Assembly: GCF_006345805.1 (NCBI RefSeq)
Contig: NC_043006.1
Coordinates: forward strand, 50,468,001-50,532,000
Direction: 5' to 3'
DNA length: 64,000 bases
Source of the DNA: Octopus sinensis
Lineage: Eukaryota
Shown in pieces: positions 1 to 64,000 of the stretch. The notes beneath the pieces are model-generated. The model did no database searches, was not told where the DNA came from, and saw nothing but the letters and a program-made list of their open reading frames with translations. The translations under genes were made by a program, and so were the position numbers. Numbering within the stretch: the first letter of the stretch is position 1; every line of letters begins with the position of its first letter.

Positions 1-3
1 TGA

Positions 4-29
4 ATAATAATAATAATAATAATAATAAT

Positions 30-69
<40 letters not shown>

Positions 70-78
70 GTAATAGCT
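4..78. repeat. (AAT)n microsatellite
   Basis: Direct reading of the tandem AAT tract. Confidence 0.95.
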
Positions 79-404
79 AAACTATGAACTTGTCTATATG
101 TGTGCTAAAACTTTGAGATATGTATAGATTTTTTAAAATCTATTATTATTATTACTATTGAACTTTTGATAGTTTCAGGCAGATTTCTATTGCACCACTT
201 GCTACATGTCTGGGGTGTGTGCAGCATTGGGTGTTCGTTTTTGTTGCTAGAGGAGTGCAAACTCTTTCCAGTTTGTATTGAATCAGTTCGTTTCGTGATA
301 GGTTTTGGTTACAGACTTTTGCAGTATTAAAGTTTCTATTGCGTGTAAAGCGAGTTGCATTCTTCTGTTAGGTATCCGGCCTGTAGCAGACATGTGGTGG
401 TGGT

Positions 405-590
405 TATCTTTTATTCTTTACCTGTTACTTATTTCATTCTTCAGTCTGTGGCCGGGCTGGGTCACCGTCTTGAAGAATTATTAGTCGAATGAATCTATCT
501 TTTTTGCTGAAGCGCTAAGTAAGTGAAATGTAAACACGCCAACACCAGTTTTTAAGCGGCTGTGAGGGACAAACACAGAAACAAATACAC
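405..590 (-). mobile_element. tRNA-derived SINE, family B, degenerate 3' part
   Basis: Similar to the reverse complement of the 3' half of the copy at 51007-51530 (gtaaacac..caacaccagtt..aagcg..gggacaaacacaga). Confidence 0.7.
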
Positions 591-626
591 ACACACATAT
601 CTGCCTGTATCTGTCTCTCTCTCCAT

Positions 627-675
627 TTATATATATACATACATACATACATATATATATACATATATATATATG

Positions 676-722
<47 letters not shown>

Positions 723-745
723 GTATATATATATGTATATATATT
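627..745. repeat. (TA)n/(TACA)n microsatellite
   Basis: Direct reading; source of the spurious IYIY ORFs. Confidence 0.95.
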
Positions 746-1112
746 ATTTTACTTTATTTACATGATATATATTATATATTTTTTTATATGCCCCTATATG
801 TATATATATATATATATATTATATATTTTTATATACCTATAATTTTATATACCTATATATTCTTTATATATTACTTATATTATATTTTACTTTCTACGTC
901 TTTTTATAAATGTATTTTCTCTGAATCGCTAAAATATTAAATGTAAATTTTTAATGATAAGAATTTTTCTCGCACTTTATTATTATTATTATGTGCTATA
1001 CAGATGAATTTTGTTCCATCTTGCGGGTTCTATGTTTATTCTATAATTAAATGTTCGAATTATGAAATGATATGCGGATGACCTTGCATTTGTTTGTTCA
1101 ATGATTTTAGTT

Positions 1113-1156
<44 letters not shown>

Positions 1157-1219
1157 TTTATTTAAAGCAGCAGAAAATTCAACAAAATCTGTTACTCTGA
1201 GTTTCACGTTTTGCTAGAA

Positions 1220-1257
1220 CTGTCCGACGAACGGGAACGTGAAACTCAGAGTAACAG
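1220..1257 (+). ncRNA. Minimal type-I hammerhead ribozyme motif, U4C core variant
   Basis: CTGT-CCGACGA-ACG(GGAA)CGT-GAAA-CTCAGAG-TA-ACAG: stem I CTGT/ACAG, stem II ACG/CGT, stem III A-CTCAGAG-T, GUA triplet. Confidence 0.65.
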
Positions 1258-1349
1258 ATATATTTATAATAAGAGTAGATCGTATACGAGTGGGTATATA
1301 TTTGTAAAAAAGAAGTTTGAAAACGCCACTATATATATATATATATATA

Positions 1350-1513
1350 TACGACGAGCTTCTTCCAGTTTTAATTTACCAAATCCTCTCGCAATCCTTT
1401 GGTCGGCCCAAGGCTATAGTAAGAATCACTCGTCCAAGGTGCCACGCAGTGGTACTGTATCCGGAACTATGTGGTAAGGAAGCGTGCTTCTTACTACACA
1501 GCCACGTTTGCGC
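1350..1513 (-). mobile_element. SINE family B, 5' half
   Basis: Reverse complement of gtggctgtgt..gtaagaagc..ccacatagttccgg..ccactgcgtggcaccttgg, matching 51007-51170. Confidence 0.8.
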
Positions 1514-1569
1514 TTATATACAAAAATTGATGCACAACGATAATCGACTCTCAAATTGTTTTGGATACT

Positions 1570-2116
1570 AATCAATTTGACCAATCACACATCAGTTTAC
1601 TGCATGGAGTCTGTCTTGAGATTGTGGATTCTGGAGTGTTTTGCTTAGATTGCATTTCTGGATTGAAAGTTTCCTGTGTAGAATGTAGGCTGTTCCTAGC
1701 AGGGCTATTTTTCGGACAGTGTGTAGGGCCGAGGGTCAAGGTATAGTTTCTACGTTTTTGTTCATATATTTGTTTTTATCATACCCAGTCCTTTAATTAT
1801 TACTGGTAGTATTTTTACCTTCATGTCCCACATCTTGAATTCTTCAATTTCGAGGTCGTTGTGATTTGACAATTTCTCCACTTCTTTTGGGGTAATATCT
1901 TGGTCAGAAACGACTTTAATGTCTATCAGTAAGCCGGTGGTTCTTTTTTGTCCAATCCTTGATTATTATGTCTGGGGATTAGCTTTTATTTCTTGGTCAG
2001 TTTAAACAGGCATATCCCAGATAATTGTGACCTGGTCGTGTAGGTTGTTTGGCACATGTTTATGTCATTTCTTGTTATTTCTTATGTTGCAGTGTTGGCA
2101 TATTGTCGATGTCTTT
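1570..2116 (-). pseudogene. R4/Dong-like non-LTR retrotransposon fragment (restriction-like endonuclease C-terminus)
   Basis: Minus-strand translation pieces ICQHC..., IIWDMPV, EKLS..DLEIEEFKMWDMKVKILPVIIKGLGMIK resemble RLE C-termini and the ORF at 56.5-57.4 kb. Confidence 0.7.
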
Positions 2117-2144
2117 ATACATACATACATACATACATACATAT

Positions 2145-2213
<69 letters not shown>

Positions 2214-2452
2214 GCATATATATATAATAGAAATATTAAAATTACTAAGTCTCTCTAAAAGAGATCGCGACAGCGCTACTGGAAATTAATTGATATCGCC
2301 ATACTAATATGGTAGTCTTATATAAGACTAAAACTGTCGCTTATTAGCTCCATGAGGCCATCCGCCTTAAGATAGCTACTTGATACACAAACTGTATCCA
2401 TTTTAAGCATTCGAACAAGGGAGGTCAGCCGCTTCACACTGCTAGTCCAACA

Positions 2453-2495
2453 GCTACAGACGCGTTTCAGGGTATTTTCCCTTTGTCAATGTAGC
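2453..2495 (-). ncRNA. Minimal type-I hammerhead ribozyme motif, U3-A8 compensated core
   Basis: Minus strand GCTACA-TTGACAA-AGGG(AAAATA)CCCT-GAAA-CGCG-TC-TGTAGC: 6-bp stem I, 4-bp stem II, palindromic stem III ACGCGT, GUC triplet. Confidence 0.8.
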
Positions 2496-2545
2496 GTAGC
2501 CAGACCCAGCAGGTGTCGCCACTAACGTCTCTGTTCGAAGGCCTT

Positions 2546-2591
2546 TATTTACCTAGTTTCGGTGGAATACATCCACTTGTTTTCAATAATA
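2546..2591 (-). ncRNA. Second, imperfect hammerhead-like motif in the same module
   Basis: Minus strand TATTA-TTGAAAA-CAA-GTGGA(TGTAT)TCCAC-C-GAAA-CTAGG-TA-AATA; extra bases before stem II; the 5' side lies at the direct-repeat junction. Confidence 0.4.
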
Positions 2592-2610
2592 GAAATATTA
2601 AAATTACTAA

Positions 2611-2685
<75 letters not shown>

Positions 2686-2689
<4 letters not shown>

Positions 2690-2844
2690 GATTTGACAAG
2701 GACTGGGCAGCCAGCGATGATGTGGTCATTATGCTGGGTGCACATTCTGCATTTTGTGTTAAGGCCTGTTTTCATTATTTTGCTTTTATAGTTGTTTGAG
2801 GTGAGGCATTGGTCTTGTGCACACAAATAAAGTAGCCCCAACAC
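2686..2844 (-). pseudogene. R4/Dong-like LINE fragment (CCHC zinc knuckle upstream of the RLE)
   Basis: AQDQCL..NNYK..IMK..TKCRMC....[15 protein letters not shown] in ORF 2545..2844. Confidence 0.8.
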
Positions 2845-3984
2845 TACTAGAATATATCAACCATGCAATGGCAAACTAGAAAAATGAATCGAGAGTCATT
2901 AAAACCTGCCCTATACCCATAAGAGACTCACTTTCACCCCCTGCTTTCCTACCTTACTCTGACACGACTAATAGACTTGCTAAAGAAACATGGGTTACAG
3001 ATAACTTGAAAATTTTCATTAAAAATACCACGGAACATAAAAACCTAAAAGTTGTCCCTAGTTTCAGCAAGAACCTTCATCCATGGGTTGGATAAATGTG
3101 TCAAAGTGAAATTGAGAAGAGGCAAATTAATCAGCACTAGAAACACTGCACTCGAAAGAGACACAGAAACAGAGAATTAGACAACGATTGTTTTCTGGTA
3201 ATCAATCTAAGTCATGTTGAGCTTTGTCTTTTTCTTTTAGTTTTTAACTCCTTTTGTTTCTGTACACTAAAAATCTATACAACAAACCACAGACAGGGAA
3301 TTTTGACAATCAAACAATATCTGTATATGCAATATTTTTTTAGTGAATTTAACACTTTCATAATTGGGATGCCTGTGAGATCCTCTAGGTGTAGTTATTT
3401 GACTTTGATCAGCAAGAATATTTACGTCTGATACATGCCCAACACTGAGACCAGCACACAACTTACCATTTGTGAATATGATAGTAACATTGTAAAGAAA
3501 GTATTGTAAAGAAATATAACAGAGAAAAACAAATATTTATTCCTAAGTTTTCTTATGAGAAATTTAAAGAATAGAGACTCCTCATTTTCTTTGCATTTTT
3601 TAATAAACTTAATTCTTTTAAAAGAAATTTTCTATTTTTGAAAGTAGTAGGCTAACGTCTTTAATACAAATATTAAAATACATACATACAGACATACATG
3701 CATACATACATAACTACATGCATAAATACACACATGTATACATATGTACATACATACAGAAGGAGAGGGTGAGAGGAGAGGTTTTTGCGATTAGAGATCG
3801 AAATAAAAACAGATATTATATTTCATTCATGATAAACTACTCGGTAATAAAATTTATTTCAAAATGAACGTAAGAAAGTAATCGTTCAACTATTTTTCTG
3901 AAATGATTGAATACAGGAAACTGAAGTGGACAGTGCCTGTGAGTCATCTCGGCTGGTTGTGTATTGGGTGAAGATAAAAGCAAT

Positions 3985-4050
<66 letters not shown>
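3985..4050. repeat. (GATA)n microsatellite followed by a GA-rich tract
   Basis: Direct reading. Confidence 0.95.
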
Positions 4051-4666
4051 GAGAAAGAAAGAGAGAGAGAGAACGAGGGAGGGAGAGAAAGAGAGAGGTA
4101 GAGGGGGAGAGGGAGAGCAGGAGAAAGAGAGAGAGAGCGAGAGAGAGAGAGAGTCAGATAGCATTTCTTATTGTGAGGAAAATAATATATTGATATTTAA
4201 CAGAGGAAAACAGATATTTATTCGCATTTTTCTTTCTATTTTTTAAAATTAATTCACATTTTAAAAGATGAGTTTTTGTATTTTCGAAAGTGGTAGCTTA
4301 ATGTCTTTAACTATTGTGCCAAATGTATATATGTGCATGTTTATGTACATACATCAAATATACAGAGAAAGAAGGGAGAAGGAAAAAGAGAGAAAGAAAG
4401 AGAGATGCGAACCAAACTGGAAGTTATGTTACAAGGAGGCAGATTTCACAAAAGTTGTAACAATGAATTGGCCGTGATTTGACAGTTAAACTTTTGTTGT
4501 TAAGCATATGTAGACAGACAGAACTGTTAAGGCGACGGAAAAGATGCTTACGTTATTTCTTCACGGGAGCTGTTGCTGGTTTCGGTCCAGTCTTCAGAGG
4601 CTGGATTGTTGCATAATGTTTTTATTAAAGTCACTTTATTTTCTTGCCTGTTTCTGCAACTCTATC

Positions 4667-4885
4667 TATTGGGTTGTCCGGAAAGTTCGTGCCGATTTAT
4701 AGTAGCTTACCTTTCGACTTACCCTCCCAGGCACCTCAATTCTGGGAAGAGGGTATTTTCAAGTTAAAGGGAAGATTGTGCAACAAAATGGTTCATATTT
4801 GGTTGATTAAAAATGTAATGGCAAGTATTTATTGACCTTTTTCTTTCCTTTAAAAATCGGCACGATCTTTCCGGACAACCCAATA
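4667..4885. mobile_element. Mariner-type MITE with ~30-bp TIRs and TA ends
   Basis: tattgggttgtccggaaagttcgtgccgattt ... aaatcggcacgatctttccggacaacccaata; internal transposase 3' remnant. Confidence 0.85.
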
Positions 4886-5268
4886 CAATTTCCTTCTGAC
4901 ACGATTCATGTATATTCTCAATGCTGTTGCTCACGCATTACTAGTTATTTTTTCCAGAATCCACTTATAGGGAACACTGTTAAAGGCCTCTTATACTTAA
5001 CCCAAGACGTGCTCAGACTCTTCTTTCACATTCAACAGTCTTTGGTTATAGTTTTACCGACGCTTAGTAACACGATGGAAAAAAATTCTCAATGGCATTT
5101 CTTCCGGCGTTACGACCTGAGTTCAAATTCTGCCGAGGTTGATTTTTGTCCTTTCACCGTTTCGGAGGCGATAAAATAAGTACCAGTTGAGTACTCTAGT
5201 CCATGTAATTGACTAGTCACAAAATTTCAGACCTTGTGTCTGTAATAAAAAGGATTATTATTATTATT

Positions 5269-5867
5269 GAGTGAGAGAGCAGTTCATGCCGTCAAAGTGA
5301 CACTGGGGTAAAATATACGAAGCCCAATATACCCATCATGACTACCCGTCTGATAAAGGTACACCAGGCACATGCATCACAACCATATGTGCGCGACATG
5401 GTGATCTCATATCAAGATAAACAGCACATGACCTTGCAGGTGGGGCCCAGTTAGAATTTTCTTCAGGTTGAGTAGCCCATCCCGCTCAAATGGTCCCTGA
5501 ATAAGGGTTGTTTAAGGATGTTGAAAGAACCACCCATGTTTCCAGAGGTGAACTATTCAAACCCCAAAGAATCCCTCTCAACACATGGCTATGATGCTCC
5601 CCCACTACTTCTGCTCGTGATCAGAGATGCACATATCGTCAGCCACTAAGGGACATGCTCAACTGGTTAAGGTCAAACAACTGACAAGCAAATCTGTGGT
5701 ATTGAGCAGAATATTTGCTGTAGCCCATCTTTTATACCAAGACAAAACAATGTACATGATAACACTTCCAATCAGTTAAGATCAGAAGCCATGAGAGCCA
5801 CTGCCTGGTACTTCATCAGGGCATTGCCTGGTACTTCATCAGGGCATTGCCTGGTACTTCATCAGGG

Positions 5868-5870
<3 letters not shown>
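5269..5870 (+). mobile_element. ~600-bp non-coding interspersed element inserted in (ATT)n; 3' 23-mer triplicated
   Basis: Near-identical inverted copy at 51560-52082; both copies abut ATT/AAT tracts; tgcctggtacttcatcagggca repeated three times. Confidence 0.85.
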
Positions 5871-5909
<39 letters not shown>

Positions 5910-6043
5910 CATCATCATTATCGTCATCATTTACATGTTTTTAATCTTTCAATTGGCACAGAGAATGTTCCGCATACGCATACCTTTTAACTATAAGTAA
6001 TTTCTCCATTGCTGTGAAAAATTTCTTCTTCTTCTTCTTCTTC

Positions 6044-6076
<33 letters not shown>

Positions 6077-6185
6077 CCCTTCCCTTCTCCCTATTCACAT
6101 TTCCACCCCCTCTCTCACCGTTCTTTTATTCACCCTTCTCACTCACTCTATCTCTCGTCCTTACTTTCTTCTTTGTACCATCGTA

Positions 6186-6203
6186 ATGACTGTGAACATA
6201 ATT

Positions 6204-6237
<34 letters not shown>

Positions 6238-6419
6238 CCATCACCACCATCATCATCACTACCACCACCACCATCATACTCTTCATTGTGACGAAATTAT
6301 AAACATTATTGTCATCTGAATCTAAATCATTTTAACTTGTATTATGGTTATTGTTATTTTTAGAACTAAATAGAAGAAATTCCTACTGCTTCTATTTATT
6401 ATTATTATTATTATTATTA

Positions 6420-6450
<31 letters not shown>

Positions 6451-6612
6451 ATTATTGTTGTTGTTTTGTTATTAAAACACTAATAGGCAGAGGACATTTT
6501 TCAACGAGGAATCCGAATGTAATTATTGTCTCAGGGGTTGCTAATTATGGTCGTGATCACATCGACTTTCCTTCCTCAAATTTTCTCCTCGCCCCTCTTC
6601 CTCCTCCTCCTC

Positions 6613-6660
<48 letters not shown>

Positions 6661-6807
6661 CTGCTACATCATCTCTTTCAAGACGGCATGACTGTAATTT
6701 TAATGAAGCTACCACCTCTCGCCTTATGCTTTCCTTCTTCTTCACTTCATCATCATCATCATCATCATTCTAGCAACAACAACCTCAATCATGAGGTTAG
6801 TAATGAC

Positions 6808-6849
<42 letters not shown>

Positions 6850-6850
6850 T
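6186..6850. repeat. Cluster of trinucleotide microsatellites (CAT, ATT, CTA, AAT)
   Basis: Direct reading. Confidence 0.9.
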
Positions 6851-7146
6851 AGTATAATTAGAATAATGAAAATAATAAATTCCATCATCATCTATTATAT
6901 TAAAGACTTCAATATCGAATTCTTTTTTTTACCAGTTTTCTGCAAAAACGTAGGTATGTAATATCTACGTACTTAGGTTTACATGCATACGCATATACAT
7001 GCACACATTCGCACACACACATATGTCCACATATATGAGTGTACGTGTATGTATGTGTGTGTTTGCGTGTGCGCGTGCGTGTGTGTGATAGATATCTAGA
7101 CACGCAGGAGCCTCAGAAGCAATATTTTAATTCTTATAGTTGTAAA

Positions 7147-7542
7147 GGCGGTGAGCTGGCAGAAACGTTAGCACGCCGGGCGAAATGCGTAGCCGTATTT
7201 CGTCTGCCGCTACGTTCTGAGTTCAAATTCCGCCGAGGTCGACTTTGACTTTCATCCTTTCGGGGTCGATTATATAAGTACCAGTTACGCACTGGGGTCG
7301 ATGTAATCGACTTAATCCGTTTATCTCTCCTTGTTTGTCCCCTCTGTGTTTAGCCCCTTGTGGGTAGTAAAGAAATAGGTATTTCGTATGCCGCTACGTT
7401 CTGAGTTCAAATTCTGCCGAGGTCGACTTTGCTTTTCATCCTTTCGGGGTCGATAAATTAAGTCCCAGTTGCGTACTGGGGTCGATCTAATCGACTGGCC
7501 CCTCCCCAAAAATGTCGGGCCTTATACATAGGGTGGAAAAGA
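7147..7542 (+). mobile_element. SINE family A (composite copy) with target-site duplication
   Basis: ggcggtgagctggcagaaacgttagcacgccgggcg head, gagttcaaattcc B-box-like motif, central gtcgactttgcctttcatcctttcggggtcgataaattaagtaccag; aattcttatagt repeated on both flanks. Confidence 0.9.
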
Positions 7543-7614
7543 ATTCTTATAGTCAAGAGTACTCAATAACTAATTATAGATTACTCGTACCTATAACCAA
7601 TATTTATCCTTATT

Positions 7615-7925
7615 TTATCTCTTTTTACTTGTTTCATCATTGGTCTTCGGGCAAGTTAGGACTCTGCTTTCAAAGGTTTTAGTCGAACAAATAAACCCAA
7701 TGACCTAGTCTTGAGTCGGGTTCTGATTTTACCATGTCTTTTGCCGAACCGATAACTTTCAGTGAAGTAAACATACTAACATCGATTTTCGAGCGGTGAG
7801 TGGTGTACAAACACAAACATAAATACACACATGTAGACAATAGACTTCCACATAGTTTCCGCCAGCTAAATTTCCCCACAAGACAATAGTCGGTCCACGG
7901 GTATTGCAGAAAACGTCTGCAGCAC
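7615..7925 (-). mobile_element. SINE family B, degenerate
   Basis: ttttacttgtttca..ttttagtcgaacaaat..ttttgccgaaccg..gtaaacatactaacatcg. Confidence 0.75.
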
Positions 7926-7993
7926 GGTGGGACTAAAATAAACAAAGAGAAAGAATAAATCTTCAACATATCCATGATTTATATATATATATA

Positions 7994-8056
<63 letters not shown>

Positions 8057-8234
8057 TTATATTTATATATATTCTGAATTTCTGCAAATGTGTATAAAAT
8101 AAGATATCAGTTGAATAAAGTTACAACATGTTCTGGTTTTCAGTTTTTTTTATTATTGTATTTTAAAAACAAATTTTTACAATGTTGAAGTATGTTAAAA
8201 TTTAAAAAGATATTATATAATGTTCATAAAGTTC

Positions 8235-8272
8235 AATTAGCGCTTTCACACGTTCGTAGTAATCATCAGATT
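8235..8272 (-). ncRNA. Degenerate hammerhead motif
   Basis: Minus strand AAT-CTGATGA-(ttactacgaacgtgt)-GAAA-GCGC-TA-ATT; canonical core and palindromic stem III, but stem II poorly paired. Confidence 0.5.
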
Positions 8273-9432
8273 TTAAAATGTATTGACTGACAGTAGATTT
8301 GAGTGCTTGACAATTGCAGTAAAATGACTGACTTCTTCCTTTTTATACCTTTTAGAAGGCTCCGACAAACTGAATTTTTCGAACACGGTTTTGACCAATC
8401 AGCATGATTCTTAAACGTCACAGTTTGCCGGGCGCACCGATATTACTGGCATATATTCCGCCTTTATTTTAAGCAAATAGTTTTTCGGTTTACGTGCAAT
8501 GCTTTTATTAGTGAGCAAACTTAGTTGGTTTCGATCGTTTTTATTTCAATCGGTGAGAGTCTTCTGTAATTAGTTCATATCCTTATACTACAGATATTTT
8601 TTAATCCACATCATTAATCATTAATTATTATTTTAATCCACATCTGAACGGAAATAACAACAATAATATAACAATCAGTTAATGATGTGGATTAAAGAAA
8701 TCTTTAACATATTTTTAAAATACAATAATAAAAAAAAACATGAGAACCAGACCATATTGTAGCATTCTTCAACTGGTACATACATACATACATACATATA
8801 TATATATATTGTTATTTGAATTTTAACTTTTCTATTATATGTAATTTTCTAGATGGCGTAATTTAATTATTCATTTTGAATTGATAAAAGGTGGTTTTTT
8901 TCTAATATTTTATATATATATAATATTTTATTTAGTCTTCACATTTACTTAATTCTCGTCGACATGGAATCAAAGCATTGGTCACATGTTCGGCCGATGA
9001 ACACGCTCAACGATTAGATATCTCGCGTAAATGAATTCAAATTTTACAACGTATGTACGTGGCACTCTGTCTACCTAACCCCAAACCAATGTTATTTACA
9101 CCGCCTTTCTAAGAAAATTGTTATTTTTCGTTGATATCCAAAGTCACTGCTTCGTTCCTTCGTTCAGATATCGTGCGTCAATACATTGTGCATCTAAAGA
9201 AGACAAAATATACTGCATAAGCAGTCAACGAGGTAATTAGGCACCGAAGTATTTAGTTATCCAGCGAAGTAAGCCGCAGGAATTATCCCATTTTTATCTT
9301 CACTTTCTATGGCGTATAAATAATCCTGTATTTTGATCTTGTTTTGTTCGTAAAGAAATATATGAACAGTACTGACCCCCTGTTGCCTTTTCGCTGTGCA
9401 GTTTTAATGATTCAATATCTTAGAGCAAGCAA

Positions 9433-9645
9433 GGCGGTGAGCAGACAGAAACGTTAGCACGCCGGGCGAAATGCTTTGCAATAATTCGTCTGCCTTTACA
9501 TTCTGAGTTCAAATTCCGTCGAGGTCGACTCTGCCTTTTGTCCTTTCGGGGTCGATGAATCAAATACCAGTTCGTACTGAGGCCGATCTAATCGACTAGG
9601 CCCCTCCCCAAAAAGTTCGGGCCTTGTGCCTAGAGTAGAAAAGAA
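9433..9645 (+). mobile_element. SINE family A with TSD
   Basis: Same head and central domain as 7147; aatatcttagag on both flanks. Confidence 0.9.
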
Positions 9646-10331
9646 TATCTTAGAGTAAGCAAGTTATAATGCTTTGCTTCTGTGTCGAACTACCGTGTGT
9701 GCGTACTTGTGTGTGCGATCGTGTGTGTATGTGCGCGTGCGCATGTGTATGTAATGTACATATATATATGTATATAAAACATATATGTGAACACATATTT
9801 CTATACACGCATATACACATATGATGGACTCTCTCATCGAAGAAGATGTATGAGTGTTTAGCTTTTTCGGAACAACCTACACAAATGATTTGTTCATAGT
9901 GATCAAATGTTCGTGCCACACATTAGCACACTTCCGCCACCAAATTGACGTTGCCCGAACAGGTGTACAGTGTACCATACGTTAGGTGTCGAAGTGATCG
10001 CAGGACGACGTGAGATGAAGTGCTTTGGTCAAGAAAACAGCGCATCACCCGGTTTAGGAACTGAAACTACGATCTCGCATGGCCTCGTGGTTAGGGTCTT
10101 GCAAATACGATCGCGTCTTTGCATATACACAACTATATCCATAAGTTCTCACATAAACATATATACGTACATGCATACATATATATATAAACTGTGAAAC
10201 CGGTTAAATCTTTAAATATAATAATAAAAAATATATTAACCATTGCCAGTGCATTTCAACTTCTATTTTTCCTATATTTCTACCCGTGTGGAATAATGGA
10301 ATAAAATAACTTTCTGTTACATTATATATAC

Positions 10332-10383
<52 letters not shown>

Positions 10384-10394
10384 ATTTGTGTTTA

Positions 10395-10790
10395 GGTGCA
10401 GATGCGTCGCTTCCCAACGAACAGGTTTCAGGTTCTGTCTTACTGCGTGACACTTTGGGTAAGTGTCTTCGACTATAGCTCTGGGCTGAACAAAGCCTCG
10501 TGAGGGGATTTGGTAAACGGAACTGAAAGAAACCCGATATATTTGGGGGTGCGTGTATGTATGTATTTATGTGTTTGTGTTTTTCACCCCATCATCACCC
10601 TATAACAATCGGTGTTTTTATGTTTACGTCTCCGCACCTAAAAAGCTCGACAAAAAGACTACGATAAAATAAGTACCAGGTTTAAAGAAAAATAAGTACA
10701 GTGGATGGAGATTTGTTCAACTAAACCTTTCAAGGAGTTGCCCCAGTATGACCGCAATCGAAAGACTAACACAACTTAAAAAGTAAAAGA
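10395..10790 (+). mobile_element. SINE family B, diverged
   Basis: Collinear with 51007-51530. Confidence 0.8.
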
Positions 10791-11264
10791 TATATCGAAT
10801 CAGCTTAAAAACAATTGACTGAAGAGTACTGAGCGAAAATCTATTTTGGAATCCCAAGATACATTTGCAATATTCTCTCTAAAATGAAGTTAATCTAAAT
10901 TTCCCAACAACTGGCAAAATAATTCCAATATAGAATCAAGCACGCCCATCCTGAATTGAAAACTTTCTGTCTATACGGAAAGTGGTGTGCATGTGCTCTT
11001 TCGCTATCCCATTACCAACTTTTGACAGGAGTTTAAAATAGTTAAACTGTGATTTTATTTGAATAATCGCACCGGGAACATACTTCTTGGTGATAAATGT
11101 GCGGTTGACGAGATTGGAACTAGTTTAATTCTCTAAAGCAATATCTGAATGTCAGTTTTAATCATGAAATTTTCAGTATGTATTAGCGTAACGAATTGGA
11201 CAGACATAATAACAGACTTCACATAAACAGAAACGCATACAAATATATGTACGTACTGTTATGC

Positions 11265-11299
<35 letters not shown>

Positions 11300-11674
11300 A
11301 TATTACATTATTATATTATATCATATTATATATTAATACCCATGCACGAACACAAATTTAAATAGCTTGACTATGTGATGTTATTTCAATAATCACTTCG
11401 ATTAATATGTACCCAGGTGGAGGGTAATTCTCTAACAAAGAGTAGCACACATACACACACACACACAGTCACACACATAGAGGAATAGTGAAACCCGAAA
11501 CATACATAAATCTGTACGTATTAACTGCATGCAAATATTGTGTTGAAAAACTTGTTTGAATATTTACATATATAGCCTTGTGTGTGCTTCGAGATCCGCT
11601 ATTCCAAAAAATAATTATTCCACACTCTCTCGAGAGTTTGTAAAATTCTTATGCCATTAACAATATATATTCTT

Positions 11675-12085
11675 TAACGTGTTTCAGTCATTTGACTGTG
11701 GGCATGCAGGAGCAACACTTTTTAGTCGAAGAAATTGACTTATTATTATTCTTTGTAAACCCGCTGTTTATTCTATCGGTCTCTTTTGCCGAATCTCTAA
11801 GTTACGGGGACGTAAACACACCAACAGCGGTTGTCAAGCGATGGTGGGGGACAAACACAGACACACAAACATACACACACACACACACAAACACACACAT
11901 ATACATACTTATATATATGTATATACGACGGGCTTCTTTTAGTTTCCGTCTACTACATCTACTCACAAAGCTTTTGTAGGCTCGAGGCTATAGTAGAAGA
12001 CATTTGTCCAAAGTGTCGTTGAGTTGGACTGAACCTTGAACCATGCGGCTGAGAAGCAAGCTTCTTACCACACAGCCACTCCTAT
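11675..12085 (-). mobile_element. SINE family B, full length
   Basis: Reverse complement collinear with 51007-51530. Confidence 0.9.
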
Positions 12086-12094
12086 ATGTGTGTG

Positions 12095-12201
<107 letters not shown>

Positions 12202-12371
12202 CTGCAAAAAATATGTGACAATTATCTTGGCTACTGAATAATTGTCACATATTATTTTACAGATAATTTCCTCTATTTACATAATATTGAGGTCTCTTTC
12301 TTCCTTTTGTTATCTTACTGTTTTTACCAATATATATATATAGACACACACACATACCGTGTATGAGTATA

Positions 12372-12825
12372 CTATATACATACATATATATATACATATA
12401 TATATACATATATATATACATATATACATACATATATTATATACATATATACATACATATATATATACATATATACATACATATATATATACATATATAC
12501 ATACATATATATATATACATATATACATACATATATACATACATATATATATACATATATACATACATATATATATACATATATATATACATATATATAC
12601 ATATATATACATATATATACATATATACATACATATATATATACATATATACATACATATATATATATACATATATACATACATATATACATATATACAT
12701 ACATATATACATATATACATACATATATACATACATATATATATATATATATACATACATATATATATACATATATACATACATATATATATATACATAT
12801 ATACATACATATATATATACATATA

Positions 12826-12872
<47 letters not shown>

Positions 12873-12880
12873 GCACACAC
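12372..12880. repeat. Compound (TA)n/(TACA)n minisatellite-like tract
   Basis: Direct reading. Confidence 0.95.
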
Positions 12881-12884
12881 GCAT

Positions 12885-13426
12885 AGGGTTATTCAAAAGG
12901 AATGAACCGATTCCATTACGCAATATTTTAATTAGGACAAGCAGTAGAAAACTCCAGCTAAGTCACAAATATTTACTCACACTCAACTTTTATTTCCTAT
13001 CTTACAAGTGTTCAATGTGGCCACCACCTGCAGCACTGGCAACATCAATGCGATAAGAGAATTCTTCCAAGACTCGTATCAGCATATCACGATCCAGGGA
13101 CTTGATGACTGTTGTATAATTTTTTTTTGTGAGGATATGTAAAAGATCGCGTTTATGTTCCACCACTACTCACTTACCACGATGACCTTAAACATCGAAT
13201 AACAACTGCGATCAACTTAGTGAATCGTGATATGCTGATACGCGACTTGGAGGAATTCGCTTATCGCATTGACGTTGACCGTGCTGCAGATGGTGGCCAC
13301 ATTGAACTCTTGTAAGACAGGAAATAAAAGTTGATTCGGAGTAAATACTTATGACTTAGCAGGAGTTTTCTATTGCTTTTCCTTATTAAAATATTGTGTA
13401 ATGAAATCGGTTCACTGTTTTTTAAT

Positions 13427-13430
<4 letters not shown>
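12885..13430. mobile_element. Palindromic Tc1/mariner-derived MITE made of two inverted transposase 3' ends
   Basis: About 210-bp imperfect inverted arms (12885-13095 vs 13224-13430); right arm encodes ...LIRDLEEFAYRIDVDRAADGGHIELL*, the typical Tc1/mariner C-terminus. Confidence 0.8.
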
Positions 13431-13501
<71 letters not shown>

Positions 13502-13569
13502 CAATAATAAATCTCTGGCCTAGGTATAAACAGTAGCTGCACGACATCGTGAAGTATATTTGTCACTTA

Positions 13570-13700
13570 AATGTGGCTAACCCTTAAGGGTGGATTCTAC
13601 TGTAACTTGTAGCCCCAGGAGGACACCTCCTCTAGCTGGCTATTGACACACTTTCTGTGCCCTATCAGTTTCTGAGTATTGACCCGTCATCAGCCTGTGA
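13570..13700 (-). mobile_element. Short interspersed element of the family also seen at 16170-16382 and 26925-27110; truncated hammerhead
   Basis: Shared gatagggcacaga..gtgtcaatagccagct.gaggag.tgtc..ctggggctacaa; CTGATGA-CGGGTCAATACTCA-GAAAC with stem III deleted. Confidence 0.7.
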
Positions 13701-15535
13701 CAATCACCGGTTTCTCTTTATTATAGGAACAAGGCCTGAATACAGACGGGATATACACAAACAAGCGAGAACAAAAAAAACATGAAATAATGAATTAAAT
13801 TACAATGAATATGAGACGGTTTTCTCGGGCCCGCTCCAAGACGAAACCGTGATTTCTTTTTTACAATTAAACGTTCTTAGTCTTTTCTTTTTTTCCGTTT
13901 TTAGCTTGTTCTTTTTCTTAGTCTTTTGTTGTTGTTTCTTTGTTGCTTCGTTTTCTTCTTCTTTTTTCTTTAAACTTTTTAACAGTCTATTTTCTGGGGT
14001 TTTTTTTATGAAGTAAAAATGTTACTTGTTTTTAAATGTTCATAAAGGGTTTCAAATTTAATTCCACGACCGGTTGGAGCTCGTCAAACTCGACTTCAAC
14101 CCCCAGCGGGTCTATGAAAAATCCAGACATCTCTCTCAATTTCAAAAATCTCTCTTTATCTATGACTATTCCTTTAGTGTGTTCCGAGTATTCTCCTGGT
14201 GGCAGCCTTAATCTTATTACCGATTTATATTTTACTATCGTTTTCTCTATTTCTTTACATTTAGAACACGTGACCAAATGCCACTTATATCTCTTCCTTT
14301 TCACTTCTGCTTGCTTCAGCTCCCGTTCGGGTGTGCAGAAACATAACCAATTTTGTAAATGCTTCCTCTTTCTCCCTCTTGTAATGCTGGTTTTTCCTGT
14401 GTGCCTTCTTTCACTACTGCTTCTGTTGGTGCTTCACACCTATTTCTCTTTTTTTGCACCACAACCTCTTTTAGCCTTTTTTGACTGTCTGGGGGAGAAT
14501 TCAGCTGTTCCTTTCTCTTTCTCGTGTTTACTACTGTGAAGGTTTCTTCCACTCTATCTGTCTCTTTTATTAGTATTACCTCTTCGGTATTGTTTTCTTC
14601 ACTTTTCCTCTCCTCTTCGTTTTCCTTCTCGGGACATCTTGCTTTCATGTGCCCTTTTTTTGCCGCATAGGAAGCATGTTGGTGGTCTTCCTTCTACTGT
14701 TATTCGAAGTCTGCTGTCTTCCGGGAGTATTATTTCCTCCGTTACACAATGCAAATCTTTCAAAGATACCTGCATGGTCACTTTGAGGCCATATCCCCAC
14801 CAATTGACCTTTTGGGTTTTCGTTATCTTGAGGATCTCTACCCCATCCTTCATGTCGTGCATTATGACGGCTACCAGCCATTCTTCCTCGATTTCACGGT
14901 GCACTCTTCCAACTCTCACTCTGGCAACGCGTTTGCCACAGTACGTCGGAAGTAGTATCAATTTCGTTGTCCGTAACGGGTCCGTGGAGTGGTTTATGGC
15001 ATCTTCATTGCCAAACCTCCTTTCACTGAGCCATACTTTTTCCGCGTGTATAGAATGTGGTCAATATTTTAACATTTTCGAGGCATTCCTCTATTCCTTA
15101 TTTTGGGGCGAACTCTATCTAGTTCGAGGACGTAAGCAACATTCTGTATACTACCGTCCTCTTCATTATGCTTTTCATCAGTTCTTCTGGGGGAGTCAGC
15201 TTTAGACTGACTCCCTCCTTTTTTTACAAATTTTCTTCCTTCCTTTCTCTTTCTTGTGTCAATTTCTATTTCCCGTACTTCCCGGGTGTTGGCATTTATT
15301 CCTTGTGTCGTTGCCGCTGCATAACTGTGTGTAATCTCCCTCTCTCTTCCTTTCTTCACTCCTCCCGTAGATGGGGATTATACAAGTGCAAAAGAAACAG
15401 TGTCTGAAATTCAACAATTTACACAATCCAACGAATCTTGGTTCACCCGCGCGAGGAAACCTACAAAAAACATATAATATCAGTGTGCAACGATTCGAAC
15501 TCACATCGAAGAAATCACTACCAACACCCATTAGT
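13700..15535 (-). mobile_element. ORF1-only (HAL1-like) non-autonomous retroelement unit
   Basis: 5' UTR, frameshifted gag-like ORF and A-rich 3' UTR with AATAAA; its 3' ~400 bp is repeated at 15536-15937. Confidence 0.65.
14032..15359 (-). pseudogene. Frameshifted L1/Tx1-type ORF1-like protein with CCHC zinc knuckle
   Basis: Joined ORF pieces: SYAAAT..., TVVYRML, LLPTYCGKRVARVRVGRV, ITVEGRPPTCFLCGKK(GH)MKARCP, then a basic/acidic tail. Confidence 0.75.
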
Positions 15536-15937
15536 GCAATCACCGGTTTCTTTTTATTATAGGAACAAGGTCTAAATACAGAGGGGACATACACAAACGT
15601 TCGGTAACAAAAAATATATGAAAGAATGAATTACAATGAATATGAGACGGTTTTCTCGGGCCCGCTCCAAGACGAAACCGTGATGTCTTTTTTACAATTA
15701 AACATTCTTACAGTCTTTTCTTTTTTTCCTTTTTTAGCTTGTTCTTTTTCTTAGTCTTTTGTTTTCTTATCTTTTTTTCTTTTTTCTTTAAACTTTTTAA
15801 CAATTTGTTTTCCTCGTTTTTTATATGAAGTACAACTTTTAATTTCTTATTTTTAAATGTTCATAAAGGGTTTCAAATCTAATTTCACGACCAGTGGAGG
15901 CTCGTCAAACTCGACTTCAATCCCCAGCAGGTCTATA
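15536..15937 (-). repeat. Diverged direct repeat of 13700-14112 (3' end of a second tandem unit)
   Basis: caatcaccggtttct..ttattataggaacaagg ... gagacggttttctcgggcccgctccaagacgaaaccgtg ... ctcgtcaaactcgacttcaa present in both. Confidence 0.9.
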
Positions 15938-15953
15938 CGCCTATACACACACA

Positions 15954-15993
<40 letters not shown>

Positions 15994-16126
15994 TATATAT
16001 ATGCAACTAGTTTCACTTTAAAGTGAAAGATCATTGAATGGTGTCATCAAAATATATAATATCTTACATATAGATCGTGCTTGTTTCCACTTTTTCGAGA
16101 TCAGTGACTTTTCGTCACTGGAAAAA

Positions 16127-16171
<45 letters not shown>

Positions 16172-16208
16172 CATTGAGAATCATTTCCCATCACCAACCC
16201 GTGGTTTT

Positions 16209-16253
16209 CACACGCTGATGACGGGTCAATACCCAGAAACTCGGGTTTGTGTG
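16209..16253 (+). ncRNA. Minimal hammerhead ribozyme motif
   Basis: CACACG-CTGATGA-C-GGGT(CAAT)ACCC-A-GAAA-CTCGGG-TT-TGTGTG; C-A mismatch at the base of stem II. Confidence 0.6.
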
Positions 16254-16397
16254 TATCACCACAGGCTGGAGGTGGGAACGATGACTTCCCTTTGCAAGTA
16301 GTGATAGGGCACAGATAGTATGTCAATAGCCAGCTGGAGGAGATGTCTTGCTGGGGCTACAATCTCTAGTAGCCTCAACCCCTATATATACACATAC

Positions 16398-16467
<70 letters not shown>

Positions 16468-16701
16468 GAGAGAGAGAGGAGAGAGAGAGAGCGGTTATGA
16501 GATGTAATGGTGTCAGTAAGACCCAAAGGTGTCAAGTAATGCTGAGTAAGTTCTATGACCATAGTTAAGATCCAGGTTCAGTGATTATGCGAATAAGGAG
16601 TCCACCATAGGTCGTATATCAGCATGTTATATATAAAAAAAAATTCAGAATGAGATAAGAAAACACCAAGGCGGTGAAGATTTCAGAGCATTTATAAATA
16701 G

Positions 16702-16749
16702 GTCTTACAGCTGTTTCCGGGATATTTATTATATCCTTTCATCGGAGAC
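16702..16749 (-). ncRNA. Hammerhead motif, U4C core, between inverted repeats
   Basis: Minus strand GTCT-CCGATGA-AA-GGATAT(AATAA)ATATCC-CG-GAAA-CAGCTG-TA-AGAC; palindromic stem III ACAGCTGT. Confidence 0.6.
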
Positions 16750-16853
16750 GGTGTGAGAAAATGTGATTAAGCAATAGTTAATTTAAATCTTCTATTTATA
16801 AATGTTCTAAAATCTTCACAGCCTTGGTTTTTGTATCTCATTCTGTAAAGAAT

Positions 16854-16886
<33 letters not shown>

Positions 16887-17102
16887 ATATATATATATAT
16901 ATATATATACTATATATAATAATAATAAATATTAGGGAATAAATCCAAATTTACAGGGAAAAAAATCAGATTTAGGATTAAATCCAATTTTATAGTAAAA
17001 TATTATATAATATTAATTAGAGACAGAACCACTATTTTGCAAAACAAACAAGGAAAGACTTAATCAATACATAAGATTTTAATAAAAAGTCAAAAAAAAC
17101 CG

Positions 17103-17145
17103 CCACTACAATTGTTTCTTGTCCTGATCGACAATCTTCAGGTGG
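17103..17145 (-). ncRNA. Minimal type-I hammerhead ribozyme (mirror copy)
   Basis: Reverse complement of 17458-17500. Confidence 0.85.
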
Positions 17146-17457
17146 ACTTCCAATTTTCAAGTCATTTTCAAATTATGAAGTGAAATTAAATTCTATCCGT
17201 TAAAAACGTCAAACAAAATTACGTTACCATAGGAACCCACATATGTATAAAAAGTATTCCCGCTCTGGAAACGAACATCATTCAAAATTTCAAGTCAGTT
17301 TCAACTGACTTGAAATTTGAATGATGTTCGTTTCCAGAGCGGGAATACTTTTTATACATATGTTGGGTTCCTATGGTAACGTAATTTTGTTTGACGTTTT
17401 TAACGGATAGAATTTAATTTCACTTCATAATTTGAAAATGACTTGAAAATTGGAAGT

Positions 17458-17500
17458 CCACCTGAAGATTGTCGATCAGGACAAGAAACAATTGTAGTGG
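17458..17500 (+). ncRNA. Minimal type-I hammerhead ribozyme, canonical core
   Basis: CCAC-CTGAAGA-TTGTC(GATCAG)GACAA-GAAA-CAATTG-TA-GTGG; all stems paired, palindromic stem III ACAATTGT, GUA triplet. Confidence 0.85.
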
Positions 17501-17585
17501 CGGTTGTTTTGACTTTTTATTAAAATCTTATGTATTGATTAAGTCTTTCCTTGTTTGTTTTGCAAAATAGTGGTTTTGTCTCTAA

Positions 17586-17617
<32 letters not shown>

Positions 17618-17731
17618 TCAGATGAATATGGTACTTAAGTTGAGGTACCAGAATTTAGTACGGTATTCGCCATACAATTTCAAAATAAGGTGATTAAAAT
17701 CAAAATAAGCAACAAGGATATCCAGAGTTAA

Positions 17732-17818
17732 TGCAGTACGATTGTTTCATACGACTCCATTTAATTGAACAATGCAATCACTACATCAATTTAAAATGAA
17801 GAGCAATCTTCAGCTGCA
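17732..17818 (-). ncRNA. Hammerhead motif with extended stem II
   Basis: Minus strand TGCAG-CTGAAGA-(~58-nt imperfect hairpin ctc..catttt.aattga/tcaattaaatggag)-GAAA-CAATCG-TA-CTGCA; the inverted partial copy has palindromic ACGATCGT. Confidence 0.6.
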
Positions 17819-19233
17819 CAAAGACATAGAATTTAATTCAATTGTTCAATTAAATGGAGTCGTATGAAACGATCGTACTGCATTACCTCTGGATATCCTT
17901 GTTGCTTATTTTGATTTATATATATATGGGGTTGTATATATGGGGTTGTATATATACATACATGAAGACAATGATGTTTGAATTGAATGGTATACATAGT
18001 AAAACCTACCGTTATTGAATTGTGAATCATTTAGAATCAGTGGGAAGTAGTGAGGGTTTGGAAGAGACTAAGACAAATAAGTGAATAAACTGATGTTACA
18101 AAATAAAATGAAATGAAATGAAATAATAAAAGGAAAAGATCTATAATTTACAGAGAGAACTCAGTTGAATTAATATCATCTACTGCAGGGTATTATATAA
18201 TAGATTGAAATATCTTTAAAGTAATAAATTTTGTTGAGGCCAGTAAATTCATATCTTCATGATCATCATCAACGATCATTGTAGAGTGTTAGATTAGAGA
18301 TAGCTATATAATTTTAAATGTGTTTATGTGATAAGGTTAATTGTTTTAAAAATAATAACACGAACTCTAAGAATGTTATTAATATTGTTTTTGTTAAGGA
18401 AAAAAAATCAATATTGTTTAAAGATTATATTTTTAAAATTATATTTTCTAAATAAGGTATGATTATCTCTAGTTAGTAGGATTAAATCTGTAAAATCTGT
18501 AAAATTTATGGCTCCAATTTGAAATATTCAAATATTGATGGTTAATAATTTATGATCTGTAAGAACGTTTTCTGCTTAGAGCTCAGTCGAGACAAAAGCA
18601 AACCCAAAATTTATATTTGGGATTATATTTAAAAATTACAAAGATATTCTTTTGTATTCATTTACTATTCTTTTTGTATTCTTTTAATATTCTTTTAATA
18701 AGAATGCATAGAAAGAAGACGTAGATAGAAAGCTGAGATAAGTTACAGATGAAGCATCAATATCAAGAAATATTGATTCATTGTCTTGTTTTTCTTTTTC
18801 TAATTCTCTAATCCTAGTAGCATAAAACAAAAAAAAGTCATTCGGAGTTGAACATGAGACTGCTTTTAGAAGGTGCCCTATAGTGTTTTATCGGAAAGAT
18901 ATAATATACACAATGCGTGGAATAAACCAAATCAAATATATTTCTCGCTGGTACAGATAAGAGCTTCAAGATGAAATGATAACGGTTATTAGTTCGTCCT
19001 CTGAGTATTGGTTTGTCACGACCAGCTTTTCTCCGGCAAATACATGGAGCAATTGCGCTAGGTGATTTTATTGTCCTTTTTTTTTATTCCGTCTAAGGGT
19101 ATTACTCCTTATTTTATATGATATTAATTATGTATCGCTGTAGCTGCGTTTGAGATACCTAAAGAGAAACTTATTTTAAACTTATCAATGATTTGAGGAA
19201 AGCAAAATCATACACAAACTTATGTGTGTATTA

Positions 19234-19282
<49 letters not shown>

Positions 19283-19287
19283 GTGAG

Positions 19288-19569
19288 GGCGCGTGACTTA
19301 GTGGTTAGGAAATTCGGCTCACGATTGTAAGGTCGTCAGTTCGATTCCCGGCGACGTGTTGTGTCCTTGAGCAAGACACTTTATTTCACGTTGCTCCAGT
19401 CCACTCAACTAGCAAAAATGAGTTGTACCTGTATTTCAAAGAGTCGGTCTTGTCACACTCTGTGTCACGCTGAATCTCCCTGAGAACTACGTTGGGGGAT
19501 AGGCGTGTCTGTAGATTGCTCTGTCATTTGCACGTTAATTTCATGAGCAGGCTGTTTCGTTGAAGTGCT

Positions 19570-19570
<1 letters not shown>
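19288..19570 (+). mobile_element. tRNA-derived SINE family C
   Basis: ggcgcgtgacttagtggttagg A-box, gttcgattccc B-box, tgtgtccttgagcaagacacttt CORE-like segment. Confidence 0.85.
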
Positions 19571-19664
<94 letters not shown>

Positions 19665-20239
19665 TAATATAGAGTAGTTGATTACGAATATCAATGACAG
19701 CTCTGAAGGAAATAACCGATTGTCATTTTGAAAGAGGCTGCTCAGAAAATGTATAACATCCGTTGATTACGAATACATGCTGATCGATATCAAACCATAA
19801 GAAAAAAGAAACGCTTTATACATATAAATATGAAGTCATAAATTATTGTATTATTGAGACAGAAACTTAGAAAATCCGGTACAAAACTTCAAAAGTATCT
19901 GGTAAATTTATGTGTGACAATCAACGGAAGCTCTGTGGGACTCCCAAGATGTGATTCCTATATTAATTAGCTGTTCAAAAGTTACATCACAGCATAATTT
20001 TAAAAGAGGCCTGTTATAGTATCCAGATCACGATACAATTCGTAATAAACGAGGATAGCTCTGAACATTTATCTATAAGAATTGAGAGGGATATGTCATG
20101 CATACATACTCACAGCGTGAAGGAAATTTGCTTGAATGAATTTGATCAGAATACTAATAAATCAGACATGAAATATTTGCCTGCGATAGAAAATAAAAAT
20201 GAAAACTATAATGTTATAAAGATTATAGCACCTCTAATA

Positions 20240-20462
20240 TATTCTTTTATTCTCTTACTTATTTTAGTCATGTAAGTGAGGCCATGCTGGAGCACCGTCT
20301 TCAAGGCTCTTGGTCGAACAAATCGACCCCAGGACTTTTTTTAGAGCCTAGTACTTATTCTATCGGTCTGTTTTGCTGAACCACTAAGTTACGAGGACGA
20401 AAACACACTAACAGCGGTTTTCAAGCGGTGATTGGGGGCAAACACAGACACGAGAACACACA
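20240..20462 (-). mobile_element. SINE family B, 3' half
   Basis: ggccatgctggagcaccg..gtcgaacaaatcgaccccaggac..gcctagtacttattctatcgg. Confidence 0.85.
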
Positions 20463-20522
20463 CATAGATATATATATACACACATACAGCGCATGTGTGC
20501 GAGTATGTATATATGCACGCAC

Positions 20523-20589
<67 letters not shown>

Positions 20590-20590
20590 G

Positions 20591-20623
<33 letters not shown>

Positions 20624-21479
20624 CTTCGAGTGTGCTGGGGAAAGCAACTACCAAGTTTAAAGAGAGGAATCACACCCCTACCAAATTCTTGACCTCGCCG
20701 TCGCTCTTGACTGCTGGATCCAGCCAAGGAAAGACCTCCACACGCTAAAGCTGTTCAATCTAATGTCATAAACACCCCCCTCTACACACCTCCTCCATTT
20801 ACATTAGATTATCTGTACTTTATTTTTCAGCAACTGCTTCTTGAAAGCACACACACCCATCTCTATCGACATTTTGTGCTTTATTTTCATATTTTCTTCC
20901 TGAGCACATCTTCCTTAGAATCACCACCAGCATATAGCTTGGAGCGAAAAGAAAATGTCAATCTGATTACTTTTGAAGCATGTTAACTCACCTGATGAGG
21001 CTGACTGCACTATGCATTGCATCTGATGTCATTACATCGTCCCACACCAAATAGAGATCTACACAGAGTGAAACCGAAACGACTTTTGTGCTAATAAAAC
21101 TTCTAGTTACACTCCGCGTCCCGTATCAATCATTTAAAATATAATCTATGCGGACGTAGATCCATCGACGAAATCGCAGTAACGCCGTTGACACTTGGTG
21201 GCCGTAAGTGGTGAACATGATCTGAAGGCACATTATCTAGGATGCTAGACACACAACAGGCAACCACTACTACCAAAATTCTTACTATAAATTCTTCCAA
21301 TGACCTCAAACGATACTAAGCCCAACCACACACATAGATTAACAGCCACAACCACACACACACACGCACACGTGCTATCATTACACACACACGCGCGCGC
21401 ACCTGTGCGCACGCACATACCCACACATACACACACATGCCTCCTCTTGCACTCTCCTGTGTTGAAAGAACTTTTTCTT

Positions 21480-21712
21480 CACCCATTCCCTTCCGGTCAT
21501 TTCAATATGTGACCACGTGTGTATCGGCGATTTTCTTTCTCTGTCTTTCCTTCCTTGGACTTTTCCTTTTTTTTTATATTTCTGACGAAGAGCTCCGCTC
21601 GAAACGTTAAATCCTCCTTCTTTCTTTCCTTTCCTGAGCGTCCAATACCATTTACTTATTCCACGTCCTCGCATTGTTGTGCTTTCTCTTTGTTCATGTT
21701 TGGATTAACTAT
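21480..21712 (+). mobile_element. PLE-type 3' terminal module 'A' ending at (TA)n
   Basis: Contains hammerhead 21578-21612; homologous copy at 59690-59880. Confidence 0.7.
21578..21612 (+). ncRNA. Minimal hammerhead ribozyme motif
   Basis: ATTT-CTGACGA-A-GAGC(TCC)GCTC-GAAA-CG-TT-AAAT. Confidence 0.7.
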
Positions 21713-21739
21713 ATATGCATATACATATATATATATTAC

Positions 21740-21770
<31 letters not shown>

Positions 21771-21857
21771 CATATACATATATATATATATATATACATA
21801 TATAATATATATATATATATACACATATATATATATCTATATATACATATATATACA

Positions 21858-21889
<32 letters not shown>

Positions 21890-21942
21890 CATTATATATA
21901 TATACATATATATATATATACATATATATATACACATATATA

Positions 21943-21987
<45 letters not shown>

Positions 21988-22065
21988 TATATACATATAT
22001 ATACATATATATATCATATATATATATATAATATATATATATATCTATATATATATATACATATA

Positions 22066-22162
<97 letters not shown>

Positions 22163-22177
22163 ATATATATATATATA

Positions 22178-23420
22178 ACTGAAATTCATAGAAAAACAAC
22201 AGACGAAGACAGGTGCATGAACAACAAGCAGGTGTATTATTAGTTCGCTCAGGAGAGTGAGAAGGTCTTTTACGTTTGGAGCCTACGCTCTTCAGCAGAA
22301 ACAGTGAGAGTATTAAAAAAAAACTTGTGAATTTAGCGATGAAGCATGGCGACTGCTTGGGGGGAAAAGGTTTGACAGGAGGGATAGAAAGAAGGGGAGA
22401 TATGAAAGTACTGGTGATCCCAAAACGAAGGTGCACGTACATGTGTGTGAATGTGAGAGTGTGTAAGTTTGTGTGTGTGGATAAGGGCTAGTGACTTTGA
22501 CGTGTAAATGTCTGCATGTATGTGTGCCTCTGTAATGTGTGGGTGCGTGGATGATGGTGTGCGGGTGTGCAGATGATGGTGTGTGGTGTGGGTGCTGGAA
22601 AGTGGTCAGTGCAAGTGTGTGTGGAGCGGTGTGATGTGGTGGTGTGGGTGGAGGGAGTATCAGTGAAGAGAGAATGTAGGTAGGAAAGAAGAGAGGAAGT
22701 AGGTGTCAGAGCAAGAGAGGAGAGGAGAGGTGAGTAGAAGTGAAGAGAGGAAGTAGGTGTCAGATGAAGAAAGGAGGGGAGTCAGATGAAGAGTGAAGGG
22801 GAGTTGAGCCCATGTGGTGCAAAGGAGCGAGGAGAGAAGATTAATATCTGTTTATGGCGAAGGCGGTTGTCTGGATGACCCCTGTGCAAAGACAATTCAA
22901 ACACAGACAGGTGTTGTAGTGAATGACCGGTGGAGTGGAAATGGCGTTAGGCCTGGGTGTCATTGCCGAGTCTGATGTCTCGGGGGTGCTCCGCGAACCG
23001 GTCAGCCAAGCGGCGTCCCGTTTACAGATGCATAGAGAAGGGCAGAAAGAGCAGGAGATGCAGTAAATAACGTTGCTAGAAGTGCAAGCAAAGTAGTCGG
23101 TGTATGTGATAGGGGCAATGATGGGTACCTGTGAGGAAGTTAGTGTTGGAGAGGTAGGGGCAAGTGGGGCAGCGTGGTTGGAATCAGAAGGACGAGCCAG
23201 GGTAGAAACTGTGGACCAGAAGATCACGCTGGTTGTGGGCTCGTTTGAATGAGGGAAGGGGTAGCTTGGGAAAGATGTGTGAGGTGGAAGGGTCAGACAG
23301 GAGTCGCTCGAAGGCTCGGAGAATGGTGCGTTGGAGGGACAGGGTGCATGGGTGGTAGGTGAGGGGAAACGGGAGACGGGCAACGGCGTCGTGGGTGCGG
23401 CGAGAGACAGCAGTGGCACG
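22178..23420 (-). mobile_element. 5'-truncated Penelope-like element (GIY-YIG end, CT/CA-rich 3' UTR, decayed hammerhead, module 'B' end)
   Basis: RLPFPLTYHP..IFPKLPLPSFKRAHNQRDLLVHS and FACTSSNVIYCISCSFCPSLCI in minus-strand ORFs; degenerate ctgctgaagagcgtaggctccaaacgta near 22270-22300. Confidence 0.8.
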
Positions 23421-23439
23421 GTACACACACAGTATATTT

Positions 23440-23590
23440 TACGTGTTTCTTTCAGTTTCCACTTACAAGGCTTTGGTCGACCCGAGGACATATTAGAAAA
23501 CACTTGTCCGAGGTTTCATGCAGTGGGACTGAACCTGGAACCATATGGTTGGGAAATTAACTTTTTACCACAGATCCACGCCTGCACCTA
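23440..23590 (-). mobile_element. SINE family B, 5' half
   Basis: tttcttcagtttcc..aaggctttggtcgacccgagg..cagtgggactgaacctggaaccatatggttgg. Confidence 0.8.
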
Positions 23591-24462
23591 CAATTAAAAT
23601 GGTAAAACACCTATGGAAAATTGATGAAAAATTTGTAAAACCAGAATCAAAATCCTATTAAGGTAGTTAATTATTATCATCATCGTCAACCTGCCGACAT
23701 TACTGCCATGAGTCCTGGGAATCTTAGGGTCGGTTACCTGGTTTCCATGGCGTGTAAGGGACTGATATCACAGTATTCTCCTTGAACGGGACGCTAATCC
23801 ATCGCAAGGTTACTTATTTACAGCTGAGTGAACTAGGGCAGCGTAAAATGAAATTCTTAGCTCAAGAACACAACGCAGAACCCACTCTGGGAATCAAATT
23901 CATGATCTTGTATACGCGTAAAGAATGAATTGCAATCTATGAATGTGCGTTTGTTTAACAGCATAATGTTAGAAATTACCTAGCATCCCCCCCCCCTCTC
24001 ACCAGTTTGTTTCCTAAGATCTGTATTCGTATATTTTGTTATAATACTATTCAGAAAATACATTTCCAAAATACTATCGAAGTTGAAAAGAAACTAATCT
24101 AGTCTGAAAACCAAATCAAAGCCAAAACCCAGTTAGAAATCTTTATTTTCTATTTTACTTTTCTTTATCTTATTCTATTTTGTTGTTTAATTTTGTTGTT
24201 CTTTTATTTTGAAAAGTGTTGTTGGTAAAAAGAATCCCGTTGGAAGAAAGTTCCAAAATCTGATAGTTTAGTGACATTAAATTTGAAAGTCTGTAAGTAG
24301 ATAAGCTCAGTATAACATACTCAACTGTCATCAACAAGCTCATTAGCATACCATGAAGATAATCTTATCGACAAGCAGAGGATATAAACTGTCAGTGTAA
24401 GAGTTAAACCAGGTGGGAAATTGGTGAGATTGTTATATTCCATTATGTTATATAATTTGTAG

Positions 24463-24750
24463 AGGCGCAATGGCCCAGTGGCTAGGGCAGCGGACTCGCG
24501 GCCGAGGTTTCGATTCCCAGACCGGACGTTGTGTGTGTTTATTGAGCCGAAAACACCTAAAGCTCCACGACGCTCCGGCAGGGGGTGGTGGCGACCCCTG
24601 TTGTACTTTTTCACCCCTAACTTTCTCTCACTCTTTCTTCCTGTTTCTTGAGTAACGCTGCGATGGACTAGTGTCCCATCCAGCTGGGGGGAACACATAC
24701 TCCATAGAAACCGGGCCCATGAGCCTGGCTAGGCTTGAAAAGGGCGCAAA
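24463..24750 (+). mobile_element. tRNA-derived SINE, family C variant
   Basis: ggcgcaatggcccagtggctagggcagcggactcgcgg..ggtttcgattccc; tail gaaaccgggcccatgagcctggctagg shared with 36183-36400. Confidence 0.85.
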
Positions 24751-25284
24751 AGAAGAAAGATGTTATATAATTATAATTCCTTTACTTTCCGTGTTCAAAT
24801 CCCGCTCTTGTTAACTTTATATTGCGTCCTTCTAGAGTTAAAAAAAGAGTATTAGATACTGGAATTAATATAACCGATTAAATCACTCCCTTAAATGTAA
24901 AATGTCGCAGCTATTTAAGAAATCAAAATATGCGCATCAGAAAAGGACACCTGAGTAATCCATGCACTACTTTATATTCTCTCTCCCTGCCTTTTCTAGC
25001 TTGGCCTTTGCTTCTCCCTCCAGCTGTTCGCGTATCACGAGTAGTCAGAAACTCCTGACTCACTAGTCTTCCTACCTTCTGGTCATTCATATTATATCCA
25101 TCACAAAGACCAAAATTAAATTCACAAGTCCACGTTTTATCTGAAGTCGTTGAGTCTCAAACATTCATTAGAAACATTAATAATCCTTATTCTTTGCTAT
25201 TGGTAGATCCGAACTCACCATGGTCGCATTCACCTTCCTTTACAACAGCCTCATTAAAATATTTATATGAAACGTATCTTTGAA

Positions 25285-25642
25285 GCACTCCGTCGGTTAC
25301 GACGACGAGGGTTCCGGTTGATCCGATCAAAGGAACAGCCTGCTCGTGAAATTAACGTGTAAGTGGCTGAGCACTCCACAAACACGTGTACCCTTAACGT
25401 AGTTCTCAGGGATATTCAGCGTGACACAGAGAGTGACAAGGCCAGCCCCTTGAAATAACAGGTACAACAGAAACAGGAAGAAAGAGTGAGAGAAAGTTGT
25501 GGTGAAAGAGTACAGCAGGGATCACCACCATCCCCTGCCGGAGCCTCGTGGAGATTTTAGGTGTTTTCGCTCAATAAACACTCACAACGCCCGGTCTGGG
25601 AATCGAAACCGCGAGTACGCTGCCCTAACCACTGGGCCATTG
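25285..25642 (-). mobile_element. tRNA-derived SINE, family C variant
   Basis: Reverse complement collinear with 58566-58935. Confidence 0.85.
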
Positions 25643-26819
25643 TATAATGTATAAAAAGTATTAAATGATACCGCCTTATGTCAAAATTAAATTATCATTA
25701 GCCAGCTACAGGGATATTTTTATATGTAGAAATTTAAACTACTTAGTCGATTATTTCCGTACAAAATGATTAATATTTAGATAATCTATTACATTAACCT
25801 ATTCTTTCAATCTAGAAAACGAAATACTTTTATGGTTTAAATATTACATACCGACAGCTTTTTCGTTTTGCATATGATATTTCAATATAATTTTGTATAT
25901 CAAATTTCAATATAATTTTCCATATATTTCAATATGATTTTGTGTATCATATTTCAATATGATAACATTATTAACTATATATCATCATAAGTCATTAATC
26001 AATAAATCAACAATAAATGCATCAATTCTCTGTAATAAACTATATCTACAAATTATAATGATGTGTCATTAATCATAATCAATCTTTAATTAACATCAAT
26101 TACCATTAACGTAAGCATCGTTATTAGTCATTCCCATTAATTACTATACATTATAACCAATCATTAATCATCAACTTTAATTCACCTTTAGTTATTAATC
26201 ACTGCTAATTCCGTCACTCATCACGATCAATCACAATGAAACCTTATCGTCAAAACATTAATCATCAATCTTTATTCGAATGTCATTACTCATCACTAAT
26301 CAATGATCACCGTTAATCAACGTCAATATAATCATCTTCAATTATAATCACCATCATTATCGTCATTTTCATCATCGTTCATCAGCATTGTGTGTGCGCG
26401 TGCGCGCATTTAAAAAGAGAAAAATTGGTCGATTCACTTAAATGGAGATATTGGTTTGTGGTACACGTTCTAGCTGTCTGCGTTAGAGGTTCAATTACAA
26501 CCAAGGTCAAATTTATCATTCATTCTTTCGCGATCGGTAAATAAAATAAAGGCCATGTACTTGTGCCCTCCCTCTTTCTCTCTCTTTCTCCCTTCTCTCT
26601 CTCTCTCTCTACCCTCTCTTTCTCTTTCTCGGTCTGTCTGGATAAATCGGCTATGATAAGATTAAGGAGGGATGGGCTCCACTATGTCGAAAAATGCCCG
26701 TGGCAGATTGCATAATGGCGGTGCCCCAGCATGGCCACAGCTCATAAGCTGAAACTAGAATCAATCAATCAATCATACCCAAACAGTGGCGCTACCACTC
26801 CAGCTGGAATTCAGAGCTT

Positions 26820-26851
<32 letters not shown>

Positions 26852-28402
26852 TCACACACACACACACGCATACAGTAATGGTTGTTACCACCTCAACATG
26901 GTTGTTCTGCATAGAACAGTGTTACTAGTCTTTTTAACCTCGGGAGGACACCTCCTCCAGCTGGCTAAAGACACAATATCTGTATCTGATATATTGCAAG
27001 CAAGGGAGCGAACAACTCCCATCTAGCTACGACAGGACTGGTAGACCAGCTGGTTTCAGGGTCTCACTCTTCCTCAGTACTCGCACACCTGTCTGCTAGA
27101 AATGGTAGTCGTTCGTCCCAGTTCGCAATATATAAAAAAAAACAAGTGACTCACAGCAGCTGTCTTGCAACAAGCAAAGTTGCTAGTTCTAAAATATTTA
27201 TAATAGATATAAGTAGTAACTCTACTGAAAAATAATGGTTTTTACCACCTGAATATGGGGATGGTGGTGTTTATAACTATAAAAATTAACAAAGAACATT
27301 TACTGTGAAATATATGCAAAAATTATATTGAAATTTGATATACAAAATTATATTGAAATATCGTACAAAATGAAAAAGACTACGGTGTCTAATATTTAAA
27401 CCATAAAAGTATTTCGTTTTCTAGATTGAAAGAATAGGTTAATGTAATAGTAAAAACAAAATATTTATACTTTGTATTCTAGTTTTGATGTCTTTATTGT
27501 TATTTTTCAATAACAAGTTGCACTAGTTTGGACTGAAAAGTAATCGAGCTTTTGGCATACGAAACAGATAAACCTTGTTCAGCTCTATGTACAAAGCCTT
27601 TTCTATGGCGATGTAGCTTTACCACTGAATTGATGTCGTTCTTATAAGACTATTTACGCAGAATAAGAGAGTGTCAGCTACGATGACTACCCATAGTTGG
27701 GCATGACCATGATAACGTCCCTAAAAGAAGACGATTTCAATCACAGACTTTCAGAAGTCAACCAACCAATGACTGCATTTGAGATGCTGAATGTGAACAC
27801 GCACAACAGTCTCAGAATATTGGTGGTAATCGTTTGCGGATTACTCTAGCGATTTCGACTATACAGGCGTGTCATTTGTATAGAGCCATATATTAACGTG
27901 AAGATCTGGAAAGCTCCTCTTGAATTTTCACGGTTTCATATAGATAGGAATCTTTGCTAGTGGAGTCTTGTTAAGTGGACGGAGAAAGCGAAGTTCAACT
28001 GGCTTTGAACTGGTAGTAAAATACAAGTGATACGTTGTCCTCGCGAGAAACAAAATTTCAGCCAACTCTGGATCAACGAATAGAAAAGTAAGGTCAATGT
28101 GATGCCTAAGTGGGTTTCTCGGCTTGAATTTCTGTCCTTATTTATCAGATCACCGCTACTATGATTAAAGAAGTACATCTTGTGATATGTTTTTCAGCCC
28201 TTTTTCGCTCATAATTTCTCGTTCAAATGGATCATAAATTTTGACAAAAATCCCATCACACTACTCGTTCGGTTGAGAAATTTATTTACATAAAAAATTT
28301 ACGCTTAAATCCTTACCTGCTCAGCTCTCCAGTCGGTAACCCGTGAAAAAAGATTTGTAATATACAAAGTCAATAACCGTCAAGTTTAAATCACAAATCT
28401 TA

Positions 28403-28790
28403 GGCGTGGCTGTGTGGTAAGACGGTTGCTTCCAAACCACACACTTCAGGGTTCAATCCTTGGGCAAATGTATTCTGTGCTACAGACTCGGGCCGAACAA
28501 AACCATGTGAGTGGAAGACGGAAAATGGAAGATGTCCGTCGTATATATGTGTGTGTGTGTGTATGTGCACGCGTATGTGTGTGTGTTTGTCTATGATTAT
28601 TTCTCCACCACTGCTTTTCAACTGCTGTTAATATGTTTGCCACGCAATAACTTAACGGTTCTGCAAAACAAATCGATAAAGTAAGTACCAGACTGGGATC
28701 GATTCATTCGACCAAAAATTATTCAAGGCGGTGCCCCAGCATAGCTGCAGTCTAATAACTGAAACAGATAAATGATAAAAGATAAAAGCG
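28403..28790 (+). mobile_element. SINE family B, diverged
   Basis: gcgtggctgtgtggtaaga..cttgggcaaatg..aggcggtgccccagcat..actgaaaca. Confidence 0.8.
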
Positions 28791-29100
28791 TGTGATCATA
28801 CATTCCAGAGAGTAAATACCTAGAAGTCTCGTTTACCAACGTTTTGTTTAGTCCATAGATGCGGCGAAGTCATTGCAAGACAGGAATATTTCATTGGATA
28901 TCACATGAATACATATTTTACTTTATGAGGAATTCGTGCTTGGGTTAATAATATTTTTCACTTCTGGTTCTTATTGTTAAGCATCTTGAATTCTAAACAC
29001 CAATCAAATCACATTGACATAAGAGAAAATATTCCGACATATAACGATTAGTTTCGTGTTTGCCTTGGGCGTGTTTGCGTATAGAGTGTTAATGGAATAT

Positions 29101-29913
29101 TCTTTTCTACTCTAAGAACAAGGTCCGAAATTGTTGAGGGGGGGCGCAGTCGATTAGATTAACTCCAGTACGCAAGTAGTACTTAATTTATCGACCTCGA
29201 AAGGATGAATGGCAAAGTCGACCTCGGCGAAATTTGAACTCAGAACGTAAAGACAGATGAAATACTATTAAGCATTTCGCTCGGCGTGCTAACGTTTCTG
29301 CCAGCTCGCCGCCTAATGGAATATATTCTTTTGTAATCTAGACACAAGGCCCAAAATTTTGGGTGAGGAGGTCAGTCGATTAGATCGACCCCAGTGCACA
29401 ACTGGTACTTAATTTATCGACCCCGAAAGGATGAAAGGCATCGTCGATTCGGCGGAATTTGAACTCAAAACGAAAAACCGCTAAACATTTCGCCCGGCGT
29501 GCTAGCGTTTTTTATTTCTTTATTGTCCACAAGAGGCTAAACATAGAGGGGACAAACAAGGACAGATAAACGGATTAAGTTGATTACATCGACCTCAGTG
29601 CGCAACTGGTACTTAATTTATCGACCCGGAAAGGATGAAAGGCAAAGTCGACCTCGGCGGAATTTGAACTCAGAACGTAAATACAGACGAAATACCTATT
29701 TCTTTATTACCCACAAGGGGCTAAACATAGAGGGGACAAACAAGGACAGACAAACGGATTAAGTCGATTACATCGACTCCAGTGCGCAACTGGTACTTAA
29801 TTTATCGACCCCGAAAGGATGAAAGGCCAAGTCGACCTCGGCGGAATTTGAACTCAGAACGTAACCGCTAAGCATTTTGCCCGGCGTTCTAACGTTTCTG
29901 CCAGCTCGCCGCC
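29101..29913 (-). mobile_element. Two tandem SINE family A copies, the second with internal duplicated modules
   Basis: Heads end at 29313 and 29913; taatggaatat at 29090, 29314 and 29914. Confidence 0.9.
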
Positions 29914-30067
29914 TAATGGAATATTATATATATATGTTTATTTTACCCATTCTGTTCATAAATTATAGAACTATAAAAGTCACAAACATCTGCTCAATAT
30001 TTGAATTTATAGAGGTTAATGTGTCAGGTTTAGAAAGTCATGTGGTATATAAAATAGATATATTAAT

Positions 30068-30117
<50 letters not shown>

Positions 30118-30126
<9 letters not shown>

Positions 30127-30670
30127 CATGTGTATACAATGTAAGGGACTCTGCAAAGTTTGCACATGATGTATGTTTATATGAGGGAGAAAAGAATGAA
30201 GAAGGAAAGAGTGAAAGAAATTAAGAAACAAAGGCACGGGAAAACGTGGACGAGAAATAAAAAGAATGAGAACGAAAAATTGTAAGAATATGCGATGTAG
30301 AGAAAAGGTAAAATAACAAATGATCAGTGAGAAGGAAGACATCACAATAAATCAAGAAATTTGATGTTACGCGAATGTAAATGACATTTTCAAGAGCGAT
30401 GGATATGTGGGTTCCTAATCATTTGTGTATATTAGTGTGTGTGTATGTACAGAAGTTTTTAGTATATCTAGAACTCCATAAGTTAATGAGTTCATACTCA
30501 TTAACTTACAGAAGAGAGGATGTAATTAGAGGTAGATTTGTCAGCTTATTTTAGTAGGTCGTGAAACCACGTACTGATTATGTGTATATGTATGCCTATA
30601 CGTATGAGTGAATATATTTCTTTATGTATGTGTGCATGTATATGTACATTTATGTATGTATGTATTTATG

Positions 30671-30718
<48 letters not shown>

Positions 30719-31262
30719 CATGTGTATACAATGTAAGGGACTCTGCAAAGTTTGCACATGATGTATGTTTATATGAGGGAGAAAAGAATGAAGAAGGAAA
30801 GAGTGAAAGAAATTAAGAAACAAAGGCACGGGAAAACGTGGACGAGAAATAAAAAGAATGAGAACGAAAAATTGTAAGAATATGCGATGTAGAGAAAAGG
30901 TAAAATAACAAATGATCAGTGAGAAGGAAGACATCACAATAAATCAAGAAATTTGATGTTACGCGAATGTAAATGACATTTTCAAGAGCGATGGATATGT
31001 GGGTTCCTAATCATTTGTGTATATTAGTGTGTGTGTATGTACAGAAGTTTTTAGTATATCTAGAACTCCATAAGTTAATGAGTTCATACTCATTAACTTA
31101 CAGAAGAGAGGATGTAATTAGAGGTAGATTTGTCAGCTTATTTTAGTAGGTCGTGAAACCACGTACTGATTATGTGTATATGTATGCCTATACGTATGAG
31201 TGAATATATTTCTTTATGTATGTGTGCATGTATATGTACATTTATGTATGTATGTATTTATG

Positions 31263-31275
<13 letters not shown>
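30118..31275. repeat. Essentially identical tandem duplication, period 592 bp, bounded by (TA)n
   Basis: tgtgtatacaatgtaagggactc at 30129 and 30721; ORF track shows the same peptides offset by 592. Confidence 0.95.
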
Positions 31276-31309
<34 letters not shown>

Positions 31310-31373
31310 ATATATGTATATATACAGCTTCCATGGGTATGAGTAAGTATCTCATTTATTTCCTTACCACATT

Positions 31374-31426
31374 TATCACTGACGAAGGGAGGGTTCTTAC
31401 GAACTAACCCTGAAATCGGTCCGATA
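31374..31426 (+). ncRNA. Hammerhead ribozyme motif in a TA-flanked module
   Basis: TATCA-CTGACGA-AGGG(agggttcttacgaactaa)CCCT-GAAA-TCGG-TC-CGATA; one stem I mismatch next to the core. Confidence 0.65.
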
Positions 31427-31669
31427 TGGTAATAATGGAATATTTTAGAGATTTCTGTCGACCTTTTTTTGAGTAGCGTGCGAACTGTGGAAAATTACAT
31501 GGTTATGGACAGGGTGTCTAATTTCGGCATATTTGGCATTAGAAATTTTTTCGTTTGCCCTTCTTTATAAGTTGTTTATAAATTTAACCTTTAAAGGTAT
31601 TTTTTTATATGCTGCCCATTGATAAAATTTTTTTCGAAAAAATTTTATACTACATTAAATATATGTATA

Positions 31670-31736
<67 letters not shown>

Positions 31737-31832
31737 GTAGATATATATGTATATATATGAACACTACTATAGAAATATTCCTTTAAAAAAACTTTTCTTC
31801 TAATTTTTCTAAATTTAATTATTTAATCGTTA

Positions 31833-31870
31833 CAGTTGAAAAGGTCTCAAAATGACCGAAACCGGTACTG
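31833..31870 (+). ncRNA. Minimal hammerhead at the PLE 5' end, U3-A8 compensated core
   Basis: CAG-TTGAAAA-GGTC(TCAAAAT)GACC-GAAA-CCGG-TA-CTG; palindromic stem III ACCGGT. Confidence 0.75.
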
Positions 31871-31990
31871 AAATGTTCACTATAAAATTATTTTAGCATT
31901 TTCTATTTTTGACTTGTTTTTTCATATATATCAACTCGTGTGTTCCTTTTCACCCTTATACATATCATTAACCCACACGAGATACAGAAA

Positions 31991-33225
31991 ATGCCGACAA
32001 AAACAGACACAATCACCTCCATAAATGAAGAAATACTGAAAGAACTCAAGAAAATCAACACAAATTTGTCAACATTTTTGAACAAATTCGACTCGACACA
32101 TCAACCCAATCGAGAGAACAATGAGGAAACAGATACGAAAAATACAACCTCCGAAATTGTCGAAAACCTTGGAAACTTATGCGAAACAATTAGAACATTT
32201 TTCTCTAACAACGCTAACCAAGGACCTCCAAACGCGTCAATATATGGGATCAATACTCTAACAACATACCAAATGAAACACCACATAATACCACAATGGA
32301 ACAAATCACTCAGAGATAGAAAGTTCGCCTTTTGGAAGATGATCCAAAGCAACAACAAAGCGGATATATACGAAAAATGGCTCAACCGGACCCCGTTAAT
32401 CCTCCCACGTAAATTCCAGTTCAAAGCCATTACAGAAGAACCTGAAACACAAAGACACCTCAGGGAGAAAATGGCACTGGAAAAAATGAAAATGGAAATA
32501 GAACTTCTGAAATTGAGGGCCCAAACGAATGAGGATAAAATAAAATCCACCGATGAAGATATCAACGAAGAAATTCGCAAAATGACCCAAGGCCCAGATC
32601 AAGAGAAGTTCTCCAAACTATGGAAAGAGGACTGTGAAAAAGAAGAACTAAAATCTCTCTAACGCTGGGAGAAAAGCGCCACTTGGTTCTCAGACTATGA
32701 AGCCGTCTTTCAAACAGAGCACGCCTCCAACAACCCTTTCCAGAAAATAAGAAAACCAAAACAACACCCAAACACCGATACACACCTGTCTAAAAATCGG
32801 AACCTTCACTACTATCAAAAAAAGAATACAGGACCTAACCCTAACTCTGTAAGCAGCCAGCGATACAATATCAGGAATACCCCCACTTCAAGCAGAGAAA
32901 GGATAAATCAACACCCACAGTATAGACACTGCAACCTTATCCCCACCCAAAGGAGTTACCAACGAAATCTTCGTCCCATCAACGGTTAAACAACCATGCA
33001 CAACAAACCCACACCACTTGCAATGATTACCAACGAAGGCCTCCTAGAACACCACACCCGAATATGGGATATCGGGATGCTCTCCTCAATACTGCTCCAA
33101 GAACACACACCATAAATCACAACAGGAGACCCCACATCAACAAAGAACAACTATATACTAGCTACCGTCCCAACCACCGCATTCATTTTTTAGACCCAAT
33201 ACGCAAACACAGAGACACAAGATAG
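31991..33225 (+). pseudogene. PLE upstream ORF (coiled-coil-like, then N/H/R-rich), disrupted by an internal TAA at 32660 and a frameshift near 32970
   Basis: MPTKTDT..WNKSLRDRKFAFWK..LPRKF..ALEKMKMEIELLKLRA..LWKEDCEKEE; reading continues RWEKSATW past the stop and ends ..YRDALLN..IHFLDPIRKHRDTR*. Confidence 0.65.
33186..33192 (+). promoter_or_regulatory. Candidate -1 ribosomal frameshift slippery site T-TTT-TTA
   Basis: In phase with the ORF1 tail (CAT TTT TTA); the -1 frame reads FFRPNTQ..KIINLTHKELTANQINILSKGL. Confidence 0.5.
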
Positions 33226-33571
33226 CACCAAACAAGCAGGAGGAACCAAAAGTAATAAAAATTATCAATCTAACTCACAAGGAACTAACAGCAAACCAAA
33301 TAAACATACTTTCCAAAGGACTCAACACCCCAACTACAATGAAATGAAAGAAGACATCGCAGAATTCTGCAGAAAATTAAGACTTACTGAGGAGCTATAC
33401 GATAAATACAACGAGGACGAATCGTTAGCCAGAAATAGGAGTAACTACACCCCCTCGAAAGGTAAGAACAAAACACTTGATGATTTCTGTGACCACATAT
33501 CAAATTACCCATATCAACATATGCACAAACAAAAACACAAACCAAACTTCAGCAAAAAAAGAATGGGCTGA
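33186..33571 (+). pseudogene. N-terminal part of the PLE polyprotein (two frameshifts)
   Basis: IINL....LT..QI.ILSKGL motif, then MKEDIAEFCRKLRL..SNYTP..KPNFSKK, joining EWAEL..IKEADKG. Confidence 0.75.
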
Positions 33572-35492
33572 GTTGAACAAATTTAAACTAGATAAAACAA
33601 TAACAATCAAAGAGGCCGATAAAGGGAGTGCTGTTGTCTTAATGGATACGACATTTTACATAACTTTGGTACTTTCTATGCTGGAAGACACAACATACTA
33701 TGAAAAGGCACAAAACTACAGTCAACAAAAAATAATGAGGGAACTAAAATCCATATTAAACCCATACAAAGCAGGGCTCACCGACAAAGAATATGATTAT
33801 ATGACCAATTTCACAAGCAAAACCAGCCAATTCTACGGTATACCTAAGATCCACAAAAGTGAGAAAATAAGCAACGCATGCAAGATAGCTACAGACAAAA
33901 TAATTAAAGTCCCTAATGACCTCAAATTGAGACCCATAATAGCAGGTCCCGCATGCGAAACCCACCGCCTCAGTAACTTTTTAGACACCCTGTTAAAACC
34001 ACTCCTAAAACATGTCAAAAGCTATATAAGGGACGACTTAGATATGCTCAATCACCTACCGAATACTATAAACAAAAACACGATACTGGTATCCTTCGAT
34101 GTAGTCAACCTCTACTCCAATATCCCCCACAACCTAGGACTAGAGGCAATCCAATTCTGGCTAGAAAATCACGCCAACGAACTACCACATCGCATCAAAA
34201 AAGAATTCGTGATAGAAGGGGTTAAATTCATCCTGGAAAATAACTTCTTCGCCTTCAATGACAACTTCTACCGACAAAAATCGGGGACTGCGATGGGTAC
34301 ACGAATGGCGCCCTCCTTTGCCAACCTAGTCATAGGATATCTAGAGATCAGTCTGTATCGTAAGGTTCTAGAAAGATATGGCAGCCCTTTCTCCATCTAC
34401 ATAGAAAACAACTGGAAGAGATATCTAGATGACTGTTTCATCCTTTGGCATAAAAATATAGAAAAACTCATAGAATTCCAGGAAATTTTAAACGGACTGG
34501 ACGTAAACATCCAATTCACGATGGAATATAGCCAGCAACAACTCCCCTTCCTCGATATCCTCATTAAGAAAGCTAATAATATAATAGAAACAGACATATA
34601 TTATAAGCCTACAGACTCTAAGCAATATATTCCATTCAATTCATGCCACCCCAGACACACCAGGATGAATATCCCCTTGAACCTAGCAAAAAGGATATGC
34701 ACTATAGTCTCGAACGCAAACACCAGAGACACACGACTACAAGAACTAAAAGATACCCTTATCACCAGGAACTATCCACCTTCACTTATTGACAAGTGCA
34801 TTCAACGTGCCCTTCAACTTAACATAAAGGAACTGAGACATCCCAAATCAAAGAAAAACTTACAACCAAAAGCCTTACCATACATCTCCACACACAACCC
34901 TCTCAATAACGAAGCCTTCGGCACCATACTCCACAACATACCCCTCCTAAAAAAAGACCACAGAATGAACACAATCCTCCAAACACACACGATCATAAAA
35001 AGCAAGAGACAGCCTAAATCCATGAAAAGTCTCCTAACACAAGCCCGAATTCACTCTTCAACACAGAAGCCGACAGTAAAAAAATGTGGAAGACCCAATT
35101 GCGGGATATGCGACTATCTAATTGAGGGATCAGAGTTCTCCTTCAAACAGGGACAACGGTTTACAGTGAAAAGCAACTTCACATGTGCTTCGGAGAACCT
35201 AATATACTCACTAACCTGCTCCGGGTGTCAAGAGCAGTACATAGGCCAAACAAAAAATAGTTTGCGTAAACGAATGGCCCTGCACAGATCCCAGATAAAA
35301 ATTCCCCAAAACAGAAAAATAGCTTTTAGCCAACACATAGATACTTGCGCCAACAAAAAAACACCAAGCTTCAGGATTTTCCCCCTCTACCAATTTAGGG
35401 ACGATACAACCTCGAGACAACGAATAAGTAAAGAAACTCTCTTTATTGCAAAATACAGGCCACTTCTTAACGGGTCTACGACAAACAATTAA
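33477..35492 (+). CDS. Penelope-like reverse transcriptase + GIY-YIG endonuclease (open for 671 codons; true N-terminus upstream and frameshifted)
   Basis: [114 protein letters not shown]. Confidence 0.95.
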
Positions 35493-35659
35493 TATACCTC
35501 AACTTTAGAATAAAAGAAATATTCACACACAAATATTACATTCCAAAGAATCCATTACTAATCACAGCTAAAATCACAGCTATAATCCACAACATGCCAA
35601 CTTCAAGTCATACAACACCTCACTACTTTAACCCATTCATATTCTCCCTTCTCTGTTTT

Positions 35660-35962
35660 TTTCTTCTTCTTCCTCTTTTTCTTCATCATCATCATTATCA
35701 TCATCATCGTCGTCATAACCATCACCATCATCGTCATCTTCTCCTTCTCCTTCTTCTTCTTCTTCTTCTTCTTCATCATCATCATCATCGACATCGTCAT
35801 CTTCTTCTTCTTCTTCTTCTTCTTCTCCTTCTTCTTCTTCTTCTTATATGTATATATATATATATATGTGTATATATATATATATGTATATCATCGTCAT
35901 CTTCTTCTTCTTCTTCTTCTTCTTCTTCTCCTCCTTCTTCTTCTTCTTCTTCTTCTTATATG

Positions 35963-35999
<37 letters not shown>

Positions 36000-36002
36000 G
36001 TG

Positions 36003-36033
<31 letters not shown>

Positions 36034-36180
36034 GTATGTATATATATATATGTATATATATGTATGTATATATATATGTAAATCTATGTATATATATGTA
36101 TGTATATATATATATGTAAATCTATGTATATATATGTATGAATATATATATATATATGTGTGTGTGTGTATGTATGTGTG
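35660..36180. repeat. (CTT)n/(CAT)n/(TA)n compound microsatellite
   Basis: Direct reading. Confidence 0.95.
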
Positions 36181-36182
36181 GA

Positions 36183-36400
36183 GGCGCGTGGCTTAGTGTT
36201 TAGGGTGTCAGCATCATAATCGTAAGATTGTGATTTCGATTCCTGGACCTGGCGACGCGTTGTGTTCTTGAGCAAAACACTTCATTTCACGTTGCTCCAG
36301 TCCACTCAGCTGGCAAGAATGAGTAACGCTGCGAACATATACGCCATTGAAACCGGGAAACCGGGCCCATGAGCCCGGCTAAGTTTTAAAAGGGCGCATT
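36183..36400 (+). mobile_element. SINE family C
   Basis: Head as in 19288, tail as in 24700-24750. Confidence 0.85.
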
Positions 36401-37649
36401 TATTTTATTTATGTATGTATGTATCTGTATATGTTCATGTATTTATATGTGTATGTATGTGTGTAAAAAATACATATATAAACATGTGTATATATGTATA
36501 TGTACATATGCTTGTGTATTTGTATGTACGTGTGTATATGTATATATATGTATATGAATATGTACATATATTTGTGCATTTACTTTGTGGATATGTTTAT
36601 TACATAATGGATAAATAAGATAATGAATGTATCAATAAATATACCTAAATATTTGATAGGGTAACATTACTTAACGAAATTTCATTGGCCAAATTATCTA
36701 TTTAATTATTTATTTATTATGATGATGATGATGTATAAGTCCCTTATTCTAACTGAATTTTATCCTTTGAGGAAAATACGTTTTTTATTTTATATATTTA
36801 TACTGAATCCTTCGTAAGATTTTTGCATTGAGACTTATGGTCTGTTACTTTAAATTCTAAACTAAGGTGGGCATTTGGAAAAAAATTTTAGTGGATTAAC
36901 TTATAATATTTCGTATGAGTTCCATTGAGAATATTTGTATTTACTGTAAAATATATCATTATATTCGTAGTTAAATATTAATTATAGATTATAAATAAGC
37001 TATCTTCATTATACTAAATGATTATACTTTATAAATGCATTCATTTCATTTATTAATTATTGATAATAATAATGATAATAATAACAATAATAAATGAATA
37101 ATCTTATATAATACCATATTGTGATCAAAAACATTTATTTCTAAGTACGTATTTTTTAAATAGCTAATTTATTTATAAACGTATAAACTTTGACTTACAA
37201 AAATATTTTTGTTTCACCTCTGATAAGCTAAGTAACTTAGTATTCATTCTAGAAAATTTCTGTGTAAGTATGAACAAGTAGATTACAACAATTATTATAT
37301 TCAATTATATATTTTTTGAATAATTGTAAATATGTGTATTAATTGTGATACAAACTAAGCTTAATAATTTTAGTAATTTTTTACATTGTGTACTTTATTG
37401 CTTGTATTCTTATTGCAACACTCTAATTTCATTACTTCTGAAAGACTTAGTAAAAGTTTGAAATATATTATTTATTTTCTATGATTTCGGATCATGATTT
37501 CGGATTACCTTTTGATGAACAGATTTTAAAAATAATTTTTTGTAACTAAACACTTCCGAACTTTGGACACTGGTAGAATGTGTCATATAAATCATCTTTT
37601 ACTCTTAGCATTTTTGAGAAATGCTTATATTTAGGAAGATATTTCACGT

Positions 37650-39460
37650 TTAAGTTCTCATATTTCAATAATTTCAACCAATCAATGACATGTTTGAAGC
37701 TAGAAAAGAACGAGGAGGACTACATCACATATGCTGGTGGAGTTAACAGAGAATGTGAAAAGTTCAAACTGGACGAAGTAACGCTAGAAATGTTCAAGTG
37801 CCTGATATTTACTCAGGAATTAACTGCTGAAAAAGACATAGAAGTAAGAACAAGAACAATCGCTAATCTGGAACAAAACCAAACTGTGACCTTACAACAA
37901 GTGTCAGAAGCGTGTGAGAGAATAGTAAATTTAAGACACAACCAAGTGAAACAAGTGCGAAACAGGCAACATAGAAGTTATGTGTGTACTATAATACAGT
38001 ACAAACAAGACTGAAAAAAGAGAACCTGTCTTGTATGTGGAGGTCTACACCTGAAAAAAATTTGCCCATTTAAGAAAGTGAAATGTTTCCGGTGTGGAAA
38101 AATTGGACACGTAAAAGCTCACTGTAAAACCAAGATGACAAAACGTTGAAAAAAACAGAGTAATCAAAGTGTCGTCGAAAGAAAATGGTAATGTGACAAA
38201 GTGAAAATTTGTAAATGGGAAAATTGAAAATATAAGAGTAAAAATGCAGTTAGATACTAGAAATGATATTACCATTGTGAATGAAGAAACTTGGAAGTAT
38301 ATCGGTAAGCCAAAATTAAGTAAATCTACAAAAGTAGTACACAGTGTTACGGGTAAAAGATAGTATTTTGTAGGTGAATTTGCGTGTAATGTGGCATTTC
38401 GTGACCAAATGAAAACAACAAAAGTATGTGTTAAAAATTTCAGTTAATCTGTTCGGCACAAAGTGGATGGAACTGTTCAAATTGTGGAAACCCATAAATG
38501 TTTTGTACGGGAATATAATCGGTTCAGTCGAAGGTTCGAATACCGCTTAGAGATTGAAACAAAAAAATAAAACATTTATTTCCAGATGTTTTCTCGGATT
38601 AATTGCGCCGTTGCACGAAAACGAAGGCAAAAATTGTAGTAAAAGTGCAACACCTGTATTTAAACCAAAATGTAAAGTACCGTTCGCGGCGCTAGAACAG
38701 ACACGAGAAGACGGACCACTTAGACTGGGAAGCACCTACGGTCTATGTAAAAAATTAGTGTTTTTGCCGATTTTCAACGGGGTTGAATGATTGCTTAATC
38801 ACATAACCACCCATTGCCGAGTCCTGAGGAAGCGTTCACAAAATTGAATGGAGGGAAATTCTTCTCAAAATTAGATCTCTCGGAGGTATATTTAGAAATC
38901 CAAGTAGAAGAATGCTCACACTTATTAGCTTTTAATACACATCGTGGCTTATTTTAATTTTAAGCGGCTTCCTTTCGGTGTAGAAGTGTCCCATTCCATA
39001 TTTCAGCAAGTAATGGATACAATGCTAGCAGACAGTGATTTTGCTATCGCCTATTGAGACGATGTTCTAATAAAAAACGAATCACACAAACGACATGTAG
39101 AACATATAAAAGGAGTGTTCGAAAAGATAAGAAAATACGATTTTAACTTAAGTGAAGAAAACTGCAAGTTCTTTCTGAAAAAAATTAAATACTTGGGCTA
39201 GATAATAGATAAAAACAGATAGAAACCGGATCCATCCAGAGCAACTGTGATAAAAAAATATTCCCACGCCGAATAACGTGACTATGCTACAAGTACTGTT
39301 GGGGTTAGTAAATTTCTACCAAATTTATATTTCCAACATACACAATGTAAGGGTTCCATTCAATGACCTGTTAAAGAAAAATGCAAAATGGTGCTGGACT
39401 GGTTTGTGCCAGAAAGTATTTGACGAATCAAAAATATTTTAACATCGAACTTATCGTTAA
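37650..39460 (+). pseudogene. Decayed Ty3/Gypsy LTR-retrotransposon gag-pol
   Basis: CFRCGKIGHVKAHC (CCHC), MQLDT (protease), PVFKPKCKVPFA, LNGGKFFSKLDLSEVYLEIQV, NTHRGLF, RLPFGV..IFQQVMDTML, Y*DDVL, CKFFLKKIKYLG; many stops and deletions. Confidence 0.9.
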
Positions 39461-39833
39461 TACGATACTTATCGTTATCTATATGAGCTGTTTGCGAGAT
39501 TCGGCGTCTCAGGTACGATTGATAATGGAACGCGATTTGTGTCTTTTGAGTTAAAAAAATTTTGTAAAACGAAACCAAGAGAATGGATGAACCAATAGAA
39601 TAGTTATATGATACTTTTCAAGTACCAGCGCCACTAAAAATAACTGAAAACAGGCGCACGAGCGAAAGAAAAGGAAAATGTAAGGAGTTCCTGGAAGTGG
39701 ATGCCAAACGAAAAAAACATTAAATTTGTAACTGCATGAAGAAAAAAAACTGAAGAAAATGTGCGATGGGTGATGTAAAGAATTGTTGCTAATAAAAAGA
39801 AATAAAATTACACTTCATGAGAAAAAAAAACTT

Positions 39834-40030
39834 AAAAGGGAAGATGTTATGGGGATAATAATAATACTGGAACATATCTCCCACGTGACGAGTGGCATGT
39901 GATAGTCGTTACAAATACTGTGACGTAGGAGAAGTCGTGGTAGTCGGTCATAGATAGTCGTGTCTTGTCTAACTAACTATACTGCTATACCGGAGTGGAC
40001 GTTATATCATTTCTACGTTGTATTACAATA
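39834..40030 (+). repeat. Probable polypurine tract and 3' LTR start of the Gypsy relic
   Basis: aaaagggaaga immediately followed by TGTTATGG at 39845; LTR end not determinable. Confidence 0.5.
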
Positions 40031-40049
40031 GAATAAATGAACCTTCTCT

Positions 40050-40640
40050 TTCGAACATGTTCGCTAGGTTTCACCTCCAATACTGCTGTCTGATGTGGTT
40101 TCCATGCACAAGGCATGACACAATGAGAACTGAAGCACCGCTGAGGTCGTTCACAAAAAAGTGGAATGACAAGCATTCATTATTGAGCTCGCCTCCAAAA
40201 GCTAATTCTTTCCAATGCCGTCGTGAGCGCTACATTATTTGTACAATATTAAAAATACGCCACCAATATTTTCCAAATGATGTCGGCATTGAGTTTCCGG
40301 GTCACCCTAGGCTAGACTTCCGTGCCATATGTTCCAAAGAAAAGTCGAATTCACATGATATAAGATCATTGCGACACATCATTTTACCTTGCATTACCCT
40401 GCATTCAACGTTTTCCCGAAAGAAATTAAAGTAGAGAAAGATCCCACAACATTTAAACGGTCACTGGACAAATTCCTCCAAGAAGTACCAACCATACCCT
40501 AACACCTGGATACATATCAGCGAACAACAAGTCTTCACTCAAGTGATTCATGGTGTCCCGAATCCTGGTCTAAAAGATGTCTCTAGGTGGTGTTATCATG
40601 TTAGTATTGACCAGGGACGATAATGACCGAAACCACTCTA
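40050..40640 (+). pseudogene. CR1/L2-like LINE 3' fragment
   Basis: ..FQCRRERYIICTILKI.. and ..FKRSLDKFLQEVP..PGY; related tail at 46500-46745. Confidence 0.6.
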
Positions 40641-40844
40641 AGTCAGGACAGACAGACAGGTATTTTTGAAATGCTTTAACTGAGGAAGGTTAACGTAATG
40701 GATGCATTTCTTTTTATATAACACACTAACCTGACGCATATGTATTTAATGATTTCAGACTCCACATGTGGGGATAGTCTAACAACAATTTGGGGTAGTT
40801 TGTTATATTTGATTCCAGTCGAAAATTCTGGTACGGTGCACCAG

Positions 40845-40904
<60 letters not shown>

Positions 40905-40905
<1 letters not shown>

Positions 40906-41057
40906 TGTGTGATTGTGTGTGTATGTGTTTGTGTTAGTCTCCCCTCACCGCTTGAAAACGGGTATTGTTTTTTATGTCCCAGTATCTTAGCAGTTGGGTA
41001 AATGAATTCGATAAATATGTGTAAGAGAGAGTATGTGTGACTGTGTGTGTGTGTGTG

Positions 41058-41094
<37 letters not shown>

Positions 41095-41250
41095 GTGTGT
41101 GATTGTGTGTGTATGTGTTTGTGTTAGTCTCCCCTCACCGCTTGAAAACGGGTATTGTTTTTTATGTCCCAGTATCTTAGCAGTTGGGTAAATGAATTCG
41201 ATAAATATGTGTAAGAGAGAGTATGTGTGACTGTGTGTGTGTGTGTGTTT
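40905..41250. repeat. Tandem duplication, period 190 bp, bounded by (GT)n, within a SINE B remnant
   Basis: gattgtgtgtgtatgtgtttgtgttagtctcccctcaccgc at 40911 and 41101. Confidence 0.9.
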
Positions 41251-42227
41251 GTGTGTGTGTGTATGTGTTCAGTGTATGTTGAAATGTATGTACTGTACAC
41301 TCTAAACACCATACTGGGGTCGATCTGTTCAAGGCAGTGCCACAGCATGGCCGGAGTCCATTGACTTAAATAAATAAAACGTAAATAATAAACGATAACA
41401 TATGTGGTGTGTCAACAAAGAGGTTCCTTCATTAACTTATTCTTTTTGTGATGTCAGAAACTATGAAATGCCTATCCACAAAAAAATATTTACCTCTATT
41501 GTAAGAAGGGAAGACAAATATCACTAACATTTCATAAAGTTTATCCTTAATCGTCATTTATATTGTACTCGATTTTTTATATAGCATTATAACTCTATAG
41601 AATTCAATACATTAATTTTGATACATTTTGAACTATATATCTACTTAAGAAACCCAGGTGTTTATATACAAGAAATTATCTTTCTAATGCTGTTTCACAC
41701 TCCACCAATTTCACTTTAAACTGTTTGCACTAGCTATAAACACATTATATTGTATTTAAATATAAAACGCCTTTCGATATTTATTGTATAATGGCGTCTA
41801 TAATTTCTATGGCAAGAGAGAATTAATGTAGCAATGAGATAGATATTTTCCTCTCAAGTGAAATGTTTTCTTTTTTTCTTTTTACCGATAAGCACAAGCA
41901 ACTCTACAAACGAGGCATCAATGAAACTCTTGGCGATCGTTCAACCTGGTAGACGTAATTGCTAAATCATCTTGCATTCAAGGTCTTCTCTTAAAAAGCG
42001 AAAGACATTTCAGCAATAATGTAGTCTTAGATATACTGAAAAGGTATTAGGGCTGGAATGTCTTTGATCTTAGTTCTACTGGATCTAACCCTAACCTGAA
42101 TTTAAACACCGTATTGTTAAAACCCTATATAGATACATATACATACATACAACATACAATATATGCATGCATATACGTTCACATACACATGCATGCATAT
42201 ACAATACATGCATGCATACAAGAAACG

Positions 42228-42270
<43 letters not shown>

Positions 42271-43265
42271 GAATATATGCATACAGGCATACATAAATAT
42301 ATATAGATATAGATACATTCATGCATACACTCAATTTTGAGCGTAACCAGCCTTCATCTGTGCCAGTTAAATTACAATTCCTGAATCCGAAAGTGATTCA
42401 GTTGTGGTCCACCAAGCTATTGCTTGCATACTTCCAGTCTGTTAAACCTGCACATGCCACCAAAGAACCCATCACCAAAGGACCAGAAAATAATCACACT
42501 GTAAGAGGAAATCTCGTAATATTAATGCATCGCCAAAGGGATTTTGTACGTGAGTTCGTTTATCGGTATTTGAACATACAACTCACTTTCTGAGCTAGGC
42601 AAAAGTTTACGATGCATAAAAAGATAGTAAGACCAAATAATGTCAAACTTGTAAGCTTTATATCAGGCCTAGTCTTTCCCAAGCAAAGGAGATACGAATG
42701 CAAGGCTTTCCTACTCCCATTTAAGTAATCCTCATTAAGGTTAAGAACCTTTATGTACCCCAACCCTAAATACTTCTAACAAGAAGTAGAGATCACTCTT
42801 AACCCACGTTTCTTACAACACGTTTGTTCGCCATCATATTTGACCCCTATGCTTGATTCATCAGCCTTTTTAACAACCCTTGTTTTCGTCCTGTTGGATT
42901 CTGGCAACTTCCCTCACAGAGCGAATATATTTAGTGCCATTGTTTAGTTGCAGTCGAACCGACCATGTAAGAGGTTGTATGGGATTATATGTTATGAATA
43001 ACACGGTAAGAAAACTTTTGATCATAGATCATATCATAGATCACGGATGATATGCAGCTGAACAACAACAACAACAACATATTCGCCGCCGAAGATATTT
43101 CAGTGTTTACAAACGTAGCTCATTTTTTCATTTATACGTGCCTGCCTATGCGGGTGCATGTGTGGAGTATGTATGCGTTTGTACTTAATTGTATGTACGC
43201 TAGTATGCGTGTACGCGTATGTGTGTGAGTGTCTGATTACACACACACAAACATGCACATACATA

Positions 43266-43405
<140 letters not shown>

Positions 43406-43659
43406 GTATGTATATATACACCTATATACATATATGTATGCCATTGTCCAGTTTTATTTCAAGATTTCTTGCCAATAGAGAAAGAGCCGGTTTCTAACCT
43501 AGATCCAAGGTTCCTTCGTTGGAATTTCAACATCAACAACATGATATTTTTGCATGTATGTATGTACGTATGTATGTATGTATGTATGTATGCAAATTAG
43601 TATGTTTTGCTTTATGTATGTATTCTCATGCATTTAGTTGCATGTCTAGACATGCTCAT

Positions 43660-43990
43660 ATATATGTTTAAATGTTAAACTTCAGGAGTTTTACAAATTT
43701 TTATAGTTCCAGTTTTTGTCTTCGAATTAGTTTCCTCCTTTCTGGGTTTGAGAAGCTTAATTTTTCAAGATTGGTATTTAGGCAGTATGTCACACATACC
43801 ATGGCCCCAATAGTTACAGATATAAACTTGAGCTCGTAATCTGGATAGAGTAACTGCAGATTTCTCAATAGTTCATCGTATATATTCTCTTTTTCACTGA
43901 TGTTCAGCTTTGTTAACATCCTCTGGGCAGTTAATTTTTACATCTGTACAGTTTGTTTCCTCTATCCGAAATCATTTTATCAGGTCTGTA
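43660..43990 (-). pseudogene. R4/Dong-like LINE 3' fragment
   Basis: ISEKENIYDELLRNLQLLYPDYELKFISVTIGA, homologous to the end of 56511-57332. Confidence 0.85.
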
Positions 43991-44714
43991 TGTATGTATA
44001 TATGTATGTATGTATAAATTACTTATAGAATTCAATATAATCTAGGTACATCAACAAGTAGGTCGCTAAAATTGCTAGGTAAAATAACATAGCACAGTAA
44101 GCTAAAACAACAATGAAGATGTCAAGTTGATAATAGGATACTGTACGCTTGTAAGTACCAAATCCAATTTAAACCGCAGATCCGATTCGGTTGGTTGTAG
44201 GTGTAGTGGAGGTATGTATGTATGTATGTATGTATTATACGTTTGTATGTATATATGTGTGTAGGGTGCGGTGTGTGTATGTGTGCGTGTACATAAAAAC
44301 ATACATATCAAGATCCTGTTATCTGAGCAGAGGAAGTAGAAAGTGCTTACCTCGTCTAAAACTATAATTATTAATTATTGGATATCTAAAGCAATTTCTT
44401 TCTAATTAATTATAAACAAATGAATTCAACGCGTAGAAATGAGTTTATAACTCGATAAGTATTTTCTTTTGTGATGTTGCACAAAATAATTTCTGTTCTG
44501 ATGTTAATCTTTACTGCCTTTAAAGTTCAGTAGATAGTGTTACGTGCTATGAACCACACCTGGCTACTCGATTCTCTAGGATTGGTCAAATTGATGTTGA
44601 CACCTCTGATAAGAATACAATAAGACTCGAAAATCGATTATCGATGTTAAACATTTTTGTCATTCTACAGAGAAACAGCTAAATTAGTTCTGTTTATAAA
44701 GGTACTTCGGAAGT

Positions 44715-45320
44715 TGGGTGTGTGGTAAGAAGCTTGCTTCCTAACCACATGGTTCCGGGTTTAGTTCCACTGCGTGGCACCTTGAGTAACTGTGTTCTAC
44801 TATAGCCTCGGAGTGGATTTGCTTAACGGAAACTGAAAGAAGCCTGTCGTATATATATATGTAAAATAGAATGTCATAAGCATAAAACTTATAAGCGATC
44901 TCCACGCGATGACTAAAGAAAATAGTCTAGTAATGGGGCATATAAGCCCTCGACAGAATAAAGTAGGTATCCTCGTACACGTGGGACTCGAACCCTCAGC
45001 TCTTTGTTTATGCGACCAAGTGTATTTGCTTAACAAATCCATCGCAGTGAAAGCATACAGACACACACAAACACACGTATGTATATATATATGTATATAT
45101 ATATATATATATGCATGTATATTTGTGTGTTTGTGTCTGTCCCTCCACCATCGCTTGACAAGCGATTTGGTACTTTTAGTCCCTGTAACCTAGCGATAGA
45201 ATAAGTACCTGGCTTACAAAGACTAAGTCTAAGGCTCGATTTCTTCGACTAAAAGGCGGTGCTCCAGCATGGTCACAGTCAAAATGACTGAAACAAGTAA
45301 AAGAGTAAAAGAGTATTAAA
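44715..45320 (+). mobile_element. SINE family B interrupted in its TA tract by a second element
   Basis: 5' half 44715-44860, 3' half 45120-45320. Confidence 0.8.
44865..45055 (-). mobile_element. Short tRNA-headed element nested in SINE B
   Basis: Minus strand ..cacttggtcgcataaacaaagagctgagggttcgagtccc.. has a B-box/T-arm and anticodon-like arm; too degenerate to be a tRNA gene. Confidence 0.5.
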
Positions 45321-45489
45321 GGATAGTAAAGATGTAAACCAGTTTTATAAAATATATAGATTTGTATCATACATATGAAAGTGTAAACCCATTGAACGTT
45401 TGTTTTATTCATTCATACAGATATAGACACAGACACACATACACACACATACGCGCGCGCGCACACGCACACATACACATATACCCACG

Positions 45490-45708
45490 CACACAGAGGA
45501 TTCATCCCTTTTTCCGGCCATTTCATCATGTCAAAACCGTTAATTCCGATACATTTTTCTCTCTTCCTCTTTTTCTTCTCGTCCCTTTCTGCCGGATAGC
45601 TTAAGCCCGAAACGTCAAAAATTTTGGCATTCTTCCCGAGTATCAAACTAAGGCACCTGCTTCTTATTCCCCTCACCTGTTTTTATCTTTTGTTTTCCTT
45701 ACATTTGA

Positions 45709-45712
<4 letters not shown>
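45490..45712 (+). mobile_element. PLE 3' module 'B' (decayed hammerhead) ending at (TA)n
   Basis: tttctgccggatagcttaagcccgaaacgtcaaaa..cccgagtatcaaactaaggcacctgctt; homologous to 22178-22340 and 60155-60340. Confidence 0.65.
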
Positions 45713-45776
<64 letters not shown>

Positions 45777-45779
45777 CTC

Positions 45780-46400
45780 TCCCACTCGAAAGGAATCTAC
45801 CCAGATATCTGGAAACACTACATTATATCTCATTCCCAAGAAAGGCAGCCCCTCCGATCCTACCAACTATTGCTTTATCTTTTTCTGCAAACGGAGACAC
45901 TCATTAAGACAACCTCCAACACTTTGAATCCCCCCTCTCTCTCTCCATCTTAATAAGGGCTCAAACTAGAGATTCCTTAATGCCAGATACACTGGTAACC
46001 TTATTTGCCTCCACTTCCAACAACACACACTCTTATACAGATGATGTTTCTCTCTAACATCAACCAACCATGCATCATCCACTAGCAAACTAGACACCAC
46101 ACGACAAACAAACACTGACTTAATAAACAGAGATGACAAAAGAATTCTTTCTATTGGGGATATATCTTACTTGTCTCTCTCACCAAACCAAAACACCACT
46201 TCCACACATTTCAAGTAAACACAATCACACCACCCCTCCATTAATCCTATGCAGCAATCAGCGATAACTCTCGCCAATTGTTAGGCTTCACTATTATATC
46301 ACTGAGATTTTCCCCTGGTAAAAGCTCATCTTTAACTTAGTTAGGATTGCATCCCGTAGTCTAGCCGTTCTCTTCTAGGTTAGAAGATATTGCGGCTGTT
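45780..46400 (+). pseudogene. Highly decayed Jockey/CR1-group RT fragments
   Basis: IWKH..I..IPK..SDPTNY and YTDD-like pieces. Confidence 0.45.
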
Positions 46401-46759
46401 AACTTGAAAGCAGTTTGCGACAGACATGTTTCATAGTCTCTTGTAATTGAGAGTAGGTACCAAAGTTACCTTTTTTACTAGCGCTCCCGTCCAGATTAAG
46501 GACCATGCACTGCAATAGCTTGGGATTCAAGGATCATGAGCAATGTAATGCCTTGTCAAAACATCTGATGGATCTTCATTGAGTAAGGATAGATGTTTTC
46601 AGGAAACAACTTGACCTCCTGCTGTCCAAGTTCCCAGATGAACCTAAATCACAAAGAAACTCAAAAGAGGACTGCTTCCTTCATCAAAAGCCAATCGCAT
46701 AAGAATGGCCATTGAAAAGGGATTACACTAGTGGTGCTCCATAGTATTTGGGTTGAACC

Positions 46760-47120
46760 GGCTGTGTGGCAAGTAGCTTGTTTACCAACCACATGGTTCC
46801 GGGTTCAGTCCCACTGCATGGCACCTTGGGCAAGTGTCTTCCACTATAGCCTCGGGTCGACCAATGACTTGTGAGTGGATTTGGTAGACGGAAACTGAAA
46901 GAAGCACGTCGTATATATGTATATATATATATATATGTGTGTGTGTGTATGTTTGTGTGTCTGTATTTGTCATGTAACCACTCTCCAAGTTTTTCTAAAG
47001 AGTCCGATAGAGTAAGTACTAGGCTTATAAAAAATAAGTCCTGGGGTCGATTCACTCGACTAAAGGCGGTGTTCCAGCATGGCCACGGTCAAATGACTGA
47101 AACAAGTAAAAGAGTAAAAA
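46760..47120 (+). mobile_element. SINE family B
   Basis: Collinear with 51007-51530. Confidence 0.9.
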
Positions 47121-47140
47121 GAGTATGTCTTGCAGCAATG

Positions 47141-47224
47141 TGGATACATTCGCCCTAAAGTCTACTAAACATTAGGGACCTGGATACATTCGCCCTAAAG
47201 TCTGCTAAACATTAGGGACCTGGA
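47141..47224. repeat. 40-bp tandem duplication
   Basis: tggatacattcgccctaaagtct(a/g)ctaaacattagggacc twice. Confidence 0.9.
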
Positions 47225-47632
47225 AACGGAAGTAGGTCTAAATGTAATGTGAGCTCTTCTAATCAGATCCCATCATGTCGATGCACATGACAATGCAAGT
47301 TAGAAATATAAGACATCTAAAAGACACTTTAACAATAAGTGACCAACGACAAATATACATGGGAAAACAAACGGCCCTAACAATGAGCTAACAGCCAGGC
47401 ATTAAAATGCAATGCTAGAAATAAACAATAATCTTCATAATACATATAAACTCAATATTAACAATAAAAAAAAAATCAACATCATCGAATATCTAAATGG
47501 AAGCCATAAGCATAAACTAACCGCAAAATACAGTTAAAATGCAACCATATTAACAAACCAATAACGTAAGTGATTTAAACAGAAACATAACTATACGAAT
47601 CAGCAGTATAAAGACTAAAACTAAAACACAAA

Positions 47633-47692
<60 letters not shown>

Positions 47693-47695
47693 CAC

Positions 47696-47736
<41 letters not shown>

Positions 47737-48192
47737 AGAAACAATAATTACTGTATCTGTCTTATGCATTTTTACAAATTTTTCTCAAAATAAGATTTAA
47801 TCATTAGTTGTACTAGAGATAAAACTATAATTATTTTTAACGTGGAATGAAAGAAGTAAATTTTATTGAGTTGTTTTTGATTGATAGTTTGTAGATTTGA
47901 TTTTCCTTTTTAATCGCTACAATTTGTAATATATCATAGAAATATAGGAGTGTGCAATTGACAGTCAGAAATAATTTTGGTGACTATGATTAATGTGTGT
48001 GTACGTGAAATCTGTATGTGTACATGTGTTGGTGTGTGTGTGTGTGTGTTTGTGTGTGTTTGTGTGTGTGTTTGTATGTGTGTTTGTGTATGTTTGTGTG
48101 TATGTTTGTGCGTGCATGTGTGAGTGTGTGTGTGTGAGTGTGTGTGTGTGTGAGAGAGAGAGAGAGAAGTGGAAGAGAGTATAAGGTTGTTA

Positions 48193-48228
48193 TAGATAGC
48201 TAGATAGATAGATAGATAGATAGATAGG

Positions 48229-48293
<65 letters not shown>

Positions 48294-48300
48294 TGATTGA
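48193..48300. repeat. (GATA)n microsatellite
   Basis: Direct reading. Confidence 0.95.
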
Positions 48301-48505
48301 TTTATCGAAATAGGAACATACGGAAGTAGATTGCTTGACAGGTATATCTTTTGAGAGAGATATATGTCTTCAACGTATATAAATAACTAGATTGTCACAA
48401 ACATTTTAACGAACCTAAATTTCGCTCACGTCTAAACATTGTTTGGCGCCGATACTGCTTAATATGTATGCGTATATGTGTGTATGTGTGTGCGTATTCA
48501 TGTAC

Positions 48506-48538
<33 letters not shown>

Positions 48539-51006
48539 TGTATGTATGTATGTTTATAAATATATATACGTATATGTATACAGATACACACACCCATGTT
48601 TATGTATGAGAGAAAGAGGAACAGAAGGCATGCAGACAGATAGAGACAGACAGGTAGATAGACAGACAGATACAGGTAGATGGACATATTAACAGATTAG
48701 AAGAGGGTGTAAGATTAAGAGAGTTAACAAGAGAGTAGAAGAGAGGGAGAGTGAGAGAGAATTAAAGAAAGGGAGAGAGATACAGGAAACAACATTGTGA
48801 GGATACGATGAAAAAGAGTGTATGGAAAAGAGAGAAATTGGGGGAAATGAGGGACAGCGCTTATATGTATAATAGACAGTGTTTAAAATGGACATAGGCC
48901 TGAAATAGACAAAGAACAGAAAGAAAGAGAGAGAGAGAGAGAGAGAAAAGAGAGAGAGACAGACAAATAGAGAGGGGAAGGAATGAGATGAGAAAGTTAT
49001 AGTGTGAGAAAAGAGTAAAAGAATGAAATGTGTGAAGAAGGGAGTGAGAATGAAATAGAGTGTGTATACTGGGGATGGCTGAAAGTGAGAGAAAGAAACC
49101 AGACAGATATACTGGGCCCAAATATGGTGTTAATCAGGAAGTGTGCATGACTATAAAAATAGGTCTACAATAACAACAACACTTAGAGCTAACAAAGAGA
49201 ACTTTTCGTGGTCGCTCGAATAGCTAGAAATCACAACCAACTCCACCTTTAACTACATCTTAGTGTCTTGAATTATTTAATCCTATGTTCACCAAATCCA
49301 AATCTGAGATTTGAACGTTTTTCATCATAATCGTGTTTGAACAAAAATAAATAGAGCTAAACAAAAATTGCTTCTGATTTTAGGCACAAGGCCAAAAATT
49401 CTAAGTGTAGGGGATTAGTCGGTATCGCCCACTCCCGTACTTGACAGGTGCTTTAATTTTATCGACTCGTCTGCGAGATTTGAACTTAGGGCGGAAAGAA
49501 CCTGAAGAAATATCGAAGGTCACCACTAAGCAACAATAATAATAACAAGGATTCGTTTCAGAAATCGTCAGCAGAGTTGATTATGTTGCAAACTTTCAGG
49601 CCAGATTCACACTTATATATTGAGTTGATGTCTATACTGCAGACATTGACCTGGGTGTCAACTGCCTCAAATTCACAAGTCCAGTAGGAATTCCAAAGAT
49701 GTTCTCTATTTTACTTTATTCATTTCACTGCACTTATATTAATTCTCTCTTTATTTGGCATTGATATTGGATATCATTATCTTAGATAAACTACACCGGC
49801 AAAAAAAAACAGGCCCAGTAGAACTGAAATGGTATTCGATCAAGGTTAACACGGGTTAAGCAACAACAATAACTATACTCCTCGAGAATAGTCATATAGT
49901 TGTTAGAAGCCCTATTATGTTTGATTATTATAACACCCACTTCGGTACACTGTGTACTTATTACCAATAAAGACACGACTATCATTTAAGCGCCAACTAC
50001 ATACTCTCCGATACTGGCCGACGTCACCTTACTTATAGTGATTGTTTCATTCCACTTGTCATGTAGGAGGGCTGTACCATTATTACTAATTCTCTATTGT
50101 TTCTCTGTAGCAACTCATTAACATAATTATTATAGTTGTTTTAATTACTACAACGGGTCACGTATATCTATTTCATAAGTTTTATTGTCTGCCTTTTCAT
50201 ACGTACATTAACACATTTTCATAATGTTATTTCATCATATTCTAAATTTCAATCATATATTTAATTCAGTTCCTCAAGCAAGGTTATTTAAAGTGTAACT
50301 CGCCAAATATGTTTCATTATATTCAAGATTTCATTTATGCTTTCGATTTTGTACTATAGTTATATCTATTTAAAATGTAACACACTAAATTCAATTTTTT
50401 CATTATGTTAAATATTACATTTATATGTCATCGATATAATTAAAGCTGTTTTAAACTTAACACGTGTAACTATTTCATTACCAGCAGTGCTTGTGGAAAT
50501 TTCACAGTGATTTTAACAACTGTATGATGGTTGCAAGTCTATAGAGAACCATAAAACATAATTTCTCTAGGAATTGTATTTTATTTAAAATATTTAATTA
50601 TTTAGAGGGTGCAAGAGTTTTAAGAGATTGTATAGTCTTATTATGACTCAACATCTCTGAATGCTCTATTCCTTGCTATCCTTGTTCGTTCCAATTCCTA
50701 TCTATCTGGTGGTCTAGACTGAACAATTGCAAGAGCATTTTCAACACAATCGATAAATTTGCTTCTCCAATAGCTTACATGCTTGTTCTCTTACATCATG
50801 TTCGTTCATTTTCGTGACGATCACCTTAATATTCTGTGTGATGGCAATACGGTCACTGTTTGTAGATACTATGTATTTGTATTCCACCTTGAGTGGAAGC
50901 TGTTTTATTTCATTTATCATCCATAGCACTCACTTAATAATAACAACAACAACAACAACAACAACAAGAACAACAACAACAACAACAACAACAACAATAA
51001 TAATAA

Positions 51007-51197
51007 GGCGCAGGAATGGCTGTGTGGTAAGTAGCTTGCTTTCCAACCACATGGTTCCGGGTTCAGTCCCATTGTGTGGCACTTTGGGCAAGTATCTTCT
51101 ACTATAACCTCGGATCGACCAAAGACTTGTGAGTGGATTTGGTAGACGGAAACTGAAAGAAGACCGTCGAATATATGTATGTATGTATATATATATG

Positions 51198-51254
<57 letters not shown>

Positions 51255-51530
51255 TGTGTGTGTGTGTGTGTGTGTGGTGTGTGTGTGTGTGTGTGTGTGT
51301 CTGTCTGTGTGTGTCTGTCTTTGGGTGTCTGTGTTTGTCCCCCAACATCGCTTGACAACCGATGCTGGTGTGTTTACGTCACCGTAACTTAGGGGTTCGG
51401 CAAAAGAGACCAATGGAATAAGTACTAGGCTTACAAAGAATAAGTCCTGGGGTCGATTCGCTTGACTAAAGGCGGTGCTCCAGAATGGCCGCAGTCAAAA
51501 GACTGAAACAAGTAAAAGTGTAAAAGAGTA
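51007..51530 (+). mobile_element. SINE family B, full-length reference copy (tRNA head, CORE-like domain, internal TA/GT tract)
   Basis: ggcgcaggaatggctgtgtggtaag..gggttcagtccc..ttgggcaagt..; tail gactgaaacaagtaaaag. Confidence 0.9.
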
Positions 51531-51559
<29 letters not shown>

Positions 51560-51561
<2 letters not shown>

Positions 51562-52082
51562 GCCCTGATGCTGTACCAGACAGTCGCTTTCATGGCTTCT
51601 GATCTTAACTCATTGGAAGTGTTATCATGTAAGCAAATATTCTGCTCAATACCACAGATTTGCTTGTCAGTTATTTGACCTTAACCAGTTGAGCATGTCC
51701 CTTAGTGGCTTACGATATGTGCATCTCTGATCACGAGCAGAAGTAGTGGGGGAGCATCATAGCCATGTGTTGAGAGGGATTCTTTGGGGTTTGAATAATT
51801 CATCTCTGGAAACATGGGTGTTTCGTTCAATATCCTTAAGCAACCCTTATTCAGGGACCTTTTGAGCGGGATGGGTTACTCGACCAGAAGAAAATTCTAA
51901 CTGGGCCCCACCTGCAAGGATATGTGCTGTTTATCTTGATATGAGATCACCATGTCGCGCACATATGGTTGTGATGCATGTGCCTAGTGTATCCTTATCA
52001 GACGGGTAGTCATGATGGGTATACTGGGCTTCGTATATTTTACCCGAGTATCACTTTGATGGCATGCACTGCTCTCTCACTC
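51560..52082 (-). mobile_element. Second copy of the (ATT)n-associated ~600-bp element
   Basis: Reverse complement of 5269-5825 with an internal deletion. Confidence 0.9.
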
Positions 52083-52259
52083 ACTAATAATTAGGATTAA
52101 ATGAAATACGATTAGAGAGAGAGAGAGAGAGAGAGTGGACATAAAATACAAAACTGATAGTTCAGACACGTTGACAAGATGTACTACGATATCGTATCGT
52201 TATGTGTTGTGGTATGGTATAACATAATAGGTTGCTGATGAATAAAGAAGATTGAGTAG

Positions 52260-52700
52260 GAAGAATACAACGTTTTCTTTTAATGGTTTACTAGGAAACA
52301 AAGGCTGCATCCATGTCGTTTATGTGCCCTCCAAGACGGGTGATAATCATGCGGTTGGTGCTCGTTTTAAACAACTTTGAGGAAAAGACTCGAGGAAAAA
52401 TTATAGTAGGGAAAGAAATTCCACAAATTTGAATTCCTATGGAGAAATGGTTGAGCCTGCATGGGGAATACGGTTTAAATAAAGTGAAAAACAGAGACGA
52501 GTGTACAGTGAGCTTGTGCTGGTGTGCTGCACAATTAGCTAATTCCAGGCAGAAGCTGTTGTAGTAGCGATCGAAATTGCTGAGTGAGGAGGCAGTGCAT
52601 CAGGAGACTAGAAGCTAAGTGCATTGTTAATTGATGCCTGTCAGTGGGTTGGCTTTTTAAAATTTTGTTCCTTTCTATCTGGATATGGTCAAGAGTATTC
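52260..52700 (-). pseudogene. Decayed CR1/Jockey-like LINE 3' end
   Basis: Minus strand ..SLSNFDRYYNSFCLEL.. and W/N-LP..VFP..LFK-like pieces. Confidence 0.4.
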
Positions 52701-53621
52701 GTGTGCATATGTCATAAGCTTTAAAAAGGGAATAATAATAGAAGACTTCCTAGAGAAAGTAAAATTGAGCGTAGGAGGTGTTGTTGTGAAGTAAAAGAGC
52801 TGTGTCAAGTAGTAGAGTAAGGGACGGGCTAATGGTACAACCACGTGCCTGCAAATAAAAAAATAAGAATACTAAAACAAAACAACTCGACTAATGAGTT
52901 TGTTTTGTTTTTTGGTTTTTGTTTTTCAGGATTGAGTTCTTTCTTAATTAATTCGAAATTTTTCTGTGGCAATATTTTTCAAGTGGCAACAACTTTTTTT
53001 CATAGCCATCAAAATTGCTCGGTTTATTATCCTACTAACAAAGAAAATTAATTTTGGTATCATATCTCCGGTTTTTGTTGATGTATGGCATCTTTCTTCC
53101 AGTTTCCACTACGTTTAATATTCAATATGTTGCACATATGGTTCGTGCAAATGTATTATTGTAGTGGCGGTTACTTTTGAGTTTATCACATTTATCACAT
53201 TCACATAGATTATTTCTGACTGTCAACTGCACACTCCCATATTTCTATGATATATGACAAATTGCACTGATTAAAAACGAAAATCTAATCTACGAGATAA
53301 AATCAAAAATAAACTCAACACTACTTGTAGAAATTACTAGACATTATAATTACTATAGTTATTAACGCACCATAATTAATAAATGTTGATTTTTAAAAAT
53401 TTTATATTCTGTTGTTATAGTTGGTACTCATGGTAACGGCTTTGCAAAATAAAATGAAATTAAATATGTCCCGAGTTCAAATCCTATCAAGTTAAGCTTT
53501 ACCTTTTATGTTTCTGGCTAAAATTATACAAGTTAAGTATTAACTTTGGTGTAATAGAATTGCTCCTCGGCAAAAGTTCTGCTCGTACATATGTTGAATA
53601 TCAATATTATTATCATTGTTA

Positions 53622-53850
53622 AGGCGGCGAGCTGGCAGAATCGTTAGCCCGCGGGCCTAAATGCTCAACAGATTTTCGTCCTTCTTTACGTTCAGAGTTC
53701 AAATTCCGCCGAGGCCAACTTTGCCTTTCATCTTTTCAGGGTCGATAAATTAAGTACCAGTTGGATGCTGGGGTCGATAAATTAAGTACCAGTTGGGTGC
53801 TGGGGTCGATGTTATCGACTTACTCCACCGCTGAACTTACTGTCTTTGAA
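53622..53850 (+). mobile_element. SINE family A
   Basis: ggcggcgagctggcagaatcgttagc head; atcaatattatta.cattgtta on both flanks. Confidence 0.85.
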
Positions 53851-55181
53851 ATCAATATTATTACCATTGTTAGAGGAAGTAGCAGATTCATTAGAGTGGC
53901 AGACAAAAACAAATAACATTTTGCTGTGATCTATGTGATTGTGAATTGTTCAGCCACTTGCACATTAATTTCACGAGCAGGCTGGTCTGCTGATCGTCGA
54001 ATCAACTGGAACTTGTCATCGTAACCGACAGAGAACCGTTTTTGTAAAAACAACTGTAAGTAGATATTTTTAAAAATTAGGTGGTATACGTAAGTATGTA
54101 CTTAGAATCCACAGCTCTGATGGACAAATTCTCTACTCCATTTACTTGAACTATTGGTTCAAGTCTAATGAAATGCAATTCTCCGTGAGATAAAGCAGGA
54201 TGCAGTACAGCGTATTAAGATTTACTAACGCATTACAAATAAAGTCTAATTGTAATAGAATATTATAAACGGATCATGTTCCTGCTTCCGCTCCGCGAAT
54301 AAGAATGAGTAACACTTCAACATTTAAACCGGCCATATCTGACCCAAATATTCTGCCTGTTTATGATCAAGCTGATCATACCTGGCCTCTTACACTTACA
54401 TGTCATCGAAATATTGAAGCTAAGAGATAATTCAGGATTAATTTAAAACAATGTGATTGTTTAAACATTATATTTGAAAGAGTAGTGAGTTCAATATCGT
54501 GTGTGTGTGTGTTTATTCTATTCTTTCAACACCACCTTTTCAATACTGTTTGTAACATTGTCACAATAGAAAGGCAAAGAGAACTAAACAAGTATTTCTC
54601 CATGGGCAATATCGCGTGAGATTTTTCTAGTGTATGTTCACATCTTAACGTAAAGATGAAAAGAAAAAATTAATACGTAACCTCTTTCATAGGAGAGGTG
54701 ACAAATTTTAAAAAAAGGATCTACTATTCAAAGATGTTCAGTTTTAAGACTATGCACACATTGCTATACAAGTAAAATTTATCTGATTTCATTAAATGAA
54801 TGTTTTAATAAAAAATACTCATTACAAACGAGGCTTTTCACAATCTTCTATACAATTCTAACAATCTTATTCGTTTTAAGTATCCAAAACATATTACTGC
54901 TTTTAATATCCAAACGTAGTACTACTTACCACAGTTGTTAAAATAAGTGTACTTAATTGCTTACGGCAATGTATTTAGTTACTCCGAAACAATCGCTGCA
55001 ATTTCCCCAAAAATATTTATAATCCATATTGCCCATTCCGAAAGAGAAAATTGGTTAGCAGTATTAATATAGGTAATGCTCACAATGTTAATTCCTCCAC
55101 GCACCCATTTGAAAGTAAATATTTTGGAAAATGGAGAAACAAGTAATAATTTATATACATATAATATGTACAACATATATT

Positions 55182-55300
<119 letters not shown>

Positions 55301-55318
55301 ACATATGATATATGTATA

Positions 55319-55870
55319 CTGTTTCTTACAGATAAATTGAGACAATTTTACGGTGCATATAACTGCTTGTAAATACTAAAGTAATAGCACTAGACATAAT
55401 TTTAATGTAATATTTATTACAACAAAAGCATTTATCACTCAATATGGCCGCCTTTTGGGCAATAACTACCTCCACACGAGAACGAAATCTTTTCGCAGCT
55501 GCCGCAACCTCCGCCGTTTTGATTTTGTGTGTCGCACGCACGATGTAGGTCTTCTAACTGTTGACACTTGAGTGTGGCGAAGCATTGATCCTTGCTTGAA
55601 ATACGCCCCATAAAAACTAATCGAGAAGATTGAGATCTGGGCAATCACTGGGCCAGATGTTGGCCCTCACAAAAATGGCATCTTCTCACCAAGGGAGGCT
55701 TGTGTTGCTTTTGACCCATGGCATGGTGCAGAATCTTGGATAGGCACCACATCGTCAAGCCCAAACGTCTGCTCCATCCAAGGTAACAGAGAGTTCTGCA
55801 GGATGTCCAGATACTCTTCTGTGCCAAACGTCAAGCCGGACTCAAAGAAGTGTGGATCCATGACACTTCC
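55319..55870 (-). pseudogene. Tc1/mariner-superfamily transposase C-terminal relic with terminal TIR ending at TA
   Basis: YLDILQNSLLPW..IQDSAPCH..IWPS..PDLNLLD..FRSRVEVVIAQKGGHIE*; end tgtctcaatttatctgtaagaaacag-TA. Confidence 0.85.
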
Positions 55871-56157
55871 ACGGCTTCAATTGTCTATGTACATAATTAT
55901 GTGGTTTGACTTGCAGTTATTAAAGCGTTTAACTCTTATTTCTAGCAATGTATGTGTTTATAACACCATCAGTCATATTTAGTGAGTAATAGTAATCTCC
56001 TAGTTGATACATATTTGCATACTGTTGCCCAGATAAGTTATGTGTATACACATTAGCGATTTGCTAAATCATCCATACATTTCTATGGCGTAGATATATA
56101 TGCTAAGAGTGATCGTCATCCGGAATCAGCCGAGTTGGGCCGATCCCAGTAGAGATA

Positions 56158-56655
56158 CATACATACATGGTGGCTGCCCCCTCGTTATCGAGTATGCCCA
56201 TTGCACGAAGCTTAATCAATGTTGTTATCGTGCAATGCCTGTGCAAGAATATTTTTTTAAGTGAGGAAAGGCTGTGCACTGAGTCAATCCCACTCACTAA
56301 GCAACAGCAGCCATAATCCGAAAAGAAGAACAAGTCAACATCATCGGTAACCACTGAGCCGCAGGTTTTATGTCGGAGTTATCCCAATTATCTGAGTTAC
56401 CTTCTAGAAGGATGGCCTAACAAAGGCTAGGAGTCCTTCACTTCCAATGGTTTAACAGTCCGATTATTTCTATGTCCCTGCACATGATATAGCCTTAAGA
56501 CATTTATTGGATGGTCGTTGATTCTCAAGAGTTCCTCCGCCCTTTGACGGGTTTTGTTTTTCATCCTGCAGGGTGTCCAATAATCACCCTCCTCACCAAG
56601 CAAGCTTGGTGGGGTTGCCGGTTTAGTTGCCGACGACCCGACCATGCATACATAC
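56158..56655 (-). mobile_element. ~500-bp non-coding element with RTE-like 5' UTR motif, in a (TACA)n tract
   Basis: Minus strand tagcctttgttaggccatccttctagaagg..actccgacataaaacc resembles RTE 5' UTRs; catacatac at both ends. Confidence 0.5.
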
Positions 56656-56659
56656 ATAG

Positions 56660-57406
56660 CGAAGACACTAGAATTGACACGAAACGCAGACTCTGTGAGA
56701 CACAAGACCATTACATCACATCACACTTTGAAGGCTATGCGTTTGCAATCCAGGAACACGAGATTGCTACAAAGTACCTGGTGAACAAGAGAGACAGTGA
56801 CGCTCTCGTAATCCCAAGGTGCAACTGCATGTGTAGGCTATGTAATGTTTCTGTGGAAGGCATTACGCATGTGATTAGCAGCTGTCCTAAAATGTCGTCA
56901 CGGTACTACCTCCCTATGCGGCACGATGTTGTTGCTAAAACAATTTATAATGCCATCTGTAAAAAAGGCTGTCCTACAATATACTTAGAAAATCCCTCTG
57001 TTATGGAATATATTCATAAACACCAACTCGAAGAATACTGGTGGAATATTCCCATCAAATGTAAGCATAACAGGCCAGATATTGTTGTTTGGGAAAGTGA
57101 TACACAGGTATGTGCCATCATAGAGGTTATCTGTCCTACAGGTACAAATATATTTTTGAAAATCAAAGAAAAAGAGGATATCTATGGACAACTTCGAAAC
57201 CTCCAGCTTCTATATCCAAACTATGAATTCATATTCATGCCAATAATAATTGGAGCTCTAGGTTTTGTTAATAAATGCTTAAAAAAGAATCTCGATAAAC
57301 TGGGATTTTCAGAAAATGAAATTGACCTGTAGATTCGTACATTACAAGTCCAATCTGTGAGTAGAACAATAAAAATATGCAAGACTTTTCTCAAGTTCCA
57401 ACAGTG
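56660..57406 (+). pseudogene. R4/Dong-like LINE C-terminus: CCHC knuckle + PD-(D/E)xK restriction-like endonuclease
   Basis: EGYAFAIQEHEIATKY, CRLC....EGITHVISSC, RHDVVA, HNRPDIVVW, IIEVICP, EKEDIY, PIIIGALG. Confidence 0.9.
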
Positions 57407-57584
57407 AATTTGTTTGAGTTAACTACATCCCATAGATGGAGTCTTGTATCTTTGTTGGAAACCGACACCCTCCTCAATGGATGATTTATAGTAATTAAAA
57501 CATTGAAAAGACATACATGCATACATACGTATTTGAAAAGATAAGTGGAGATGGCCTTTTTTTGGATAATTTTTCTTCTTTTTT

Positions 57585-57835
57585 TCTTTTGTTTCAGTCA
57601 TTTGACTGCGGGCATGCTGGAGCTACACCTTTAGTCGAGCAAATCGACCCCAGGGCTTATTCTATCTGTCTCTCTTGCCGAACCGCTAAGTGACGGGGAC
57701 GTAAACACACCAGCATCGGTTGTCAAGCGATGTTGAGGGGACAAATAAAAACACACAAACATATACATGCATATATACATACACACACACATATATATAT
57801 ATATGTACGTACTTACCACACAACCACTCTTGCGC
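57585..57835 (-). mobile_element. SINE family B, internally deleted
   Basis: gtttcagtcatttgactgcgggcatgctggagc..gccgaaccgctaagtgacggggacgtaaacac. Confidence 0.85.
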
Positions 57836-57863
57836 CTATAATCTTTATTTTAATAATAATTTT

Positions 57864-57982
57864 TTACAAAGAGTGACTCTGATATGAGTTTTGAGCCTGA
57901 AAAATGTCGAGTAAAACATATATTTTTCAGTCGAAAACGGTTATTTGAAGCTCGAAACTCATATCAGAGTCACTCTTTGTAA
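57864..57982. repeat. 33-bp inverted repeat containing the 3' half of a hammerhead-like motif
   Basis: ttacaaagagtgactctgatatgagttttgagc ... gctcgaaactcatatcagagtcactctttgtaa. Confidence 0.85.
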
Positions 57983-58049
57983 TCATTATAATCAAAATAC
58001 GAATTATCCCCAAAAGCCATCTCCATTCATATTTTGAAATATATAATAC

Positions 58050-58460
58050 TCTTTTCTATACTAGGAACAAAGCCCGACATTTTTGAGGTGGAGGCCAGTG
58101 GATTAGATCGACTCCAGTATGCAATTGGCACTTAATTTATTGACCCCAAAAGCATGAAAATCAAAGTCGACCTCGGCGGAATTTGAACTCAGGACGTAAA
58201 AACAGACGAAATACCGCTAAACATTTCGCCCTCCGTGCTTCTTATTTCTTTACGGCCCACAAGGGGCTACACACAGAGGGAACAAACAAAGACAGACAAA
58301 CGGATTAAGTCGATTATATCGACCCCAGTACTTATTTAATCGACCCCGAAAGGATGAAAGGCAAAGTCGACCTCGGTGGAATTTGAACTCAGAACGTAGT
58401 GGCAGACGAAAATCTGCTAAGCATTCCGCCTGGCGTGCTAACGTTTCTGCCAGCTCGCAT
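58050..58460 (-). mobile_element. SINE family A, composite copy
   Basis: Reverse complement collinear with 7147-7542. Confidence 0.9.
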
Positions 58461-58519
58461 TCTTAAGACATTCTTTTTCTTATTCTACTATGTGTGTGTG
58501 TGGTGTGGTGTGTGTGGTG

Positions 58520-58565
<46 letters not shown>

Positions 58566-58567
<2 letters not shown>

Positions 58568-58933
58568 AGTCGCAATGTCCCAGTGGTTAGGGCAGCGGAC
58601 TCGCAGTCGTAGGATCGCGGTTTTGATTCTTAGACTGGGCGTTGTTTATATTTATTAAGCGAAAACACCTAAAGGTCCACAATGCTCCGGCAGGGATGGG
58701 TGGCGAACCCTGCTATACTCTTTCACTACAACTTTCACTCTCTCTTTCTTCCTGCTTCTGTTGTACCTGTATTTCAAAGGGCCAGCCTTATCACATTCTG
58801 TGTCAGACTGAATCTCCCCGAGAACTACGTTAAGGATACATGTGTCTGTGGAGTGCTCAGACACGTGCACGTTAATGCTGTTCCGTTGATCGGATCAACT
58901 GGTACCCACGTCGTCGTAATCGACGGAGTGCCA

Positions 58934-58935
<2 letters not shown>
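58566..58935 (+). mobile_element. SINE family C variant
   Basis: gcaatgtcccagtggttagggcagcggactcg head; tail gtcgtcgtaatcgacggagtgcc. Confidence 0.85.
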
Positions 58936-58979
<44 letters not shown>

Positions 58980-59754
58980 GCACACACACATATATATAAA
59001 CACATGCACACATACATACACACGTACATACATACATCATATGACACATATATATATATATATATAATACATATATCATATTCATTATAAATACCATATA
59101 TGTATGCAAATTATTGCTTGTTTCGCATTTCACAAAATATTTATTCTAAAATGGCTCCCTGAAGGTTTTAACATTCTGAGTTATTACTTGCAATACTGCT
59201 AACCAATTTCCTGTTTCGGAATTGGCAAACAGATAATAAATATGTTTTTGGAAATCACACATTTTTTTTACACATTAACTAAATACACTGCCGTTAGCAA
59301 CTAAATACACTTACGTTAAAAAATGTGGCAACTAGCATTATGCTTGGATATTTGGCGGTTAATTTATAACGAATAGAACTGTTAGAATTTTATAGGTGAC
59401 TTTGGAATGAATATTTTTATTAAAACATTTATTTCATGAAATAGGATAAAATTTATTTGTATGCCAATGAATGTGCAGTCTTGAGACTGAATATCTTTGA
59501 ATAGCATGGTCTTTGTTTTAAATTTGTCACATCTTCTGTGGAAGATATTAATTATTAATTTTTTCATCTTTACGTTAGGATATAAACATACACTAGAAAA
59601 ATCTTACATGATATTACCCATGGAGAATTACTTGTTTAATTCTCTTTGCCTTCCTGTTGTGACAATGTTACAAACATTATTGAATATGTGGTATGTGTAT
59701 CGTTGGCGATTTTCTTTCTCCGTCTTCCCTTCCTTGGACCATTCCTTTTTCTAT

Positions 59755-59789
59755 GTTTCTGAGGAAGAGCTCTGCTTGAAACGTTAAAT
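59755..59789 (+). ncRNA. Minimal hammerhead motif (module 'A' copy 2)
   Basis: GTTT-CTGAGGA-A-GAGC(TCT)GCTT-GAAA-CG-TT-AAAT. Confidence 0.6.
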
Positions 59790-59888
59790 CCTCCTTCTTT
59801 CTTTCCTTTCCTGAGCCTCCAATAACACTATACTTGTTCCACGTCCTCACGTTCTTTCTCTTTGTTCATGTTGGATTAAGTGTATATA

Positions 59889-59924
<36 letters not shown>

Positions 59925-59956
59925 TATACATATATATATACACACACGCACACACG

Positions 59957-59988
<32 letters not shown>

Positions 59989-60119
59989 CGCACATATATA
60001 CATATATATATATATATTATATATATATATATATACATATATATACATATATATATACACACACGCACACACACACACACACACACCACACACACACACG
60101 CACACACGCACATATATAC

Positions 60120-60150
<31 letters not shown>

Positions 60151-60154
60151 AGTT

Positions 60155-60340
60155 TAAATTTACAGAAAAACAAAAAACGAAGGTAGGTGTATGAACAACA
60201 AGCAGGTGTATTAGTTTGATGCTTGGGAAAGTGAGAAGATGTTTTATGTTTGGATCCTGCGTTCTTCAACAGAAAGGAATAAGAGAAAATAAACAGAGAA
60301 AGAATAAAGAAAAACATTGATTTAGCGATCAACCATGGTG
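60155..60340 (-). mobile_element. PLE 3' module 'B', decayed
   Basis: gaaaaaca..aggtgtatgaacaacaagcaggtgtatt..atttagcgatcaaccatgg matches 22185-22350. Confidence 0.75.
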
Positions 60341-61999
60341 ACATATGTATGCATGCATGTATGTATGAATAGATGGATGTATCATTCGCACATTCCGGAA
60401 GACGAATTTGCCTATTCATATTATGATATATCATGAGTAATAATACCTTCTACTAACAAGTCTCCTATCACCAGTCAAACTAAAATTCATGTACTGTCCT
60501 GAAATGAGAAGCAATTAAAAATATACATTTATTCATCTCTCTCTCTCTCCCTCTCTGTCTTTCTCTATCCTTTCCCCTTTCTCTCCATCGTTCTTATACA
60601 CAGACGCGTGCGCATGCATATATATATATACCTAAGAACTCTCTTCCTACTTCTGGGTGACGAAATTACAATAAATTAGGCAACAAACACTAAAAAAAGC
60701 AATAACAGGGACAATGATAAGAATTTCGCATGTCAGCACAAAGCCAGTCAGAATAAGAAACAGTCAGAAACCGTCAGACCATCCCAATATTTAAGCGGTT
60801 CATGATGCTGCTACCAGTGACGACATTGTTGTTCCTAATGGTGCCCATAATCTCTGTGGTTGCTGCGGTGGTTGTGGTGGCCGTTGTAGTGGTAGGAGAG
60901 TATACATGGATATGGTAAAATTTGGTGGAGTTGAACGCTGCATTTCGTTGTTCTAATTCCAATATCTACGCAACCTTCTGCTGGGTCTGTTATATTGTAA
61001 TAATAGTGCTGGTAGTGGTAGTATCAGCACTGTTGCTATGGTATCAATGCTAAAGTATGCAGCGACGATACTTGGCACAGATTGAACTCTGTCACACATA
61101 CGCACTATGTTATAGCATTTTCTCTCACGTTGTTTATAGCGGTGTTTAGAAGTAAAGTGTGTAGATGTCATCTCAAAAGGAAGATCATGTCTCAACTGTG
61201 CAGGATCCCCTTGAGTGTGTTAAACAATCAAGTAGATTTTTCTGCAGCTGAAAATCGATTTTCTCTCGATGAAGTTTTTGAGGAAGATGAAAACTCTCTG
61301 AAAACAATTATATAGTAGCATTTGAAGGAGTTAAATGCTGCACTTGGTTGATCTCATTCCAATTTTCCCACAACCCGTTACTGAGTCCGTTATCTTATTA
61401 CTTGTAATGATAGCGCTGGCGGTGGTAGAAAAATTGCCGATGTTCTTGTTGTTGCTGTCGCCACTGTCACTTGAAACTTTGCTGCTCTTGTTGTTATCGC
61501 CAATCTTGCTCGGAACATTGTTACTTTTTTTCCTGCTTTCGCCAATGTCGCTTGTTATTCTGGTTCTTGCTATCAGCGCTGTCACTCGAAATGTTGCTAA
61601 CGTTGCTATTACCACTGTCACTCGATATGTCGTTGCTCTTGTTGTTGCTATTGTCACTGTTACTCGAAATGTTGTTCTGATGGTTGTTATTACTTTTGTC
61701 ATTCAAAACGTTTTCCTTGTTGCTATTACTACCACGGTCAAGTCGGATGGTCGTATCAGTGATAGTTACGCTGTTAATTATATCTCTTTAGAAAAGTTTG
61801 AACCAATAACGGAAAGCTTCCTCTCAAGTGACAGCGTTGTTTCCATTCATTCCCTACATCTCGGTCATCTCCCGTCATCCTATATTCTCTATAATACGCT
61901 CCTTGACTATACAATTATGATTTAAAATATGGAACGCAAGCATTTTTAAAAAAATTATTTAGAACGTCTGTAGAGATTGGGGGACATAAAACGAGATAT

Positions 62000-62395
62000 C
62001 CTCTTTCTTCACAGTAACGCCCACAATGACATACGCAATGAGAACTGACAACAGGAAAATCGTAGTCAAAGAACTGAATAAAAATATAGAAATATAAAGC
62101 CTGAATTATGAAGATTGCCAAAATGTAGAAGATGAAAACCACTACGGTACCTGTTATTATAGGGCATACTGGGTAATAAATAAAGAGTCAGAGAAATTCA
62201 TAGAGAAAACCGTGCTTAAAAGAAATGCAAAACCAGAATGGGCATTGCAAACATTTCACCACTATCACGTTAAATTCCATAGTTTCATAGAATTTTTATA
62301 GAACACTCCAGATTTCGACAATATACAATCATCAAATGAATTAAGAACATTATATACGTTATCTACCTCTGATGTCTGGCTGGCGCCTGCTGGAT
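62000..62395 (+). pseudogene. R4/Dong-like LINE 3' end fragment
   Basis: ..KYRNIKPEL..KTTTVPVIIGHTG.. followed by a short 3' hairpin-like tail. Confidence 0.5.
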
Positions 62396-62879
62396 GCCAT
62401 TTGCATACAACATATTATCAAGGAAAAACTTTTCATCACAATTATAATGATAACGGAAAATGTTGATATAAAAACCACAACGAAACAAATTTTTCTATGG
62501 GAATCAAAAGGTTTAGCATAAATTGTCTAGTAAGATATAAAATATCTGGTATGGGTTGATAGGTGAAAACGAAGTAAAAATAAATAAATATATAAACAAT
62601 TAGTTTCAATAAATTTATATTGACAAGTTTTTCCCTTCTGGACAATTGAGCTTCAGTTAATCGATAGTTATCATCCTACACAATTCACACAAGAATGGTA
62701 CTAAGAATAATGACGAGTAAAAATAATAACTATAGCAGTAGTAGTAGTAGTGGTGGTGGTGGTGGTGGTGGTAGTGGTGCTGGAGGAGGTGGGGGTACAT
62801 ATTGTTGTTCGAAAACAAAGGGCAGAGTAGGGATAGAGGCCGTCAATGAAGATGAGAACGTTGGTGAATAATACTAAAA

Positions 62880-62919
62880 ATCATTATTATTATTATCGTC
62901 ATCAGCATCACCATCGTTA

Positions 62920-62953
<34 letters not shown>

Positions 62954-62967
62954 CATTATTATTATTA

Positions 62968-63025
<58 letters not shown>

Positions 63026-63087
63026 CATTATTATTATTATTATTATTATTACTATTGTTGTTGTTGTCGTCGTCGTCGTCGTCGTCG
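62880..63087. repeat. (TTA)n/(TCG)n microsatellite
   Basis: Direct reading. Confidence 0.95.
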
Positions 63088-64000
63088 AGATAAGACGTGT
63101 TTTTCAGAGCTCCGTCAGGTTGAAATTTGCTGTTATTTTTCAAGTTTATTGACTGTTTGTTTGTTGGTTTTTGTTTTCCGAACCCCTTTTGGTGTGCAGA
63201 AGGGGTTCTTTTGTTGAAAATTTCCCCCTTTTAGGGTTGAATCTTGGACTTTTTCTCCATTAAAAAAATATTCTTGTTTCTTCGTCTAACGAAAAATCAA
63301 GATGGCTTCCTATGTCGAGGGTAGTGGCAGTGGCTGTTCTGACAACCAGTACAGCCAAGATTTCCTGCCTCTGAACATTACAAGTAGCAGTACGAATTTC
63401 ACTCATAACATCTTCCCCACGTTTGACACAGAAATAGAAAAATAGAAAAAGTCAAGTCGACACCGCCAACGTCACCACCGACATGAACACAGTAAACGCA
63501 AACGAAAAGGAAGAATCAAATAAGAAAAACAATGTCAAACACAGCGGCAACAGTTTCATCTCGGCAGTGAAACAAATGAGAGAGCTAATTTATTTAATGA
63601 GTTAAACAATGTCAAACGTTTGTTGAGGGAGGAAGAAAATATTTTCCTTAACACACCACAAGAACTTATAAAGAAAACACAGGAGAAAACAGTAATCTAT
63701 AAATTATTGCATATTTAAAAAAAAAGAGTAGAAGGAGCAACTCAACAGCAACTAGAGATTGCGTTGAAACCTATATGGACGAGTAATACCTATGTGACGC
63801 GAGGACATGGAAGTACGCTTCGCAACAGTTGAAGAAGTAAGACAGCATTCCACAGTGTCACTGGGGAATTCCTGCTCGTGTCGACATACCTAGGTCGGCA
63901 CGAGCAGGAATTGGGGAGGTACCCGCCGAAATAGATATGCTTCGCTGGTGTTGGCTGTCCTCTATGATATAGAGGATAGCACCAATATACTGGAGGTGCA
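63088..64000 (+). pseudogene. Second, diverged member of the ORF1-like family (runs off the window)
   Basis: ATG at 63302; TVIYKLL, TYVTRG, RQHSTVSL, LLVSTYLGR, VLAVLYDIEDSTNILEV match TVVYRML, FYTRG, INHSTDPL, LLPTYCGKR, LVAVIMHDMKDGVEILKI at 14.6-15.2 kb. Confidence 0.7.

Follow-up and report, generated by a model that had tools for sequence, protein, structure and literature searches.

Endonuclease-bearing (EN+) Penelope-like elements (PLEs) are canonically described as single-ORF elements (PMC8557442, PMC11167929), and one report contrasts them with two-ORF EN-less PLEs (PMC6431247), at least in the portions of these articles drawn on here. The Fig. 1 legend of Craig 2021 (PMC8557442) refers to an 'ORF1 separated by a frameshift with a pseudoknot' and, within the legend itself, names no clade. 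Going by that wording, the type in question may already mark Neptune. The frameshift-with-pseudoknot type of ORF1 is otherwise said to belong to the EN-deficient Athena elements/Terminons, reportedly in Arkhipova's work of 2017. Our literature search found Craig 2021 only for an Athena frameshift with a pseudoknot, and it found no report of a slippery-site ribosomal frameshift in GIY-YIG PLEs; older PLE papers and Repbase may bear on novelty. A killifish Neptune element, repeat.CL27, has two ORFs that are called non-overlapping, and the part of the article used here does not mention frameshifting (PMC12602865). Outside PLEs, the nearest parallel is the SS1 site of HIV-1, whose heptamer U_UUU_UUA gives FLR/FFR products according to the excerpt of PMC6547452.

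The DNA examined was a 64,000-nt window of Octopus sinensis (NC_043006.1, positions 50,468,001-50,532,000; GCF_006345805.1), and the whole genome (2.72 Gb) was searched in addition. A young GIY-YIG PLE of Neptune/Nematis type is present in the window as a decayed copy, which extends over ~31752-35845, lies with all its parts on the forward strand, and is flanked by (TA)n tracts. At its 5' end lies part of a pseudo-LTR (pLTR; 31752-31964), which recurs after the 3' UTR in another genomic copy (L079) within a 335-bp direct repeat (L079 1822-2156 = 6188-6522, with L079 6310-6522 matching window 31752-31964). A motif scan placed a hammerhead-like motif with a U3-A8 core variant and a palindromic helix III in the pLTR (31833-31870), and the motif is present with the same core in both L079 repeat copies. 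The U3-A8 variant has been described before (PMC4209133, in the part consulted). An Rfam search returned no hammerhead match, its sole matches being microsatellite-driven ones to miRNAs, all under threshold.

ORF1 (31991-33225; 411 aa in an open copy) is followed by ORF2 (33186-35492), which encodes a PLE reverse transcriptase (RT), a Zn-finger-like linker, and a GIY-YIG endonuclease in the order expected of an EN+ PLE. The RT core (33924-34487) matches Pfam RVT_1 above cut-off (E 3.1e-08) and contains YLDD, while the C-X4-C-X2-C linker CGRPNCGIC (35085-35111) corresponds to the CX2-5CXXC linker between RT and EN by which Neptune/Nematis are defined (PMC8557442, as excerpted). The GIY-YIG domain (35199-35462) falls just under the Pfam cut-off of 22.6 bits (22.2 bits, E 1.8e-04), as it does across the ORF2 sequences tested (21-22 bits), and it carries the CCHH motif, with a CxxC flanked by LIY and YIG and two His farther on. 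The 3' UTR (35493-35845) contains (TTC)/(CAT) repeats and ends in (TA)n, and the 3' pLTR is missing from the window copy. The element thus shares with described Neptune/Nematis EN+ PLEs the RT followed by a C-terminal GIY-YIG domain with CCHH and the CX2-5CXXC linker (PMC8557442, PMC11167929), as well as pLTRs with a hammerhead motif, (TA)n insertion, and an inverted partial copy in L079, as far as the available parts of those descriptions go. This last feature, an inverted 1.8-kb partial copy at L079:1-1824, faces the full element head-to-head, an arrangement already known for PLE insertions. Athena elements are defined by the lack of an endonuclease domain, and the GIY-YIG domain places the window element outside them.

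In contrast to canonical EN+ PLEs, this element has a separate 411-aa ORF1 whose end overlaps the -1-frame ORF2, with a slippery heptamer in the overlap. A preliminary description of the locus had placed TTTTTTA (33186-33192) in X-XXY-YYZ phase with the upstream frame, and this phase holds: the ORF1 frame reads CAT TTT TTA GAC and stops at the TAG at 33223-33225, with ten sense codons between the Leu codon and that stop, a candidate pause. The predicted frameshift site, T_TTT_TTA, is read as Phe-Leu in ORF1 and as Phe-Phe in ORF2, and it lies within a 64-nt overlap (33162-33225) that is open in both the 0 and the -1 frame. From 33162, the -1 frame is free of stops and continues as FFRPNTQ...KIINLTHKELTANQINILSKGL, with no Met ahead of the conserved RT N-terminal motif, as had been described. 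The motif, KIINL...LSKGL (33258-33323), precedes the first Met of ORF2 (codon 68 in L079).

The description had also warned that this copy carries other disabling frameshifts. Comparison with L079 showed one stop and four coding indels, none of them at the junction: ORF1 is broken by a TAA (32660-32662) and a 1-nt deletion (~32983), and ORF2, with two frameshifting indels near its start, has a 19-nt deletion (~33323), a 1-nt insertion (~33554), and a 6-nt deletion (~33912). The two-ORF layout was recovered outside the window in L021 and L079, where both ORFs are open with the same -1 overlap: ORF1 has 411 codons, beginning at its ATG and ending in ...HFLDPIRKHRDTR-stop, and 784 codons are open for ORF2 in the -1 frame. 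Since these copies are open in both frames and the window has no lesion at the junction, the -1 offset is a trait of the family. Likewise, a single continuous ORF across the junction is not what the family shows, as two overlapping ORFs are found in open copies and in other families. A 601-nt junction query returned 621 candidates in the genome, of which 40 were scored and 30 fetched (window included), and T_TTT_TTA is retained in 29 of the 30. The fetched copies are ~95-98% identical to the window, and therefore this retention shows inheritance rather than selection. Copies L031-L060 were left out of the heptamer count (58/60 with them), because they overlap L001-L030 and were chosen for an open ORF2. 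A private mutation of the window copy as the origin of the -1 offset was ruled out by L021/L079 and the 29 of 30 copies.

We propose that the RT-endonuclease is made as an ORF1-ORF2 fusion by programmed -1 ribosomal frameshifting at U_UUU_UUA, and from the sequence comparisons reported here we put the probability of this reading at about 85%. Most ribosomes would terminate at the ORF1 TAG and yield the 411-aa helical ORF1 protein, and a minority would slip back by one base on the heptamer and yield a fusion of ~1175 aa, so that ORF1 protein would be in excess over the enzyme, as Gag is over Gag-Pol. Of the features canonical for -1 frameshifting, the junction shows an X_XXY_YYZ heptamer that is in the phase of the upstream ORF and inside the overlap, and conservation across divergent relatives. 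With HIV-1 gag-pol it shares U_UUU_UUA itself, the Phe-Leu/Phe-Phe-Arg reading (the -1 frame is F-F-R here too), and an ORF upstream of the enzyme ORF that is structural in HIV-1 and may be so here; it differs in that HIV-1 has a stimulatory stem-loop, with none predicted at the PLE junction (for HIV-1, going by the excerpt cited above). The PLE type of the Craig 2021 legend likewise has a frameshift between the RT and a helical or coiled-coil ORF1 that precedes it, but the window element encodes an endonuclease and lacks a predicted structure downstream, as far as a figure legend permits the comparison. By-eye inspection of killifish CL27 sister contigs in the supplement (CL27Contig27) indicated an RT frame that extends for 62 open codons ahead of the called ATG, contains a GL-F-PT motif, and overlaps the end of ORF1 in the -1 frame at G_TTA_AAT. 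Within those supplementary sequences and again by eye, CL27 differs from the octopus element in the esterase-like look of its ORF1, in a stop directly after the heptamer, and in what seems to be a GC-rich hairpin coming next.

Protein searches and 40 fetched regions revealed seven PLE families in the O. sinensis genome, the window family included, with ORF2 N-termini 48-72% identical to that of the window. The junction aligned gap-free across all seven, each with x-Phe-Leu in ORF1 and with ORF2 open across the same point. The heptamer is T_TTT_TTA in six of the seven families and C_TTT_TTA in family F, which is represented by a single copy. By chance, such sites would be rare: in 30,181 nt of element body outside the junction, T6[AG] is found 6 times, which corresponds to ~0.01 in-phase sites per locus in a 150-nt window. 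Heptamer conservation, named in the preliminary description as one of the points to check, extends far beyond the window family.

Within the RT N-terminal motif N...L..G..FTP.P, the residues N, L, G, F, T, P, and P are invariant across the seven families. The first Met of ORF2 falls at open-frame codons 68, 17, 70, 117, 19, 39, and 191, which is downstream of the GLKF motif in four families (codons 68, 70, 117, and 191); the other three have an in-frame Met ahead of GLKF. In the four families whose first Met stands behind the invariant motif, a simple start of ORF2 at an AUG of its own is ruled out. Separate production of ORF2, by termination-reinitiation or by leaky initiation at an AUG or near-cognate codon near the ORF1 stop, would fit the Met residues that precede the conserved motif at some loci, and also the ORF2 codon at +11, which is ATG in three families and ATA, ATA, TTG, and CTG in the other four. 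This +11 pattern is partly automatic, since wherever ORF1 has a stop the overlapping ORF2 codon has to be NTA/NTG. Moreover, 4 of the 13 metagenome loci described below have, as read by eye, GTA or CTA at +11, and such initiation would leave unexplained both the in-phase heptamer and the openness of ORF2 back to exactly the heptamer; we consider it very unlikely.

The first scan of metagenomes with the ORF1 alignment found no relative, nor did ORF2-alignment scans of viral and prokaryotic genomes. DNA was fetched for 23 metagenome loci, 13 of which have an in-phase T6 with ORF2 open from T6 to GLKF, a row count that overstates independent cases because several loci are closely related. The remaining 10 comprise 2 that are too short, 1 without the anchor motif, 4 that are decayed, and 3 without T6. 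Among the 13 sites, 9 read T_TTT_TTA-G and 4 read T_TTT_TTG (L107:1367, L108:546, L109:819, and L115:331), so that the seventh base is always A or G. Usual eukaryotic -1 frameshift sites do not have G as the last base of the heptamer. The U_UUU_UUG sites depart from this rule and count against the frameshifting reading. The upstream ORF matches the ORF1 profile at nine metagenome loci, and ORF2 often begins right at the heptamer and stays open back to exactly there. Its first Met lies behind GLKF in 8 of the 13 loci, and an in-frame Met precedes GLKF in 5. The three loci without T6 (L117:1245-1610, L121:805-1170, and L114) have PLE RT N-termini without a T6 run upstream; in L117 and L121 the upstream open frame lies in the other offset, possibly another junction type.

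The ORF1 proteins offer a further view of the junction. A profile search yielded 820 clusters (50% identity) at E<=0.001, and among the best 150 of these no protein exceeds 496 aa. We examined 152 ORF1-family proteins, using the 78 of at least 340 aa and leaving out the 74 shorter ones. FL occurs within the last 45 residues in 68 of the 78 homologues (FL or FF in 71), compared with a mean of 6.8 and a maximum of 15 in 1000 shuffles and with 4 in a control window farther upstream. In none of the 68 is FL preceded by K, E, Q, M, or W (background 20.5%), in agreement with T as the first base of the heptamer, as codons for these residues cannot end in T. Phe-Leu is strongly preferred over Phe-Phe (68 versus 4 of 78), and the predominance of Leu UUR at the second codon is compatible with slippage that depends on tRNA-Leu, as it does in HIV-1 (PMC6547452, as excerpted). 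No fused ORF1-RT protein was found among proteins of 869-2480 aa, which is weak evidence.

Could the two frames instead be joined by splicing? The preliminary description had offered TTTTTTAG as a possible splice acceptor; at such a 3' site, removal of an intron would connect ORF2 to an exon farther upstream. An AG directly follows the T run in all seven octopus families and in 9 of the 13 metagenome loci, and PLEs are known to retain introns (PMC8557442, in the part used here). Yet the other four metagenome loci read T6-G, and the absence of AG from these distant loci argues against an acceptor, as do the 21 of 68 ORF1 homologues in which the residue after FL cannot begin with G. No consensus donor of the needed phase 2 was present in ORF1 in the five families scanned, and splicing would not need a fixed phase to ORF1. 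Contigs from eight runs, which were only guessed to be RNA, show presence only and drop rare forms; among the joints listed (3; 15 of 34), none was a spliced joint ending at the AG, and contigs from four of the runs (X5, X7, X8, and X9, likewise guessed to be RNA) bridge the junction unspliced. Collectively, these observations make splicing at the AG highly improbable. The second contig mapping was dominated by a high-copy repeat at L061:900-1091. The ORF1 tail of family B contains a tandem duplication of 138 nt that stays in frame (L061:1957-2218) and is absent from the contigs of three runs.

The constant phase of the heptamer relative to the ORF1 codons is what would be expected if ribosomes slip, since ribosomal slippage needs it and neither splicing nor polymerase slippage does. 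Transcriptional slippage, with RNA polymerase adding one U on the T run so that some transcripts carry the fused frame, would suit a homopolymer run within the overlap and needs no RNA stimulator. The run is of only six T, however, and an insertion would work in any phase, whereas the heptamer keeps one phase and ends in A or G at every DNA site examined; in addition, no inserted base at the site was among the contig differences listed, a weak point that rests on contigs only. We regard this route as extremely unlikely, and programmed -1 frameshifting in an EN+ PLE is the best account of this widely conserved junction. The proposal of gag-pol-like translational control in an EN+ PLE thus gains support from conservation, as a prediction from sequence and with no stimulatory fold predicted.

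A stimulatory structure downstream of the site, which the preliminary description had suggested looking for, was not borne out: the 200 nt following the heptamer are A/C-rich and fold no better than shuffles (z +1.14). A consensus fold of the seven families contained 0 pairs, and z was below -2 in just 2 of the 18 loci folded downstream of the site, both analyses covering nested folds only. A conserved hairpin after the site is ruled out by the 200-nt, seven-family, and 18-locus folds, for nested structures. Given that no downstream structure is predicted, the efficiency of frameshifting could be low, and the pause may come from a terminating leading ribosome or from slow decoding of Leu UUA/UUG.

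Eukaryotic disomes have a spacing of about ten codons. The ORF1 stop of the window lies ten codons past the Leu, and the distance is exactly ten in 20 of the 68 homologues with FL and under ten in none. On a quick tree, 19 of these 20 fall into one 28-row group that is weakly supported and has long branches. The ten-codon state is clustered on this tree (midpoint-rooted, with the 10 of 78 long homologues lacking FL left out), requiring 6 changes versus 17.4 when shuffled, and hence it may be one inherited state rather than the product of many origins. Among the seven octopus families the spacing is 10, 20, 10, 30, 11, 20, and 20 codons, five of them having TGG at the stop position instead, and it fails in four metagenome loci (1, 3, 3, and 4 codons). 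Distances of 10, 20, and 30 as proof of disome/trisome spacing were rejected, since those of 20 fall on V/I-I codons that are conserved in ORF2.

In E. coli, stalling of one ribosome at a stop codon favours -1 shifting in another that follows it at a distance of 8-10 codons (PMC6815119, from the part available). We tentatively suggest, as a doubtful but conceivable extension of the frameshifting reading, that a leading ribosome terminating ten codons downstream queues a trailing ribosome on the heptamer and causes it to slip; slow decoding of the Leu UUA/UUG codon would be an alternative source of the pause. The E. coli collision reporters likewise combine a slippery heptad with a stop one ribosome length farther on, with no RNA structure, but they are engineered and peak at 9 codons A-site to A-site, as opposed to 11 in this natural eukaryotic case (PMC6815119, same portion). 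For SARS-CoV-2, the proposed effect of a nearby stop is that the pseudoknot can form again (PMC8168617, as excerpted).

In the gap-free alignment of all seven families (window 33223-33225, L061, L071, L081, L083, L086, and L089), the eleventh codon after the Leu reads TAG, TAA, or TGG, and a DTRW-like tail occurs likewise in homologues P0002 and P0003. Candidates for what is kept at this codon are a stop, a Trp, or a hydrophobic residue of ORF2.

The N-terminal ~245 aa of ORF1 are predicted to be all-helical and are followed by a low-complexity N/R/H/Q/P tail. An AlphaFold2 model of residues 1-260 comprises five long helices (mean pLDDT 87.9, pTM 0.66), and invariant or near-invariant positions are occupied by W, R, P, E, and D. 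No consistent Pfam family was found among 110 members of the ORF1 family, there was no atlas match, and Foldseek returned none at E<=0.001 in the PDB or viral libraries; at this threshold, ORF1 matches neither Gag nor any solved or viral fold. Because of its position and its basic low-complexity tail, the ORF1 protein is probably a structural or RNA-binding partner.

The junction revises the standard picture of EN+ PLEs as single-ORF elements and would bring retrovirus-style stoichiometric control to a telomerase-related retroelement. It also reveals a widespread ORF1 family (the 820 clusters noted above) with no consistent Pfam match, and consensus libraries or functional work starting at the first Met of ORF2 would miss both ORF1 and the RT N-terminus of Neptune elements. 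If ribosome queuing were indeed involved, a large clade of animal Neptune-type elements would use a structure-free -1 frameshift on U_UUU_UUR, and enzyme output would rise with ribosome load, a natural eukaryotic case of collision-programmed recoding. Should the stop spacing be functional, it would provide a simple natural test of collision-programmed frameshifting in eukaryotes.

Several other repeats were observed around the element. Just upstream of it, window 31379-31435 holds a canonical CUGACGA-type hammerhead motif of another repeat, and a near-identical sequence lies at L061:544, upstream of a family B copy. Also just upstream is a tandem duplication (~29865-31400) with a period of ~592 bp (30582 and 31174), and downstream a tRNA-like SINE head with A/B-box-like sequence was noted by eye (~36175-36400). 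Farther away, the window contains two pairs of inverted dispersed repeats, 5260-5719/51632-52091 (460 nt, 95%) and 7206-7496/29578-29868 (291 nt, 91%).
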